From the NCBI RefSeq assembly GCF_003334385.1, contig NZ_QOWN01000016.1: DNA of 64,000 nt; one strand, 5' to 3'. The notes below the pieces were generated by a model, which saw nothing but the letters and a program-made list of their open reading frames with translations, was not told the origin of the DNA and did not search any database. This document shows, in pieces, positions 1 to 64,000 of the stretch (positions within the stretch are counted from its first letter, which is position 1; every line of letters starts with the position of its first letter). A program made the translations under genes and the position numbers. The DNA is from Escherichia coli (GTDB lineage Bacteria; Pseudomonadota; Gammaproteobacteria; Enterobacterales; Enterobacteriaceae).

Positions 1-82
1 ATTTGAACAGAACGCGCTGGAAGGTATGCTGGATACGCTGAAGAAAGATATCGCCCTGGGCGAAGAGTTCGTTAATAAGTAA
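1..82 (+). CDS. mdh: malate dehydrogenase, 3' end only (partial at window edge)
   Basis: Frame starting at nt 2 reads ...FEQNALEGMLDTLKKDIALGEEFVNK* with stop at 80-82; matches the Mdh C-terminus; convergent with degS. Confidence 0.85.
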   Translation, partial: FEQNALEGMLDTLKKDIALGEEFVNK

Positions 83-100
83 TTGATTAGCGGATAATAA

Positions 101-129
101 AAAACCGGAGCACAGACTCCGGTTTTTTG
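101..129. terminator. bidirectional rho-independent terminator between convergent mdh and degS
   Basis: AAAAACCGGAGCACAGACTCCGGTTTTTT: GC stem flanked by A-run and T-run. Confidence 0.6.
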
Positions 130-144
130 TTTTGAGCGCACGAC

Positions 145-1212
145 TTAATTGGTTGCCGGATATTCCTGAATGGTGACCTGCAGCGTTAACTGCTTATCAT
201 CACGCATCACTACTACAGGGATCACCGAACCAGGGCGAATTTCCGCCACCTGATCCATCGTCTCCAGAGCAGAGATGGCCGGTTTGTTATCCACCGAAAT
301 AATCAGATCGTTGACCTGAATACCCGCATTCGCCGCCGGGCCGTCAGGTGACACTTCATTAACCACGATCCCTTGCAGTTGATCTATACCACCGCCCTGC
401 GCGTGCAGTGGTGCGATCTCACGTCCGCCGATACCAATGTAGCCGCGGATCACGCGACCATCGCGGATCAGCTTATCCATAATTTTGGTTGCTAACTGGA
501 AAGGAATCGCAAAGCCGATACCTTCCGGCGTTTCGCCATCGTTACTCTTATCAAACGACAGCGTATTAATGCCCATCAGTTCGCCCAGCGAGTTCACCAG
601 CGCGCCGCCAGAGTTACCGTGGTTAATGGAAGCATCGGTTTGGAGGAAGTTTTGCCGCCCGGTCGGGTTCAGACCGATTCGACCCGTGGCACTAATAATC
701 CCCTGGGTAATGGTCTGCCCGAGGTTGTACGGGTTACCGATCGCCAGTACTACGTCGCCAATGTGCGGTACGCGACGTGCATTAATTGGAATGGTAGGTA
801 AACCGCCAGTGGCATTAATTTTAAGTACCGCCAGATCGGTTAGAGAGTCAGATCCCACCAGCAATGCTTCAAATACACGTCCATCCTGTAAGGCGACGAT
901 GATCTGATCGGCGTCGTTGATGACGTGTTTATTGGTGATGATATAACCGTGTTGATCCATGATTACACCGGATCCCAGGGTGCGGATCTCAAGCTGGTTG
1001 TGAGAGTTGGTGTTCAAACCACGGTTGTAAACGTTAACCACCGCTGGCGCGGCGCGGCGAACCGCCAGATTATAGCTGGCAGGCGTCTCATCGGTACTGT
1101 CAAATTGCGGAGTGGAAAGCGGGTTAAGGCTGCGCAGCGAAGGCATGGCAACCAGCAGAATAGCGCCGACAATTAATCCAATCGCAACGGAACGTAAGAG
1201 CTTCACAAACAT
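145..1212 (-). CDS. degS: periplasmic serine endoprotease DegS (RseA site-1 protease)
   Basis: 355-aa ORF; N-terminal membrane anchor, trypsin-like GNSGG motif, C-terminal PDZ; synteny degQ-degS-mdh. Confidence 0.95.
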   Translation of the reverse strand: MFVKLLRSVAIGLIVGAILLVAMPSLRSLNPLSTPQFDSTDETPASYNLAVRRAAPAVVNVYNRGLNTNSHNQLEIRTLGSGVIMDQHGYIITNKHVINDADQIIVALQDGRVFEALLVGSDSLTDLAVLKINATGGLPTIPINARRVPHIGDVVLAIGNPYNLGQTITQGIISATGRIGLNPTGRQNFLQTDASINHGNSGGALVNSLGELMGINTLSFDKSNDGETPEGIGFAIPFQLATKIMDKLIRDGRVIRGYIGIGGREIAPLHAQGGGIDQLQGIVVNEVSPDGPAANAGIQVNDLIISVDNKPAISALETMDQVAEIRPGSVIPVVVMRDDKQLTLQVTIQEYPATN

Positions 1213-1301
1213 GATGGAGGCGTCATTAAAAAAGGGAACGGCAGCAGCATACCACGAGTTAACCGGACATCACACGTAAGCCTGATGCCCGGTTTACGAC
1301 A

Positions 1302-2669
1302 TTAACGCATCAGCAGATAGATGCTTTCATTGCCGCGTACAATTTGCAGGGCGATGATGGCCGGTTTTGCCGCCAGCACTTTACGCATTTCAGCAATCGA
1401 GTTCACCCGATCGCGGTTGACGCCAATGATCACATCGTCTTTTTGCAAGCCAGCCTGAGCAGCTGGGCTTCCTTTGACAACTTCATCGATTTTAATACCT
1501 TTGCCGCCATCTTTTAGCTGACCATCGCTCAACGTTGCACCTTCCAGCGCTGGCGTGATCATTTCAGCGCTGGCCGACGAAGAGGTGCTGGTATCGAGCG
1601 TCACTTCTACTTCCAGTGGTTTGCCGTTACGCAGCAGGCCAAGCTTCACTTTCGTGCCCGGCTCGGTGGTCGCGATACGAGAGCGCAACTCAGCAAAGCT
1701 ATTCAGCGGTTTGCCGTTGAGGCTGGTAATAATATCGCCCGCTTTGACGCCCGCTTTTGCCGAGCCAGAACCTGGCAACACTTCGCTGACAAACGCGCCA
1801 CGCTGCACGTCAAGGTTGAAGGCTTTGGCGATATCGGCACTCATCTCGGTGCCTTTGATGCCTAACAAACCGCGTTTGATTTCACCAAAGTCGATAAGCT
1901 GCTGCGCCAGTGTTCGCGCCATATTACTGGGGATGGCAAATCCAATCCCGACGCTCCCGCCGCCAGGCGCAAGGATTGCAGTGTTGATGCCAATTAACTC
2001 ACCGTTAAGGTTTAATAGTGCACCGCCGGAGTTACCGCGGTTAATGGAAGCATCTGTCTGGATAAAGTTTTCCAGACCTTCAAGATTCAACCCGCTGCGG
2101 CCTAATGCGGAAACAATGCCAGAGGTGGCGGTTTGCCCAAGGCCAAATGGGTTACCGACCGCTACGGCAAAATCACCGACGCGCAATTTATCGGAGTCGG
2201 CAATAGCGATTTGCGTTAATTTGCTCGGGTTTTGAATTTGTAACAGGGCGATATCGCTCTGGTCATCGCTACCAATCAGTTTTGCATCAAACTCGCGCCC
2301 ATCATTGAGCTGAATACTGATTTTCTGTGCCTGATTAATCACATGGTTGTTGGTCAGCACATAGCCTTTACTGGCGTTGATGATGACACCGGAGCCTAAA
2401 CCTTCGAAGGGTTGTGCAGGTTGATCCGGTAAATCATCACCAAAAAACTTTTTGAATTCTTCCGGGATTTTCTGTCCCTGACTGGCCGTTCCTTCCACCC
2501 GTACGCTCACCACTGCCGGAAGCACTTTTTCCAGCATTGGAGCCAGACTGGGGAGAGGGGCCTGATCGGCAACCTGGCCTGGAATCGACGCGACGGCCTG
2601 AAATGACGCCGAGAGAGTTAACCCGACACTTAACGCTAATGCACTCAACAGCTGGGTTTGTTTTTTCAT
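1302..2669 (-). CDS. degQ: periplasmic serine endoprotease DegQ
   Basis: ORF 1302..2711; start set at MKKQTQLLSALALS (signal peptide), 455 aa; HtrA family, GNSGG, two PDZ domains. Confidence 0.95.
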   Translation of the reverse strand: MKKQTQLLSALALSVGLTLSASFQAVASIPGQVADQAPLPSLAPMLEKVLPAVVSVRVEGTASQGQKIPEEFKKFFGDDLPDQPAQPFEGLGSGVIINASKGYVLTNNHVINQAQKISIQLNDGREFDAKLIGSDDQSDIALLQIQNPSKLTQIAIADSDKLRVGDFAVAVGNPFGLGQTATSGIVSALGRSGLNLEGLENFIQTDASINRGNSGGALLNLNGELIGINTAILAPGGGSVGIGFAIPSNMARTLAQQLIDFGEIKRGLLGIKGTEMSADIAKAFNLDVQRGAFVSEVLPGSGSAKAGVKAGDIITSLNGKPLNSFAELRSRIATTEPGTKVKLGLLRNGKPLEVEVTLDTSTSSSASAEMITPALEGATLSDGQLKDGGKGIKIDEVVKGSPAAQAGLQKDDVIIGVNRDRVNSIAEMRKVLAAKPAIIALQIVRGNESIYLLMR

Positions 2670-2822
2670 TATTCCTGCTCTCGTACCTGAATGATAAGAA
2701 AAGAGATTCAAAACAGTTTGATGTTATTGAATTTTCAGACGGCTAACAATGAGACACCAGATTAAATGATAGTCGGGGAGGGAGAGAAGAGGAGGGCGCA
2801 ATGGCTGCGCCCGAAAAATAAA

Positions 2823-3221
2823 TTAGTCGCGCTTCGCGCCAGTACGCAGCAGGCCGGATGCGCCTTCAGAATAGTCGCGAGGCATCTGCACCGGTGCCTG
2901 ATCGTTGCTGGCTTCAGACTCTGCCAGACGATTACGGAACGGGTTTGCTTCAGCAGACAGTTCCGGCAGCAGGCTGCTGGAGCTTTTTGCCATGTGCTGA
3001 TACAGCTGGCGATAGTCGTGCGCCATGGTATCCAGTAATTCCGCGCTGCGGGCAAAGTGGCTAACCAGCTCTTCGCGATACTCGTCCAGTTCAGCTTTAT
3101 TCTTTTCCAGTTCGTACTGCAACGCCTGTTGCTGGCGTAGTTTACGATTACCAAAACGCATGGCCACAGCACCAATAATGATGCCGACGACTAACCCAAT
3201 TAGCGCATATTCCCAGGTCAT
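2823..3221 (-). CDS. zapG: Z-ring associated inner membrane protein ZapG (YhcB)
   Basis: ORF 2823..3227; start at MTWEYALIGLVVG, 132 aa; N-terminal TM helix plus coiled coil. Confidence 0.9.
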   Translation of the reverse strand: MTWEYALIGLVVGIIIGAVAMRFGNRKLRQQQALQYELEKNKAELDEYREELVSHFARSAELLDTMAHDYRQLYQHMAKSSSSLLPELSAEANPFRNRLAESEASNDQAPVQMPRDYSEGASGLLRTGAKRD

Positions 3222-3414
3222 GAACATCTCCCGTTGTCTTTTGTTTCCGTAGGGTGTTGGCTTCAGGCTCCATGCCTGCGGCTGATTATGCCACTATAAC
3301 CGTTAATTCCACAGAAGTGGAATCCCGACTGCATATCGCGTAGTGTAGAACGGCCTTTTTTTCGTCAACCGTGAACAACGGCGCACCGATTATTCAAGGA
3401 ATAACAATAAGATC

Positions 3415-4542
3415 ATGCAAAGCGTTACCCCAACATCGCAATACCTGAAGGCGCTTAATGAAGGCAGCCATCAACCCGACGACGTTCAAAAAGAGGCCGT
3501 CAGCCGCCTGGAAATTATTTATCAGGAACTCATCAATAGCACGCCACCAGCCCCCAGGACGAGTGGGCTAATGGCGCGGGTCGGTAAGCTGTGGGGTAAA
3601 CGCGAAGACATAAAGCATACGCCAGTGCGTGGCTTATATATGTGGGGCGGTGTAGGACGCGGGAAAACCTGGCTGATGGACCTTTTCTATCAAAGCCTGC
3701 CGGGAGAGCGGAAACAGCGCCTGCACTTTCACCGTTTTATGCTGCGGGTGCATGAAGAGCTAACTGCCTTACAGGGGCAGACCGATCCGCTGGAAATTAT
3801 TGCCGATCGCTTTAAAGCCGAAACTGACGTGCTCTGTTTTGACGAATTTTTTGTTTCTGATATTACCGATGCCATGCTACTTGGCGGTCTGATGAAAGCC
3901 CTGTTCGCTCGCGGTATTACCCTGGTAGCGACGTCAAATATTCCGCCGGATGAACTTTATCGAAATGGCCTGCAACGTGCGCGTTTTCTGCCTGCAATCG
4001 ATGCCATTAAACAGCATTGTGATGTAATGAACGTGGACGCTGGTGTTGATTATCGTCTGCGTACACTCACTCAGGCGCATCTGTGGCTTTCGCCACTTCA
4101 CGATGAAACCCGGGCGCAAATGGATAAACTATGGTTGGCGCTGGCGGGGGGGAAACGAGAAAATTCACCGACGTTAGAAATCAACCATCGGCCATTAGCA
4201 ACAATGGGCGTCGAGAACCAGACGCTGGCGGTCTCTTTTACTACGCTGTGCGTCGACGCCCGCAGTCAGCATGACTATATTGCGCTCTCACGTCTCTTTC
4301 ATACGGTCATGTTGTTTGATGTACCAGTTATGACGCGGTTGATGGAGAGCGAAGCGCGGCGCTTTATTGCGCTGGTGGATGAGTTTTACGAGCGCCATGT
4401 CAAATTAGTGGTGAGTGCAGAAGTGCCGCTGTATGAAATTTATCAGGGCGATCGGCTGAAGTTTGAGTTCCAGCGTTGCCTGTCACGTCTGCAAGAGATG
4501 CAAAGCGAAGAGTATCTGAAGCGCGAGCATTTGGCGGGTTAA
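3415..4542 (+). CDS. zapE: cell division ATPase ZapE (YhcM), AFG1-like
   Basis: 375-aa ORF; Walker A GGVGRGKT; conserved position upstream of rplM. Confidence 0.9.
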   Translation: MQSVTPTSQYLKALNEGSHQPDDVQKEAVSRLEIIYQELINSTPPAPRTSGLMARVGKLWGKREDIKHTPVRGLYMWGGVGRGKTWLMDLFYQSLPGERKQRLHFHRFMLRVHEELTALQGQTDPLEIIADRFKAETDVLCFDEFFVSDITDAMLLGGLMKALFARGITLVATSNIPPDELYRNGLQRARFLPAIDAIKQHCDVMNVDAGVDYRLRTLTQAHLWLSPLHDETRAQMDKLWLALAGGKRENSPTLEINHRPLATMGVENQTLAVSFTTLCVDARSQHDYIALSRLFHTVMLFDVPVMTRLMESEARRFIALVDEFYERHVKLVVSAEVPLYEIYQGDRLKFEFQRCLSRLQEMQSEEYLKREHLAG

Positions 4543-4673
4543 AACCTGTCACAAATCACAAAAAGGGGTCGATCTTTGACCCCGACTTCTCTATAATCCT
4601 GCGACCCCACGTTACAAGAAAGTTTTTTTCCCAAAACTTTTTGTGTGCTGGCATAGGCTATTCGAAGGGGTAG

Positions 4674-5189
<516 letters not shown>

Positions 5190-5201
5190 TCGGGATTATA
5201 G

Positions 5202-5597
<396 letters not shown>

Positions 5598-5630
5598 TTG
5601 GCTTCTGCTCCGGCAGAAAACAATTTTCGA

Positions 5631-5657
5631 AAAAACCCGCTTCGGCGGGTTTTTTTA
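5631..5657 (+). terminator. rho-independent terminator of rplM-rpsI operon
   Basis: AAAAAACCCGCTTCGGCGGGTTTTTTTAT: GC hairpin plus T-run. Confidence 0.8.
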
Positions 5658-5991
5658 TAGCTAAAATCTGAATCAGCGTAAAAACTGGAAAGTTGCTTTT
5701 TGCTGCCACCTGACAGACAGGTAAAACAAAAACCACATCGCCAATAAGGGACTAAGTCAACTATTTCAGACTAAAGCGCATCTCTTTTTCCCCATTTCCG
5801 GCATCGACTCACCACAATGGTCGCAAAATCTGGTAAACTATCATCCAATTTTCTGCCCAAATGTCGGGTATTGCTCATTTTTTGTTTGATTTTCGAACAA
5901 AGAGAGTCGTTCCTTATTGGGTAACACAACTTCTGACTGGCCACCTGGTGGCTGGTAGCAGTAAAAATTCTGACTATACCTGGAGGTTTTC

Positions 5992-6630
5992 ATGGCTGTC
6001 GCTGCCAACAAACGTTCGGTAATGACGCTGTTTTCCGGTCCTACTGACATCTATAGCCATCAGGTCCGCATTGTGCTGGCTGAGAAAGGTGTAAGTTTCG
6101 AGATCGAACACGTGGAAAAGGACAATCCGCCTCAGGATCTGATTGACCTCAACCCGAATCAGAGCGTTCCGACCCTGGTGGATCGTGAGCTGACCCTGTG
6201 GGAATCTCGCATCATTATGGAATATCTGGATGAGCGTTTCCCGCATCCGCCACTGATGCCTGTTTACCCGGTAGCTCGCGGTGAAAGCCGTCTGTACATG
6301 CATCGCATCGAAAAAGACTGGTACACGCTGATGAACACCATCATCAACGGTTCAGCTTCTGAAGCAGATGCCGCACGTAAGCAACTGCGCGAAGAACTGC
6401 TGGCGATTGCGCCGGTCTTCGGTCAGAAGCCGTACTTCCTGAGCGATGAGTTCAGCCTGGTCGATTGCTATCTTGCTCCGCTGCTGTGGCGTCTGCCGCA
6501 ACTGGGCATCGAGTTCAGCGGCCCGGGTGCGAAAGAGCTGAAAGGCTATATGACCCGCGTCTTTGAGCGTGACTCTTTCCTTGCTTCTTTAACTGAAGCA
6601 GAACGTGAAATGCGTCTGGGCCGGAGTTAA
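5992..6630 (+). CDS. sspA: stringent starvation protein A (GST-like, RNAP-associated)
   Basis: 212-aa ORF; recognised sequence; operon with sspB. Confidence 0.95.
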   Translation: MAVAANKRSVMTLFSGPTDIYSHQVRIVLAEKGVSFEIEHVEKDNPPQDLIDLNPNQSVPTLVDRELTLWESRIIMEYLDERFPHPPLMPVYPVARGESRLYMHRIEKDWYTLMNTIINGSASEADAARKQLREELLAIAPVFGQKPYFLSDEFSLVDCYLAPLLWRLPQLGIEFSGPGAKELKGYMTRVFERDSFLASLTEAEREMRLGRS

Positions 6631-6635
6631 TCTGT

Positions 6636-7133
6636 ATGGATTTGTCACAGCTAACACCACGTCGTCCCTATCTGCTGCGTGCATTCTATGAGTGGTTGCT
6701 GGATAACCAGCTCACGCCGCACCTGGTGGTGGATGTGACGCTCCCTGGCGTGCAGGTTCCTATGGAATATGCGCGTGACGGGCAAATCGTACTCAACATT
6801 GCGCCGCGTGCTGTCGGCAATCTGGAACTGGCGAATGATGAGGTGCGCTTTAACGCGCGCTTTGGTGGCATTCCGCGTCAGGTTTCTGTGCCGCTGGCTG
6901 CCGTGCTGGCTATCTACGCCCGTGAAAATGGCGCAGGCACGATGTTTGAGCCTGAAGCTGCCTACGATGAAGATACCAACATCATGAATGATGAAGAGGC
7001 ATCGGCAGACAACGAAACCGTTATGTCGGTTATTGATGGCGACAAGCCAGATCACGATGATGACACTCATCCTGACGATGAACCTCCGCAGCCACCACGC
7101 GGTGGTCGACCGGCATTACGCGTTGTGAAGTAA
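6636..7133 (+). CDS. sspB: ClpXP specificity adaptor SspB
   Basis: 165-aa ORF; acidic C-terminal tail ending ...GGRPALRVVK. Confidence 0.95.
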   Translation: MDLSQLTPRRPYLLRAFYEWLLDNQLTPHLVVDVTLPGVQVPMEYARDGQIVLNIAPRAVGNLELANDEVRFNARFGGIPRQVSVPLAAVLAIYARENGAGTMFEPEAAYDEDTNIMNDEEASADNETVMSVIDGDKPDHDDDTHPDDEPPQPPRGGRPALRVVK

Positions 7134-7136
7134 TAC

Positions 7137-7168
7137 AAAACAGGCCCAGGCGGCCTGTTTTGTCTTTT
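7137..7168. terminator. bidirectional terminator between convergent sspB and dcuD
   Basis: AAAACAGGCCCAGGCGGCCTGTTTTGTCTTTTT hairpin with flanking A/T runs. Confidence 0.7.
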
Positions 7169-7175
7169 TAATGAC

Positions 7176-8543
7176 TTAATAAAATAGCGTGATTGTGGCA
7201 ATCATATTCACCACGAAACCGACTGCCATGGGGATCGCTGTCCGCTTCACCACCGCAAAAGGCGAAACGCCTGCAATTCCTGACGTAACGACCACCACCG
7301 CAGTAATCGGCGAAACCGCGCGCGCTAGCGTCGTGGCAAAATGCATCGGCATAATCATTACAACCGCTGGTACATGTAGTCCGGCTGCGATATTCGGAAT
7401 AAGACTGGCAAATGACATAAACGGCGCATTGCCAGAGCCCATCACAATGGCACAAATGGCAATGACCAGCGCCATAATAATCATCACGCCAATACCGCCC
7501 AGACCAGAATGCTCCGCCCCCCTGATAACCGCATCGACAGTGCCAATCGTCGTTAAGCCTTTCGCAAATATTTCACCCGCGACCACCAGCGTTACCACGT
7601 TGGCAAACTGCGTACCCATGCCGTCAAAAAACGCCTGCACATCGTCCATTGTTTCGCGCAAGTTATGCTTGCGGAAGAACTCAACAAACATCGTCACAGT
7701 CAAACTCAGTAACATCACCACCACCAGATGCAGTTCTGACTGCATCAGCCCGACGTGGGCGAGGAACAGCGAGCCGAGCATCAGGATTAACGGCATCACA
7801 GGTAAAATGGCGTAATAGAGCGGCGGGACATTATCGAGAGCTTTTTGCTCTGCCTGTTCGTGATTGATATTTTTATCTTTTTTGTCAAAAGCGCGTTGCA
7901 CGAAAAAGTGGGAGATCGCCACCGAGATAATGACGCAAGAGGCGACCGGAAGCTGGTAGTGGAAGAAGTATGTGGCAATTTTCATTCCCGCTACCTGGGC
8001 AGCAAAAATGGAGTTCGTTTCCAGAATCCCCCACTCAATGGACATCGTGGTTGCGATAACTGCCACCGCAGAGAGACGACTTACTCCCAGACTCACCAGC
8101 GTCGGAAATAAGGTGACCATCAGCAACATACCCAGACCGGAGGCGCTGGTAATAAACTGCGCCATGATTTGGCCGATGACGTAAGTTGCCGACAGAATAA
8201 TATACGGCGAGCGAATGAGTTTTAACGGGCGGCTTAACAAGCTCACCATCGCGCGACTGGCCCCTATGCGCTCCATGTAGCGGGCATAACCGCCCACCGC
8301 CATAATCGACAGCCCCAATCCGGCAATGCGGTTGGACAGCATGCGCAGGATTTCATTATAAATATCGACGATCAAGTAGCCGCTGCTTTTGGTGGGATCG
8401 AGTACACCACCGAACCCTAACCAGACACCGCACATCATCAGGAAGATACCTGCGGCAGCCAGCACCACCTGAGGTTTGTAGTTTTTCAGGATCAAATAGC
8501 CCATCGTAATTAATACGATGACAGATATAATTATGCCGAACAT
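7176..8543 (-). CDS. dcuD: putative C4-dicarboxylate transporter, DcuC family
   Basis: ORF 7176..8561; start at [22 protein letters not shown] with GGAG RBS, 455 aa; polytopic membrane protein. Confidence 0.9.
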
Positions 8544-8922
8544 TGTTGAACTCCGTGTCAAAAGAAAACGGTCAATCCCATAAACGGCAGATTGAAAACA
8601 ACGATGTTATATTTTTTGCAAGGCTATTTATGGTGCGGATGTCGTGTTTTTAATTGTAGGTGAGGTGATTTTTCATTAAAAAATATGCGCTTATGATTAT
8701 TTTGTAAGAACACATTCATAATATTCATAATGCTCGTGAATAGTCTTATAAATAATTCAAACGGGATGTTTTTATCTGCGTTACATTAATTTTTCGCAAT
8801 AGTTAATTATTCCGTTAATTATGGTAATGATGAGGCACAAAGAGAAAACCCTGCCATTTTCCCCTACTTTCAATCCTGTGATAGGATGTCACTGATGATG
8901 TTAATCACACTGACCTTACAGA

Positions 8923-9714
8923 ATGGGCCTTATGAACGCATTTGATTCGCAAACCGAAGATTCTTCACCTGCAATTGGTCGCAACTTGCGTAGCCGCCCG
9001 CTGGCGCGTAAAAAACTCTCCGAAATGGTGGAAGAAGAGCTGGAACAGATGATCCGCCGTCGTGAATTTGGCGAAGGTGAACAATTACCGTCTGAACGCG
9101 AACTGATGGCGTTCTTTAACGTCGGGCGTCCTTCGGTGCGTGAAGCGCTGGCAGCGTTAAAACGCAAAGGTCTGGTGCAAATAAACAACGGCGAACGCGC
9201 TCGCGTCTCGCGTCCTTCTGCGGACACTATCATCGGTGAGCTTTCCGGCATGGCGAAAGATTTCCTTTCTCATCCCGGTGGGATTGCCCATTTCGAACAA
9301 TTACGTCTGTTCTTTGAATCCAGTCTGGTGCGCTATGCGGCTGAACATGCCACCGATGAGCAAATCGATTTGCTGGCAAAAGCACTGGAAATCAACAGTC
9401 AGTCGCTGGATAACAACGCGGCATTCATTCGTTCAGACGTTGATTTCCACCGCGTGCTGGCGGAGATCCCCGGTAACCCAATCTTCATGGCGATCCACGT
9501 TGCCCTGCTCGACTGGCTTATTGCCGCACGCCCAACGGTTACCGATCAGGCACTGCACGAACATAACAACGTTAGTTATCAACAGCATATTGCGATCGTT
9601 GATGCGATCCGCCGTCATGATCCTGACGAAGCCGATCGTGCGTTGCAATCGCATCTCAACAGCGTCTCTGCTACCTGGCACGCTTTCGGTCAGACCACCA
9701 ACAAAAAGAAATAA
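8923..9714 (+). CDS. nanR: sialic acid regulon repressor NanR (GntR/FadR family)
   Basis: 263-aa ORF; N-terminal wHTH; immediately upstream of nanA operator. Confidence 0.92.
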
Positions 9715-9777
9715 TGCCACTTTAGTGAAGCAGATCGCATTATAAGCTTTCTGTATGGGGTGTTGCTTAATTGATCT

Positions 9778-9800
9778 GGTATAACAGGTATAAAGGTATA
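9778..9800 (+). promoter_or_regulatory. NanR operator, three direct GGTATA repeats in nanA promoter
   Basis: GGTATAACAGGTATAAAGGTATA about 36 bp upstream of nanA ATG. Confidence 0.8.
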
Positions 9801-9835
9801 TCGTTTATCAGACAAGCATCACTTCAGAGGTATTT

Positions 9836-10729
9836 ATGGCAACGAATTTACGTGGCGTAATGGCTGCACTCCTGACTCCTTTTGACCAACAACAAGCACT
9901 GGATAAAGCGAGTCTGCGTCGCCTGGTTCAGTTCAATATTCAGCAGGGCATCGACGGTTTATACGTGGGTGGTTCGACCGGCGAGGCCTTTGTACAAAGC
10001 CTTTCCGAGCGTGAACAGGTACTGGAAATCGTCGCCGAAGAGGCGAAAGGTAAGATTAAACTCATCGCCCACGTCGGTTGCGTCAGCACCGCCGAAAGCC
10101 AACAACTTGCGGCATCGGCTAAACGTTATGGCTTCGATGCCGTCTCCGCCGTCACGCCGTTCTACTATCCTTTCAGCTTTGAAGAACACTGCGATCACTA
10201 TCGGGCAATTATTGATTCGGCGGATGGTTTGCCGATGGTGGTGTACAACATTCCAGCCCTGAGTGGGGTAAAACTGACCCTGGATCAGATCAACACACTT
10301 GTTACATTGCCTGGCGTAGGTGCGCTGAAACAGACCTCTGGCGATCTCTATCAGATGGAGCAGATCCGTCGTGAACATCCTGATCTTGTGCTCTATAACG
10401 GTTACGACGAAATCTTCGCCTCTGGTCTGCTGGCGGGCGCTGATGGTGGTATCGGCAGTACCTACAACATCATGGGCTGGCGCTATCAGGGGATCGTTAA
10501 GGCGCTGAAAGAAGGCGATATCCAGACCGCGCAGAAACTGCAAACTGAATGCAATAAAGTCATTGATTTACTGATCAAAACGGGCGTATTCCGCGGCCTG
10601 AAAACTGTCCTCCATTATATGGATGTCGTTTCTGTGCCGCTGTGCCGCAAACCGTTTGGACCGGTAGATGAAAAATATCTGCCAGAACTGAAGGCGCTGG
10701 CCCAGCAGTTGATGCAAGAGCGCGGGTGA
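9836..10729 (+). CDS. nanA: N-acetylneuraminate lyase
   Basis: 297-aa ORF; DapA/NAL family; first gene of nanATEK. Confidence 0.95.
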
Positions 10730-10837
10730 GTTGTTTCCCCTCGCTCGCCCCTACCGGGTGAGGGGAAATAAACGCATCTGTACCCTACAATTTTCATACC
10801 AAAGCGTGTGGGCATCGCCCACCGCGGGAGACTCACA

Positions 10838-12328
10838 ATGAGTACTACAACCCAGAATATCCCGTGGTATCGCCATCTCAACCGTGCACAATGGCGCGCA
10901 TTTTCCGCTGCCTGGTTGGGATATCTGCTTGACGGTTTTGATTTCGTTTTAATCGCCCTGGTACTCACCGAAGTACAAGGTGAATTCGGGCTGACGACGG
11001 TGCAGGCGGCAAGTCTGATCTCTGCAGCCTTTATCTCTCGCTGGTTCGGCGGCCTGATGCTCGGCGCTATGGGTGACCGCTACGGGCGTCGTCTGGCAAT
11101 GGTCACCAGCATCGTTCTCTTCTCGGCCGGGACGCTGGCCTGCGGCTTTGCGCCAGGCTACATCACCATGTTTATCGCTCGTCTGGTCATCGGCATGGGG
11201 ATGGCGGGTGAATACGGTTCCAGCGCCACCTATGTCATTGAAAGCTGGCCAAAACATCTGCGTAACAAAGCCAGTGGTTTTTTGATTTCAGGCTTCTCTG
11301 TGGGGGCCGTCGTTGCCGCTCAGGTCTATAGCCTGGTGGTTCCGGTCTGGGGCTGGCGTGCGCTGTTCTTTATCGGCATTTTGCCAATCATCTTTGCTCT
11401 CTGGCTGCGTAAAAACATCCCGGAAGCGGAAGACTGGAAAGAGAAACACGCAGGTAAAGCACCAGTACGCACAATGGTGGATATTCTCTACCGTGGTGAA
11501 CATCGCATTGCCAATATCGTAATGACACTGGCGGCGGCTACTGCGCTGTGGTTCTGCTTCGCCGGTAACCTGCAAAATGCCGCGATCGTCGCTGTTCTTG
11601 GGCTGTTATGCGCCGCAATCTTTATCAGCTTTATGGTGCAGAGTACAGGCAAACGCTGGCCAACGGGCGTAATGCTGATGGTGGTCGTGTTGTTTGCTTT
11701 CCTCTACTCATGGCCGATTCAGGCGCTGCTGCCAACGTATCTGAAAACCGATCTGGCTTATAACCCGCATACTGTAGCCAATGTGCTGTTCTTTAGTGGC
11801 TTTGGCGCGGCGGTGGGATGCTGCGTAGGTGGCTTCCTCGGTGACTGGCTGGGAACCCGCAAAGCGTACGTTTGTAGCCTGCTGGCCTCGCAGCTGCTGA
11901 TTATTCCGGTATTTGCGATTGGCGGCGCAAACGTCTGGGTGCTCGGTCTGTTACTGTTCTTCCAGCAAATGCTTGGACAAGGGATCGCCGGGATCTTACC
12001 AAAACTGATTGGCGGTTATTTCGATACCGACCAGCGTGCAGCGGGCCTGGGCTTTACCTACAACGTTGGCGCATTGGGCGGTGCACTGGCCCCAATCATC
12101 GGCGCGTTGATCGCTCAACGTCTGGATCTGGGTACTGCGCTGGCATCGCTCTCGTTCAGTCTGACGTTCGTGGTGATCCTGCTGATTGGGCTGGATATGC
12201 CTTCTCGCGTTCAGCGTTGGTTGCGCCCGGAAGCGTTGCGTACTCATGACGCTATCGACGGTAAACCATTCAGCGGTGCCGTGCCGTTTGGCAGCGCCAA
12301 AAACGATTTAGTCAAAACCAAAAGTTAA
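10838..12328 (+). CDS. nanT: sialic acid MFS transporter NanT
   Basis: ORF 10808..12328; start at [15 protein letters not shown], 496 aa; MFS topology. Confidence 0.93.
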
Positions 12329-12375
12329 TCCTGTTGCCCGGTCTATGTACCGGGCCTTTCGCTAAGGGAAGATGT

Positions 12376-13061
12376 ATGTCGTTACTTGCACAACTGGATC
12401 AAAAAATCGCTGCTAACGGTGGCCTGATTGTCTCCTGCCAGCCGGTTCCGGACAGCCCGCTCGATAAACCCGAAATCGTCGCCGCCATGGCATTAGCGGC
12501 AGAACAGGCGGGCGCGGTTGCCATTCGCATTGAAGGTGTGGCAAATCTGCAAGCCACGCGTGCGGTGGTGAGCGTGCCGATTATTGGAATTGTGAAACGC
12601 GATCTGGAGGATTCTCCGGTACGCATCACGGCCTATATTGAAGATGTTGATGCGCTGGCGCAGGCGGGCGCGGACATTATCGCCATTGACGGCACCGACC
12701 GCCCGCGTCCGGTGCCTGTTGAAACGCTGCTGGCACGTATTCACCATCACGGTTTACTGGCGATGACCGACTGCTCAACGCCGGAAGACGGCCTGGCATG
12801 CCAAAAGCTGGGAGCCGAAATTATTGGCACTACGCTTTCTGGCTATACCACGCCTGAAACGCCAGAAGAGCCGGATCTGGCGCTGGTGAAAACGTTGAGC
12901 GACGCCGGATGTCGGGTGATTGCCGAAGGGCGTTACAACACGCCTGCTCAGGCGGCGGATGCGATGCGCCACGGCGCGTGGGCGGTGACGGTCGGTTCTG
13001 CAATCACGCGTCTTGAGCACATTTGTCAGTGGTACAACACAGCGATGAAAAAGGCGGTGCT

Positions 13062-13065
<4 letters not shown>
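12376..13065 (+). CDS. nanE: N-acetylmannosamine-6-phosphate 2-epimerase
   Basis: ORF 12334..13065; start at [16 protein letters not shown], 229 aa. Confidence 0.93.
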
Positions 13066-14398
<1,333 letters not shown>

Positions 14399-14416
14399 AA
14401 CTTAGTTCGTTTTAAA

Positions 14417-14444
14417 GATTCTGCAGACACTGTCTGCAGAATTC
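14417..14444. repeat. 28-bp near-perfect palindrome (solo copy) between convergent yhcH and yhcG
   Basis: GATTCTGCAGACACTGTCTGCAGAATTC; 19 bp after yhcH stop and 13 bp before yhcG stop codon; same family as the copies inside yhcG and after gltD. Confidence 0.8.
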
Positions 14445-14457
14445 GAAACCGCTGAAA

Positions 14458-15585
14458 TTAACGGCGTCTATAGCCTTCCTCTAGCACCGCCTGTGTTCGA
14501 ACGAGTTCATCTGCGAGTCGTTTCTCATCAGGTAGTTGCATCTTATATTCGCTTGCCAGAACGGTGTTAGGCAAACCTGCCAGAGCATAATGCGCTTCTC
14601 CGGCTCCTTTCTCTGCACAGAGAACCAGACCGATGGGCGGATTTTCATCCGGTAGCGTCCAGTGCTCTTTGGCGTAGTTGAGATACATATTCATCTGTCC
14701 GGCATCGCTATAGCTGAATTTGCCCACTTTTAGATCGACGATTAGCAGGCAGCGTAAACGGCGGTGGAAAAACAGCAGATCGACACGAAACCAGTTGTCA
14801 TCAATGCGTAACCTTCGCTGCCGACCAACAAAGGCAAAATCATCCCCAAGTTCCAGCATGAAATCCATCAGGTGGTTGATCAGCGCCTCCTCAAAATCGG
14901 ATTCTGAATATTCATCTTTCAATTCCAGAAATTCGAGCACAAAGGGATCGCGTATCGCCTGTTGCGGAAGAATATGCGTCTCGGCAGGAGCGTGTTGTTG
15001 CAGCATGGCTGATTTGTCATGTGACAGTAGTGTCCGCTCATAAAACTGGGTCGCAATTTGCCGCTCTAGCTGGCGAACAGACCAGCCACAGCGGAGCGTC
15101 TCTTTTTCATAAAAGCTGCGGGCGTCAGCGTTTTTAACGGAAAGTAAACGGACGTAGGTGGACCTGGGCAAGGGGAAAGATTTGGCAGACAGCGTCTGCC
15201 AAATCTTTGCCGATGGGAATTCTGCAGACGGTGTCTGCGGAATTCCCAATGGTGTTAATTCGCCAGACATTGTCTGGCGAATTTCAACATGTTGAAAAAA
15301 GAGGTAAAAAAGCCTCATTTGGCGTAAGTTTTTTGCAGAGAACCCACGCTTATACCTTAGACATAAATCCTTTGATAGTCGCTTGATTAGCTGCGCACCA
15401 TACGCAGCCCTGGCCTCGCCACCTTGTTCAAATTCGACAATTCGTCGGCCAATTTCCTGGTACGTCGCGGTCATTAACGCGTTAACGCTACGTACCGTTT
15501 CCGTCCGGGCGCTATCGACCAGATGAATAATACCGTCGTGGATTTGCTGGTAGCCTGCTGTGGTTCCTTCTGAGAGCGATTCCAT
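14458..15585 (-). CDS. yhcG: DUF1016-family protein with PD-(D/E)xK nuclease-like C-terminal domain
   Basis: 375-aa ORF; C-terminal ...RVDLLFF...LLIVDLKVGK resembles a D...(D/E)xK nuclease core; contains in-frame palindromic repeats. Confidence 0.85.
   Translation of the reverse strand: MESLSEGTTAGYQQIHDGIIHLVDSARTETVRSVNALMTATYQEIGRRIVEFEQGGEARAAYGAQLIKRLSKDLCLRYKRGFSAKNLRQMRLFYLFFQHVEIRQTMSGELTPLGIPQTPSAEFPSAKIWQTLSAKSFPLPRSTYVRLLSVKNADARSFYEKETLRCGWSVRQLERQIATQFYERTLLSHDKSAMLQQHAPAETHILPQQAIRDPFVLEFLELKDEYSESDFEEALINHLMDFMLELGDDFAFVGRQRRLRIDDNWFRVDLLFFHRRLRCLLIVDLKVGKFSYSDAGQMNMYLNYAKEHWTLPDENPPIGLVLCAEKGAGEAHYALAGLPNTVLASEYKMQLPDEKRLADELVRTQAVLEEGYRRR
15180..15283. repeat. three tandem 39-bp units, each with a ~25-33-bp palindrome, in frame within yhcG
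   Basis: ATTTGGCAGACAGCGTCTGCCAAAT (15180-15204), GGGAATTCTGCAGACGGTGTCTGCGGAATTCCC (15215-15247), AATTCGCCAGACATTGTCTGGCGAATT (15257-15283); encode IWQTLSAK / IPQTPSAE / IRQTMSGE on the minus strand. Confidence 0.85.
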
Positions 15586-15769
15586 TATCTGTCCCTTTAT
15601 ATGGAGCTAAGTTGAATAATGGAATGAGCTATACTCTGGGGGGTGAGCACTGAACAATTAAGAACAGCGTATTACATTTACTTTCCCCAAGATATGCGAA
15701 GAGCTTTCCTGAAACATTAACCGATCGTATAAAACGAATGCCTGATAGTACTCCTGTCCGGCATTGTTA

Positions 15770-16486
15770 TCACAAGTAGACTACGCTTATCACAGCTTTC
15801 CCATCAAGTTCGATTTTTTCTGAACCGCCTAAATCATTCGCGATAGATGCGCTCACCTGAAGCGGTATAATGGCGTTCGTTACAGGAGTTGGGGTTGTTT
15901 CACCTGGTTTTACAAAGGTGTAATAATAGCTTTGATCGACTGCAAGCGGATAAGCGGTGAGCGTTTGCCATGCTCTTTTTTGCCCTGTTATGACGGCATC
16001 TGCACCTGCTATTGATACAGCTAACGTCTGGCTACCATTGCTGGCACTAATGTTGTTGCTATCAATTAACACGGCATAACTACCGATATTTTTATTATCT
16101 TTTGTTTTCCCTAAGCCGAATAAGCGCGTTGTCTGGCTAATATAACCTCCGCCATTTAAGGTATATTTTACACCACTCTGACCCCCACTATCTTTTCCGG
16201 TGGTCATACTATCCATTCGTGTATCACGAGCGGTAATCGCAATGCTGGTAGCGGATTCGCAAGTTATAGTCATATTAATATTACGTGTTCCAATCTGTGT
16301 GTAGTGCTGCGTTGAAAGTCTATTGACTGAATGACTACCGAAGTTAACAACTCCGCCGTTGCTTAGTATTGGAGTACAAGCTGCAGCTTCCAGAGTCACC
16401 TTAACGTCAATTGATACTCTATCAGCGGCTTGCGCTGACATGGCAAAAAAGGCACTTCCGGCAATCAGTAATTTTACATTGTTCAT
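15770..16486 (-). CDS. yhcF: fimbrial-like protein (DUF1120 family), secreted
   Basis: 238-aa ORF with signal peptide MNNVKLLIAGSAFFAMSAQA; paralogous to GltF; last gene of the chaperone-usher cluster. Confidence 0.8.
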   Translation of the reverse strand: MNNVKLLIAGSAFFAMSAQAADRVSIDVKVTLEAAACTPILSNGGVVNFGSHSVNRLSTQHYTQIGTRNINMTITCESATSIAITARDTRMDSMTTGKDSGGQSGVKYTLNGGGYISQTTRLFGLGKTKDNKNIGSYAVLIDSNNISASNGSQTLAVSIAGADAVITGQKRAWQTLTAYPLAVDQSYYYTFVKPGETTPTPVTNAIIPLQVSASIANDLGGSEKIELDGKAVISVVYL

Positions 16487-17034
16487 TTTGCCTCCACCAG
16501 GACCGTCAGATTGCCTGTAATATCTGTCATGTCGGTTAGTTCCCCTTCATCCTTAAAAGCTGGAGCCATTGTCAGTGTGAGGCTAACGCTTTTACCGCTA
16601 TCAATTACCACTTCTTGACCATTTTGCATAAACACCAGCCAATTATTGGGGGAAGTACTAATTGATGCTGTTCCTGTGCTGCCCGGATTGTCATTTTTGC
16701 CACTGGCTAACGCCAGGTCGAGATTGTTACTACCTGAAAATGCATCGCTGGCGATCAGATTTAATGAACCATTCGGGCCAAATCCAAATCCGTTGTTGGA
16801 AATATTAGCGGTATTCAACTGAACACGAATATGAGCGTCCTGATCGCATTGCATTACCAGCGTGATTGTTCTGTCTGCTAATTGTGTTGTTTTACCCCGG
16901 TCAACTTGGCGCATGGCAGCACTTCGTTTGCCATAGTCGATATTTTGTATGCTACTGGAGATATTACACTCTGCCTGAGCGGCCATGGCGAAGTTCAGCA
17001 GCAGGCATCCTGTTATTATCCGTTTCATTGGCAC
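16483..17034 (-). CDS. yhcE: fimbrial-like secreted protein, apparently intact
   Basis: 183-aa ORF with signal peptide (..LLLNFAMAAQA); overlaps yhcD stop and yhcF start; no IS sequence present. Confidence 0.75.
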   Translation of the reverse strand: MPMKRIITGCLLLNFAMAAQAECNISSSIQNIDYGKRSAAMRQVDRGKTTQLADRTITLVMQCDQDAHIRVQLNTANISNNGFGFGPNGSLNLIASDAFSGSNNLDLALASGKNDNPGSTGTASISTSPNNWLVFMQNGQEVVIDSGKSVSLTLTMAPAFKDEGELTDMTDITGNLTVLVEAK

Positions 17035-19406
17035 TCTCCTGTTGCTGTCTCATAGAACACATCTTTTGGTGCATCTTCTGGGAATGTAAGGTGAATACGG
17101 CATGATTGCTGCTCATCTTTTATATCTAGCACCATGTCCGGTTTGATGTTATTGAGGAATACAACACCGTCATCCACTGATGTTGTCAGATAGTTGCCTT
17201 CACTATCTTCAATCGCAACGCCTCTGGGCAGTTTTTTGCCGTCGGAAAGTGTGATATTGAGTAATGCACGGCGTTGTGTTATCGCACTGAATCCGACTTT
17301 CCCTACTGCACCACGGCCTTGTTTGATCATTTTTGTGCCGTTACCGATATCGACATTTTTTGGCAAGCTGGCGGTATCGATCTCAACTCCTGATGTTCGC
17401 CACGACTGGATTGATGGAATGACGGCATTACCCCGAAAATCTGTCCATACTGGGCCTGCCTGAGATGTAATTCTGACACCTGCAATATTGTTATCCATTT
17501 TTGCGATGGCGAAAGTGTCATTGATAGTCCACGGTGAAAAGGTCACTCCCTGATCATGTACGGCAATACCACCTGACATCGTACCGTTGTAAGTACGGCT
17601 ATCACTGCCGCTTGCTCCTGCGGCAAGGCTGACTTGGGTGTAATGGAGATTGGAACTGATACTGCCGTTCAAGCTCGTTTCACGTTCGTCGTGATCTCGT
17701 TCAGCATTCACATAGTAGGACATCTCATCTGAGACGACTCCCATGACACCAGTACCATAGTGGGTTTTATGATCGTCATGGCGAGTATACAGTGTGGCGG
17801 TGTTTGATCTGCCAAATGGAATACTGATGTTGACGTAGAACAGATCACCATCGTCTTCATTATTTTCTGAAGCACTAAGTTGATGCTGCCAGTTGACGGA
17901 AACCGTGGCGTGTTTGAACGCTTTGTTCCAGTTAATATTAAGGTTGCTTGAGTCATTGTCACCGTCGTAACTATATGTTTTATAGCCACTGATGTTGAAA
18001 CCACCCAGAATGGAGTTAGACCAGTTTAAACCAAGCGCATAAGTGCTTTTAGTCGGATCGGTATAATCATCATCAATCGCTTCAGACAGTTCGCGATAAT
18101 GGCGATCAGATCGAGTGAGGCTGGTTGTTAGCCCAAGTGAAAATGGGAGATTGTAGTTCGCGTCAAGACGATATTTCTGTCCTTGCAGTGAGTCTTTCGT
18201 ATCCTGCGATGTACTAATTTGGCTGCTCACTGTTAAATCGGGCAGGGGAACCAGACTCGACCGGATTGATGCCGCCTGATAATTTTCTGCTACGATAACG
18301 CCGCCGTTCATTGCACTCCAGCGTGTCAGATTCCATCCGCTCGATGCACTAATTACCCAAGGTGATTCGTCATAGTCATCGTCTACCCGCCCTATCGCGA
18401 AGCGATAACCCTGGAAGCTTTCTACATGCTGATTAAACAGGGTGGAGGGAACAATATAGTTGTGCGAACTACCGTCTGTTTCGACAACGGTGACATTAAG
18501 ATCACTATTACCATTGCGAACAGGTACATCAGGGATAGTGAATGCGCCCGCAGGAACCAGAATGGAATGAATTAAAACTCCTTGTTGACGAATCTCGACA
18601 CGAGCCTGAGAGGTGTTGGCTATACCAGTAACTTGCACACCACTGCCGCTGGTTTGCAATGCGTTGTCCGGTGCGATTTCGATACCGTAAATACTGGCTC
18701 CTTCCAACACGCTATTATTGAGGTTAACTTCACCTGCTCGCATGAGTGTTTTAAGATCTGTAAAGGTACGTTGAAGGTAGGTTGACGAGTTCTGGTTACT
18801 GAATGTGCCATTTGTTTGTGTAAGGAACTGATGGCTGCGTAACATCCAGTCATTAATATTAATCCCGCCTTCAAGTGCAGCCTGGGAGTAGTCCGAACTC
18901 CCATTAGAAAATTCTGCACGGCTGCTCATCAGAGAGTAGTTTAGCAGCGCAGCTGTTCCACCAGTTGCTGCGTTTGTGAGATCCAACCCTATGGGAATGA
19001 TCGCCTGTGGTGAAACGATAATATCTAACGCTTCCTGGTTAGGTAATGGTGTGATTGTGGTACCCGGGTAGGACAATATATAGTCGTAACAGCCATTTTT
19101 TTCTTCAGAAGGAATTTTTAAACCGGCTTGTTGCAGAAATGCCTGATCAAGACAAATGTCGCCATTTTCATCAAAGCGCGTAGCAATGTTGCCTTTTTTT
19201 TCGCCATTTACTGATACTATCAGTGAATATTCACCTGGCAAAAAACGGGCTGAACGGGAAAAATAATGCGATATATTAGGATCTACACCTAGTGATTTTA
19301 ATGTTTCCCGATCAAAATCAACAGCGGCAATCTCTATACCATCTGCATTGGCTGGGGGAGAAAAGGCAAAACCAATGGTGTAGGCCAGTAACGTTTTTTT
19401 TAACAT
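17025..19406 (-). CDS. yhcD: fimbrial outer membrane usher protein
   Basis: ORF 17025..19424 (799 aa); likely start at MLKKTLLAYTIGFAFSPPANA (793 aa); usher-sized, between chaperone and subunit genes. Confidence 0.88.
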   Translation of the reverse strand: MLKKTLLAYTIGFAFSPPANADGIEIAAVDFDRETLKSLGVDPNISHYFSRSARFLPGEYSLIVSVNGEKKGNIATRFDENGDICLDQAFLQQAGLKIPSEEKNGCYDYILSYPGTTITPLPNQEALDIIVSPQAIIPIGLDLTNAATGGTAALLNYSLMSSRAEFSNGSSDYSQAALEGGININDWMLRSHQFLTQTNGTFSNQNSSTYLQRTFTDLKTLMRAGEVNLNNSVLEGASIYGIEIAPDNALQTSGSGVQVTGIANTSQARVEIRQQGVLIHSILVPAGAFTIPDVPVRNGNSDLNVTVVETDGSSHNYIVPSTLFNQHVESFQGYRFAIGRVDDDYDESPWVISASSGWNLTRWSAMNGGVIVAENYQAASIRSSLVPLPDLTVSSQISTSQDTKDSLQGQKYRLDANYNLPFSLGLTTSLTRSDRHYRELSEAIDDDYTDPTKSTYALGLNWSNSILGGFNISGYKTYSYDGDNDSSNLNINWNKAFKHATVSVNWQHQLSASENNEDDGDLFYVNISIPFGRSNTATLYTRHDDHKTHYGTGVMGVVSDEMSYYVNAERDHDERETSLNGSISSNLHYTQVSLAAGASGSDSRTYNGTMSGGIAVHDQGVTFSPWTINDTFAIAKMDNNIAGVRITSQAGPVWTDFRGNAVIPSIQSWRTSGVEIDTASLPKNVDIGNGTKMIKQGRGAVGKVGFSAITQRRALLNITLSDGKKLPRGVAIEDSEGNYLTTSVDDGVVFLNNIKPDMVLDIKDEQQSCRIHLTFPEDAPKDVFYETATGECQ

Positions 19407-19426
19407 CCTTGTCGCTCCAGGCAAAG

Positions 19427-20101
19427 TTATTTTAAGTCAGTGACATATTTATTACCGCGATAACCATATCGGCTGGCTGGGTAAAACTCGACTTTTGTAT
19501 CCGTAGCGTTTGTTAATGCAGTAGTTGTACTGGTGTGTGGTAGAAAATAGGTCTTATTTATAGCCCCCGTTTTTCCTGAAGGGAGCGTTTTAAATTGTAA
19601 GGTCATACGAACGACATAATTACTGGGGTTGCTAATCTCAATTTGGTCGCCATTTTTACGCCATTCCAGGAATTTCCAGGTCTCTCGCTCTTCCGGCAGG
19701 GAAGCCGGGTGGATCAGTACAGGTAGATCCTGACGAATTGAAACAGTAACTCTGCTGCTCTTGTCATCTTTTGGTGGAATACCTTCGAACGTTACGCGTT
19801 TCAGCTCTTCTGATTGCAGAGGAACAGTCGCCTGAAGTAAAAATCGAACCTGTTGTACTTGACCGGCTTCAACACGAATAACGGGCTGAGTCGGGATTAA
19901 ACGAATTGATTTATTGCTTTCAGGCAAATCAACAATGGTGGTGTAAAGCAATGAAGGATGATCATCTGTATTCTTAATATTAATACTAGCTTCACCACGC
20001 TTTTCATCAACCAGCAATACTGATGTTTCAGGAACCATCCCTGTGGCTAAGGTATTCATTGATGTTGTTATAAATACAGTGAATGTAATGTGTCTGAGCA
20101 T
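19427..20101 (-). CDS. yhcA: fimbrial periplasmic chaperone (PapD-like)
   Basis: 224-aa ORF with signal peptide; 2 bp upstream of usher gene. Confidence 0.88.
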   Translation of the reverse strand: MLRHITFTVFITTSMNTLATGMVPETSVLLVDEKRGEASINIKNTDDHPSLLYTTIVDLPESNKSIRLIPTQPVIRVEAGQVQQVRFLLQATVPLQSEELKRVTFEGIPPKDDKSSRVTVSIRQDLPVLIHPASLPEERETWKFLEWRKNGDQIEISNPSNYVVRMTLQFKTLPSGKTGAINKTYFLPHTSTTTALTNATDTKVEFYPASRYGYRGNKYVTDLK

Positions 20102-20272
20102 TTAAATTAAAACTCCTGTAATAATGATAAATAACGCAGAAACATATTGTTAATATATGTTATGCACTGTTTGCGATGAGATTGATTAAGACAGACCATG
20201 TCATAGGGCATAATCTGTCCGAGTTATAGCTAACTGGTTAATGCGTAAAAATAAAAACTGTATTACAAGTTC

Positions 20273-21037
20273 TTATAAATACTGAACGCTGATAGTGACG
20301 TTACCATCCAGTTTGATCGTTTCATCAGAACCAAGAATAGTATTGTCATTTACCGCAGCATCAATCAGTAACGGGAAGGTGACCGCTGTAATGGCAACAG
20401 GTGTCAGTTCCCCTGTTTTTGCAACAGAATAACCGCGCTCGATTGCTGAGCAACTTGTCAGCGAGCAGAATGCGCCATTAGATGAGGCTTTCCATGTGGG
20501 GGTCGCTGCTGACCAGTGGTCAGTTTGAATCAGGTCGACAGGAATTTCACCTGTATCGTCCGCCGCGTGAATCCCACCATTAGACCTGTCAATACCAATG
20601 GATGCAGCGCCAATTTTTTGTCCATTAGGCGCAGAACCTAAACCAAAGGCGTTTTTCGTTCCCTTCATATCTACGAGAGTATCATAAGCTTTTTCAATAT
20701 AGGATGTGTCGTTTAACGCTACAATGGTCGACTGACGGTTATCCTTGGAGGTTACAGCAATTAGCGTTGGTGCTGTGCAGGTTATATTTAATGTGCTGTT
20801 TTTGCGGCCCAGTTGAACCAGTTTATTACTTTTACCGGTCGGATTCAGCGCACTGTTATGATGTTTCCCATAGTCAACAATGCCGCCGCCCGTAACAACT
20901 GGGGTACATGCACCAGGGGTATACTCGCCGATGATAGTTAATTCTGTATCAGTTGAATCTGTTGCCATGGCACTGAATGCTGCAACAGAAAGTGCTGCAC
21001 AAATAGCAGCTGTTGTGAGGTTCTTTTTGAAAAACAT
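20273..21037 (-). CDS. gltF: GltF, periplasmic fimbrial-subunit-like protein (DUF1120)
   Basis: 254-aa ORF with signal peptide MFFKKNLTTAAICAALSVAAFSAMA; paralogous to YhcF; first gene of the chaperone-usher cluster. Confidence 0.85.
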   Translation of the reverse strand: MFFKKNLTTAAICAALSVAAFSAMATDSTDTELTIIGEYTPGACTPVVTGGGIVDYGKHHNSALNPTGKSNKLVQLGRKNSTLNITCTAPTLIAVTSKDNRQSTIVALNDTSYIEKAYDTLVDMKGTKNAFGLGSAPNGQKIGAASIGIDRSNGGIHAADDTGEIPVDLIQTDHWSAATPTWKASSNGAFCSLTSCSAIERGYSVAKTGELTPVAITAVTFPLLIDAAVNDNTILGSDETIKLDGNVTISVQYL

Positions 21038-21555
21038 ATGAACATATCCTTAATAACAAATTTATTTTTTAAAATAAAAAGCTGAAGCAGTATATATATC
21101 TGTTTGTGAATGTAAATAAATAACTCGTTCAGAAATAGCCAACTTGCTGGGATGTATTTATTTAATGAATTTTATAGTTACGATCATGTGAATAATAAGG
21201 TGCTGGTGAGGTGGTTTGTGGTGATAATTATTCATTACATGAATGTTTGCGCTGAAAAATAGGAAAATATATAGATAATTAAGGATAATATATTGGTTTT
21301 TTATATTCATATTTTGTATATTAATATCGAGACAATTTACATGGAATGAAAAGACTGAATAGCTTGCAGAATCGGTATTGTCAGAGGTGTTAACAAGTAA
21401 TTGAGACGGATTGTAAATGAGAAATTGCTTGATGTGCTTCACTCATCAGACTTGGTGAACAAAGCACAATTTATTGAAAATTATCCCTATTATAGGAAAG
21501 GTCAAACGCTCATGCCGCATTTGCCAGAAAACAACGCGCACTTCGTCAGTAATTT

Positions 21556-21583
21556 GATTCGCCAGACACAGTCTGGCGAATTC
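21556..21583. repeat. 28-bp near-perfect palindrome (solo copy) immediately 3' of gltD
   Basis: GATTCGCCAGACACAGTCTGGCGAATTC; ends 13 bp before the gltD stop codon at 21597 (i.e. just downstream on the gltD strand). Confidence 0.8.
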
Positions 21584-21596
21584 ATTGTTACCTCGC

Positions 21597-23027
<1,431 letters not shown>

Positions 23028-26000
23028 TTACTGCGCCTGCACGCGCAACTCAGCTGCGCTACGACTACGGTGACCCAGCAGTGCTTTTACATCACTGGAC
23101 TTCGGTTTAACCAGCGCAAATTTAGTGGCGAAGGTTGACCAGTTCGCCAGAATCTCTTCACCGCGCTGAGAGCCGGTATGCTGCACATGCTCGGTGATAA
23201 GACCACGCAGATGCTCTTCATGGATCGCCAGAGCGTCAACGCTTAAGACCTCGACCAGTTCCGGGTTAACGCGTTTGCGGAAATCGCCGCTTTCATCGAG
23301 AACGTAAGCGAAACCGCCGGTCATGCCCGCACCGAAGTTAACGCCGGTTTTACCCAGAATGCAGACGATACCACCCGTCATATATTCACAACCGTTGTCG
23401 CCAATGCCTTCTACCACGGTGATAGCACCGGAGTTACGCACGCCGAAACGTTCACCCGCGCGGCCTGCGGCATACAGACGACCACCGGTCGCGCCATACA
23501 GGCAGGTGTTGCCGATAATGCTTGCTTCATGGCTGCGGAAGGCGGAACCAACCGGAGGACGAATGGCGATTAAGCCGCCCGCCATGCCTTTACCGACATA
23601 GTCGTTGGCATCACCGGTCAGGTACAGTTCCACGCCGCCCGCGTTCCACACGCCGAAGCTCTGGCCTGCGGTGCCGTTGAAGTACGCTTTGATAGGATCG
23701 GCTGCCAGCCCCTGATCGCCGTGCGTCTGGGCGATATAGCCTGAAAGCGACGCGCCGACAGAACGGTCGGTGTTGCGAATATCGAACCAGAAGGTTTTGC
23801 TCTGGCGCTCATCGACAAACGGTTTCGCCTGTTGCAGCAACTGCGCGTTCAGCAGGCCGTTATCAAACGGCGGGTTGTTTTCGGTGCAGTAGAGTGCCTT
23901 ACCTGGATGCGGTTCGGCAGTCTCCAGCAGCTTCGACAGCGCCAGCTTCTGCTGTTTGGCGGTGAAACCGTCCAGCTCTTTCAGCAGGTCGGTGCGACCA
24001 ATCAGATCCACCAGACGTGTTACGCCAAGCTGTGCCATCAGCTCGCGGGTTTCACGGGCGATAAACTCAAAGTAATTCGTCACCTTGAATGGCAGGCCGT
24101 GATAGTGGTTCTTACGCAGTTTGTCATCCTGAGTTGCTACACCCGTTGCGCAGTTGTTCAGATGGCAAATACGTAGATATTTACAGCCGAGCGCCACCAT
24201 CGGGCCAGTGCCGAAGCCGAAGCTTTCTGCGCCGAGAATCGCCGCCTTGATGATATCGACACCCGTTTTCAGGCCGCCATCGACCTGCAAACGGATCTTG
24301 TGACGCAAGCCGTTAGCAACCAGCGCCTGCTGGGTTTCAACAAGCCCCAGCTCCCACGGACAGCCTGCGTATTTCACCGATGAAAGCGGACTTGCGCCGG
24401 TGCCGCCGTCATAGCCTGCGATGGTGATCAAGTCCGCATAAGCTTTTGCCACGCCAGTCGCGATGGTGCCTACTCCCGGTTCGGAAACCAGCTTCACGGA
24501 GATCATCGCTTTCGGGTTAACCTGCTTGAGGTCGAAAATGAGCTGCGCTAAGTCCTCGATAGAGTAGATATCGTGGTGCGGCGGCGGGGAGATCAGCGTC
24601 ACTCCGGGCACCGAATAGCGCAGTTTGGCGATGTAAGGCGTGACTTTATCACCCGGCAACTGACCGCCTTCGCCTGGCTTCGCGCCCTGGGCGACTTTAA
24701 TCTGAATGACGTCGGCATTGACCAGATACGCCGGAGTAACCCCAAAGCGACCGGAAGCCACCTGCTTGATGCGCGACACTTTGTTGGTGCCGTAGCGCGC
24801 CGGGTCTTCGCCGCCTTCACCGGAGTTCGAATTACCGCCGATGCTGTTCATCGCTTCCGCCAGCGCCTCGTGGGCTTCCGGGCTTAACGCGCCGATAGAC
24901 ATCGCGGCGGTATCAAAGCGTTTAAACAGTTCGCTTGCCGGTTCAACATCAGCAATGTTGACCGCGTTTTCACCCGGCGTAATTGCCAGCAGATCGCGCA
25001 GCGTGGTTGCCGGACGCTCATTAACCAGCTTCGCGTATTCCTGATAGTCGCTGTACTCGCCGCTTTGTACCGCTTGTTGCAGCGTGCGCACCACGTCCGG
25101 GTTGTAGGCGTGGTATTCGCCGCCGTGGACGTATTTCAGCAGACCGCCCTGGCTGATGGGCTTACGCGCCAGCCAGGCACGTTTCGACAGATTCAGCAGA
25201 TCCTGCTGGAAGTCTTCAAAGCTTGCTCCACCAATGCGGCTGACCGCCCCCTGGAAGCACAGGCCCACTACATCATCGTGTAGACCGACCGCTTCAAACA
25301 GTTTCGAGCAGCGGTAAGAGGCGATGGTGGAGATGCCCATTTTGGACATGATTTTGTACAAGCCTTTGTTGATGCCGTTACGGTAGTTGAGCATCACGGT
25401 ACGATAATCTTTGGCAATCGCATGGGTGTCTACCAGGCGGCCCAGCGTTTCATAGGCAAGGTATGGATAAATAGCCGTCGCGCCGAAGCCCAGCAACACG
25501 GCGAAGTGGTGCGGATCGCGGGCGCTGGCGGTTTCGACGATGATGTTGGCATCGCAACGCAGGCTTTGATCGACCAGACGGGTCTGGATCGCGCCAACCG
25601 CCATCGGGGCTGGAACCGGCAGGCGATCTTTAGCGATATTCCGGTCGGAGAGCACCAGCAGCACGGTGCCGCTACGTACCATTTTTTCGGCTTTGTCGCA
25701 CAGCTCTTTGACTGTCGCTTCGAGCGTGGTTTTAGTGACGTCAAAGGTGATATCCAGCGTATCTGCGCGGTAGTGCTCCTCTTTCATCGTCGTGAGCTGT
25801 TTGAAATCGGAGTAGAGCAGAATCGGCGATTTAAAGCTTAAACGGTGCGCCTGGCCCTCTGCTTCGCAAAAGACGTTCATTTCACGACCGATACTGGTGG
25901 CGAGCGACATAACATGCGCTTCACGCAGCGGGTCGATTGGCGGGTTAGTCACCTGGGCAAACTGCTGGCGGAAGTAGTCGTAAATAATGCGCGGCTGACT

Positions 26001-27488
26001 GGAGAGCACGGCGAATGGGGTATCATCGCCCATCGAACCGACCGCTTCCTGACCGTTTTCGCCCAGTACGCGAATTACGGAGTCCAGCTCTTCCGCGCTG
26101 TAGTTAAACTGTTTCTGGTAGCTGGCAAGCGTGTCGTCGTCCAGTTCGCGGCTACCCACTTCTTCATCGGGCAGATCTTCAAACGGTACCAGTCGGCGGA
26201 CGTTTTTCTCCATCCACTCTTTATATGGATGGCGGCTTTTCAGATCGTCATCGGTTTCTGCCGAGTGCAGAATACGCCCACTGCGGGTGTCGATAACCAT
26301 CAGTTCGCCTGGCCCGACGCGGCCTTTTTCGACCACTTCGTCAGGCTGGTAATCCCAGATACCGACTTCAGAGGCGCAGGTGATGAGCTTATCTTTGGTG
26401 ATGACGTAGCGCGCCGGACGCAGACCGTTACGGTCGAGGTTACAGGCGGCAAAACGACCGTCGGACATCACGATGCCCGCCGGGCCATCCCACGGCTCCA
26501 TATGCATGGAGTTAAAGTCAAAGAAGGCACGCAGTTCCGGGTCCATATCCGGGTTGTTCTGCCAGGCGGGTGGTACTAATAGACGCATGGCGCGGATGAT
26601 ATCCATCCCGCCTGCCAGCAGCAGTTCCAGCATGTTATCCATCGAACTGGAGTCAGAGCCGGTTTCGTTGACGAACGGTGCGGCGTCGTGCAGGTCAGGG
26701 ATAAGCGGTGTCTGGAATTTATAAGTACGCGCACGCGCCCATTGGCGGTTACCGGTGATGGTGTTGATTTCACCGTTATGCGCCAGATAGCGGAACGGTT
26801 GCGCCAGCGGCCAGCGCGGTACGGTGTTAGTGGAGAAGCGCTGGTGGAACAGGCAAATGGCCGATTCCAGACGCAGGTCCGCAAGATCCAGATAAAAGCG
26901 CGGCAGATCCGTCGGCATACACAGACCTTTATAGATGTTCACCAGATTCGACAGGCTACAGACGTAGAAGTCTTTGTCGGCTTCGAGACGCTTTTCAATG
27001 CGGCGGCGGGCGATAAACAGACGGCGCTCCATATCGCGTGGACGCCAGCCTGCCGGGGCGTTCACAAAAATTTGCTCAATGCGTGGCAGAGAGGAGAGGG
27101 CGATTTCACCCAGCACGCCTTCGTTAGTGGGGACATCACGCCAGCCCACAATCGACAAGGTTTCGCGTTGCAGTTCTTCTTCAACGATGCGGCGTGCGGC
27201 AGCGGCGAGTTCAGGATCTTTATTCAGGAAGAGCATCCCGACAGCGTAGTTTTTTGCTAAACGCCAGCCGCGCTCCTGCGCAACGATGCGAAAAAAGCGA
27301 TCCGGTTTTTGTAACAGCAAGCCGCAACCGTCGCCGGTTTTACCATCGGCGAGAATCGCGCCACGGTGCTGCATGCGGGCCAGTGCGTGTATTGCAGTAC
27401 GCACTACCTTGTGGCTAGGTTCGCCTTCTATGTGGGCGATCAGGCCGAAACCACAGTTATCCCTCTCAAGGGATTTATCGTACAACAT
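23028..27488 (-). CDS. gltB: glutamate synthase (NADPH) large subunit
   Basis: ORF extends to 27596, but GGAGG RBS plus ATG at 27488 gives [16 protein letters not shown]... with the Ntn-hydrolase Cys after a short propeptide; 1486 aa. Confidence 0.95.
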
Positions 27489-28162
27489 ATCGTGAACCTC
27501 CCCCAGGCTCTGCGGGAACCCCACTTCCGAACCGCTGCGCACGGGCACAGAAAGAGCGTGGCGACGGGGTTTGCGTGTCATACGCGCGCCTCGCATTCGC
27601 CCCCTTGTTGTCCTTTTCGCATCGGTTAATACGGTGAAGAGGGGATCTCAATTACTGCATAAATATGATGAGCAGGCTGCTCATCCAGAAAGCTTCCAGC
27701 GGATTTCCAACTTATCGGGAAAGCTGATACAGGTCAAATGGCAAGCTTATTGGTACAGAAATGTGCTTTAGCGCAAAATTCTTTATTAAATGACTGAAAT
27801 TAAAATGGATTTTATCTTTAAGGCTAAAAGGGAAGTCGTTAGAGAAACAGTCAATTCCTGACTGTCATAAAGGTGTGTTAACCCTTATCCTGCCTTGAAC
27901 TGACGACAAAACCAGCATTTTATACTGCCTTAATTGGTAATGACGTTTCATGCTACTGTTTTTGCCTAAAATCCATCAGGAGATAAAAAAATCTGACACA
28001 AGATAAGCAAAAGTGATTTATGTGATTATGCATGAAATTTCGGTAATTTTGATTGATTATGCAGTTGATAAAAGCAGGCCGGGACGATTGATCCAGGTCA
28101 TCGCCGAATTGAGCTAAAAATGGCAGGCTTTGGCCTCTTTTCAAGGCGCGGTCTATCAGATT

Positions 28163-29092
28163 ATGCAGTTACAGAAATTAGTCAATATGTTTGGTGGTGA
28201 TCTCACCCGTCGTTATGGGCAAAAGGTGCATAAGCTGACGCTGCACGGCGGTTTTAGCTGCCCTAACCGTGACGGTACCATCGGGCGTGGTGGCTGCACA
28301 TTCTGTAATGTTGCCTCGTTTGCCGATGAAGCGCAGCAGCATCGTTCCATTGCCGAGCAACTGGCGCACCAGGCGAATTTAGTTAACCGCGCTAAACGCT
28401 ATCTGGCCTACTTTCAGGCGTATACCAGCACCTTTGCGGAAGTTCAGGTGCTGCGTTCTATGTATCAGCAGGCGGTGAGCCAGGCCAATATTGTCGGTTT
28501 GTGTGTGGGTACCCGCCCGGACTGCGTGCCGGATGCGGTGCTGGATCTGCTTTGCGAATATAAGGACCAGGGTTACGAAGTGTGGCTGGAGCTGGGGCTA
28601 CAAACCGCCCACGACAAAACACTGCATCGCATCAACCGCGGCCATGATTTTGCCTGTTATCAGCGTACAACCCAGCTGGCACGTCAGCGCGGGCTGAAGG
28701 TGTGTTCCCACTTAATTGTCGGCCTGCCTGGCGAAGGGCAGGCTGAATGTTTGCAAACGCTGGAGCGAGTGGTTGAAACCGGCGTGGACGGCATAAAGCT
28801 GCATCCGCTGCATATTGTGAAAGGCAGCATTATGGCGAAAGCCTGGGAAGCGGGGCGTTTGAACGGTATTGAACTGGAGGATTACACGCTCACTGCCGGA
28901 GAAATGATTCGCCATACGCCACCGGAAGTGATCTACCACCGCATTTCCGCCAGCGCCCGTCGCCCGACGCTGCTTGCTCCGCTGTGGTGCGAAAATCGAT
29001 GGACGGGAATGGTCGAGCTGGATCGCTATCTGAATGAACATGGCGTACAGGGATCGGCGCTGGGACGTCCGTGGCTACCTCCAACGGAGTAG
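28163..29092 (+). CDS. yhcC: radical SAM family protein YhcC
   Basis: ORF 28130..29092; start at MQLQKLVNMFGGDLTRRYGQ, 309 aa; cysteine motif CPNRDGTIGRGGCTFC. Confidence 0.85.
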   Translation: MQLQKLVNMFGGDLTRRYGQKVHKLTLHGGFSCPNRDGTIGRGGCTFCNVASFADEAQQHRSIAEQLAHQANLVNRAKRYLAYFQAYTSTFAEVQVLRSMYQQAVSQANIVGLCVGTRPDCVPDAVLDLLCEYKDQGYEVWLELGLQTAHDKTLHRINRGHDFACYQRTTQLARQRGLKVCSHLIVGLPGEGQAECLQTLERVVETGVDGIKLHPLHIVKGSIMAKAWEAGRLNGIELEDYTLTAGEMIRHTPPEVIYHRISASARRPTLLAPLWCENRWTGMVELDRYLNEHGVQGSALGRPWLPPTE

Positions 29093-29187
29093 GTCGTTGA
29101 GGGGAATTCCGCATTTCTCACACAATTTATAACGTAACTGTCAGAATTGGGTATTATTGGGGCAGGTTGTCGTGAAGGAATTCCCTA

Positions 29188-31524
29188 ATGAAGCAAATTC
29201 GTCTGCTGGCGCAGTATTATGTTGACCTGATGATGAAGTTAGGTCTGGTGCGCTTCTCAATGTTGCTGGCGCTGGCCCTCGTCGTTCTTGCCATTGTGGT
29301 ACAAATGGCGGTAACCATGGTGCTGCATGGTCAGGTCGAAAGCATTGATGTTATTCGTTCTATCTTCTTTGGTTTGCTGATTACGCCGTGGGCGGTCTAC
29401 TTTCTATCGGTGGTCGTCGAGCAACTGGAGGAGTCACGACAACGTCTGTCACGGCTGGTGCAAAAACTGGAGGAGATGCGCGAGCGCGATTTGAGCCTCA
29501 ACGTTCAGTTAAAAGATAATATTGCCCAGCTAAATCAGGAAATTGCCGTTCGTGAAAAAGCGGAAGCAGAACTGCAGGAAACCTTCGGCCAACTGAAAAT
29601 TGAAATCAAAGAGCGCGAAGAGACACAAATTCAGCTCGAGCAGCAATCCTCATTCTTACGTTCCTTCCTTGATGCTTCACCCGACCTGGTTTTTTATCGT
29701 AACGAAGATAAAGAGTTTTCCGGCTGTAACCGCGCGATGGAGCTGCTGACCGGAAAAAGCGAAAAACAACTGGTTCACCTGAAACCTGCTGATGTTTACT
29801 CACCGGAAGCCGCCGCAAAAGTCATTGAAACCGATGAAAAAGTGTTCCGTCATAATGTGTCACTGACCTATGAACAGTGGCTGGATTACCCGGACGGGCG
29901 CAAAGCCTGCTTTGAAATCCGTAAAGTGCCGTACTACGACCGCGTGGGTAAACGTCACGGTTTGATGGGCTTTGGTCGCGACATTACCGAGCGTAAGCGG
30001 TATCAGGATGCGCTTGAACGGGCCAGCCGCGACAAAACGACGTTTATCTCCACCATCAGTCACGAATTGCGTACACCGCTGAACGGTATCGTCGGTCTGA
30101 GCCGCATTCTGCTGGATACCGAACTCACCGCCGAGCAGGAAAAATATCTCAAGACCATCCATGTTTCGGCCGTCACGCTGGGGAATATCTTTAACGATAT
30201 TATCGACATGGATAAGATGGAACGGCGCAAGGTCCAGCTTGATAATCAACCGGTTGATTTCACCAGCTTCCTTGCCGATCTGGAAAATCTCTCCGCATTG
30301 CAGGCGCAACAAAAAGGATTGCGCTTTAACCTGGAGCCGACGCTGCCATTACCGCATCAGGTCATTACCGACGGGACGCGTTTACGGCAGATCCTGTGGA
30401 ACCTCATCAGTAACGCCGTCAAATTCACCCAGCAAGGCCAGGTTACCGTGCGCGTGCGCTACGATGAAGGCGATATGCTGCATTTTGAAGTGGAAGACTC
30501 TGGTATCGGCATTCCGCAGGATGAGCTGGATAAAATTTTCGCCATGTATTACCAGGTGAAAGACAGTCATGGCGGTAAACCTGCCACCGGCACCGGTATT
30601 GGTCTGGCCGTTTCTCGTCGTCTGGCGAAAAATATGGGCGGCGATATTACGGTTACCAGCGAACAGGGCAAAGGTTCAACCTTTACGTTGACGATCCACG
30701 CACCGTCGGTAGCAGAAGAGGTCGATGATGCGTTTGATGAAGACGATATGCCTTTACCGGCGCTGAATGTGCTGCTGGTGGAAGACATTGAACTGAACGT
30801 GATTGTTGCGCGTTCTGTGCTGGAAAAATTAGGTAACAGCGTTGATGTCGCCATGACCGGCAAGGCGGCGCTGGAGATGTTTAAACCGGGCGAATACGAC
30901 CTGGTGTTGCTGGATATTCAGTTGCCAGATATGACCGGGCTGGATATCTCTCGTGAACTGACGAAACGTTATCCGCGCGAGGATTTACCGCCGCTGGTGG
31001 CCTTAACCGCTAACGTGCTGAAAGACAAACAAGAGTACCTCAATGCTGGAATGGATGATGTGCTGAGTAAGCCGCTTTCTGTTCCGGCGCTAACCGCGAT
31101 GATCAAGAAATTCTGGGATACCCAGGATGATGAGGAGAGTACGGTGACGACAGAAGAGAACAGTAAATCAGAAGCATTGCTCGATATTCCCATGCTGGAA
31201 CAGTATCTCGAACTTGTAGGACCGAAGCTGATCACCGACGGGTTAGCGGTGTTTGAGAAGATGATGCCGGGCTATGTCAGCGTGCTGGAGTCGAATCTGA
31301 CGGCGCAGGATAAAAAAGGCATTGTTGAGGAAGGACATAAAATTAAAGGTGCGGCGGGGTCAGTGGGGTTACGCCATCTGCAACAGCTGGGTCAGCAAAT
31401 TCAGTCTCCTGACCTTCCGGCCTGGGAAGATAACGTCGGTGAATGGATTGAAGAGATGAAAGAAGAGTGGCGTCACGACGTAGAAGTGCTGAAAGCGTGG
31501 GTGGCAAAAGCCACTAAAAAATGA
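29188..31524 (+). CDS. arcB: aerobic respiration control sensor histidine kinase ArcB
   Basis: 778-aa ORF; TM-PAS-HisKA-HATPase-receiver-HPt architecture. Confidence 0.95.
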   Translation: MKQIRLLAQYYVDLMMKLGLVRFSMLLALALVVLAIVVQMAVTMVLHGQVESIDVIRSIFFGLLITPWAVYFLSVVVEQLEESRQRLSRLVQKLEEMRERDLSLNVQLKDNIAQLNQEIAVREKAEAELQETFGQLKIEIKEREETQIQLEQQSSFLRSFLDASPDLVFYRNEDKEFSGCNRAMELLTGKSEKQLVHLKPADVYSPEAAAKVIETDEKVFRHNVSLTYEQWLDYPDGRKACFEIRKVPYYDRVGKRHGLMGFGRDITERKRYQDALERASRDKTTFISTISHELRTPLNGIVGLSRILLDTELTAEQEKYLKTIHVSAVTLGNIFNDIIDMDKMERRKVQLDNQPVDFTSFLADLENLSALQAQQKGLRFNLEPTLPLPHQVITDGTRLRQILWNLISNAVKFTQQGQVTVRVRYDEGDMLHFEVEDSGIGIPQDELDKIFAMYYQVKDSHGGKPATGTGIGLAVSRRLAKNMGGDITVTSEQGKGSTFTLTIHAPSVAEEVDDAFDEDDMPLPALNVLLVEDIELNVIVARSVLEKLGNSVDVAMTGKAALEMFKPGEYDLVLLDIQLPDMTGLDISRELTKRYPREDLPPLVALTANVLKDKQEYLNAGMDDVLSKPLSVPALTAMIKKFWDTQDDEESTVTTEENSKSEALLDIPMLEQYLELVGPKLITDGLAVFEKMMPGYVSVLESNLTAQDKKGIVEEGHKIKGAAGSVGLRHLQQLGQQIQSPDLPAWEDNVGEWIEEMKEEWRHDVEVLKAWVAKATKK

Positions 31525-31636
31525 CCCCGGCTAGACCGGGGTGCGCGAATACTGCGCCAACACCAGGGAAATCTTGGCTGCGCCGTAAATTATTATGATG
31601 AGTTACAAGGGCACAGCACTGTTTTTCAGGCCGCAC
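31516..31636 (-). ncRNA. arcZ: ArcZ small RNA (Hfq-dependent), convergent with arcB
   Basis: Minus strand reads GTGCGGCCTGAAAAACAGTGCTGTGCCC...GCGCACCCCGGTCTAGCCGGGGTCATTTTTT, matching the ArcZ sequence I recall (121 nt); T-run overlaps the arcB stop codon. Confidence 0.85.
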
Positions 31637-31753
31637 GCAGTTAAGATAGCAAAACTTAAATGATTTGTTACATGAATCAGTTAAATGTGTGATGCGTACC
31701 ATTTTTATTAAAAAAATTAATGTGTTTCAGTCAATTGCGAAAGGATGATCACA

Positions 31754-32407
31754 ATGAAGAAAATTGGCGTAATTCTGAGCGGATGCGGCGTCTATGACGG
31801 TTCTGAAATTCATGAAGCGGTGTTGACGTTGTTAGCTATTTCACGCAGCGGTGCGCAGGCGGTCTGCTTTGCACCGGATAAGCAGCAGGTTGATGTTATC
31901 AACCATTTAACTGGCGAAGCGATGACGGAAACGCGCAATGTGCTGATTGAAGCGGCACGAATAACGCGCGGTGAAATCCGTCCTCTGGCCCAGGCCGATG
32001 CCGCTGAACTGGATGCGTTGATTGTGCCGGGGGGGTTTGGCGCGGCGAAGAATTTAAGCAATTTTGCCAGTCTTGGTAGCGAATGCACCGTTGACCGTGA
32101 ATTAAAGGCGCTGGCACAAGCGATGCATCAGGCCGGAAAACCGCTTGGTTTTATGTGTATTGCCCCGGCGATGCTGCCGAAAATTTTCGATTTCCCGCTG
32201 CGTTTGACCATCGGTACTGATATCGATACCGCAGAAGTGCTGGAAGAGATGGGCGCGGAGCATGTGCCGTGTCCTGTCGATGATATCGTGGTTGATGAAG
32301 ACAATAAGATTGTCACCACCCCAGCATATATGCTGGCGCAGAACATTGCAGAAGCGGCGAGCGGCATTGATAAGCTGGTTTCCCGCGTGCTGGTTCTGGC
32401 TGAATGA
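31754..32407 (+). CDS. elbB: DJ-1/PfpI-family protein ElbB
   Basis: ORF 31745..32407; start at [22 protein letters not shown], 217 aa. Confidence 0.85.
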
Positions 32408-33132
32408 GTAAAAGCCGCTTAACGGTGTTTAGTTTCGTTCGCCGTTTTCTTTTGCGGTTAATGGTTGTCCTCGCCGTTTTCTGGGGCGGGGGCATCGCGT
32501 TGTTTAGCGTTGCGCCTGTTCCCTTCTCAGCGGTAATGGTCGAGCGACAGGTCAGCGCCTGGCTGCATGGCAATTTTCGTTACGTGGCACATTCTGACTG
32601 GGTCAGTATGGATCAAATCTCGCCGTGGATGGGACTGGCGGTGATTGCCGCAGAAGATCAGAAATTTCCTGAGCACTGGGGCTTTGATGTCGCTTCCATT
32701 GAGAAAGCCCTGGCGCACAACGAGCGCAATGAAAACCGTATTCGCGGTGCTTCAACGATTTCTCAACAGACAGCCAAAAATCTCTTTTTATGGGATGGGC
32801 GTAGCTGGGTTCGAAAAGGGCTGGAAGCCGGATTAACGCTGGGGATAGAAACGGTCTGGAGCAAAAAGCGTATCCTGACGGTTTACCTGAATATCGCCGA
32901 ATTTGGCGACGGTGTGTTTGGCGTCGAAGCTGCGGCACAACGTTATTTCCACAAACCCGCGAGCAAACTTACCCGGTCGGAAGCTGCATTACTGGCAGCT
33001 GTATTACCTAATCCACTTCGTTTCAAAGTCTCCTCGCCATCGGGCTACGTGCGTAGCCGTCAGGCGTGGATTTTACGGCAGATGTATCAGTTAGGCGGTG
33101 AGCCGTTTATGCAACAACACCAGCTGGATTAA
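32404..33132 (+). CDS. mtgA: monofunctional peptidoglycan glycosyltransferase
   Basis: 242-aa ORF; N-terminal TM helix and GT51 transglycosylase motifs. Confidence 0.9.
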
Positions 33133-33761
33133 GCTTCGCGCGAAGTGAGGGCCAGCGTTTTGCTCTCACGAGGTTGCAGATCTTTCTGCAGGGCAATAGC
33201 CAGCGCCGGTTGGGCGATAAATCGTTTCCATAACCGCTCTTGCTTACGCAGACAACACCACTTCGACCAGGTCGCCAGTGGAATCAATGTGCTTTCACCA
33301 ATGTTGTCGCAGACGACCGGGATAACCTCTGACTCACTGATGCGGTGACAGAGGATATTCTGCGGCTTCAGCGACATCGTCACGATACGGTTATCCTGCA
33401 AATAACGCTTCAGCTGTTTCAGTAGCTGGCGCAGTTGTGCAATGTCTTCTTCGTAACGGCATTGTTCAGCAAATTCGGTCAGCGTAATGGAAGGCTTGCC
33501 GTCAAAATCTGCAATCACATCGTAGACATAACCGGTTCCGCAATCCGTCTCAACGGTACCGTGATAGCGCGGTATTCCACTCCAGTCTTTTAACCGGCGA
33601 CCAAGATGCGCGTAGTACTTTAACTCACGGCGGATCTCTTTATCGCCACCATCGCCACGATGGTAGACAATCTTGATACAGCGTTGGGCATCTTCCGGAT
33701 GCGCATAACATTTCCGATGTCTTCCGGTGCCCAGGGGACTTTGTTCAGATAAGCGAATCAT
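33129..33761 (-). CDS. yrbL: YrbL (PhoP-regulon protein of unknown function)
   Basis: ORF 33129..33818; start at [22 protein letters not shown], 210 aa; 4-bp convergent overlap with mtgA. Confidence 0.8.
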
Positions 33762-33974
33762 GCCATCTCCTGGAAATATTTTCTGACGATCTCCAGTATG
33801 GTCGATTAACTTAAACAAAACCTAAACAATGCCTCTTAAGGTTTTCTTAAGGTTCTTCTGAAAGTGAAAAGCGCACAAAATGTACAAATGACGTTGATTG
33901 AGAACGATTTCAGTACGTGATTTTCTTATTGTCGGGGGGAGTTTGAAGGGAGTTGTATGTCAAAGTGATGAAGA

Positions 33975-34247
33975 TTAATCTTCATCAAAACCAGAATTAA
34001 AGAGGGCGATAACGGCGGCCAGTGCTTCCTCTTCCTGTGGACCGGTCGCTTCAACTTCAATCTGCCGTCCTTTGGCAGAATCCAACATCAGCAGCGCAAT
34101 AACGCTGTTGGCTTCAGCCTCGGTGCCTTCGTCATTACGTAAGAGCACTTCAGCGTCAAAACCCTGCATTAATTCAAACAGCTTCATTGCAGGCCGGGCA
34201 TGCATGCCCAGCTTGTTTGTGATTTCAACAGTTTGCTTGACGGTCAT
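33975..34247 (-). CDS. npr: nitrogen-related phosphocarrier protein NPr
   Basis: 90-aa HPr-like ORF; last gene of the rpoN operon. Confidence 0.9.
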
Positions 34248-35098
34248 GGTTTACGTTTTTCCAGCGTACGATGGCGTGACTGGACGTTTTTACCGCGCGA
34301 GCGGAAGTAGTCTGCCAGTTGCTCTGCAATATACACCGAACGGTGCTTCCCGCCGGTACAACCAATGGCGACCGTCAAGTAGCTACGGTTGTTGGTTTCC
34401 AGCATAGGTAACCATAGCTCAAGATAGCTTCGCGTCTGGTAGATAAAATTGTGTACTTCTGTGTGGCGGTCGAGGAACGCGGCGACAGGTTTATCAAGAC
34501 CTGTCATTGGACGCAGTTTCGGATCCCAGTGCGGGTTCGGCAAGAAGCGCACGTCAAAGACGTAATCTGCATCGATAGGGATACCGTGTTTGAAGCCGAA
34601 AGACTCAAAGACCATGGTCAGTTCGCGTTCACGTTTACCCAGCAGACGGGTACGCAGCATTTCAGCCAGCTCGTGAACGGACATTTCTGAGGTATCGACA
34701 ATCAGATCCGCTCGCGAACGCAGAGGCTCCAGCAAATCGCTTTCTTTGTCGATAGCACTTTCCAGCGACAGGTTTTTGCTGGAAAGCGGATGCAGTCGGC
34801 GCGTGTCACTGTAACGACGAATTAAGGTATTACGGTCGGCATCCAGGAACAGGAGTTGCGGTGAGAAAGCGTCAGGCAGGTTACTCATCGCCTGTTCGAA
34901 TATTTCTGGTGACTCCGGCATATTACGAACATCAATGCTGACGGCGGCAGAAATCTCGCGATCGGCCAGGGTTCGAGCCAGATCGGGTAACAACACTACG
35001 GGAAGGTTATCCACGCAGTAAAAACCCATATCTTCCAGCGCACGCAGGGCGACAGATTTACCTGAACCTGAACGTCCGCTGACGATCATCAGTACCAT
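34244..35098 (-). CDS. rapZ: RNase adaptor protein RapZ (P-loop NTPase)
   Basis: 284-aa ORF; Walker A GRSGSGKS; ATGA overlap with npr. Confidence 0.93.
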
Positions 35099-35143
35099 GT
35101 ACTGTTTCTCCTCACAACGTCTAAAAGAGACATTACCGAATAA

Positions 35144-35635
35144 CTACGCTTCATCCGGAGTACCTTCGGTATCCGTAATGATTTGATACAGCTCTTCATC
35201 GCTCTGGGCTGCGCGTAAACGGCGGCAGATGGTTTTGTCCGCCAGACGTTTCGCCACCAGCGACAGAGTATGCAGGTGCGTTTTAGTTTGGTCTGCCGGC
35301 ACCAGCAGGGCAAAAAGTAAGTCCACCGGTTGGTTGTCGATGGCATCGAAAGCTATAGGCGTTTCGAGCTGAACGAAAACGCCAACGGCGCGCAGAGTAT
35401 CTTCTTCCAGTTTGCCATGCGGAATGGCAATACCATTGCCGATACCGGTACTGCCCATTTTTTCCCGCGTCAGGATAGCTTCAAAAACCACCTGAGGCGG
35501 CAGGCTAAGTTGTTTCGCCGCCAGCTCGCTGATGATTTCCAGGGCGCGTTTTTTGCTCTGACAGTGGACGCGGCTTCGCGTACATTCCCTGTTAAGAACA
35601 CTGCTAAGCTGTAGAGTTGTATCATTATTTGTCAT
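35144..35635 (-). CDS. ptsN: nitrogen PTS enzyme IIA-Ntr
   Basis: ORF 35144..35659; start at MTNNDTTLQLSSVL, 163 aa. Confidence 0.9.
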   Translation of the reverse strand: MTNNDTTLQLSSVLNRECTRSRVHCQSKKRALEIISELAAKQLSLPPQVVFEAILTREKMGSTGIGNGIAIPHGKLEEDTLRAVGVFVQLETPIAFDAIDNQPVDLLFALLVPADQTKTHLHTLSLVAKRLADKTICRRLRAAQSDEELYQIITDTEGTPDEA

Positions 35636-35752
35636 AATTTCACCTAAGAACCTGCCCACTCAAACAGTGGAACAGGCTCGGAGCATTAACCGTACAAATG
35701 GCCCGTTGTGCCGCACAACAGACCGCCATGCACATGCTAATTGCCCGGACAA

Positions 35753-36040
35753 TTAGTGTTGTTTCAGTTTATCTTTATGTTTGGTCAACTGGCGTGCCAG
35801 CTTATCAATTAAGCCATCAATGGCAGCGTACATGTCCTGACCTTCCGCGCTGGCATGAATTTCACCACCGTTTACATGCAGTGTTGCATCTGAGGTGTGG
35901 GTGACTTTCTCCACTTTCAGAACAACATAGACCTGGTTGATTCGGTCAAAATATTGCTCAAGTTTGGCAAATTTGGCTGTAACAAATTCGCGCAGTGCCT
36001 CGGTGATCTCGACGTTATTTCCGGTAATGTTGAGCTGCAT
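35753..36040 (-). CDS. hpf: ribosome hibernation promoting factor
   Basis: ORF 35753..36124; start at MQLNITGNNVEITEALREF, 95 aa. Confidence 0.9.
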   Translation of the reverse strand: MQLNITGNNVEITEALREFVTAKFAKLEQYFDRINQVYVVLKVEKVTHTSDATLHVNGGEIHASAEGQDMYAAIDGLIDKLARQLTKHKDKLKQH

Positions 36041-36062
36041 AGTGTCTTCCTTATCGGTTGGG

Positions 36063-37496
36063 TCAAACGAGTTGTTTACGCTGGTTTGACGGCGGAATGG
36101 ATAAAGACTCTCGGTACTTCGCAACAGTGCGGCGTGCCACCATGATACCTTGTTCCGACAGCAAAGAGGTTAACTTGCTGTCGCTCAACGGTTTCGCTGG
36201 GTTTTCCGCCGCGATTAATTTCTTCACCAGCGCACGAATCGCCGTGGAGGAAGCTTCGCCGCCGCCCTCGGTATTGACGTGACTGGAAAAGAAATACTTC
36301 AGTTCAAAAATGCCTCGTGGACTATGCAGGTATTTTTGCGTGGTCACGCGAGATATCGTCGATTCATGCATTTCGACAGCCTGGGCGATATCGGCCAGTA
36401 CCATCGGTTTCATATATTCTTCACCTTGCTCAAAGAAGGCTTGCTGCTGTTCAACGATACAGCGACTCACGCGCAGTAGCGTATCGTTACGGCTTTCCAG
36501 ACTCTTGATCAACCATTTGGCATCCTGCAGATTGCTGCGGATAAACTGGCTGTCACCATCGTTGCGCGCGTTATTGCACATCGAGGCGTAGTGCTGGTTG
36601 ATTTGCAGACGCGGAATGCTGTCACTGTTGAGTTCTACCGTCCAGTGACCGTTATGCTTACGCACCAGCACATCTGGAATGACATACTCAGGTTCGCCAG
36701 TCTGGATCGACTGCCCGGGGCGCGGATCGAGCGACTGGATCAGATTGACGGCTTCTTTCAGCACATCTTCTTTCAGACGCGTGACGCGCATTAAAGTGCG
36801 GAAGTCGTGATTGGCTAACAGATCGAGATGATCGCTAATGATCAGTCTGGCCTCTTCCAGCCACGGCGTGGTCTTATCGAATTGGGAGAGTTGGATCAGC
36901 AGACAGTCACGCAGATCTTTTGCCGCCACACCGACCGGATCAAACCGTTGGATCCGCTTAAGGACGGCTTCAACTTCGTCGATGTCGATCTCTTCATCGC
37001 CTATACTTTCGAGAATATCTTCCAGCGGGACAGTCAGATAACCGGTTTCATCAACGGCATCGACGATAGAGGTAGCAATAGCGCGGTCAGTGTCGGAAAA
37101 CGGTGTCAGCTCAACCTGCCACATCAGGTAATCCTGCAAGGTCTGCGTCGTTTCGCCCTGGTAGACCGGCAGCTCGTCGTCAATGTAGTCACCGCTGGTG
37201 CCGGATGGTGTACCAGCGGTGTAAATGGTGTCCCAACTGGCATCGAGCGGCAGCTCTTCCGGCATCTCTTTTTGTTCGAGCGCGTCGGCGGTGTCCAGCG
37301 TTTCACTGTCTTGCGTTTCGCGGGTGTCGATTTCTTCATGAGTGTCGATTTGCTCAAGCAGCGGATTACTCTCCAGCGCCTGCTGTAGCTCCTGCTGAAG
37401 TTCCAGCGTCGACAACTGCAACAGACGAATTGCCTGTTGGAGCTGTGGCGTCATCGCCAGTTGTTGGCTAAGCCTGAGTTGCAAACCTTGCTTCAT
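36063..37496 (-). CDS. rpoN: RNA polymerase sigma-54 factor
   Basis: 477-aa ORF; Gln-rich N-terminus, acidic region, C-terminal RpoN-box [10 protein letters not shown]. Confidence 0.96.
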
Positions 37497-37543
37497 GTTC
37501 AGAATCGTACTCTCCTGCTAAAACGTCGCAAACTTCTACCCTA

Positions 37544-38269
37544 TCAGAGTCTGAAGTCTTCCCCAAGGTATACACGCTTAACGTGTTCGTCTTGTAAGAT
37601 TTCTGTAGGCGTGCCGTGGGCGATCAAATGCCCCTGACTGACGATATAAGCGCGTTCACAAACCGCCAGTGTTTCACGCACGTTGTGGTCAGTGATCAGC
37701 ACGCCCAGGCCGCTGTCGCGCAGGTGCTCAATGATGCGTTTAATGTCGATAACCGAGATCGGGTCAACCCCGGCAAACGGTTCGTCGAGCAGAATAAATT
37801 TCGGATTCGCAGCCAGTGCGCGGGCAATTTCTACACGGCGACGTTCACCCCCGGAGAGTGACTGCCCCATGCTGTCACGCAGGTGCTCAATGTGAAACTC
37901 TTCCATCAACTCGTTCGCGCGGTCTTCACGTTGTTCAGCAGACAAGTCGTCACGAATTTGCAGTACCGCCATCAGGTTATCGTAAACGCTGAGGCGACGG
38001 AAAATGGAGGCTTCCTGTGGCAGATAGCCGATACCGCGGCGCGCGCGTGCATGCAGAGGCAGCAGACTGATATCGTCATCATCAATAATGATGTTGCCCG
38101 CATCGCGCGGCACAATGCCTACAACCATGTAGAAAGTGGTGGTCTTACCGGCACCGTTTGGCCCCAGCAGACCGACAATTTCCCCGGAGTTGACGGTCAG
38201 GCTGACGTCTTCTACCACGCGACGGCCTTTATAGGCTTTTGCAAGGTTCTTTGCAGTTAATGTTGCCAT
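37544..38269 (-). CDS. lptB: LPS export ABC transporter ATPase LptB
   Basis: 241-aa ORF; Walker [10 protein letters not shown] and ABC signature LSGGERRR. Confidence 0.95.
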
Positions 38270-38275
38270 AACGAA

Positions 38276-38833
38276 TTAATTACCCTTCTTCTGTGCCGGG
38301 GTCTGGCCTTTGTTGTTTTTGTCCTGCAGCTGCGACGGCACCAGAACGGTTGTTACGCGCTTGCCTTTGTCGCTGAAAGCCTGCATTTTCTGCTCTTTCA
38401 CCAGGTAAGTGATCTTATCGCCCTTAATGTTGCTATCGACCTGCTGCAGATAAGCATTACCCGTCAGAACGACAAAATCTTTTGCCAGTTCGTAGTGCAT
38501 CTGGGAAGCGTGACCTTCAACGGGTTTACCGTTGTCCTGCATCTGGTAGAACGTTGCCGGTTTACCGTAGCCGTCAATCACTTCTTTACCTTGTTCGCCG
38601 CCCGGACGGGTAACGACCACTTTGTCGGCATTAATTTTGATGGTGCCCTGGGTGACGATGACATTACCGGTAAAGGTAACCACGTTGCCTTGCATATCAA
38701 GAGATTGCTGGTCCGATTCAATGTGGATCGGCTGATCAGTGTCTCCGGTTACGGCAAATGCCGGAATGCTGGCGGCCAGAAGTGAGCTGGCAAGCACAAG
38801 ATTAAGGCTGAGTTTGTTTGTTTTGAATTTCAT
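38276..38833 (-). CDS. lptA: periplasmic LPS transport protein LptA
   Basis: ORF 38276..38854; start at MKFKTNKLSLNLVLASSLLAASIPAFA (signal peptide), 185 aa. Confidence 0.9.
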   Translation of the reverse strand: MKFKTNKLSLNLVLASSLLAASIPAFAVTGDTDQPIHIESDQQSLDMQGNVVTFTGNVIVTQGTIKINADKVVVTRPGGEQGKEVIDGYGKPATFYQMQDNGKPVEGHASQMHYELAKDFVVLTGNAYLQQVDSNIKGDKITYLVKEQKMQAFSDKGKRVTTVLVPSQLQDKNNKGQTPAQKKGN

Positions 38834-39377
38834 AGGATGTTCTAACCTTTTCAATCAGCTCGGCGTTCTTGCTGCGTAAGTTGCCGCGCATTTTCAGACC
38901 GCTGGAGTTAAATGTTGTTCCGTATAACGTGACGAGGTCTTCAGAGGTAACATCCTGCGTCACCAGATTGATCTGCGCGTTATCCGTCGTGATTCTGCGA
39001 AGTTGAGAGTCTGGCACAAGTGCGTTGACTTCAACGTGTCCATATAAATAGAGCATCCGGTCATTGGTCAGCTTGGCTTTATCTGCTTTTACGGACCATG
39101 TCGGGATTTTATCCTTATCAAACGTGGTAAGTACCGGCTGCGTAAACCACGAAACGGCCTGATCGGAATAATATTCAACGTGTTGAGCAATCAATCGATA
39201 GCTTAGTGCCCCTTCTGGGTTATAGACGAGCGTGTCCGTATGCTCGCTTTTATAGGTGGGATCATTGTTGTTGACGACCACCTGGGCGGTATCGTCTTTT
39301 TCGGCCATATTAATGCCGATCATCACCAGAACCGCCAGTGATAGCACAATGATAACCCAACGTCTGGCTTTACTCAT
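38802..39377 (-). CDS. lptC: LPS export inner-membrane protein LptC
   Basis: 191-aa ORF with N-terminal TM anchor; 32-bp overlap with lptA. Confidence 0.9.
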   Translation of the reverse strand: MSKARRWVIIVLSLAVLVMIGINMAEKDDTAQVVVNNNDPTYKSEHTDTLVYNPEGALSYRLIAQHVEYYSDQAVSWFTQPVLTTFDKDKIPTWSVKADKAKLTNDRMLYLYGHVEVNALVPDSQLRRITTDNAQINLVTQDVTSEDLVTLYGTTFNSSGLKMRGNLRSKNAELIEKVRTSYEIQNKQTQP

Positions 39378-39940
39378 ATCGATTGCCCTTTGGCTTCATC
39401 CAGTTTGCCCTGCGCCAGGAGTAATAAGTCGCAAACTTCGCGCACTGCGCCACGACCGCCAGCAATGCGCGTCACGTAATCGGCGCGCGGGATCAACAGT
39501 GGATGCGCATCGGCCACGGCGACGCTTAAACCCACTTTTTCCATTACCGGCCAGTCGATGAGATCATCGCCGACATAAGCCACATTTTCCGGGGCAATCG
39601 CCAGTTTTTCCAGCAGATCGCTAAAGGCGATCAGTTTGTTTGACTGCCCCTGATACAAGTGAGTGATCCCCAATGTGGCACAACGATCTTCTACCAGTTT
39701 AGCCTTTCGCCCGGTAATGATAGCGACTTCAATATCAGAGGTGAGCGCACAACGAATGCCATAACCGTCACGAACATTGAACGCTTTCAGCTCTTCGCCA
39801 TTATTGCCCATATAAATCAGGCCATCTGACAGTACGCCATCGACATCGAGGATCAGCAGACGAATGTTCTCTGCTTTTGCTATAACGTCGGCGCTGACAG
39901 GGCCGTAACAGGTCGCAAGCGACGCACCTGCTTTGCTCAT
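39374..39940 (-). CDS. kdsC: KDO-8-phosphate phosphatase
   Basis: 188-aa ORF; HAD-family motif DVDGVL. Confidence 0.92.
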   Translation of the reverse strand: MSKAGASLATCYGPVSADVIAKAENIRLLILDVDGVLSDGLIYMGNNGEELKAFNVRDGYGIRCALTSDIEVAIITGRKAKLVEDRCATLGITHLYQGQSNKLIAFSDLLEKLAIAPENVAYVGDDLIDWPVMEKVGLSVAVADAHPLLIPRADYVTRIAGGRGAVREVCDLLLLAQGKLDEAKGQSI

Positions 39941-39960
39941 TGTTGTTTATCCTTGAATCT

Positions 39961-40947
39961 TTACACTACGCCTGCACGCAGTAAATCATGCATATGTAAC
40001 ACACCGAGTAAATGGTCGCCATCGGCAACCATCACGGAGGTGATATGGCGGGACTGCATTAAGTTCAGTGCCTCAACGGCCAGAATGCCAGGGCGCACAC
40101 GTATTCCCCCCGGCGTCATCACATCGGCAATACTTAACTGACGAACATCCACGCCCATATCGAAGACACGGCGTAAATCACCGTCGGTAAAGATGCCTTC
40201 AATCATCATATTGTCATCGCAAATGACAGTCATACCAAGATTTTTGCGGGTAACTTCCAGCAACGCGTCACGCAGACTGGCCGTTTTCTTAACATGCGGG
40301 ATCTCATCGCCCGTATGCATAATATCGTTTACGCGCAGCAGAAGTTTACGACCCAGTGCGCCGCCTGGGTGTGAGAGCGCAAAATCTTCAGCAGTAAAGC
40401 CGCGTGCTTTTAACAGCGCGACAGCGAGGGCATCGCCCATAACCAGCGTGGCGGTGGTGCTGCTGGTCGGTGCCAGCCCTAACGGACAGGCTTCTTTCGC
40501 TACTTTAACACACAGATGCACATCTGCGGCGCGCGCCATGCTGCTCTCCGGGCGACCGGTGATGCAGATTAACGGTACGTGAAGACGCTTAAGCACTGGA
40601 ATTAAGGCCGTGATTTCGCTGGATTCACCAGAGTTAGAGATAGCAATCACCACATCCTGTGGGGTAACCATGCCTAAATCACCATGCGCGGCTTCACCAG
40701 GATGGACGAAAAATGAAGGTGTACCGGTGCTGGCAAACGTTGCCGCCATTTTTCGCCCAATATGCCCCGATTTTCCCATCCCCATGACGACAACTTTCCC
40801 TTTACACCAGAACATCTTTTCACAGGCAAGCGTGAAATTCTGATTGATGTATTGATCAAGCTCCGCCAGGCATTCACGTTCAATCGCCAGGACTTCTTTA
40901 CCTGCTTGCTGAAAGTCAAAACCCGGTTGTAACTCTACGTGCGACAT
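39961..40947 (-). CDS. kdsD: D-arabinose 5-phosphate isomerase
   Basis: ORF 39961..40968; start at MSHVELQPGFDFQQAGK, 328 aa; SIS domain plus tandem CBS domains. Confidence 0.92.
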   Translation of the reverse strand: MSHVELQPGFDFQQAGKEVLAIERECLAELDQYINQNFTLACEKMFWCKGKVVVMGMGKSGHIGRKMAATFASTGTPSFFVHPGEAAHGDLGMVTPQDVVIAISNSGESSEITALIPVLKRLHVPLICITGRPESSMARAADVHLCVKVAKEACPLGLAPTSSTTATLVMGDALAVALLKARGFTAEDFALSHPGGALGRKLLLRVNDIMHTGDEIPHVKKTASLRDALLEVTRKNLGMTVICDDNMMIEGIFTDGDLRRVFDMGVDVRQLSIADVMTPGGIRVRPGILAVEALNLMQSRHITSVMVADGDHLLGVLHMHDLLRAGVV

Positions 40948-40960
40948 AATGCGTTTCCAG

Positions 40961-41938
40961 TTATTCAACGAGTATTGGCGATAACCAGTACAACATCGCC
41001 AGCCATACGATAAATCCGCCAGTTAATAATACCCCTACACCACGGCCCGGTTGCGGGGAGCGCCGCCAGCACAGCAACGCAAAAATAATGCTCACCAGCA
41101 ACATCACGCTGTAGTCACGACTGTACGCCAGTGGATCAATCTCTCCTGGCGTTATCAGCGCGGGTAAACCCAACACGATGACAATATTAAAAATGTTTGC
41201 GCCAATGATATTTCCGACAGCAATGTCGTTTTCACCTTTGCGAACCCCCGCTATTGCGGTTGCCAGTTCCGGCAGGCTGGTTCCGATAGCAATTGCCGTC
41301 AGACCCATCGTCAACTCGCTGATGGCAAAGTAATTCGCCAGCACCGTGGCGTTATCAACCACCATCCGCGTGGCCACTGGCATGATGATAAGCGCAATGC
41401 CGAGCCATAAAAACGCGACGGGCAATCCGCCGTCACGCGGCAGCTCTGCAAGCTGCTCTCTGGTCAGGCTGTCAGTCCCCTGACGTTCAGCCTGACGTGC
41501 AAGTTTAACAATGAACAGCAGCCATAGCACAGCCAGAAAGAGGAGAAAGATACCATCGCTGCGACTAAGTTGTCCGTCATAGAGTACGGAACCGGCCACC
41601 ACGCTGACCAACAACATTAAGGGTAATTCACGGCGTAGAACATCAGAATGGACGGTAAAAGGACGAACCAGCGCAGCCAGACCGAGGATCAGCAATATAT
41701 TGATAATGTTTGAGCCGAGGGCTGTACCAACGGCTAAATCGCGTTGTTCGTGCAGAGACGCGGCAAGCGAGACGATGACTTCTGGTAACGATGTACCAAT
41801 ACTGACCACCGTCATGCCGATGATCAGCGGCGGGATGCCAAAGGTTCGGCAAAGAATAGACGCGGCAAAAACCAGGCGGTCGGCACTGTAAACGACCAAA
41901 AGTAAACCAACAATTAACAGTGCCGTAGCTAAAAGCAT
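40961..41938 (-). CDS. yrbG: putative Ca2+/Na+ antiporter (CaCA family)
   Basis: 325-aa polytopic membrane ORF, internally duplicated; upstream of kdsD. Confidence 0.88.
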   Translation of the reverse strand: MLLATALLIVGLLLVVYSADRLVFAASILCRTFGIPPLIIGMTVVSIGTSLPEVIVSLAASLHEQRDLAVGTALGSNIINILLILGLAALVRPFTVHSDVLRRELPLMLLVSVVAGSVLYDGQLSRSDGIFLLFLAVLWLLFIVKLARQAERQGTDSLTREQLAELPRDGGLPVAFLWLGIALIIMPVATRMVVDNATVLANYFAISELTMGLTAIAIGTSLPELATAIAGVRKGENDIAVGNIIGANIFNIVIVLGLPALITPGEIDPLAYSRDYSVMLLVSIIFALLCWRRSPQPGRGVGVLLTGGFIVWLAMLYWLSPILVE

Positions 41939-42147
41939 CTAACGTCCTTTCTTCAGGTATACTCGCCGGTCCGCTGAAGATTTTCAGAAAGCCGTAACGG
42001 ATGCTTAATTTTGACTTTATGCGGCTAAAAAGTAAAACAAATGCCAGCTTTCGCTAACCACGGCGGGTAATATTCTGTAAATATGTTGGGTTCAAGGTTA
42101 AATTGAGCGCCATGCTTAGAAAATCAACGCAAGACGAAGGGTGAATT

Positions 42148-43747
<1,600 letters not shown>

Positions 43748-43751
43748 GTTC

Positions 43752-44303
43752 ATGCAAACGAAAAAAAATGAAATTTGGGTGGGTATCTTTTTATTAGCAG
43801 CACTGCTGGCGGCGCTGTTTGTTTGCCTGAAGGCGGCGAACGTGACGTCCATACGTACTGAACCGACCTACACGCTTTATGCGACGTTCGATAACATTGG
43901 CGGCCTGAAAGCGCGCTCTCCGGTCAGTATTGGTGGCGTTGTTGTGGGTCGGGTGGCGGATATTACGCTGGACCCGAAAACCTATCTGCCGCGCGTAACG
44001 CTGGAAATTGAACAACGTTATAACCACATTCCAGATACCAGTTCGCTGAGCATTCGTACTTCCGGCCTGCTGGGGGAACAATATCTGGCATTAAACGTCG
44101 GTTTTGAAGACCCGGAACTGGGGACTGCTATCCTGAAGGATGGCGATACAATTCAGGACACTAAGTCTGCGATGGTGCTGGAAGATCTCATTGGTCAGTT
44201 CCTTTACGGTAGTAAAGGCGATGACAATAAGAATAGTGGCGATGCGCCAGCTGCTGCGCCAGGTAATAATGAAACCACTGAACCTGTGGGTACAACGAAA
44301 TAA
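43752..44303 (+). CDS. mlaD: MCE-domain phospholipid-binding protein MlaD
   Basis: ORF 43737..44303; start at MQTKKNEIWVGIFLLAALLAALF, 183 aa. Confidence 0.92.
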   Translation: MQTKKNEIWVGIFLLAALLAALFVCLKAANVTSIRTEPTYTLYATFDNIGGLKARSPVSIGGVVVGRVADITLDPKTYLPRVTLEIEQRYNHIPDTSSLSIRTSGLLGEQYLALNVGFEDPELGTAILKDGDTIQDTKSAMVLEDLIGQFLYGSKGDDNKNSGDAPAAAPGNNETTEPVGTTK

Positions 44304-44956
<653 letters not shown>

Positions 44957-44957
<1 letters not shown>

Positions 44958-45250
44958 TGAGCGAGTCACTGAGCTGGATGCAGACGGGTGACACGCTGGC
45001 GTTATCCGGAGAGCTGGATCAGGACGTTTTGCTACCGCTTTGGGAAATGCGTGAGGAAGCGGTGAAGGGGATTACCTGCATCGATCTTAGCCGTGTCTCC
45101 CGCGTGGATACGGGGGGACTGGCACTGCTGCTCCATCTTATCGATCTGGCGAAAAAGCAGGGCAACAATGTGACGCTTCAGGGGGTAAACGACAAAGTGT
45201 ATACCCTGGCGAAATTGTATAATTTGCCTGCTGATGTTCTGCCTCGTTAA
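44957..45250 (+). CDS. mlaB: STAS-domain protein MlaB
   Basis: ORF 44861..45250; start at MSESLSWMQTGDTLALSG, 97 aa; TAATG overlap with mlaC stop. Confidence 0.88.
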
Positions 45251-45409
45251 ATTTTTTCAGGCCGGATATGGCGTTAACCGCCTGTCCGGCAAACCTGCCT
45301 GCAAGTCGAGCCTTGTCTGATTTATCAGCGAGGCTTTTTGCTTATTTATGCCAGCGCAACTTTGCTCTAAGATGTTTCGCTGGTTTATTAACTGATGATT
45401 GAAGATCCC

Positions 45410-45664
45410 ATGGAAAATAATGAAATTCAGAGCGTGTTGATGAACGCTCTCTCCCTCCAGGAAGTCCACGTTTCCGGCGATGGCAGCCACTTTCAGGTTA
45501 TTGCCGTGGGTGAGTTGTTTGACGGCATGAGTCGGGTTAAAAAACAGCAGACGGTCTATGGTCCGCTGATGGAATATATTGCGGATAACCGCATTCATGC
45601 TGTGTCGATCAAAGCGTATACCCCTGCGGAGTGGGCGCGCGATCGCAAACTGAACGGCTTTTGA
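45410..45664 (+). CDS. ibaG: BolA-family acid stress protein IbaG
   Basis: ORF 45395..45664; start at [29 protein letters not shown], 84 aa. Confidence 0.88.
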
Positions 45665-45718
45665 GCTATGGGCGATTCGCCGGTAGCGGATATGAATTGT
45701 TAACTGAGAACAAACTAA

Positions 45719-46978
<1,260 letters not shown>

Positions 46979-47025
46979 TCGTCTGAGAGCTGGCAGCCCC
47001 GTTCGCGGGGCTACCGCCAGACCAC

Positions 47026-47304
47026 TCATTTTTTCGGTTTAGTGTAGCTACGCATCAACTGCGTTCTGTCGATAAACTCATGGGTCTGCGGATCATGGTA
47101 GCGTGATGGCCAGATAACCCAGGGGTCAGTTCCCAGGGCTTTCGCAATAATCATCTCTCCTTTCGGCCATGGGCGCGATAATGCATTCGCCAGCGTTGAG
47201 GAACTCAAACCATTTCTGCGAGATTCCGCCGCCATTGACGTTCCCTTCTTGCGCAAACCCGCAATGATGTCAGCGGGATGCCAGTCAATGAAATTACTTT
47301 CCAT
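47026..47304 (-). CDS. sfsB: Ner-like DNA-binding regulator SfsB (Nlp)
   Basis: 92-aa ORF; Ner-family HTH (..WHPADIIAGLRKKGTSMAAESRRNGLSSSTLANAL..). Confidence 0.85.
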   Translation of the reverse strand: MESNFIDWHPADIIAGLRKKGTSMAAESRRNGLSSSTLANALSRPWPKGEMIIAKALGTDPWVIWPSRYHDPQTHEFIDRTQLMRSYTKPKK

Positions 47305-47531
47305 TTTTCCTCACTCCTTAAGTTAGTCGCTTTCATTCAGAACACTTCTTCTGTCGAGTATCACTATACTCCTGATGGCCTATTGCTCTAAAAAGTTCCT
47401 GTAAAGAGTGTGAATATTCAGAATATATAAAGATGCACATCCCTATTTTTCAGGTGTTATAGAGCTGAATAAGTGTTTTTATGGAACTTACTGGAACCAT
47501 CCCGCGCGCTGCGCGGGATGAGGGGAGGGGA

Positions 47532-48503
47532 TTAACGATCGCGTTGAACAGCGATGTGCGCGAGGCCGATGAGTGCTTCTCGCCAAGGGGTGTCCGGGAG
47601 CACCTGTAACGCTGCGATGGCTTTGTCTGCTTCTTCCTCGGCACGCTGACGCGTCCATTCAAGAGATCCACAAGCGTTCATTGCTTCCAGAACCGGTTCC
47701 AGAAGATGGCGACCGTTACCCTGTTCGATGGCGGTACGGATCATCTGTGCCTGTTCTGGTGTGCCATGATGCATCGCATGCAGCAGCGGCAGCGTCGGTT
47801 TACCTTCGTTCAGATCGTCGCCGACATTTTTACCTAACTGTTCGCCATCGGCATTGTAATCGAGTAAATCGTCGATCAACTGGAAAGCAGTGCCGAGATA
47901 GCGCCCATAATCCTGCAGGCCTTTCTCCTCCTCCGGCGTACAGCCAGCCAGAATCCCGGAACACTGCGCGGCAGCCTCAAACAGACGCGCGGTTTTGCTA
48001 TAGATAACGCGCATGTAGTTTTCTTCAGTGATGTCCGGATCGTTAACGTTCATCAGTTGCAGAACTTCACCTTCTGCGATGACGTTTACGGCTTCTGACA
48101 TGACTTCCAGCACTTTGAGCGAACCGAGGCTGGTCATCATCTGGAAAGCGCGGGTATAAATAAAATCGCCTACCAGCACGCTGGCGGCATTGCCAAATGC
48201 GGCGTTGGCGGTAGCTTTACCCCTGCGCATATCTGATTCATCCACAACGTCGTCGTGTAGCAGAGTCGCCGTGTGGATAAACTCGATCAGGGCAGCAATG
48301 GTGACATGCGCATTTCCCTCATAGCCAACAGCTCGTGCAGCCAGTACAGCAATCATCGGACGAATACGTTTACCGCCGCCGCTGACGATGTAATAGCCTA
48401 ACTGATTGATCAGTTGGACGTCGGAATTAAGCTGCTCAAGGATTGCCGCATTAACACCCGCCATATCTTGCGCGGTTAACTCATTGATTTTTTCTAAATT
48501 CAT
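47532..48503 (-). CDS. ispB: octaprenyl diphosphate synthase
   Basis: 323-aa ORF; polyprenyl synthase DDxxD motifs (LLHDDVVDESD, DDLLD). Confidence 0.94.
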   Translation of the reverse strand: MNLEKINELTAQDMAGVNAAILEQLNSDVQLINQLGYYIVSGGGKRIRPMIAVLAARAVGYEGNAHVTIAALIEFIHTATLLHDDVVDESDMRRGKATANAAFGNAASVLVGDFIYTRAFQMMTSLGSLKVLEVMSEAVNVIAEGEVLQLMNVNDPDITEENYMRVIYSKTARLFEAAAQCSGILAGCTPEEEKGLQDYGRYLGTAFQLIDDLLDYNADGEQLGKNVGDDLNEGKPTLPLLHAMHHGTPEQAQMIRTAIEQGNGRHLLEPVLEAMNACGSLEWTRQRAEEEADKAIAALQVLPDTPWREALIGLAHIAVQRDR

Positions 48504-48725
48504 CGCAAAAGCCGGGCTTTTCGCCCCGATTACCTTACTGTGAACAAAGGCAACTTAGGGTTTATGGTTAGGAATATAGGGTGATTGTACTGAAAAAATG
48601 GCACAGATAAACGTTACCGTACAAGTTGTGTTTTTTTTCTTCGTGTATTGACTGTAGCACTTGTCAAAGGCGTGCGTTTTGCGTAATATTCGCGCCCTAT
48701 TGTGAATATTTATAGCGCACTCTGA

Positions 48726-49351
<626 letters not shown>

Positions 49352-49377
49352 GTTTTTCGCGTCCCGGTAACGGATGA

Positions 49378-49407
49378 AAGCCCCGCAACACGTTGCGGGG
49401 CTTTTTA
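49378..49407 (+). terminator. rho-independent terminator after rpmA
   Basis: AAAGCCCCGCAACACGTTGCGGGGCTTTTT. Confidence 0.8.
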
Positions 49408-49477
49408 CATTCGATAACCGGTAAAAATGCGCATGGTGCGACGTTAATCCGCAAATGCGCTTTGCAGGGAATACGGT

Positions 49478-50443
49478 ATGAAGCAGCAGGCAGGCATTGG
49501 CATTCTTTTGGCGCTCACCACAGCAATTTGCTGGGGGGCGTTGCCAATCGCAATGAAGCAGGTGCTGGAGGTGATGGAACCTCCGACAATCGTGTTTTAC
49601 CGTTTCTTGATGGCGAGTATTGGCCTGGGTGCCATTCTTGCGGTGAAGAAGAGGTTGCCGCCATTACGCGTGTTTCGTAAGCCACTCTGGTTGATTTTGT
49701 TGGCAGTGGCGACCGCCGGGCTGTTTGGGAACTTCATCCTGTTCAGCTCATCCTTGCAATACCTGAGTCCGACCGCTTCGCAGGTGATTGGGCAACTCTC
49801 GCCAGTTGGCATGATGGTTGCCAGCGTATTTATCCTCAAAGAGAAAATGCGCAGCACTCAGGTTGTAGGGGCATTGATGCTCCTGAGCGGCCTGGTGATG
49901 TTTTTTAACACCAGTCTGGTCGAGATATTTACAAAGCTCACCGATTACACCTGGGGAGTTATCTTTGGGGTCGGTGCGGCGACGGTTTGGGTGAGTTATG
50001 GCGTGGCGCAAAAGGTTTTATTGCGTCGGCTGGCCTCACCGCAGATCCTGTTTTTACTGTACACTTTATGTACAATTGCGCTCTTCCCTCTGGCAAAGCC
50101 TGGAGTGATAGCGCAGCTTAGCCACTGGCAGCTCGCATGTTTAATTTTTTGCGGACTGAATACCTTGGTAGGATATGGCGCCCTGGCGGAAGCGATGGCT
50201 CGCTGGCAGGCAGCGCAGGTGAGCGCGATCATCACGCTCACCCCACTGTTTACGCTGTTTTTTTCAGATCTTTTATCACTGGCCTGGCCCGATTTCTTCG
50301 CCAGACCGATGTTAAACCTTTTAGGTTATCTCGGTGCGTTTGTCGTGGTTGCGGGCGCGATGTATTCCGCCATTGGTCATCGTATTTGGGGCGGATTACG
50401 TAAGCATACAACGGTGGTATCGCAACCCCGCGCAGGCGAATGA
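49478..50443 (+). CDS. yhbE: EamA/DMT-family inner membrane transporter YhbE
   Basis: 321-aa polytopic membrane ORF; conserved position between rpmA and obgE. Confidence 0.85.
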   Translation: MKQQAGIGILLALTTAICWGALPIAMKQVLEVMEPPTIVFYRFLMASIGLGAILAVKKRLPPLRVFRKPLWLILLAVATAGLFGNFILFSSSLQYLSPTASQVIGQLSPVGMMVASVFILKEKMRSTQVVGALMLLSGLVMFFNTSLVEIFTKLTDYTWGVIFGVGAATVWVSYGVAQKVLLRRLASPQILFLLYTLCTIALFPLAKPGVIAQLSHWQLACLIFCGLNTLVGYGALAEAMARWQAAQVSAIITLTPLFTLFFSDLLSLAWPDFFARPMLNLLGYLGAFVVVAGAMYSAIGHRIWGGLRKHTTVVSQPRAGE

Positions 50444-51631
<1,188 letters not shown>

Positions 51632-51655
51632 TCACTGATGATAAACGCCAAATCA

Positions 51656-51753
<98 letters not shown>

Positions 51754-51785
51754 ATAAACAAAGCGCACTTTGTCAATAATCTGAA

Positions 51786-51815
51786 GCCCCGGCCATGTGC
51801 CGGGGTTTCTTTTTG
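51786..51815. terminator. terminator hairpin between convergent obgE and dacB
   Basis: GCCCCGGCCATGTGCCGGGGTTTCTTTTTG. Confidence 0.7.
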
Positions 51816-51816
51816 A

Positions 51817-53250
51817 CTAATTGTTCTGATAAATATCTTTATACAAACGGCTTTCAAAACGCACTAACGGAATACGGCGATTACGCTGATCCGCAGGTTC
51901 TACTGCATAGCCAGAAAGATATTGCACAAACGCCATTCGTTGCCCGCTCGCTGTGGTAATGAATCCCGCCAGGTTATATACCCCCTGCAACGAACCGGTT
52001 TTCGCTGAGACTTTTCCATCCACGCCCGCCTGATGCAGACCTGCACGGTACTGCAAAGAGCCGTCATAGCCCGCCAGCGGCAGCATGGAGATAAAGTTAA
52101 GTTCATTGTCGTGTTGGACAATGTATTGCAGCACCTGCATCATGGTGGCGGGGGCAATCAGGTTATGCCGCGAAAGCCCTGAACCATCGGCAATAATGGT
52201 GTTTCCAATATCGACACCGGCTTGCTGGCGCAGGATCTGACGCACGGCGTCCGACCCGGCCCGCCATGTTCCAGGCACATTGAAGCGCGCATGGCCTATC
52301 ATGCGGAAAACCGTATCGGCGATCATGTTGTCCGACTTTTTCAGCATAATCTTAAGCAGATCGTGCAGCGGGGCCGACTGTTTACTGGCAACTACCGTTC
52401 CAGGTTCGTTAACCTGAGTCTGGCGCAGCAGTGTTCCGCTCCAGGTGATACCCGCCTGTTTTAACTCATCTTTCAGAATTGCACCGGCATAGCTGGCTCC
52501 ATCCTGCACGGCAAAAGCCAACGGGAGCGGCTCAGAACGTTGTGGCAGGCATCCCGTCAGCGTAAAGCGGTTCAGGTCGCCTGGCACCACATCCAGTTCG
52601 CAGTATTGCGCTTCGGCAGAACCACGGGGGAGGGTGCGTACCTGGCTGAACATCGTAACGGGGTAATAAGATGCCACGCGTATAAAAGCCATATCACCAG
52701 GCTTTGGGGCACTGTAGAGCGAGACGGAGAAACAGTTGCGGTCAACTATGGCGGCGGCAGGCGGAGCGCTAAAGCATTGTGTCATGTCATTCCATGGCCA
52801 GCCGGGGGCTTTATCGTGGCTGGCGAAAATGGAGGTATCTATCAACACATTGCCATCGATTTGGTTGACGCCAGATTTTTTCAAAGTCGCGACCATATTG
52901 CGAATATCCTGACGTTTTAACGTCGGATCGGCACCAAATCGCGCCACTAAGTCACCCTTAAGTACGCCGTTTTCCACATTGCCTTTGGTTTCAAGCGTCG
53001 TGGTAAAACGAAAATCGGGGCCGAGTTGAATCAACGCCGCCAGCGCAGTAATCACTTTCTGGGTACTGGCAGGCAGCGCCATCTGCTGACTGTGGTAATC
53101 AATAGCGGGGGCCGACGCGCCGACTTTTTGCACCATCAGGGCAAGGTTGGCACCAGCGGGGAGTTGAGTAATGTACTCATCAACATTTGCGGCCTGAACA
53201 CTGAACGCTATACAGCTGGTCAATCCGATGATAAATCTGGAAAATCGCAT
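51817..53250 (-). CDS. dacB: D-alanyl-D-alanine carboxypeptidase/endopeptidase PBP4
   Basis: 477-aa ORF with signal peptide; STQK active-site motif. Confidence 0.94.
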   Translation of the reverse strand: MRFSRFIIGLTSCIAFSVQAANVDEYITQLPAGANLALMVQKVGASAPAIDYHSQQMALPASTQKVITALAALIQLGPDFRFTTTLETKGNVENGVLKGDLVARFGADPTLKRQDIRNMVATLKKSGVNQIDGNVLIDTSIFASHDKAPGWPWNDMTQCFSAPPAAAIVDRNCFSVSLYSAPKPGDMAFIRVASYYPVTMFSQVRTLPRGSAEAQYCELDVVPGDLNRFTLTGCLPQRSEPLPLAFAVQDGASYAGAILKDELKQAGITWSGTLLRQTQVNEPGTVVASKQSAPLHDLLKIMLKKSDNMIADTVFRMIGHARFNVPGTWRAGSDAVRQILRQQAGVDIGNTIIADGSGLSRHNLIAPATMMQVLQYIVQHDNELNFISMLPLAGYDGSLQYRAGLHQAGVDGKVSAKTGSLQGVYNLAGFITTASGQRMAFVQYLSGYAVEPADQRNRRIPLVRFESRLYKDIYQNN

Positions 53251-53350
53251 AATCTCGCGCTAACAACCTGGAATCGAGCCGTCATACTACGGCGCAACGC
53301 CCTATAAAGTAAACGATGACCCTTCGGGAACTTCAGGGTAAAATGACTAT

Positions 53351-53403
53351 CAAAATGTGAATTGTAGCTGACCTGGGACTTGTACCCGGGTCGGTATTTT
53401 TTT
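53351..53403 (+). ncRNA. graL: greA leader transcript with intrinsic terminator (GraL-like attenuator)
   Basis: Candidate -10 TAAAAT near 53339-53344; hairpin GACCUGGG...CCCGGGUC followed by a T-run at 53395-53403, about 95 bp upstream of greA ATG. Confidence 0.5.
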
Positions 53404-53497
53404 GCTTCTGGCCCCGGTAAGGAGTTATGCCGGGCAGGCCGAACAGCCGGGGTGGGTGAAGACTTGCCCTATCAGGAATATTCAAGAGGTATAACAA

Positions 53498-53974
<477 letters not shown>

Positions 53975-54017
53975 GAATTACCCAATACTCAAGATGTTGA
54001 TGTATTGTAAAGAAAGG

Positions 54018-54045
54018 AAAAAGGCCGCTATGCGGCCTTTTATCA
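54018..54045. terminator. terminator between convergent greA and yhbY
   Basis: AAAAAGGCCGCTATGCGGCCTTTTATC. Confidence 0.75.
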
Positions 54046-54129
54046 ACGAACAGAGCGTGGCATTTTGCTCTCCTGCCTGCGGAAAACCCCTCGTTTTACA
54101 CAGCAAATGTGTGTAACTTTAGGATAATC

Positions 54130-54423
54130 TTAGCGTGGCAGCGAGATTTTACGTTCTTTAGTTGGGCGATAAAGCACCAGCGTTTTACCGATGACCTGTA
54201 CATTACAGGCGCCGGTTTCGCGCACGATAGCTTCCACGATCAAGGTTTTAGTTTCGCGATCTTCGGTGGCGATTTTCACCTTGATGAGTTCATGGTGCTC
54301 TAACGCTTGTTCAATCTCGGCCAGCACCCCTTCGGTCAAACCATTACTGCCAAGCAGAACAACTGGCTTGAGCGGATGTGCCAGACCTTTCAGGTGCTGT
54401 TTTTGTTTAGTACTCAGATTCAT
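54130..54423 (-). CDS. yhbY: CRS1/YhbY-family RNA-binding protein
   Basis: 97-aa ORF MNLSTKQKQHLKGLAHPLKPVV. Confidence 0.9.
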   Translation of the reverse strand: MNLSTKQKQHLKGLAHPLKPVVLLGSNGLTEGVLAEIEQALEHHELIKVKIATEDRETKTLIVEAIVRETGACNVQVIGKTLVLYRPTKERKISLPR

Positions 54424-54548
54424 CGTATTTTTTGCTTACGTTGGGATTGAAAACGGGTCATTCTACCGCCATCTCCCATATATCACCAAATAGGCGCGTA
54501 AAAATTTACGCAATTGGTTACGATGAGTTATCCCCATGGGAAAGTTAA

Positions 54549-55178
54549 ATGACAGGTAAGAAGCGTTCTGCCAGCTCCAGCCGCTGGCTTCAGGAACACT
54601 TTAGCGATAAATATGTTCAACAGGCACAGAAAAAGGGGTTACGTTCCCGTGCCTGGTTTAAACTTGATGAAATACAGCAAAGTGACAAACTCTTTAAACC
54701 GGGAATGACGGTTGTCGACCTTGGTGCTGCTCCGGGTGGTTGGTCACAATATGTGGTCACCCAAATTGGCGGCAAAGGCCGCATCATCGCTTGCGATCTT
54801 TTACCTATGGATCCTATCGTTGGTGTGGACTTTCTTCAGGGCGATTTTCGTGATGAACTGGTGATGAAAGCACTGCTGGAGCGCGTTGGCGACAGCAAAG
54901 TCCAGGTTGTCATGTCCGATATGGCACCAAACATGAGCGGAACACCGGCGGTGGATATCCCCCGTGCCATGTATCTGGTGGAACTGGCGCTAGAAATGTG
55001 TCGTGATGTATTAGCGCCAGGTGGCAGTTTTGTAGTGAAGGTGTTCCAGGGCGAAGGTTTCGATGAGTATCTAAGGGAAATTCGCTCCCTGTTTACGAAG
55101 GTCAAAGTTCGTAAGCCGGACTCTTCTCGTGCACGTTCGCGGGAAGTGTATATTGTAGCGACCGGGCGTAAACCCTAA
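54549..55178 (+). CDS. rlmE: 23S rRNA U2552 2'-O-methyltransferase RlmE (FtsJ)
   Basis: 209-aa ORF; SAM-binding motif [13 protein letters not shown]. Confidence 0.95.
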
Positions 55179-55277
55179 CCGGGAGATTTCAGACGAAAGT
55201 TTGAAAGATGCTGGATATAGAGTATCCTGACGCTGTTTTTAACACAGTTGTAATAAGAGGTTAATCCCTTGAGTGAC

Positions 55278-57212
55278 ATGGCGAAAAACCTAATACTCTG
55301 GCTGGTCATTGCCGTTGTGCTGATGTCAGTATTCCAGAGCTTTGGGCCCAGCGAGTCTAATGGCCGTAAGGTGGATTACTCTACCTTCCTACAAGAGGTC
55401 AATAACGACCAGGTTCGTGAAGCGCGTATCAACGGACGTGAAATCAACGTTACCAAGAAAGATAGTAACCGTTATACCACTTACATTCCGGTTCAGGATC
55501 CGAAATTACTGGATAACCTGTTGACCAAGAACGTCAAGGTTGTCGGTGAACCGCCTGAAGAACCAAGCCTGCTGGCTTCTATCTTCATCTCCTGGTTCCC
55601 GATGCTGTTGCTGATTGGTGTCTGGATCTTCTTCATGCGTCAAATGCAGGGCGGCGGTGGCAAAGGTGCCATGTCGTTTGGTAAGAGCAAAGCGCGCATG
55701 CTGACGGAAGATCAGATCAAAACGACCTTTGCTGACGTTGCGGGCTGCGACGAAGCAAAAGAAGAAGTTGCTGAACTGGTTGAGTATCTGCGCGAGCCGA
55801 GCCGCTTCCAGAAACTCGGCGGTAAGATCCCGAAAGGCGTCTTGATGGTCGGTCCTCCGGGTACCGGTAAAACGCTGCTGGCGAAAGCGATTGCAGGCGA
55901 AGCGAAAGTTCCGTTCTTTACTATCTCCGGTTCTGACTTCGTAGAAATGTTCGTCGGTGTGGGTGCATCCCGTGTTCGTGACATGTTCGAACAGGCGAAG
56001 AAAGCGGCACCGTGCATCATCTTTATCGATGAAATCGACGCCGTAGGCCGCCAGCGTGGCGCTGGTCTGGGCGGTGGTCACGATGAACGTGAACAGACTC
56101 TGAACCAGATGCTGGTTGAGATGGATGGCTTCGAAGGTAACGAAGGTATCATCGTTATCGCCGCGACTAACCGTCCGGACGTTCTCGACCCGGCCCTGCT
56201 GCGTCCTGGCCGTTTCGACCGTCAGGTTGTGGTCGGCTTGCCAGATGTTCGCGGTCGTGAGCAGATCCTGAAAGTTCACATGCGTCGCGTACCATTGGCA
56301 CCCGATATCGACGCGGCAATCATTGCCCGTGGTACTCCTGGTTTCTCCGGTGCTGACCTGGCGAACCTGGTGAACGAAGCGGCACTGTTCGCTGCTCGTG
56401 GCAACAAACGCGTTGTGTCGATGGTTGAGTTCGAGAAAGCGAAAGACAAAATCATGATGGGTGCGGAACGTCGCTCCATGGTGATGACGGAAGCGCAGAA
56501 AGAATCGACGGCTTACCACGAAGCGGGTCATGCGATTATCGGTCGCCTGGTGCCGGAACACGATCCGGTGCACAAAGTGACGATTATCCCACGCGGTCGT
56601 GCGCTGGGTGTGACTTTCTTCTTGCCTGAGGGCGACGCAATCAGCGCCAGCCGTCAGAAACTGGAAAGCCAGATTTCTACGCTGTACGGTGGTCGTCTGG
56701 CAGAAGAGATCATCTACGGGCCGGAACATGTATCTACCGGTGCGTCCAACGATATTAAAGTTGCGACCAACCTGGCACGTAACATGGTGACTCAGTGGGG
56801 CTTCTCTGAGAAATTGGGTCCACTGCTGTACGCGGAAGAAGAAGGTGAAGTGTTCCTCGGCCGTAGCGTAGCGAAAGCGAAACATATGTCCGATGAAACT
56901 GCACGTATCATCGACCAGGAAGTGAAAGCACTGATTGAGCGTAACTATAATCGTGCGCGTCAGCTTCTGACCGACAATATGGATATTCTGCATGCGATGA
57001 AAGATGCTCTCATGAAATATGAGACTATCGACGCACCGCAGATTGATGACCTGATGGCACGTCGCGATGTACGTCCGCCAGCGGGCTGGGAAGAACCAGG
57101 CGCTTCTAACAATTCTGGCGACAATGGTAGTCCAAAGGCTCCTCGTCCGGTTGATGAACCGCGTACGCCGAACCCGGGTAACACCATGTCAGAGCAGTTA
57201 GGCGACAAGTAA
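55278..57212 (+). CDS. ftsH: ATP-dependent zinc metalloprotease FtsH
   Basis: ORF 55269..57212; start at [19 protein letters not shown], 644 aa; Walker [14 protein letters not shown] zinc motif. Confidence 0.96.
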
Positions 57213-57244
57213 GTTCCCGCATCAGATGACTGTATTTGTACCGA

Positions 57245-57274
57245 AAACCCCGGGGCGTGCTCCGGGGTTTTTTC
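57245..57274 (+). terminator. hairpin/terminator between ftsH and folP
   Basis: AAAACCCCGGGGCGTGCTCCGGGGTTTTTTC. Confidence 0.75.
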
Positions 57275-57301
57275 TTATCAATTCATACCAGGGATAACAT
57301 C

Positions 57302-58150
57302 ATGAAACTCTTTGCCCAGGGTACTTCACTGGACCTTAGCCATCCTCACGTAATGGGGATCCTCAACGTCACGCCTGATTCCTTTTCGGATGGTGGCACG
57401 CATAACTCGCTGATAGATGCGGTGAAACATGCGAATCTGATGATCAACGCTGGCGCGACGATCATTGACGTTGGTGGCGAGTCCACGCGCCCAGGGGCGG
57501 CGGAAGTTAGCGTTGAAGAAGAGTTGCAACGTGTTATTCCTGTGGTTGAGGCAATTGCTCAACGCTTCGAAGTCTGGATCTCAGTCGATACATCCAAACC
57601 AGAAGTCATCCGTGAGTCAGCGAAAGTTGGCGCTCACATTATTAATGATATCCGCTCCCTTTCCGAACCTGGCGCTCTGGAGGCGGCTGCAGAAACCGGT
57701 TTACCGGTTTGTCTGATGCATATGCAGGGAAATCCAAAAACCATGCAGGAAGCTCCGAAGTATGACGATGTCTTTGCAGAAGTGAATCGCTACTTTATTG
57801 AGCAAATAGCACGTTGCGAGCAGGCGGGTATCGCAAAAGAGAAATTGTTGCTCGACCCCGGATTCGGTTTCGGTAAAAATCTCTCCCATAACTATTCATT
57901 ACTGGCGCGCCTGGCTGAATTTCACCATTTCAACCTGCCGCTGTTGGTGGGTATGTCACGAAAATCGATGATTGGGCAGCTGCTGAACGTGGGGCCGTCC
58001 GAGCGCCTGAGCGGTAGTCTGGCCTGTGCGGTCATTGCCGCAATGCAAGGCGCGCACATCATTCGTGTTCATGACGTCAAAGAAACCGTAGAAGCGATGC
58101 GGGTGGTGGAAGCCACTCTGTCTGCAAAGGAAAACAAACGCTATGAGTAA
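57302..58150 (+). CDS. folP: dihydropteroate synthase
   Basis: ORF 57236..58150; start at [28 protein letters not shown], 282 aa. Confidence 0.94.
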
Positions 58151-59480
58151 TCGTAAATATTTCGGTACCGATGGGATTCGTGGTCGTGTAGGGGATGCGC
58201 CGATCACACCTGATTTTGTGCTTAAGCTGGGTTGGGCCGCGGGTAAAGTGCTGGCGCGCCACGGCTCCCGTAAGATTATTATTGGTAAAGACACGCGTAT
58301 TTCTGGCTATATGCTGGAGTCAGCACTGGAAGCGGGTCTGGCGGCAGCGGGCCTTTCCGCACTCTTCACTGGCCCGATGCCAACACCGGCCGTGGCTTAT
58401 CTGACGCGTACCTTCCGCGCAGAGGCCGGAATTGTGATATCTGCATCGCATAACCCGTTCTACGATAATGGCATTAAATTCTTCTCTATCGACGGCACCA
58501 AACTGCCGGATGCGGTAGAAGAGGCCATCGAAGCGGAAATGGAAAAGGAGATCAGCTGCGTTGATTCGGCAGAACTGGGTAAAGCCAGCCGTATCGTTGA
58601 TGCCGCGGGTCGCTATATCGAGTTTTGCAAAGCCACGTTCCCGAACGAACTTAGCCTCAGTGAACTGAAGATTGTGGTGGATTGTGCAAACGGTGCGACT
58701 TATCACATCGCGCCGAACGTGCTGCGCGAACTGGGGGCGAACGTTATCGCTATCGGTTGTGAGCCAAACGGTGTAAACATCAATGCCGAAGTGGGGGCTA
58801 CCGACGTTCGCGCGCTCCAGGCTCGTGTGCTGGCTGAAAAAGCGGATCTCGGTATTGCCTTCGACGGCGATGGCGATCGCGTGATTATGGTTGACCATGA
58901 AGGCAATAAAGTCGATGGCGATCAGATCATGTATATCATCGCGCGTGAAGGTCTTCGTCAGGGCCAGCTGCGTGGTGGCGCTGTGGGTACATTGATGAGC
59001 AACATGGGGCTTGAACTGGCGCTGAAACAGTTAGGAATTCCATTTGCGCGCGCGAAAGTGGGTGACCGCTACGTACTGGAAAAAATGCAGGAGAAAGGCT
59101 GGCGTATCGGTGCAGAGAATTCCGGTCATGTGATCCTGCTGGATAAAACTACTACCGGTGACGGCATCGTTGCTGGCTTGCAGGTGCTGGCGGCGATGGC
59201 ACGTAACCATATGAGCCTGCACGACCTTTGCAGCGGCATGAAAATGTTCCCGCAGATTCTGGTTAACGTACGTTACACCGCAGGTAGCGGCGATCCACTT
59301 GAGCATGAGTCAGTTAAAGCCGTGACCGCAGAGGTTGAAGCTGCGCTGGGCAACCGTGGACGCGTGTTGCTGCGTAAATCCGGCACCGAACCGTTAATTC
59401 GCGTGATGGTGGAAGGCGAAGACGAAGCGCAGGTGACTGAATTTGCACACCGCATCGCCGATGCAGTAAAAGCCGTTTAA
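58143..59480 (+). CDS. glmM: phosphoglucosamine mutase
   Basis: 445-aa ORF; active-site SASHNP motif; 8-bp overlap with folP. Confidence 0.95.
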
Positions 59481-59499
59481 AGCGTTAGATAACTGGCTA

Positions 59500-59527
59500 A
59501 AAAGGCGGCGATTGTCGCCTTTTTTCT
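59500..59527 (+). terminator. rho-independent terminator after glmM
   Basis: AAAAAGGCGGCGATTGTCGCCTTTTTTCTC. Confidence 0.8.
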
Positions 59528-59707
59528 CAGCGAACACATCGGTTTTGCTGTTTTTTTCCGCAGTTGATACAATGCGATAAAATTGCCCTTGCGAAGGTCA
59601 TTCGCTTTGGTTAGTATTCACACCCGCTTCAGTGGGAAAGATTAAAAACTCCCGCTTTATTGGTTGAAGCATTGGTACGCGGCAACTCCGCAAGGAACAG
59701 GTTGATT

Positions 59708-60040
59708 ATGTATGAAGCTCTTTTAGTAGTTTTCCTTATTGTGGCAATTGGCCTTGTTGGTCTGATCATGCTGCAGCAAGGTAAAGGCGCTGATATGGGA
59801 GCCTCCTTCGGAGCAGGCGCTTCCGCTACGCTGTTTGGTTCAAGTGGTTCTGGTAACTTCATGACCCGCATGACGGCGCTGCTGGCAACGTTATTCTTCA
59901 TCATCAGTCTGGTGCTGGGTAACATCAATAGCAACAAAACCAATAAAGGTAGCGAATGGGAAAATCTGAGTGCACCGGCGAAAACCGAACAAACTCAGCC
60001 AGCTGCTCCGGCTAAGCCGACCAGCGATATCCCGAACTAA
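59708..60040 (+). CDS. secG: protein translocase subunit SecG
   Basis: ORF 59660..60040; start at MYEALLVVFLIVAIGLVGLIMLQQGKGADMG, 110 aa. Confidence 0.95.
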   Translation: MYEALLVVFLIVAIGLVGLIMLQQGKGADMGASFGAGASATLFGSSGSGNFMTRMTALLATLFFIISLVLGNINSNKTNKGSEWENLSAPAKTEQTQPAAPAKPTSDIPN

Positions 60041-60054
60041 AAAGTAGTATCCGT

Positions 60055-60141
60055 GCCGAGGTGGTGGAATTGGTAGACACGCTACCTTGAGGTGGTAGTG
60101 CCCAATAGGGCTTACGGGTTCAAGTCCCGTCCTCGGTACCA
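60055..60141 (+). tRNA. leuU: tRNA-Leu (anticodon GAG)
   Basis: GCCGAGGTGGTGGAATTGGTAGACACGCTACCTTGAGGTGGTAG...GGGTTCAAGTCCCGTCCTCGGTACCA; long variable arm, 3' CCA; co-transcribed with secG. Confidence 0.95.
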
Positions 60142-60149
60142 AATTCCAG

Positions 60150-60178
60150 AAAAGAGACGCTGAAAAGCGTCTTTTTTC
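60150..60178 (+). terminator. rho-independent terminator after leuU
   Basis: AAAAGAGACGCTGAAAAGCGTCTTTTTTCG. Confidence 0.8.
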
Positions 60179-60599
60179 GTTTTGGTCCTGGTCTGAGGAA
60201 TGGTTGTCAGGTATCTGTATCTCGTCCAGTTGCTTTACTCGTAGCTGGTACCTTGAAACGATGGTGCCGGTACGCCTTAGTTATAAATTTTTCCCTTCTA
60301 CTGACATAATTGGCACTTTATTGTGTCAACTCCAGTTCCGGTACGAATACGGATATGTTTACTTCTCGATAAACCATCCTGCTCCTGTCAGTATAACGAC
60401 TGATGGCTACGTTCTGCGTAATGTTTAGAGACGCATTGATAATGTTATTTAATTACTGAGAACGCAATGGCCGCATCATTTAAAAAGAAAAAACTAACAG
60501 TGTTTCGTTCTGATATGGATCAGAGTTGAAAAACATGTCTGATATAAAATTAAACATTGTTGATAATTGTTTATATTGGTTGTGAACTTGGATTTCTGG

Positions 60600-62225
60600 A
60601 TGACAGTATTCAACAAATTTGCTAGAACTTTTAAATCTCATTGGTTGTTGTATCTTTGTGTTATTGTTTTTGGTATTACGAACTTAGTCGCTTCTTCCGG
60701 AGCGCATATGGTTCAGCGCTTGCTGTTCTTCGTTCTGACCATCCTGGTTGTAAAACGTATATCATCCCTTCCGCTTCGCCTGCTTGTTACCGCACCATTT
60801 GTGTTACTGACTGCGGCAGACATGAGTATTAGCCTCTATTCATGGTGTACCTTTGGTACAACTTTCAATGATGGATTTGCGATTAGTGTGCTCCAGAGTG
60901 ATCCGGATGAAGTTGTCAAAATGCTGGGGATGTATATCCCTTATCTATGTGCCTTTGCTTTTTTATCCCTTCTTTTTTTGGCAGTAATAATAAAATATGA
61001 TGTTTCCTTGCCGACAAAAAAAGTGACAGGAATATTATTGCTGATTGTCATTTCGGGCAGTTTATTTTCCGCTTGTCAATTTGCTTATAAAGATGCAAAA
61101 AATAAAAAAGCGTTCAGTCCATATATACTAGCGTCGCGATTTGCTACCTATACGCCGTTTTTCAATCTCAACTATTTTGCTTTAGCAGCGAAAGAGCATC
61201 AAAGATTACTCTCAATTGCAAACACGGTGCCGTATTTTCAATTATCAGTCAGGGATACAGGTATTGATACCTACGTGTTGATTGTGGGGGAGTCTGTACG
61301 TGTCGACAATATGTCTTTGTATGGATATACACGCTCTACGACACCGCAAGTTGAAGCACAAAGAAAACAGATCAAACTGTTTAATCAAGCAATAAGCGGC
61401 GCACCTTACACTGCGCTGTCGGTTCCCCTTTCTTTAACTGCTGATTCTGTTTTGAGTCATGACATTCATAATTACCCCGACAACATTATTAATATGGCTA
61501 ATCAAGCAGGATTTCAGACTTTCTGGCTAAGCTCGCAATCCGCTTTTCGGCAGAATGGTACAGCAGTTACCAGTATCGCCATGCGCGCCATGGAAACAGT
61601 TTATGTCAGAGGATTTGATGAATTGTTGTTGCCGCATTTATCGCAAGCATTACAGCAAAATACGCAGCAAAAGAAACTGATTGTTCTTCATTTAAATGGA
61701 AGCCATGAACCGGCTTGTAGCGCCTATCCGCAATCCAGCGCCGTGTTTCAACCGCAGGACGATCAGGATGCCTGCTATGACAACTCCATTCATTACACAG
61801 ATAGTTTGCTAGGTCAGGTTTTTGAATTATTAAAAGATCGCCGCGCCTCGGTCATGTATTTTGCCGACCACGGCCTGGAACGTGACCCTACGAAGAAGAA
61901 CGTCTATTTTCATGGAGGCAGGGAGGCTAGCCAGCAGGCATATCATGTCCCGATGTTTATCTGGTATAGCCCCGTTCTTGGGGATGGCGTGGATCGCACA
62001 ACGGAAAACAACATCTTTTCGACAGCTTACAATAATTACCTTATTAATGCGTGGATGGGGGTAACAAAGCCGGAACAGCCGCAAACGCTTGAGGAAGTGA
62101 TTGCACACTATAAAGGAGACTCACGGGTTGTGGATGCAAACCATGATGTTTTCGATTATGTGATGCTCAGAAAGGAGTTTACAGAGGATAAGCAAGGTAA
62201 CCCCACCCCTGAAGGGCAGGGTTGA
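60600..62225 (+). CDS. yhbX: inner-membrane sulfatase / phosphoethanolamine-transferase-like protein (EptA paralog family)
   Basis: ORF 60567..62225 (the ORF track's M at 60567 is probably a TTG); annotated start is the in-frame internal ATG giving MTVFNKFARTFKSHWLLYL, 541 aa; N-terminal TM helices plus C-terminal sulfatase-like domain; AT-rich. Confidence 0.85.
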   Translation: MTVFNKFARTFKSHWLLYLCVIVFGITNLVASSGAHMVQRLLFFVLTILVVKRISSLPLRLLVTAPFVLLTAADMSISLYSWCTFGTTFNDGFAISVLQSDPDEVVKMLGMYIPYLCAFAFLSLLFLAVIIKYDVSLPTKKVTGILLLIVISGSLFSACQFAYKDAKNKKAFSPYILASRFATYTPFFNLNYFALAAKEHQRLLSIANTVPYFQLSVRDTGIDTYVLIVGESVRVDNMSLYGYTRSTTPQVEAQRKQIKLFNQAISGAPYTALSVPLSLTADSVLSHDIHNYPDNIINMANQAGFQTFWLSSQSAFRQNGTAVTSIAMRAMETVYVRGFDELLLPHLSQALQQNTQQKKLIVLHLNGSHEPACSAYPQSSAVFQPQDDQDACYDNSIHYTDSLLGQVFELLKDRRASVMYFADHGLERDPTKKNVYFHGGREASQQAYHVPMFIWYSPVLGDGVDRTTENNIFSTAYNNYLINAWMGVTKPEQPQTLEEVIAHYKGDSRVVDANHDVFDYVMLRKEFTEDKQGNPTPEGQG

Positions 62226-62232
62226 TGTCGAA

Positions 62233-63591
<1,359 letters not shown>

Positions 63592-63627
63592 TTAATTAAC
63601 TGATGATGAGCCTGTATTTCCGCTCTC

Positions 63628-63666
63628 ACTGAATTTTTATGCAAAATAAATGAGTTTTCATTTAAT
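63628..63666. promoter_or_regulatory. candidate ArgR operator (tandem ARG boxes) upstream of argG
   Basis: ACTGAATTTTTATGCAAA and ATAAATGAGTTTTCATTT resemble the TGAAT-N-ATTCA ARG-box consensus; 50-90 bp upstream of argG start. Confidence 0.4.
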
Positions 63667-63801
63667 CATCTTTTATCGGAGACAGGAAGAGTTTAGTGTG
63701 TTTTTTGTAAAATAATGCGCTTAAGGGAGAGCAGGAGAAGGCAAAAGTATTCAACAAATGAAAGTGAACTGGATATTCATTCACATGATTAGCAATAAAC
63801 G

Positions 63802-63908
63802 TTGACAAAATGTGGCGTGGATCACTATAATGCCTGCAGATTTTACGTCCCGTCTCGGTACACCAAATCCCAGCAGTATTTGCATTTTTTACCCAAAACG
63901 AGTAGAAT
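63802..63908 (+). promoter_or_regulatory. metY tRNA promoter region (two sigma-70-like promoters)
   Basis: TTGACA (63802-63807), 18-bp spacer, TATAAT (63826-63831); TTGCAT (63880-63885), 17-bp spacer, TAGAAT (63903-63908), the latter about 15 bp upstream of the tRNA 5' end. Confidence 0.6.
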
Positions 63909-63923
63909 TTGCCACGTTTCAGG

Positions 63924-64000
<77 letters not shown>

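Follow-up and report, generated by a model that had tools for sequence, protein, structure and literature searches.

The segment between the tRNA gene leuU and argG that carries yhbX (positions 60184-62231 of the window, the whole stretch of 64,000 nucleotides of E. coli DNA analysed here) is probably a horizontally acquired, single-gene islet, which replaced an HTH gene at this site after the split from E. marmotae. yhbX is a known gene, and the event is a gene replacement of an ordinary kind at a variable locus. The sequence-only reading had proposed an ancient, ameliorated acquisition associated with the tRNA; the acquisition could be sharpened into what looks like a precise replacement, in which the HTH gene was lost along with the argG terminator, whereas a link to the tRNA found no support. 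Features of the region are collected in Table 1.

Table 1. Features of the leuU-argG region, in window coordinates.
Feature	Position	Strand	Evidence or remark
leuU, tRNA-Leu(GAG)	60055..60141	+	ARAGORN; Rfam tRNA, 52.8 bits; conserved left flank, outside the variable segment
leuU (secG-leuU) intrinsic terminator	60149..60183	+	terminator scan: 13-pair stem and T run
AT-rich non-coding leader, GC 0.385	60184..60599	.	in the yhbX-specific segment, not in the HTH-type allele
yhbX CDS, 541 aa	60600..62225	+	RefSeq E. coli annotation
Predicted catalytic/metal-binding span of YhbX	61290..61913	+	26-sequence alignment; codons checked
E231, predicted active site	61290-61292	+	
T271 (nucleophile), predicted active site	61410-61412	+	
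H369, predicted active site	61704-61706	+	
D423-H424, predicted active site	61866-61871	+	
H438, predicted active site	61911-61913	+	
G-rich 11-bp hairpin, antisense of the final yhbX codons	62199..62223	-	12 nt past the argG stop codon
Spacer of seven bases between the yhbX and argG stop codons	62226..62232	.	
argG, conserved right flank	62233..63576	-	ORF list and annotation

Among 5,426 complete E. coli genomes, 5,179 carried the yhbX segment, and in 237 (4.4%) positions 60184-62231 were exactly replaced by a 1,168-bp cassette encoding a 317-aa HTH protein; ten genomes matched neither cassette. Homology between the two alleles stops at 60183, the final base of the leuU terminator, and resumes at 62232, placing the right breakpoint at 62231/62232. 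A candidate third type of junction (H200) was found to be the ordinary yhbX allele. PADLOC returned no match for YhbX, and for the HTH protein only weak matches limited to the HTH motif.

In the E. coli strains compared, yhbX has been passed down together with its flanks from a time before the deepest splits sampled, its dS being 0.054-0.097 versus 0.046-0.172 for the flanks. The dN/dS ratio of 0.09-0.13 in these strains indicates that the gene is under purifying selection. The leader is 98.1-98.3% identical in divergent E. coli. It presumably holds the predicted yhbX promoter, and one weak sigma-70-like site is present upstream of the gene, at 60539-60567; no Rfam family matched the leader. 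At E ≤ 1, the region 59400-64000 gave two tRNAs and one chance-level SAM_alpha match in Rfam, and nothing else. The distance from the tRNA to yhbX is 458 bp, and an alternative start of the yhbX reading frame is possible at a TTG at 60567.

Outside E. coli the locus looks different. Among the matches listed, YhbX was absent from all 80 ArgG loci, and 15 syntenic Enterobacteriaceae loci had no yhbX between leuU and argG, the interval consisting there of 114-565 bp or of unrelated cargo of 1.7-8.4 kb. The gene was also absent from this site in Salmonella and in two Klebsiella species: the gap holds a YwqG-family gene in Salmonella Senftenberg and a three-gene module in Klebsiella. A 209-aa HTH protein of Klebsiella, considered as a relative of the 317-aa protein of E. 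coli, is unrelated to it. In E. marmotae, S. enterica and C. koseri, the site is occupied by the gene for the 317-aa HTH protein. The flanks themselves are well conserved, the argG product being 94-97% identical at the amino acid level in other Enterobacteriaceae, among the matches listed. Beyond E. coli, the genus Escherichia was sampled with E. marmotae alone, which is therefore the one bracket for the acquisition, and the E. marmotae label of the locus concerned (L098) comes from the cluster membership of its HTH protein. Two proteins taken for divergent syntenic YhbX (P0129 and P0157) were artefacts. Locus L085 is a frameshifted E. coli contig. L086 shows 1,518 substitutions relative to the window in 9,354 ungapped bases, and all but two of them (1,516) are C>T, the pattern of an assembly from bisulfite-treated DNA.

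A protein search with YhbX gave only near-identical E. coli entries, and the distribution of the family was taken from a search of a representative library. At E ≤ 1e-30, the subfamily comprised 120 representative clusters among 1.84 billion proteins. The family looks mobile. The closest relatives beyond the 50%-identity cluster of YhbX itself are 42-48% identical and belong to scattered taxa: Buttiauxella, a Pectobacterium sp., Mixta and Microvirgula. Within E. coli, a paralogue with 64% identity is found on a plasmid and in an island with pap genes, the glnH end of which carries an integrase. No counterpart of the 65-aa membrane ORF located ahead of this plasmid and island paralogue exists in 60142-60650.

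The orientation of the replacement is suggested by the transcription terminators. argG is convergent with yhbX, the two stop codons lying 7 bp apart. A canonical argG terminator is present in other alleles and genera, being conserved in the HTH alleles of E. marmotae, S. enterica and C. koseri, and is absent only from the yhbX allele, so that yhbX is probably the derived replacement. What remains for argG in the yhbX allele is a single terminator-like element, the G-rich hairpin of Table 1; its predicted RNA fold (−18.7 kcal/mol, z = −1.4) is not significant, it is without a canonical U tract, and the terminator scan did not report it. The leuU terminator hairpin, on the other side, was kept across all genera compared. 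We suggest that yhbX with its 416-bp leader entered the E. coli lineage after the E. marmotae split, that it precisely replaced the prior occupant, so that both the gene for the 317-aa HTH protein and the argG terminator were lost, and that the new allele then rose to some 95% of E. coli. Homologous recombination in the conserved flanks is the likely route, and not site-specific integration targeted at the tRNA.

The composition of yhbX is atypical, as had been noticed from the bare sequence. Against 44 other long ORFs of the window, one other low-GC cluster being excluded (mean GC 0.526, sd 0.025; mean GC3 0.562, sd 0.041), yhbX has a GC of 0.430 (z = −3.8) and a GC3 of 0.421 (z = −3.4). Its synonymous codon usage is distant (z = +2.5), rare codons make up 7.9% versus 3.8%, and a GC as low as that of 60184-62231 occurs in only 0.8% of 2-kb sliding windows. 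The AT-rich region of some 420 bp described between the leuU terminator and yhbX was recovered as well, with a length of 416 bp. A composition within the norm and universal presence at the locus had been set beforehand as findings refuting the acquisition of yhbX, and neither holds. Nevertheless, composition alone is weak evidence for acquisition. The Buttiauxella homologue (GC 0.426) and the syntenic HTH gene (0.375-0.40) also have a low GC, and therefore GC alone cannot date the event. The gene cannot be called ameliorated, because its GC remains some 10 points lower than that of its neighbours. It is ancient only in relation to the diversification of E. coli, being older than the deepest splits sampled there; in E. 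marmotae, Salmonella and C. koseri the HTH gene is found instead. Two observations count against an acquisition: no donor was found for yhbX, and its dinucleotide signature is not anomalous (delta* 52.7 versus a mean of 53.3).

If an integrase-bearing element had once entered leuU and then decayed, leaving yhbX alone, the segment would be the remnant of a classical tRNA-targeted island. It does follow a tRNA gene, its GC is atypical, and its presence varies within the species, as in P4-type integrase islands at leuX, pheV or selC. In addition, the leuU alleles do not follow the species tree, with differences mostly in the 3' half of the tRNA, which could reflect past exchange at the tRNA. We nevertheless consider such an origin very unlikely. 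No ORF for a tyrosine or serine recombinase was found in 60142-62232 or next to the segment, nor in the alternative cargos seen at the leuU-argG site. No repeat derived from the tRNA, and in particular from its 3' end, was present: aligned locally with the segment, the tRNA scored at best 18, whereas Markov shuffles averaged 19.0, and no stretch of 12 nt or longer matched exactly. One repeat (D3, 20 nt, 75% identity) was at chance level and was rejected. That integrase and direct repeat are missing had already been read from the sequence. Moreover, the junction is not inside the tRNA, whose sequence does not differ between the yhbX and HTH alleles: allele homology runs 42 bp past it, through the terminator, and the other breakpoint falls exactly at the argG stop codon. 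Finally, the cargo is a single gene in 2 kb. Because the boundary lies past the terminator, integrase and att repeat are lacking, and the same site elsewhere holds unrelated cargo without integrase, the adjacency of yhbX to leuU looks incidental, the gene sitting in a permissive gap between converging transcription units.

Two other histories concern which occupant came first. It could be that yhbX is ancestral at the locus and was repeatedly lost elsewhere, its low GC reflecting a constraint specific to the gene, such as the hydrophobic nature of a membrane protein or control exerted through AT-rich DNA. GC is indeed low in all homologues examined (0.43 in E. coli, 0.437 in the 64%-identical paralogue, 0.426 in Buttiauxella), the dinucleotide signature is normal, and yhbX is under purifying selection, with a divergence within E. 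coli like that of the flanks. Yet GC3, which reports on synonymous sites, is low too; the gene is missing at the locus from the 15 syntenic genomes among the matches listed, from Salmonella and from the two Klebsiella species, and in E. marmotae, Salmonella and C. koseri the syntenic position is taken by the HTH gene. Only the yhbX allele has lost the conserved argG terminator, and the nearest relatives out of the cluster are less than 50% identical, the Buttiauxella one being at another locus. Taken with these points, an ancestral yhbX is most unlikely. Alternatively, the HTH cassette could be the newcomer in E. coli, re-imported by flanking recombination from another Escherichia or Salmonella-like lineage, with yhbX there earlier. 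Its diversity is low (229 of the 237 copies are at least 99% identical), and dS of the HTH gene between E. coli and E. marmotae is 0.24, about half that of the flanks (0.41-0.51). Recombination may thus have moved the HTH allele itself, and a simple reading of one allele as ancestral and the other as derived is weakened accordingly. Set against this are the eight remaining E. coli copies, only 95-99% identical, which suggest some depth, and the lack of any donor closer than 90.8% nucleotide identity. We hold this scenario to be improbable; even if it were true, the HTH gene would still be the older occupant at the level of the genus, and yhbX would still have been acquired.

The proposed acquisition by replacement is of a known kind, integrase-less chromosomal hotspots or replacement islets being found between conserved core genes. 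As in such hotspots, the secG-leuU and argG flanks hold differing cargo between genera and within species (yhbX, the gene for the 317-aa HTH protein, YwqG, the three-gene module, other cargo, or a spacer of 114-565 bp), with sharp breakpoints, no mobility genes and a low-GC cargo; yhbX itself combines an atypical composition with a patchy distribution, its relatives of 42-48% identity being in scattered genera. Here, however, the islet is very small, with yhbX as its single gene, its allele is near fixation in E. coli, and its insertion took out the terminator of the neighbouring gene.

The product was described from the sequence as a membrane protein of the phosphoethanolamine-transferase family with no established substrate, and this description stood. 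The catalytic domain matches PF00884 (E 3e-56, residues 224-467). In the AF2 model (pLDDT 90.7) and by hydropathy, about five N-terminal transmembrane helices fall within aa 1-165, and are followed by bridging helices; the sulfatase-fold domain, which is periplasmic, spans aa 224-520. Pfam's own model of the N-terminal domain did not match YhbX; NCBIfam alignments span residues 42-460, and phmmer aligned the protein with NmEptA (5FGN, from residue 41) and with EcEptC. With Foldseek, the model matched 5FGN, 9NWW and 6A82. EptA and MCR-1 (5FGN, 9NWW) are full-length structural matches (TM 0.62-0.63, E 3e-19), and TMt values to the catalytic domains of EptA, EptC and MCR-1 were 0.73-0.76, the periplasmic domain of EcEptC being the second-best structural match. 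Residues E231, T271, H369, D423, H424 and H438 were invariant across the 26-sequence alignment, and they align, in order, with E240, T280, H383, D452, H453 and H465 of NmEptA.

YhbX thus shares with EptA and MCR-1 an N-terminal multi-helix membrane domain, a periplasmic domain of the sulfatase/alkaline-phosphatase fold, and a conserved Thr nucleophile with Glu, Asp and His ligands for zinc. By homology, it would be an EptA/MCR-type enzyme of the inner membrane and a predicted transferase, in which a metal-activated Thr271 would take phosphoethanolamine from phosphatidylethanolamine and hand it on to an acceptor in the envelope. However, its identity to EptA and MCR-1 is just 19-21%, and nothing ties it to lipid A or polymyxin resistance. 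It scored below the curated NCBIfam cut-off for every equivalog tested: EptA (122 and 94 bits versus 561 and 660), EptB (105 versus 493), CptA/EptC (142 and 123 versus 404 and 900) and MCR-1 to MCR-13 (at most 71 versus at least 1075). The score of 142 bits for the CptA subfamily is its best at the family level after the generic domain model. OpgE/YbiP is about 30% identical to YhbX, in the catalytic domain only. Of these E. coli paralogues, EptC/CptA acts on heptose-I phosphate, and OpgE/YbiP on osmoregulated periplasmic glucans. Since YhbX is a separate small subfamily, our guess is that its acceptor differs from those of EptA, EptB, EptC/CptA and OpgE. That it represents a separate transferase subfamily with a novel envelope acceptor, which would be neither lipid A, Kdo, heptose-I phosphate, periplasmic glucans nor cellulose, seems rather unlikely; if true, yhbX and HTH would be alleles of different function, both retained in E. 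coli by selection and not by drift. In the papers found to mention yhbX, no activity of the protein is reported: it is listed as a member of the phosphoethanolamine-transferase family with no function established, and Proteus PMI3040 is reported to match YhbX most closely among E. coli proteins, then YbiP and CptA (PMC4013655).

yhbX is one of five phosphoethanolamine-transferase paralogues in E. coli K-12. The search for its function is sharpened by its probable status as a lineage-specific acquisition that is selectively maintained, with an intact predicted catalytic site; otherwise it is a routine case of gene replacement at a chromosomal hotspot. As about 4% of natural E. coli are without yhbX and have a regulator-like gene instead, comparison strains are ready-made. 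The argG-yhbX pair has been listed as a convergent 'excludon' candidate (PMC12288877), which may result from the loss of the canonical argG terminator from the yhbX allele. The gaps between leuU and yhbX and between argG and yhbX have been chosen by strain engineers as 'neutral' sites for insertion (bioRxiv 10.1101/2023.02.03.527047; PMC12421378).

Two alleles account for nearly all complete E. coli genomes at this locus. The yhbX segment was found in 5,179 of 5,426, with full-length copies 97.3–100% identical, and in 237 a 1,168-bp segment of GC 0.37 takes its place, encoding a 317-aa helix-turn-helix (HTH) protein on the argG strand. Ten genomes match neither. Homology between the two alleles ends at the final base of the leuU terminator (60183) and restarts at 62232, a single base short of the argG stop codon; these two points define the variable unit, almost as the sequence-only reading had placed it. 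The window belongs to the E. coli chromosome. The surrounding region, 59600–62400, has a match in all 5,426 genomes, many at 100%, and the local order is ftsH, folP, glmM, secG, tRNA-Leu(GAG), yhbX, argG, tRNA-Met. In several genomes (H1, H111, H140, H201), yhbX is broken by IS1, IS903B or ISSen4 or is annotated as two pieces, so some strains tolerate its loss.

Coordinates of features at the yhbX locus and of related genes; L numbers designate loci from other records, other positions are those of the window.
Feature	Position	Strand	Remark
GC-poor ORF block	15770-21037	minus	five adjacent ORFs
leuU, tRNA-Leu(GAG)	60055-60141	plus	
secG-leuU transcript terminator	3' end near 60183		hairpin
Variable unit	60184-62231		
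yhbX	60600-62225		541 aa, RefSeq placement
G-rich hairpin	62199-62223		antisense of final yhbX codons
argG	62233-63576	minus	
HTH gene, 317 aa	L001:3617-4570	minus	
HTH gene, 317 aa	L094:5001-5960		Salmonella enterica
HTH gene, 317 aa	L096:5001-5960		
HTH gene, 317 aa	L098:1904-2857		E. marmotae
YwqG-family gene, 354 aa	L090:5986-7050		Salmonella Senftenberg
yhbX paralogue	L084:188-2099; L089:8459-9526		65-aa membrane ORF upstream

Past the leuU terminator, 416 bp of non-coding DNA (GC 0.385) precede yhbX, and the stop codons of the convergent yhbX and argG genes are spaced by 7 bp. The AT-richness and atypical codon usage first noticed by eye, in the gene and in some 420 bp before it, were confirmed by measurement. 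Compared with 44 other long ORFs of the window, taken without one other low-GC cluster (GC 0.526, sd 0.025; GC3 0.562, sd 0.041), yhbX has a GC of 0.430 (z = -3.8) and a GC3 of 0.421 (z = -3.4). Its synonymous codon usage departs from the window norm by z = +2.5, and it uses rare codons at twice the rate of the other window genes. A GC as low as that of the variable unit occurs in only 0.8% of 2-kb windows. The dinucleotide signature shows nothing unusual. The sole other GC-poor block of the window (GC 0.42–0.46, GC3 0.35–0.44) presumably encodes a chaperone-usher fimbrial cluster, judging by N-terminal sequences and sizes, and is probably another acquired block.

Which allele is the older? 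The 317-aa HTH gene lies between argG and leuU in Salmonella enterica (71% amino acid identity), in Citrobacter koseri (73%) and in a locus labelled E. marmotae because its HTH protein groups with those of Escherichia marmotae; there the flanks are 91–93% identical to the window and the cassette 90.8%. The canonical argG terminator (GGCCGC-N4-GCGGCC and a T run, about 20 nt past the argG stop codon) is present in the E. coli HTH allele, in E. marmotae, in both Salmonella alleles and in the empty Citrobacter youngae site, whereas it is absent from the yhbX allele (62199–62235 of the window), where the sole candidate is a G-rich hairpin lacking a U tract. Since the HTH gene is syntenic in three other taxa, and the terminator is conserved in the other alleles named and missing with yhbX, the HTH gene appears to be the earlier occupant. 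Read most simply, the HTH gene and the argG terminator would be ancestral, and yhbX and its leader would have replaced both in the E. coli lineage. The argG-yhbX pair figures among listed candidates for overlapping transcription, or “excludons” (PMC12288877).

A later exchange of the HTH allele is conceivable, because E. coli and E. marmotae differ at synonymous sites by 0.24 in this gene, roughly half the values of the flanks (0.41–0.51). The leuU sequence (60055–60141 compared with loci L098, L004, L013, L091, L094 and L096) also suggests that exchange has occurred across the locus in the past, as its two forms are at odds with the species tree. It is identical in E. coli, Salmonella and C. 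koseri, and a second form is found in E. marmotae, Citrobacter youngae, Enterobacter and Klebsiella; its 8–9 differences fall on base 1, on the variable and T arms and, in E. marmotae, also on one acceptor-stem pair (positions 3 and 81).

The proposal of an acquired gene is thus supported, and narrowed to a precise replacement in a hypervariable gap on which two transcription units converge; yhbX was already known as a gene, and the evolutionary pattern is of a familiar kind. A tRNA-associated origin finds no such backing: the homology break falls after the leuU terminator, the ORF list shows no integrase at the segment, and no tRNA-derived repeat exceeds chance, the last two absences having been noted from the start. 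In comparisons of K-12 with two divergent E. coli strains, dS was 0.054–0.097 for yhbX and 0.046–0.172 for glmM, secG and argG, which indicates that yhbX and its flanks have been inherited together from roughly the time of the deepest splits sampled. With dN/dS of 0.09–0.13, against 0.02 or less for these housekeeping neighbours, it is kept by purifying selection, although a weaker one. The gene had been called ancient and ameliorated. It is old relative to E. coli, but younger than the genus, and its GC, still far below that of its neighbours, shows that it is not ameliorated.

Other genera were compared through an ArgG scan of at least 80 loci. Among the loci listed, 15 Enterobacteriaceae genomes keep the argG-leuU-secG synteny, and none (0/15) has a YhbX relative among the matches listed; YhbX has likewise been listed for E. 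coli and not for Salmonella LT2 or Citrobacter rodentium (PMC4013655). The leuU-argG interval measures 114–565 bp, without a long ORF, in Citrobacter youngae, C. werkmanii, several Enterobacter, Phytobacter, Superficieibacter and Pseudocitrobacter. It reaches 1.7 kb in Kluyvera (unrelated cargo), 2.8 kb in Pluralibacter sp., 3.3 kb in Enterobacteriaceae isolate RIT691, 3.6 kb in “Escherichia sp. ESNIH1” and 8.4 kb in Pluralibacter gergoviae. It is polymorphic within Salmonella enterica too, Senftenberg having a YwqG-family gene where other strains have the HTH gene. In Klebsiella pneumoniae and K. aerogenes, it holds a module of a 209-aa HTH protein, a YfaZ-like protein and a 131-aa lipoprotein, common to Pluralibacter sp. 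and RIT691, and Shimwellia has part of it, at least the HTH gene (L091, L093, L007, L026, L012); in strain 176 of K. pneumoniae, ISKpn18 interrupts it. The Senftenberg and two Klebsiella cases are chromosomes stored among plasmid records. No integrase lies beside the alternative cargos in any genus compared.

The 317-aa HTH protein belongs to an uncharacterised family. Its best 120 matches, at least 52% identical, come from Pseudomonas, Acinetobacter, Serratia, Photorhabdus, Massilia, Halomonas and others; the gene has a low GC (0.375–0.40) in every host looked at, and is solitary in Serratia and Pseudomonas. For the helical C-terminal domain of the protein (about 270 aa, AF2 pLDDT 79), Pfam, NCBIfam and solved structures yield no match.

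The YhbX family is patchy, GC-poor and at times mobile. A search of 1.84 billion representatives with YhbX gave only 120 clusters at E ≤ 1e-30. Among full-length relatives from outside its own cluster, the nearest (42–48% identical) are from Buttiauxella, a Pectobacterium sp., Mixta gaviniae and the betaproteobacterium Microvirgula, and a Proteus relative is about 35% identical; no donor was found among the relatives compared. The Buttiauxella homologue (GC 0.426, flanks 0.516) lies away from leuU, between an acetyltransferase gene and the kdp operon. E. coli itself has a paralogue (64% amino acid identity, GC 0.437), carried by plasmid pRHB40-C01_2, full length in 446 of the 5,426 chromosomes, with short 3' remnants in some 1,500 others. 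One genome has it as a pseudogene, within an island with P-fimbria (pap) and IS66 genes and a tyrosine recombinase at the glnH end. An apparent 70%-identical syntenic YhbX (L086, Logan SRR3359616) was rejected: 1,516 of its 1,518 differences from the window are C>T, so what was assembled is bisulfite-converted E. coli DNA, not the sequence of a divergent lineage.

YhbX has a sulfatase domain (Pfam, E 3e-56), about five N-terminal membrane helices according to hydropathy and the AlphaFold model (pLDDT 90.7), and a sequence search of solved structures matches it to full-length Neisseria EptA, E. coli EptC and MCR-1; the model has TM scores of 0.62–0.63 to full-length EptA and MCR-1. Residues E231, T271, H369, D423, H424 and H438 do not vary among 26 aligned relatives and correspond to the metal ligands and threonine nucleophile of EptA. 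However, the curated cut-offs for EptA, EptB, CptA and every MCR family lie far above the YhbX scores, which places the protein in the broad phosphoethanolamine-transferase family but in no characterised subfamily. By analogy, Thr271 would take phosphoethanolamine from phosphatidylethanolamine, forming a covalent intermediate, and would pass it to an envelope acceptor. According to PMC4013655, YhbX has no established function. The only literature pointer to it is an indirect hint, a yhbX knockout among reporter-screen hits that the authors discounted on two grounds, one being an altered cell envelope (PMC4551910).
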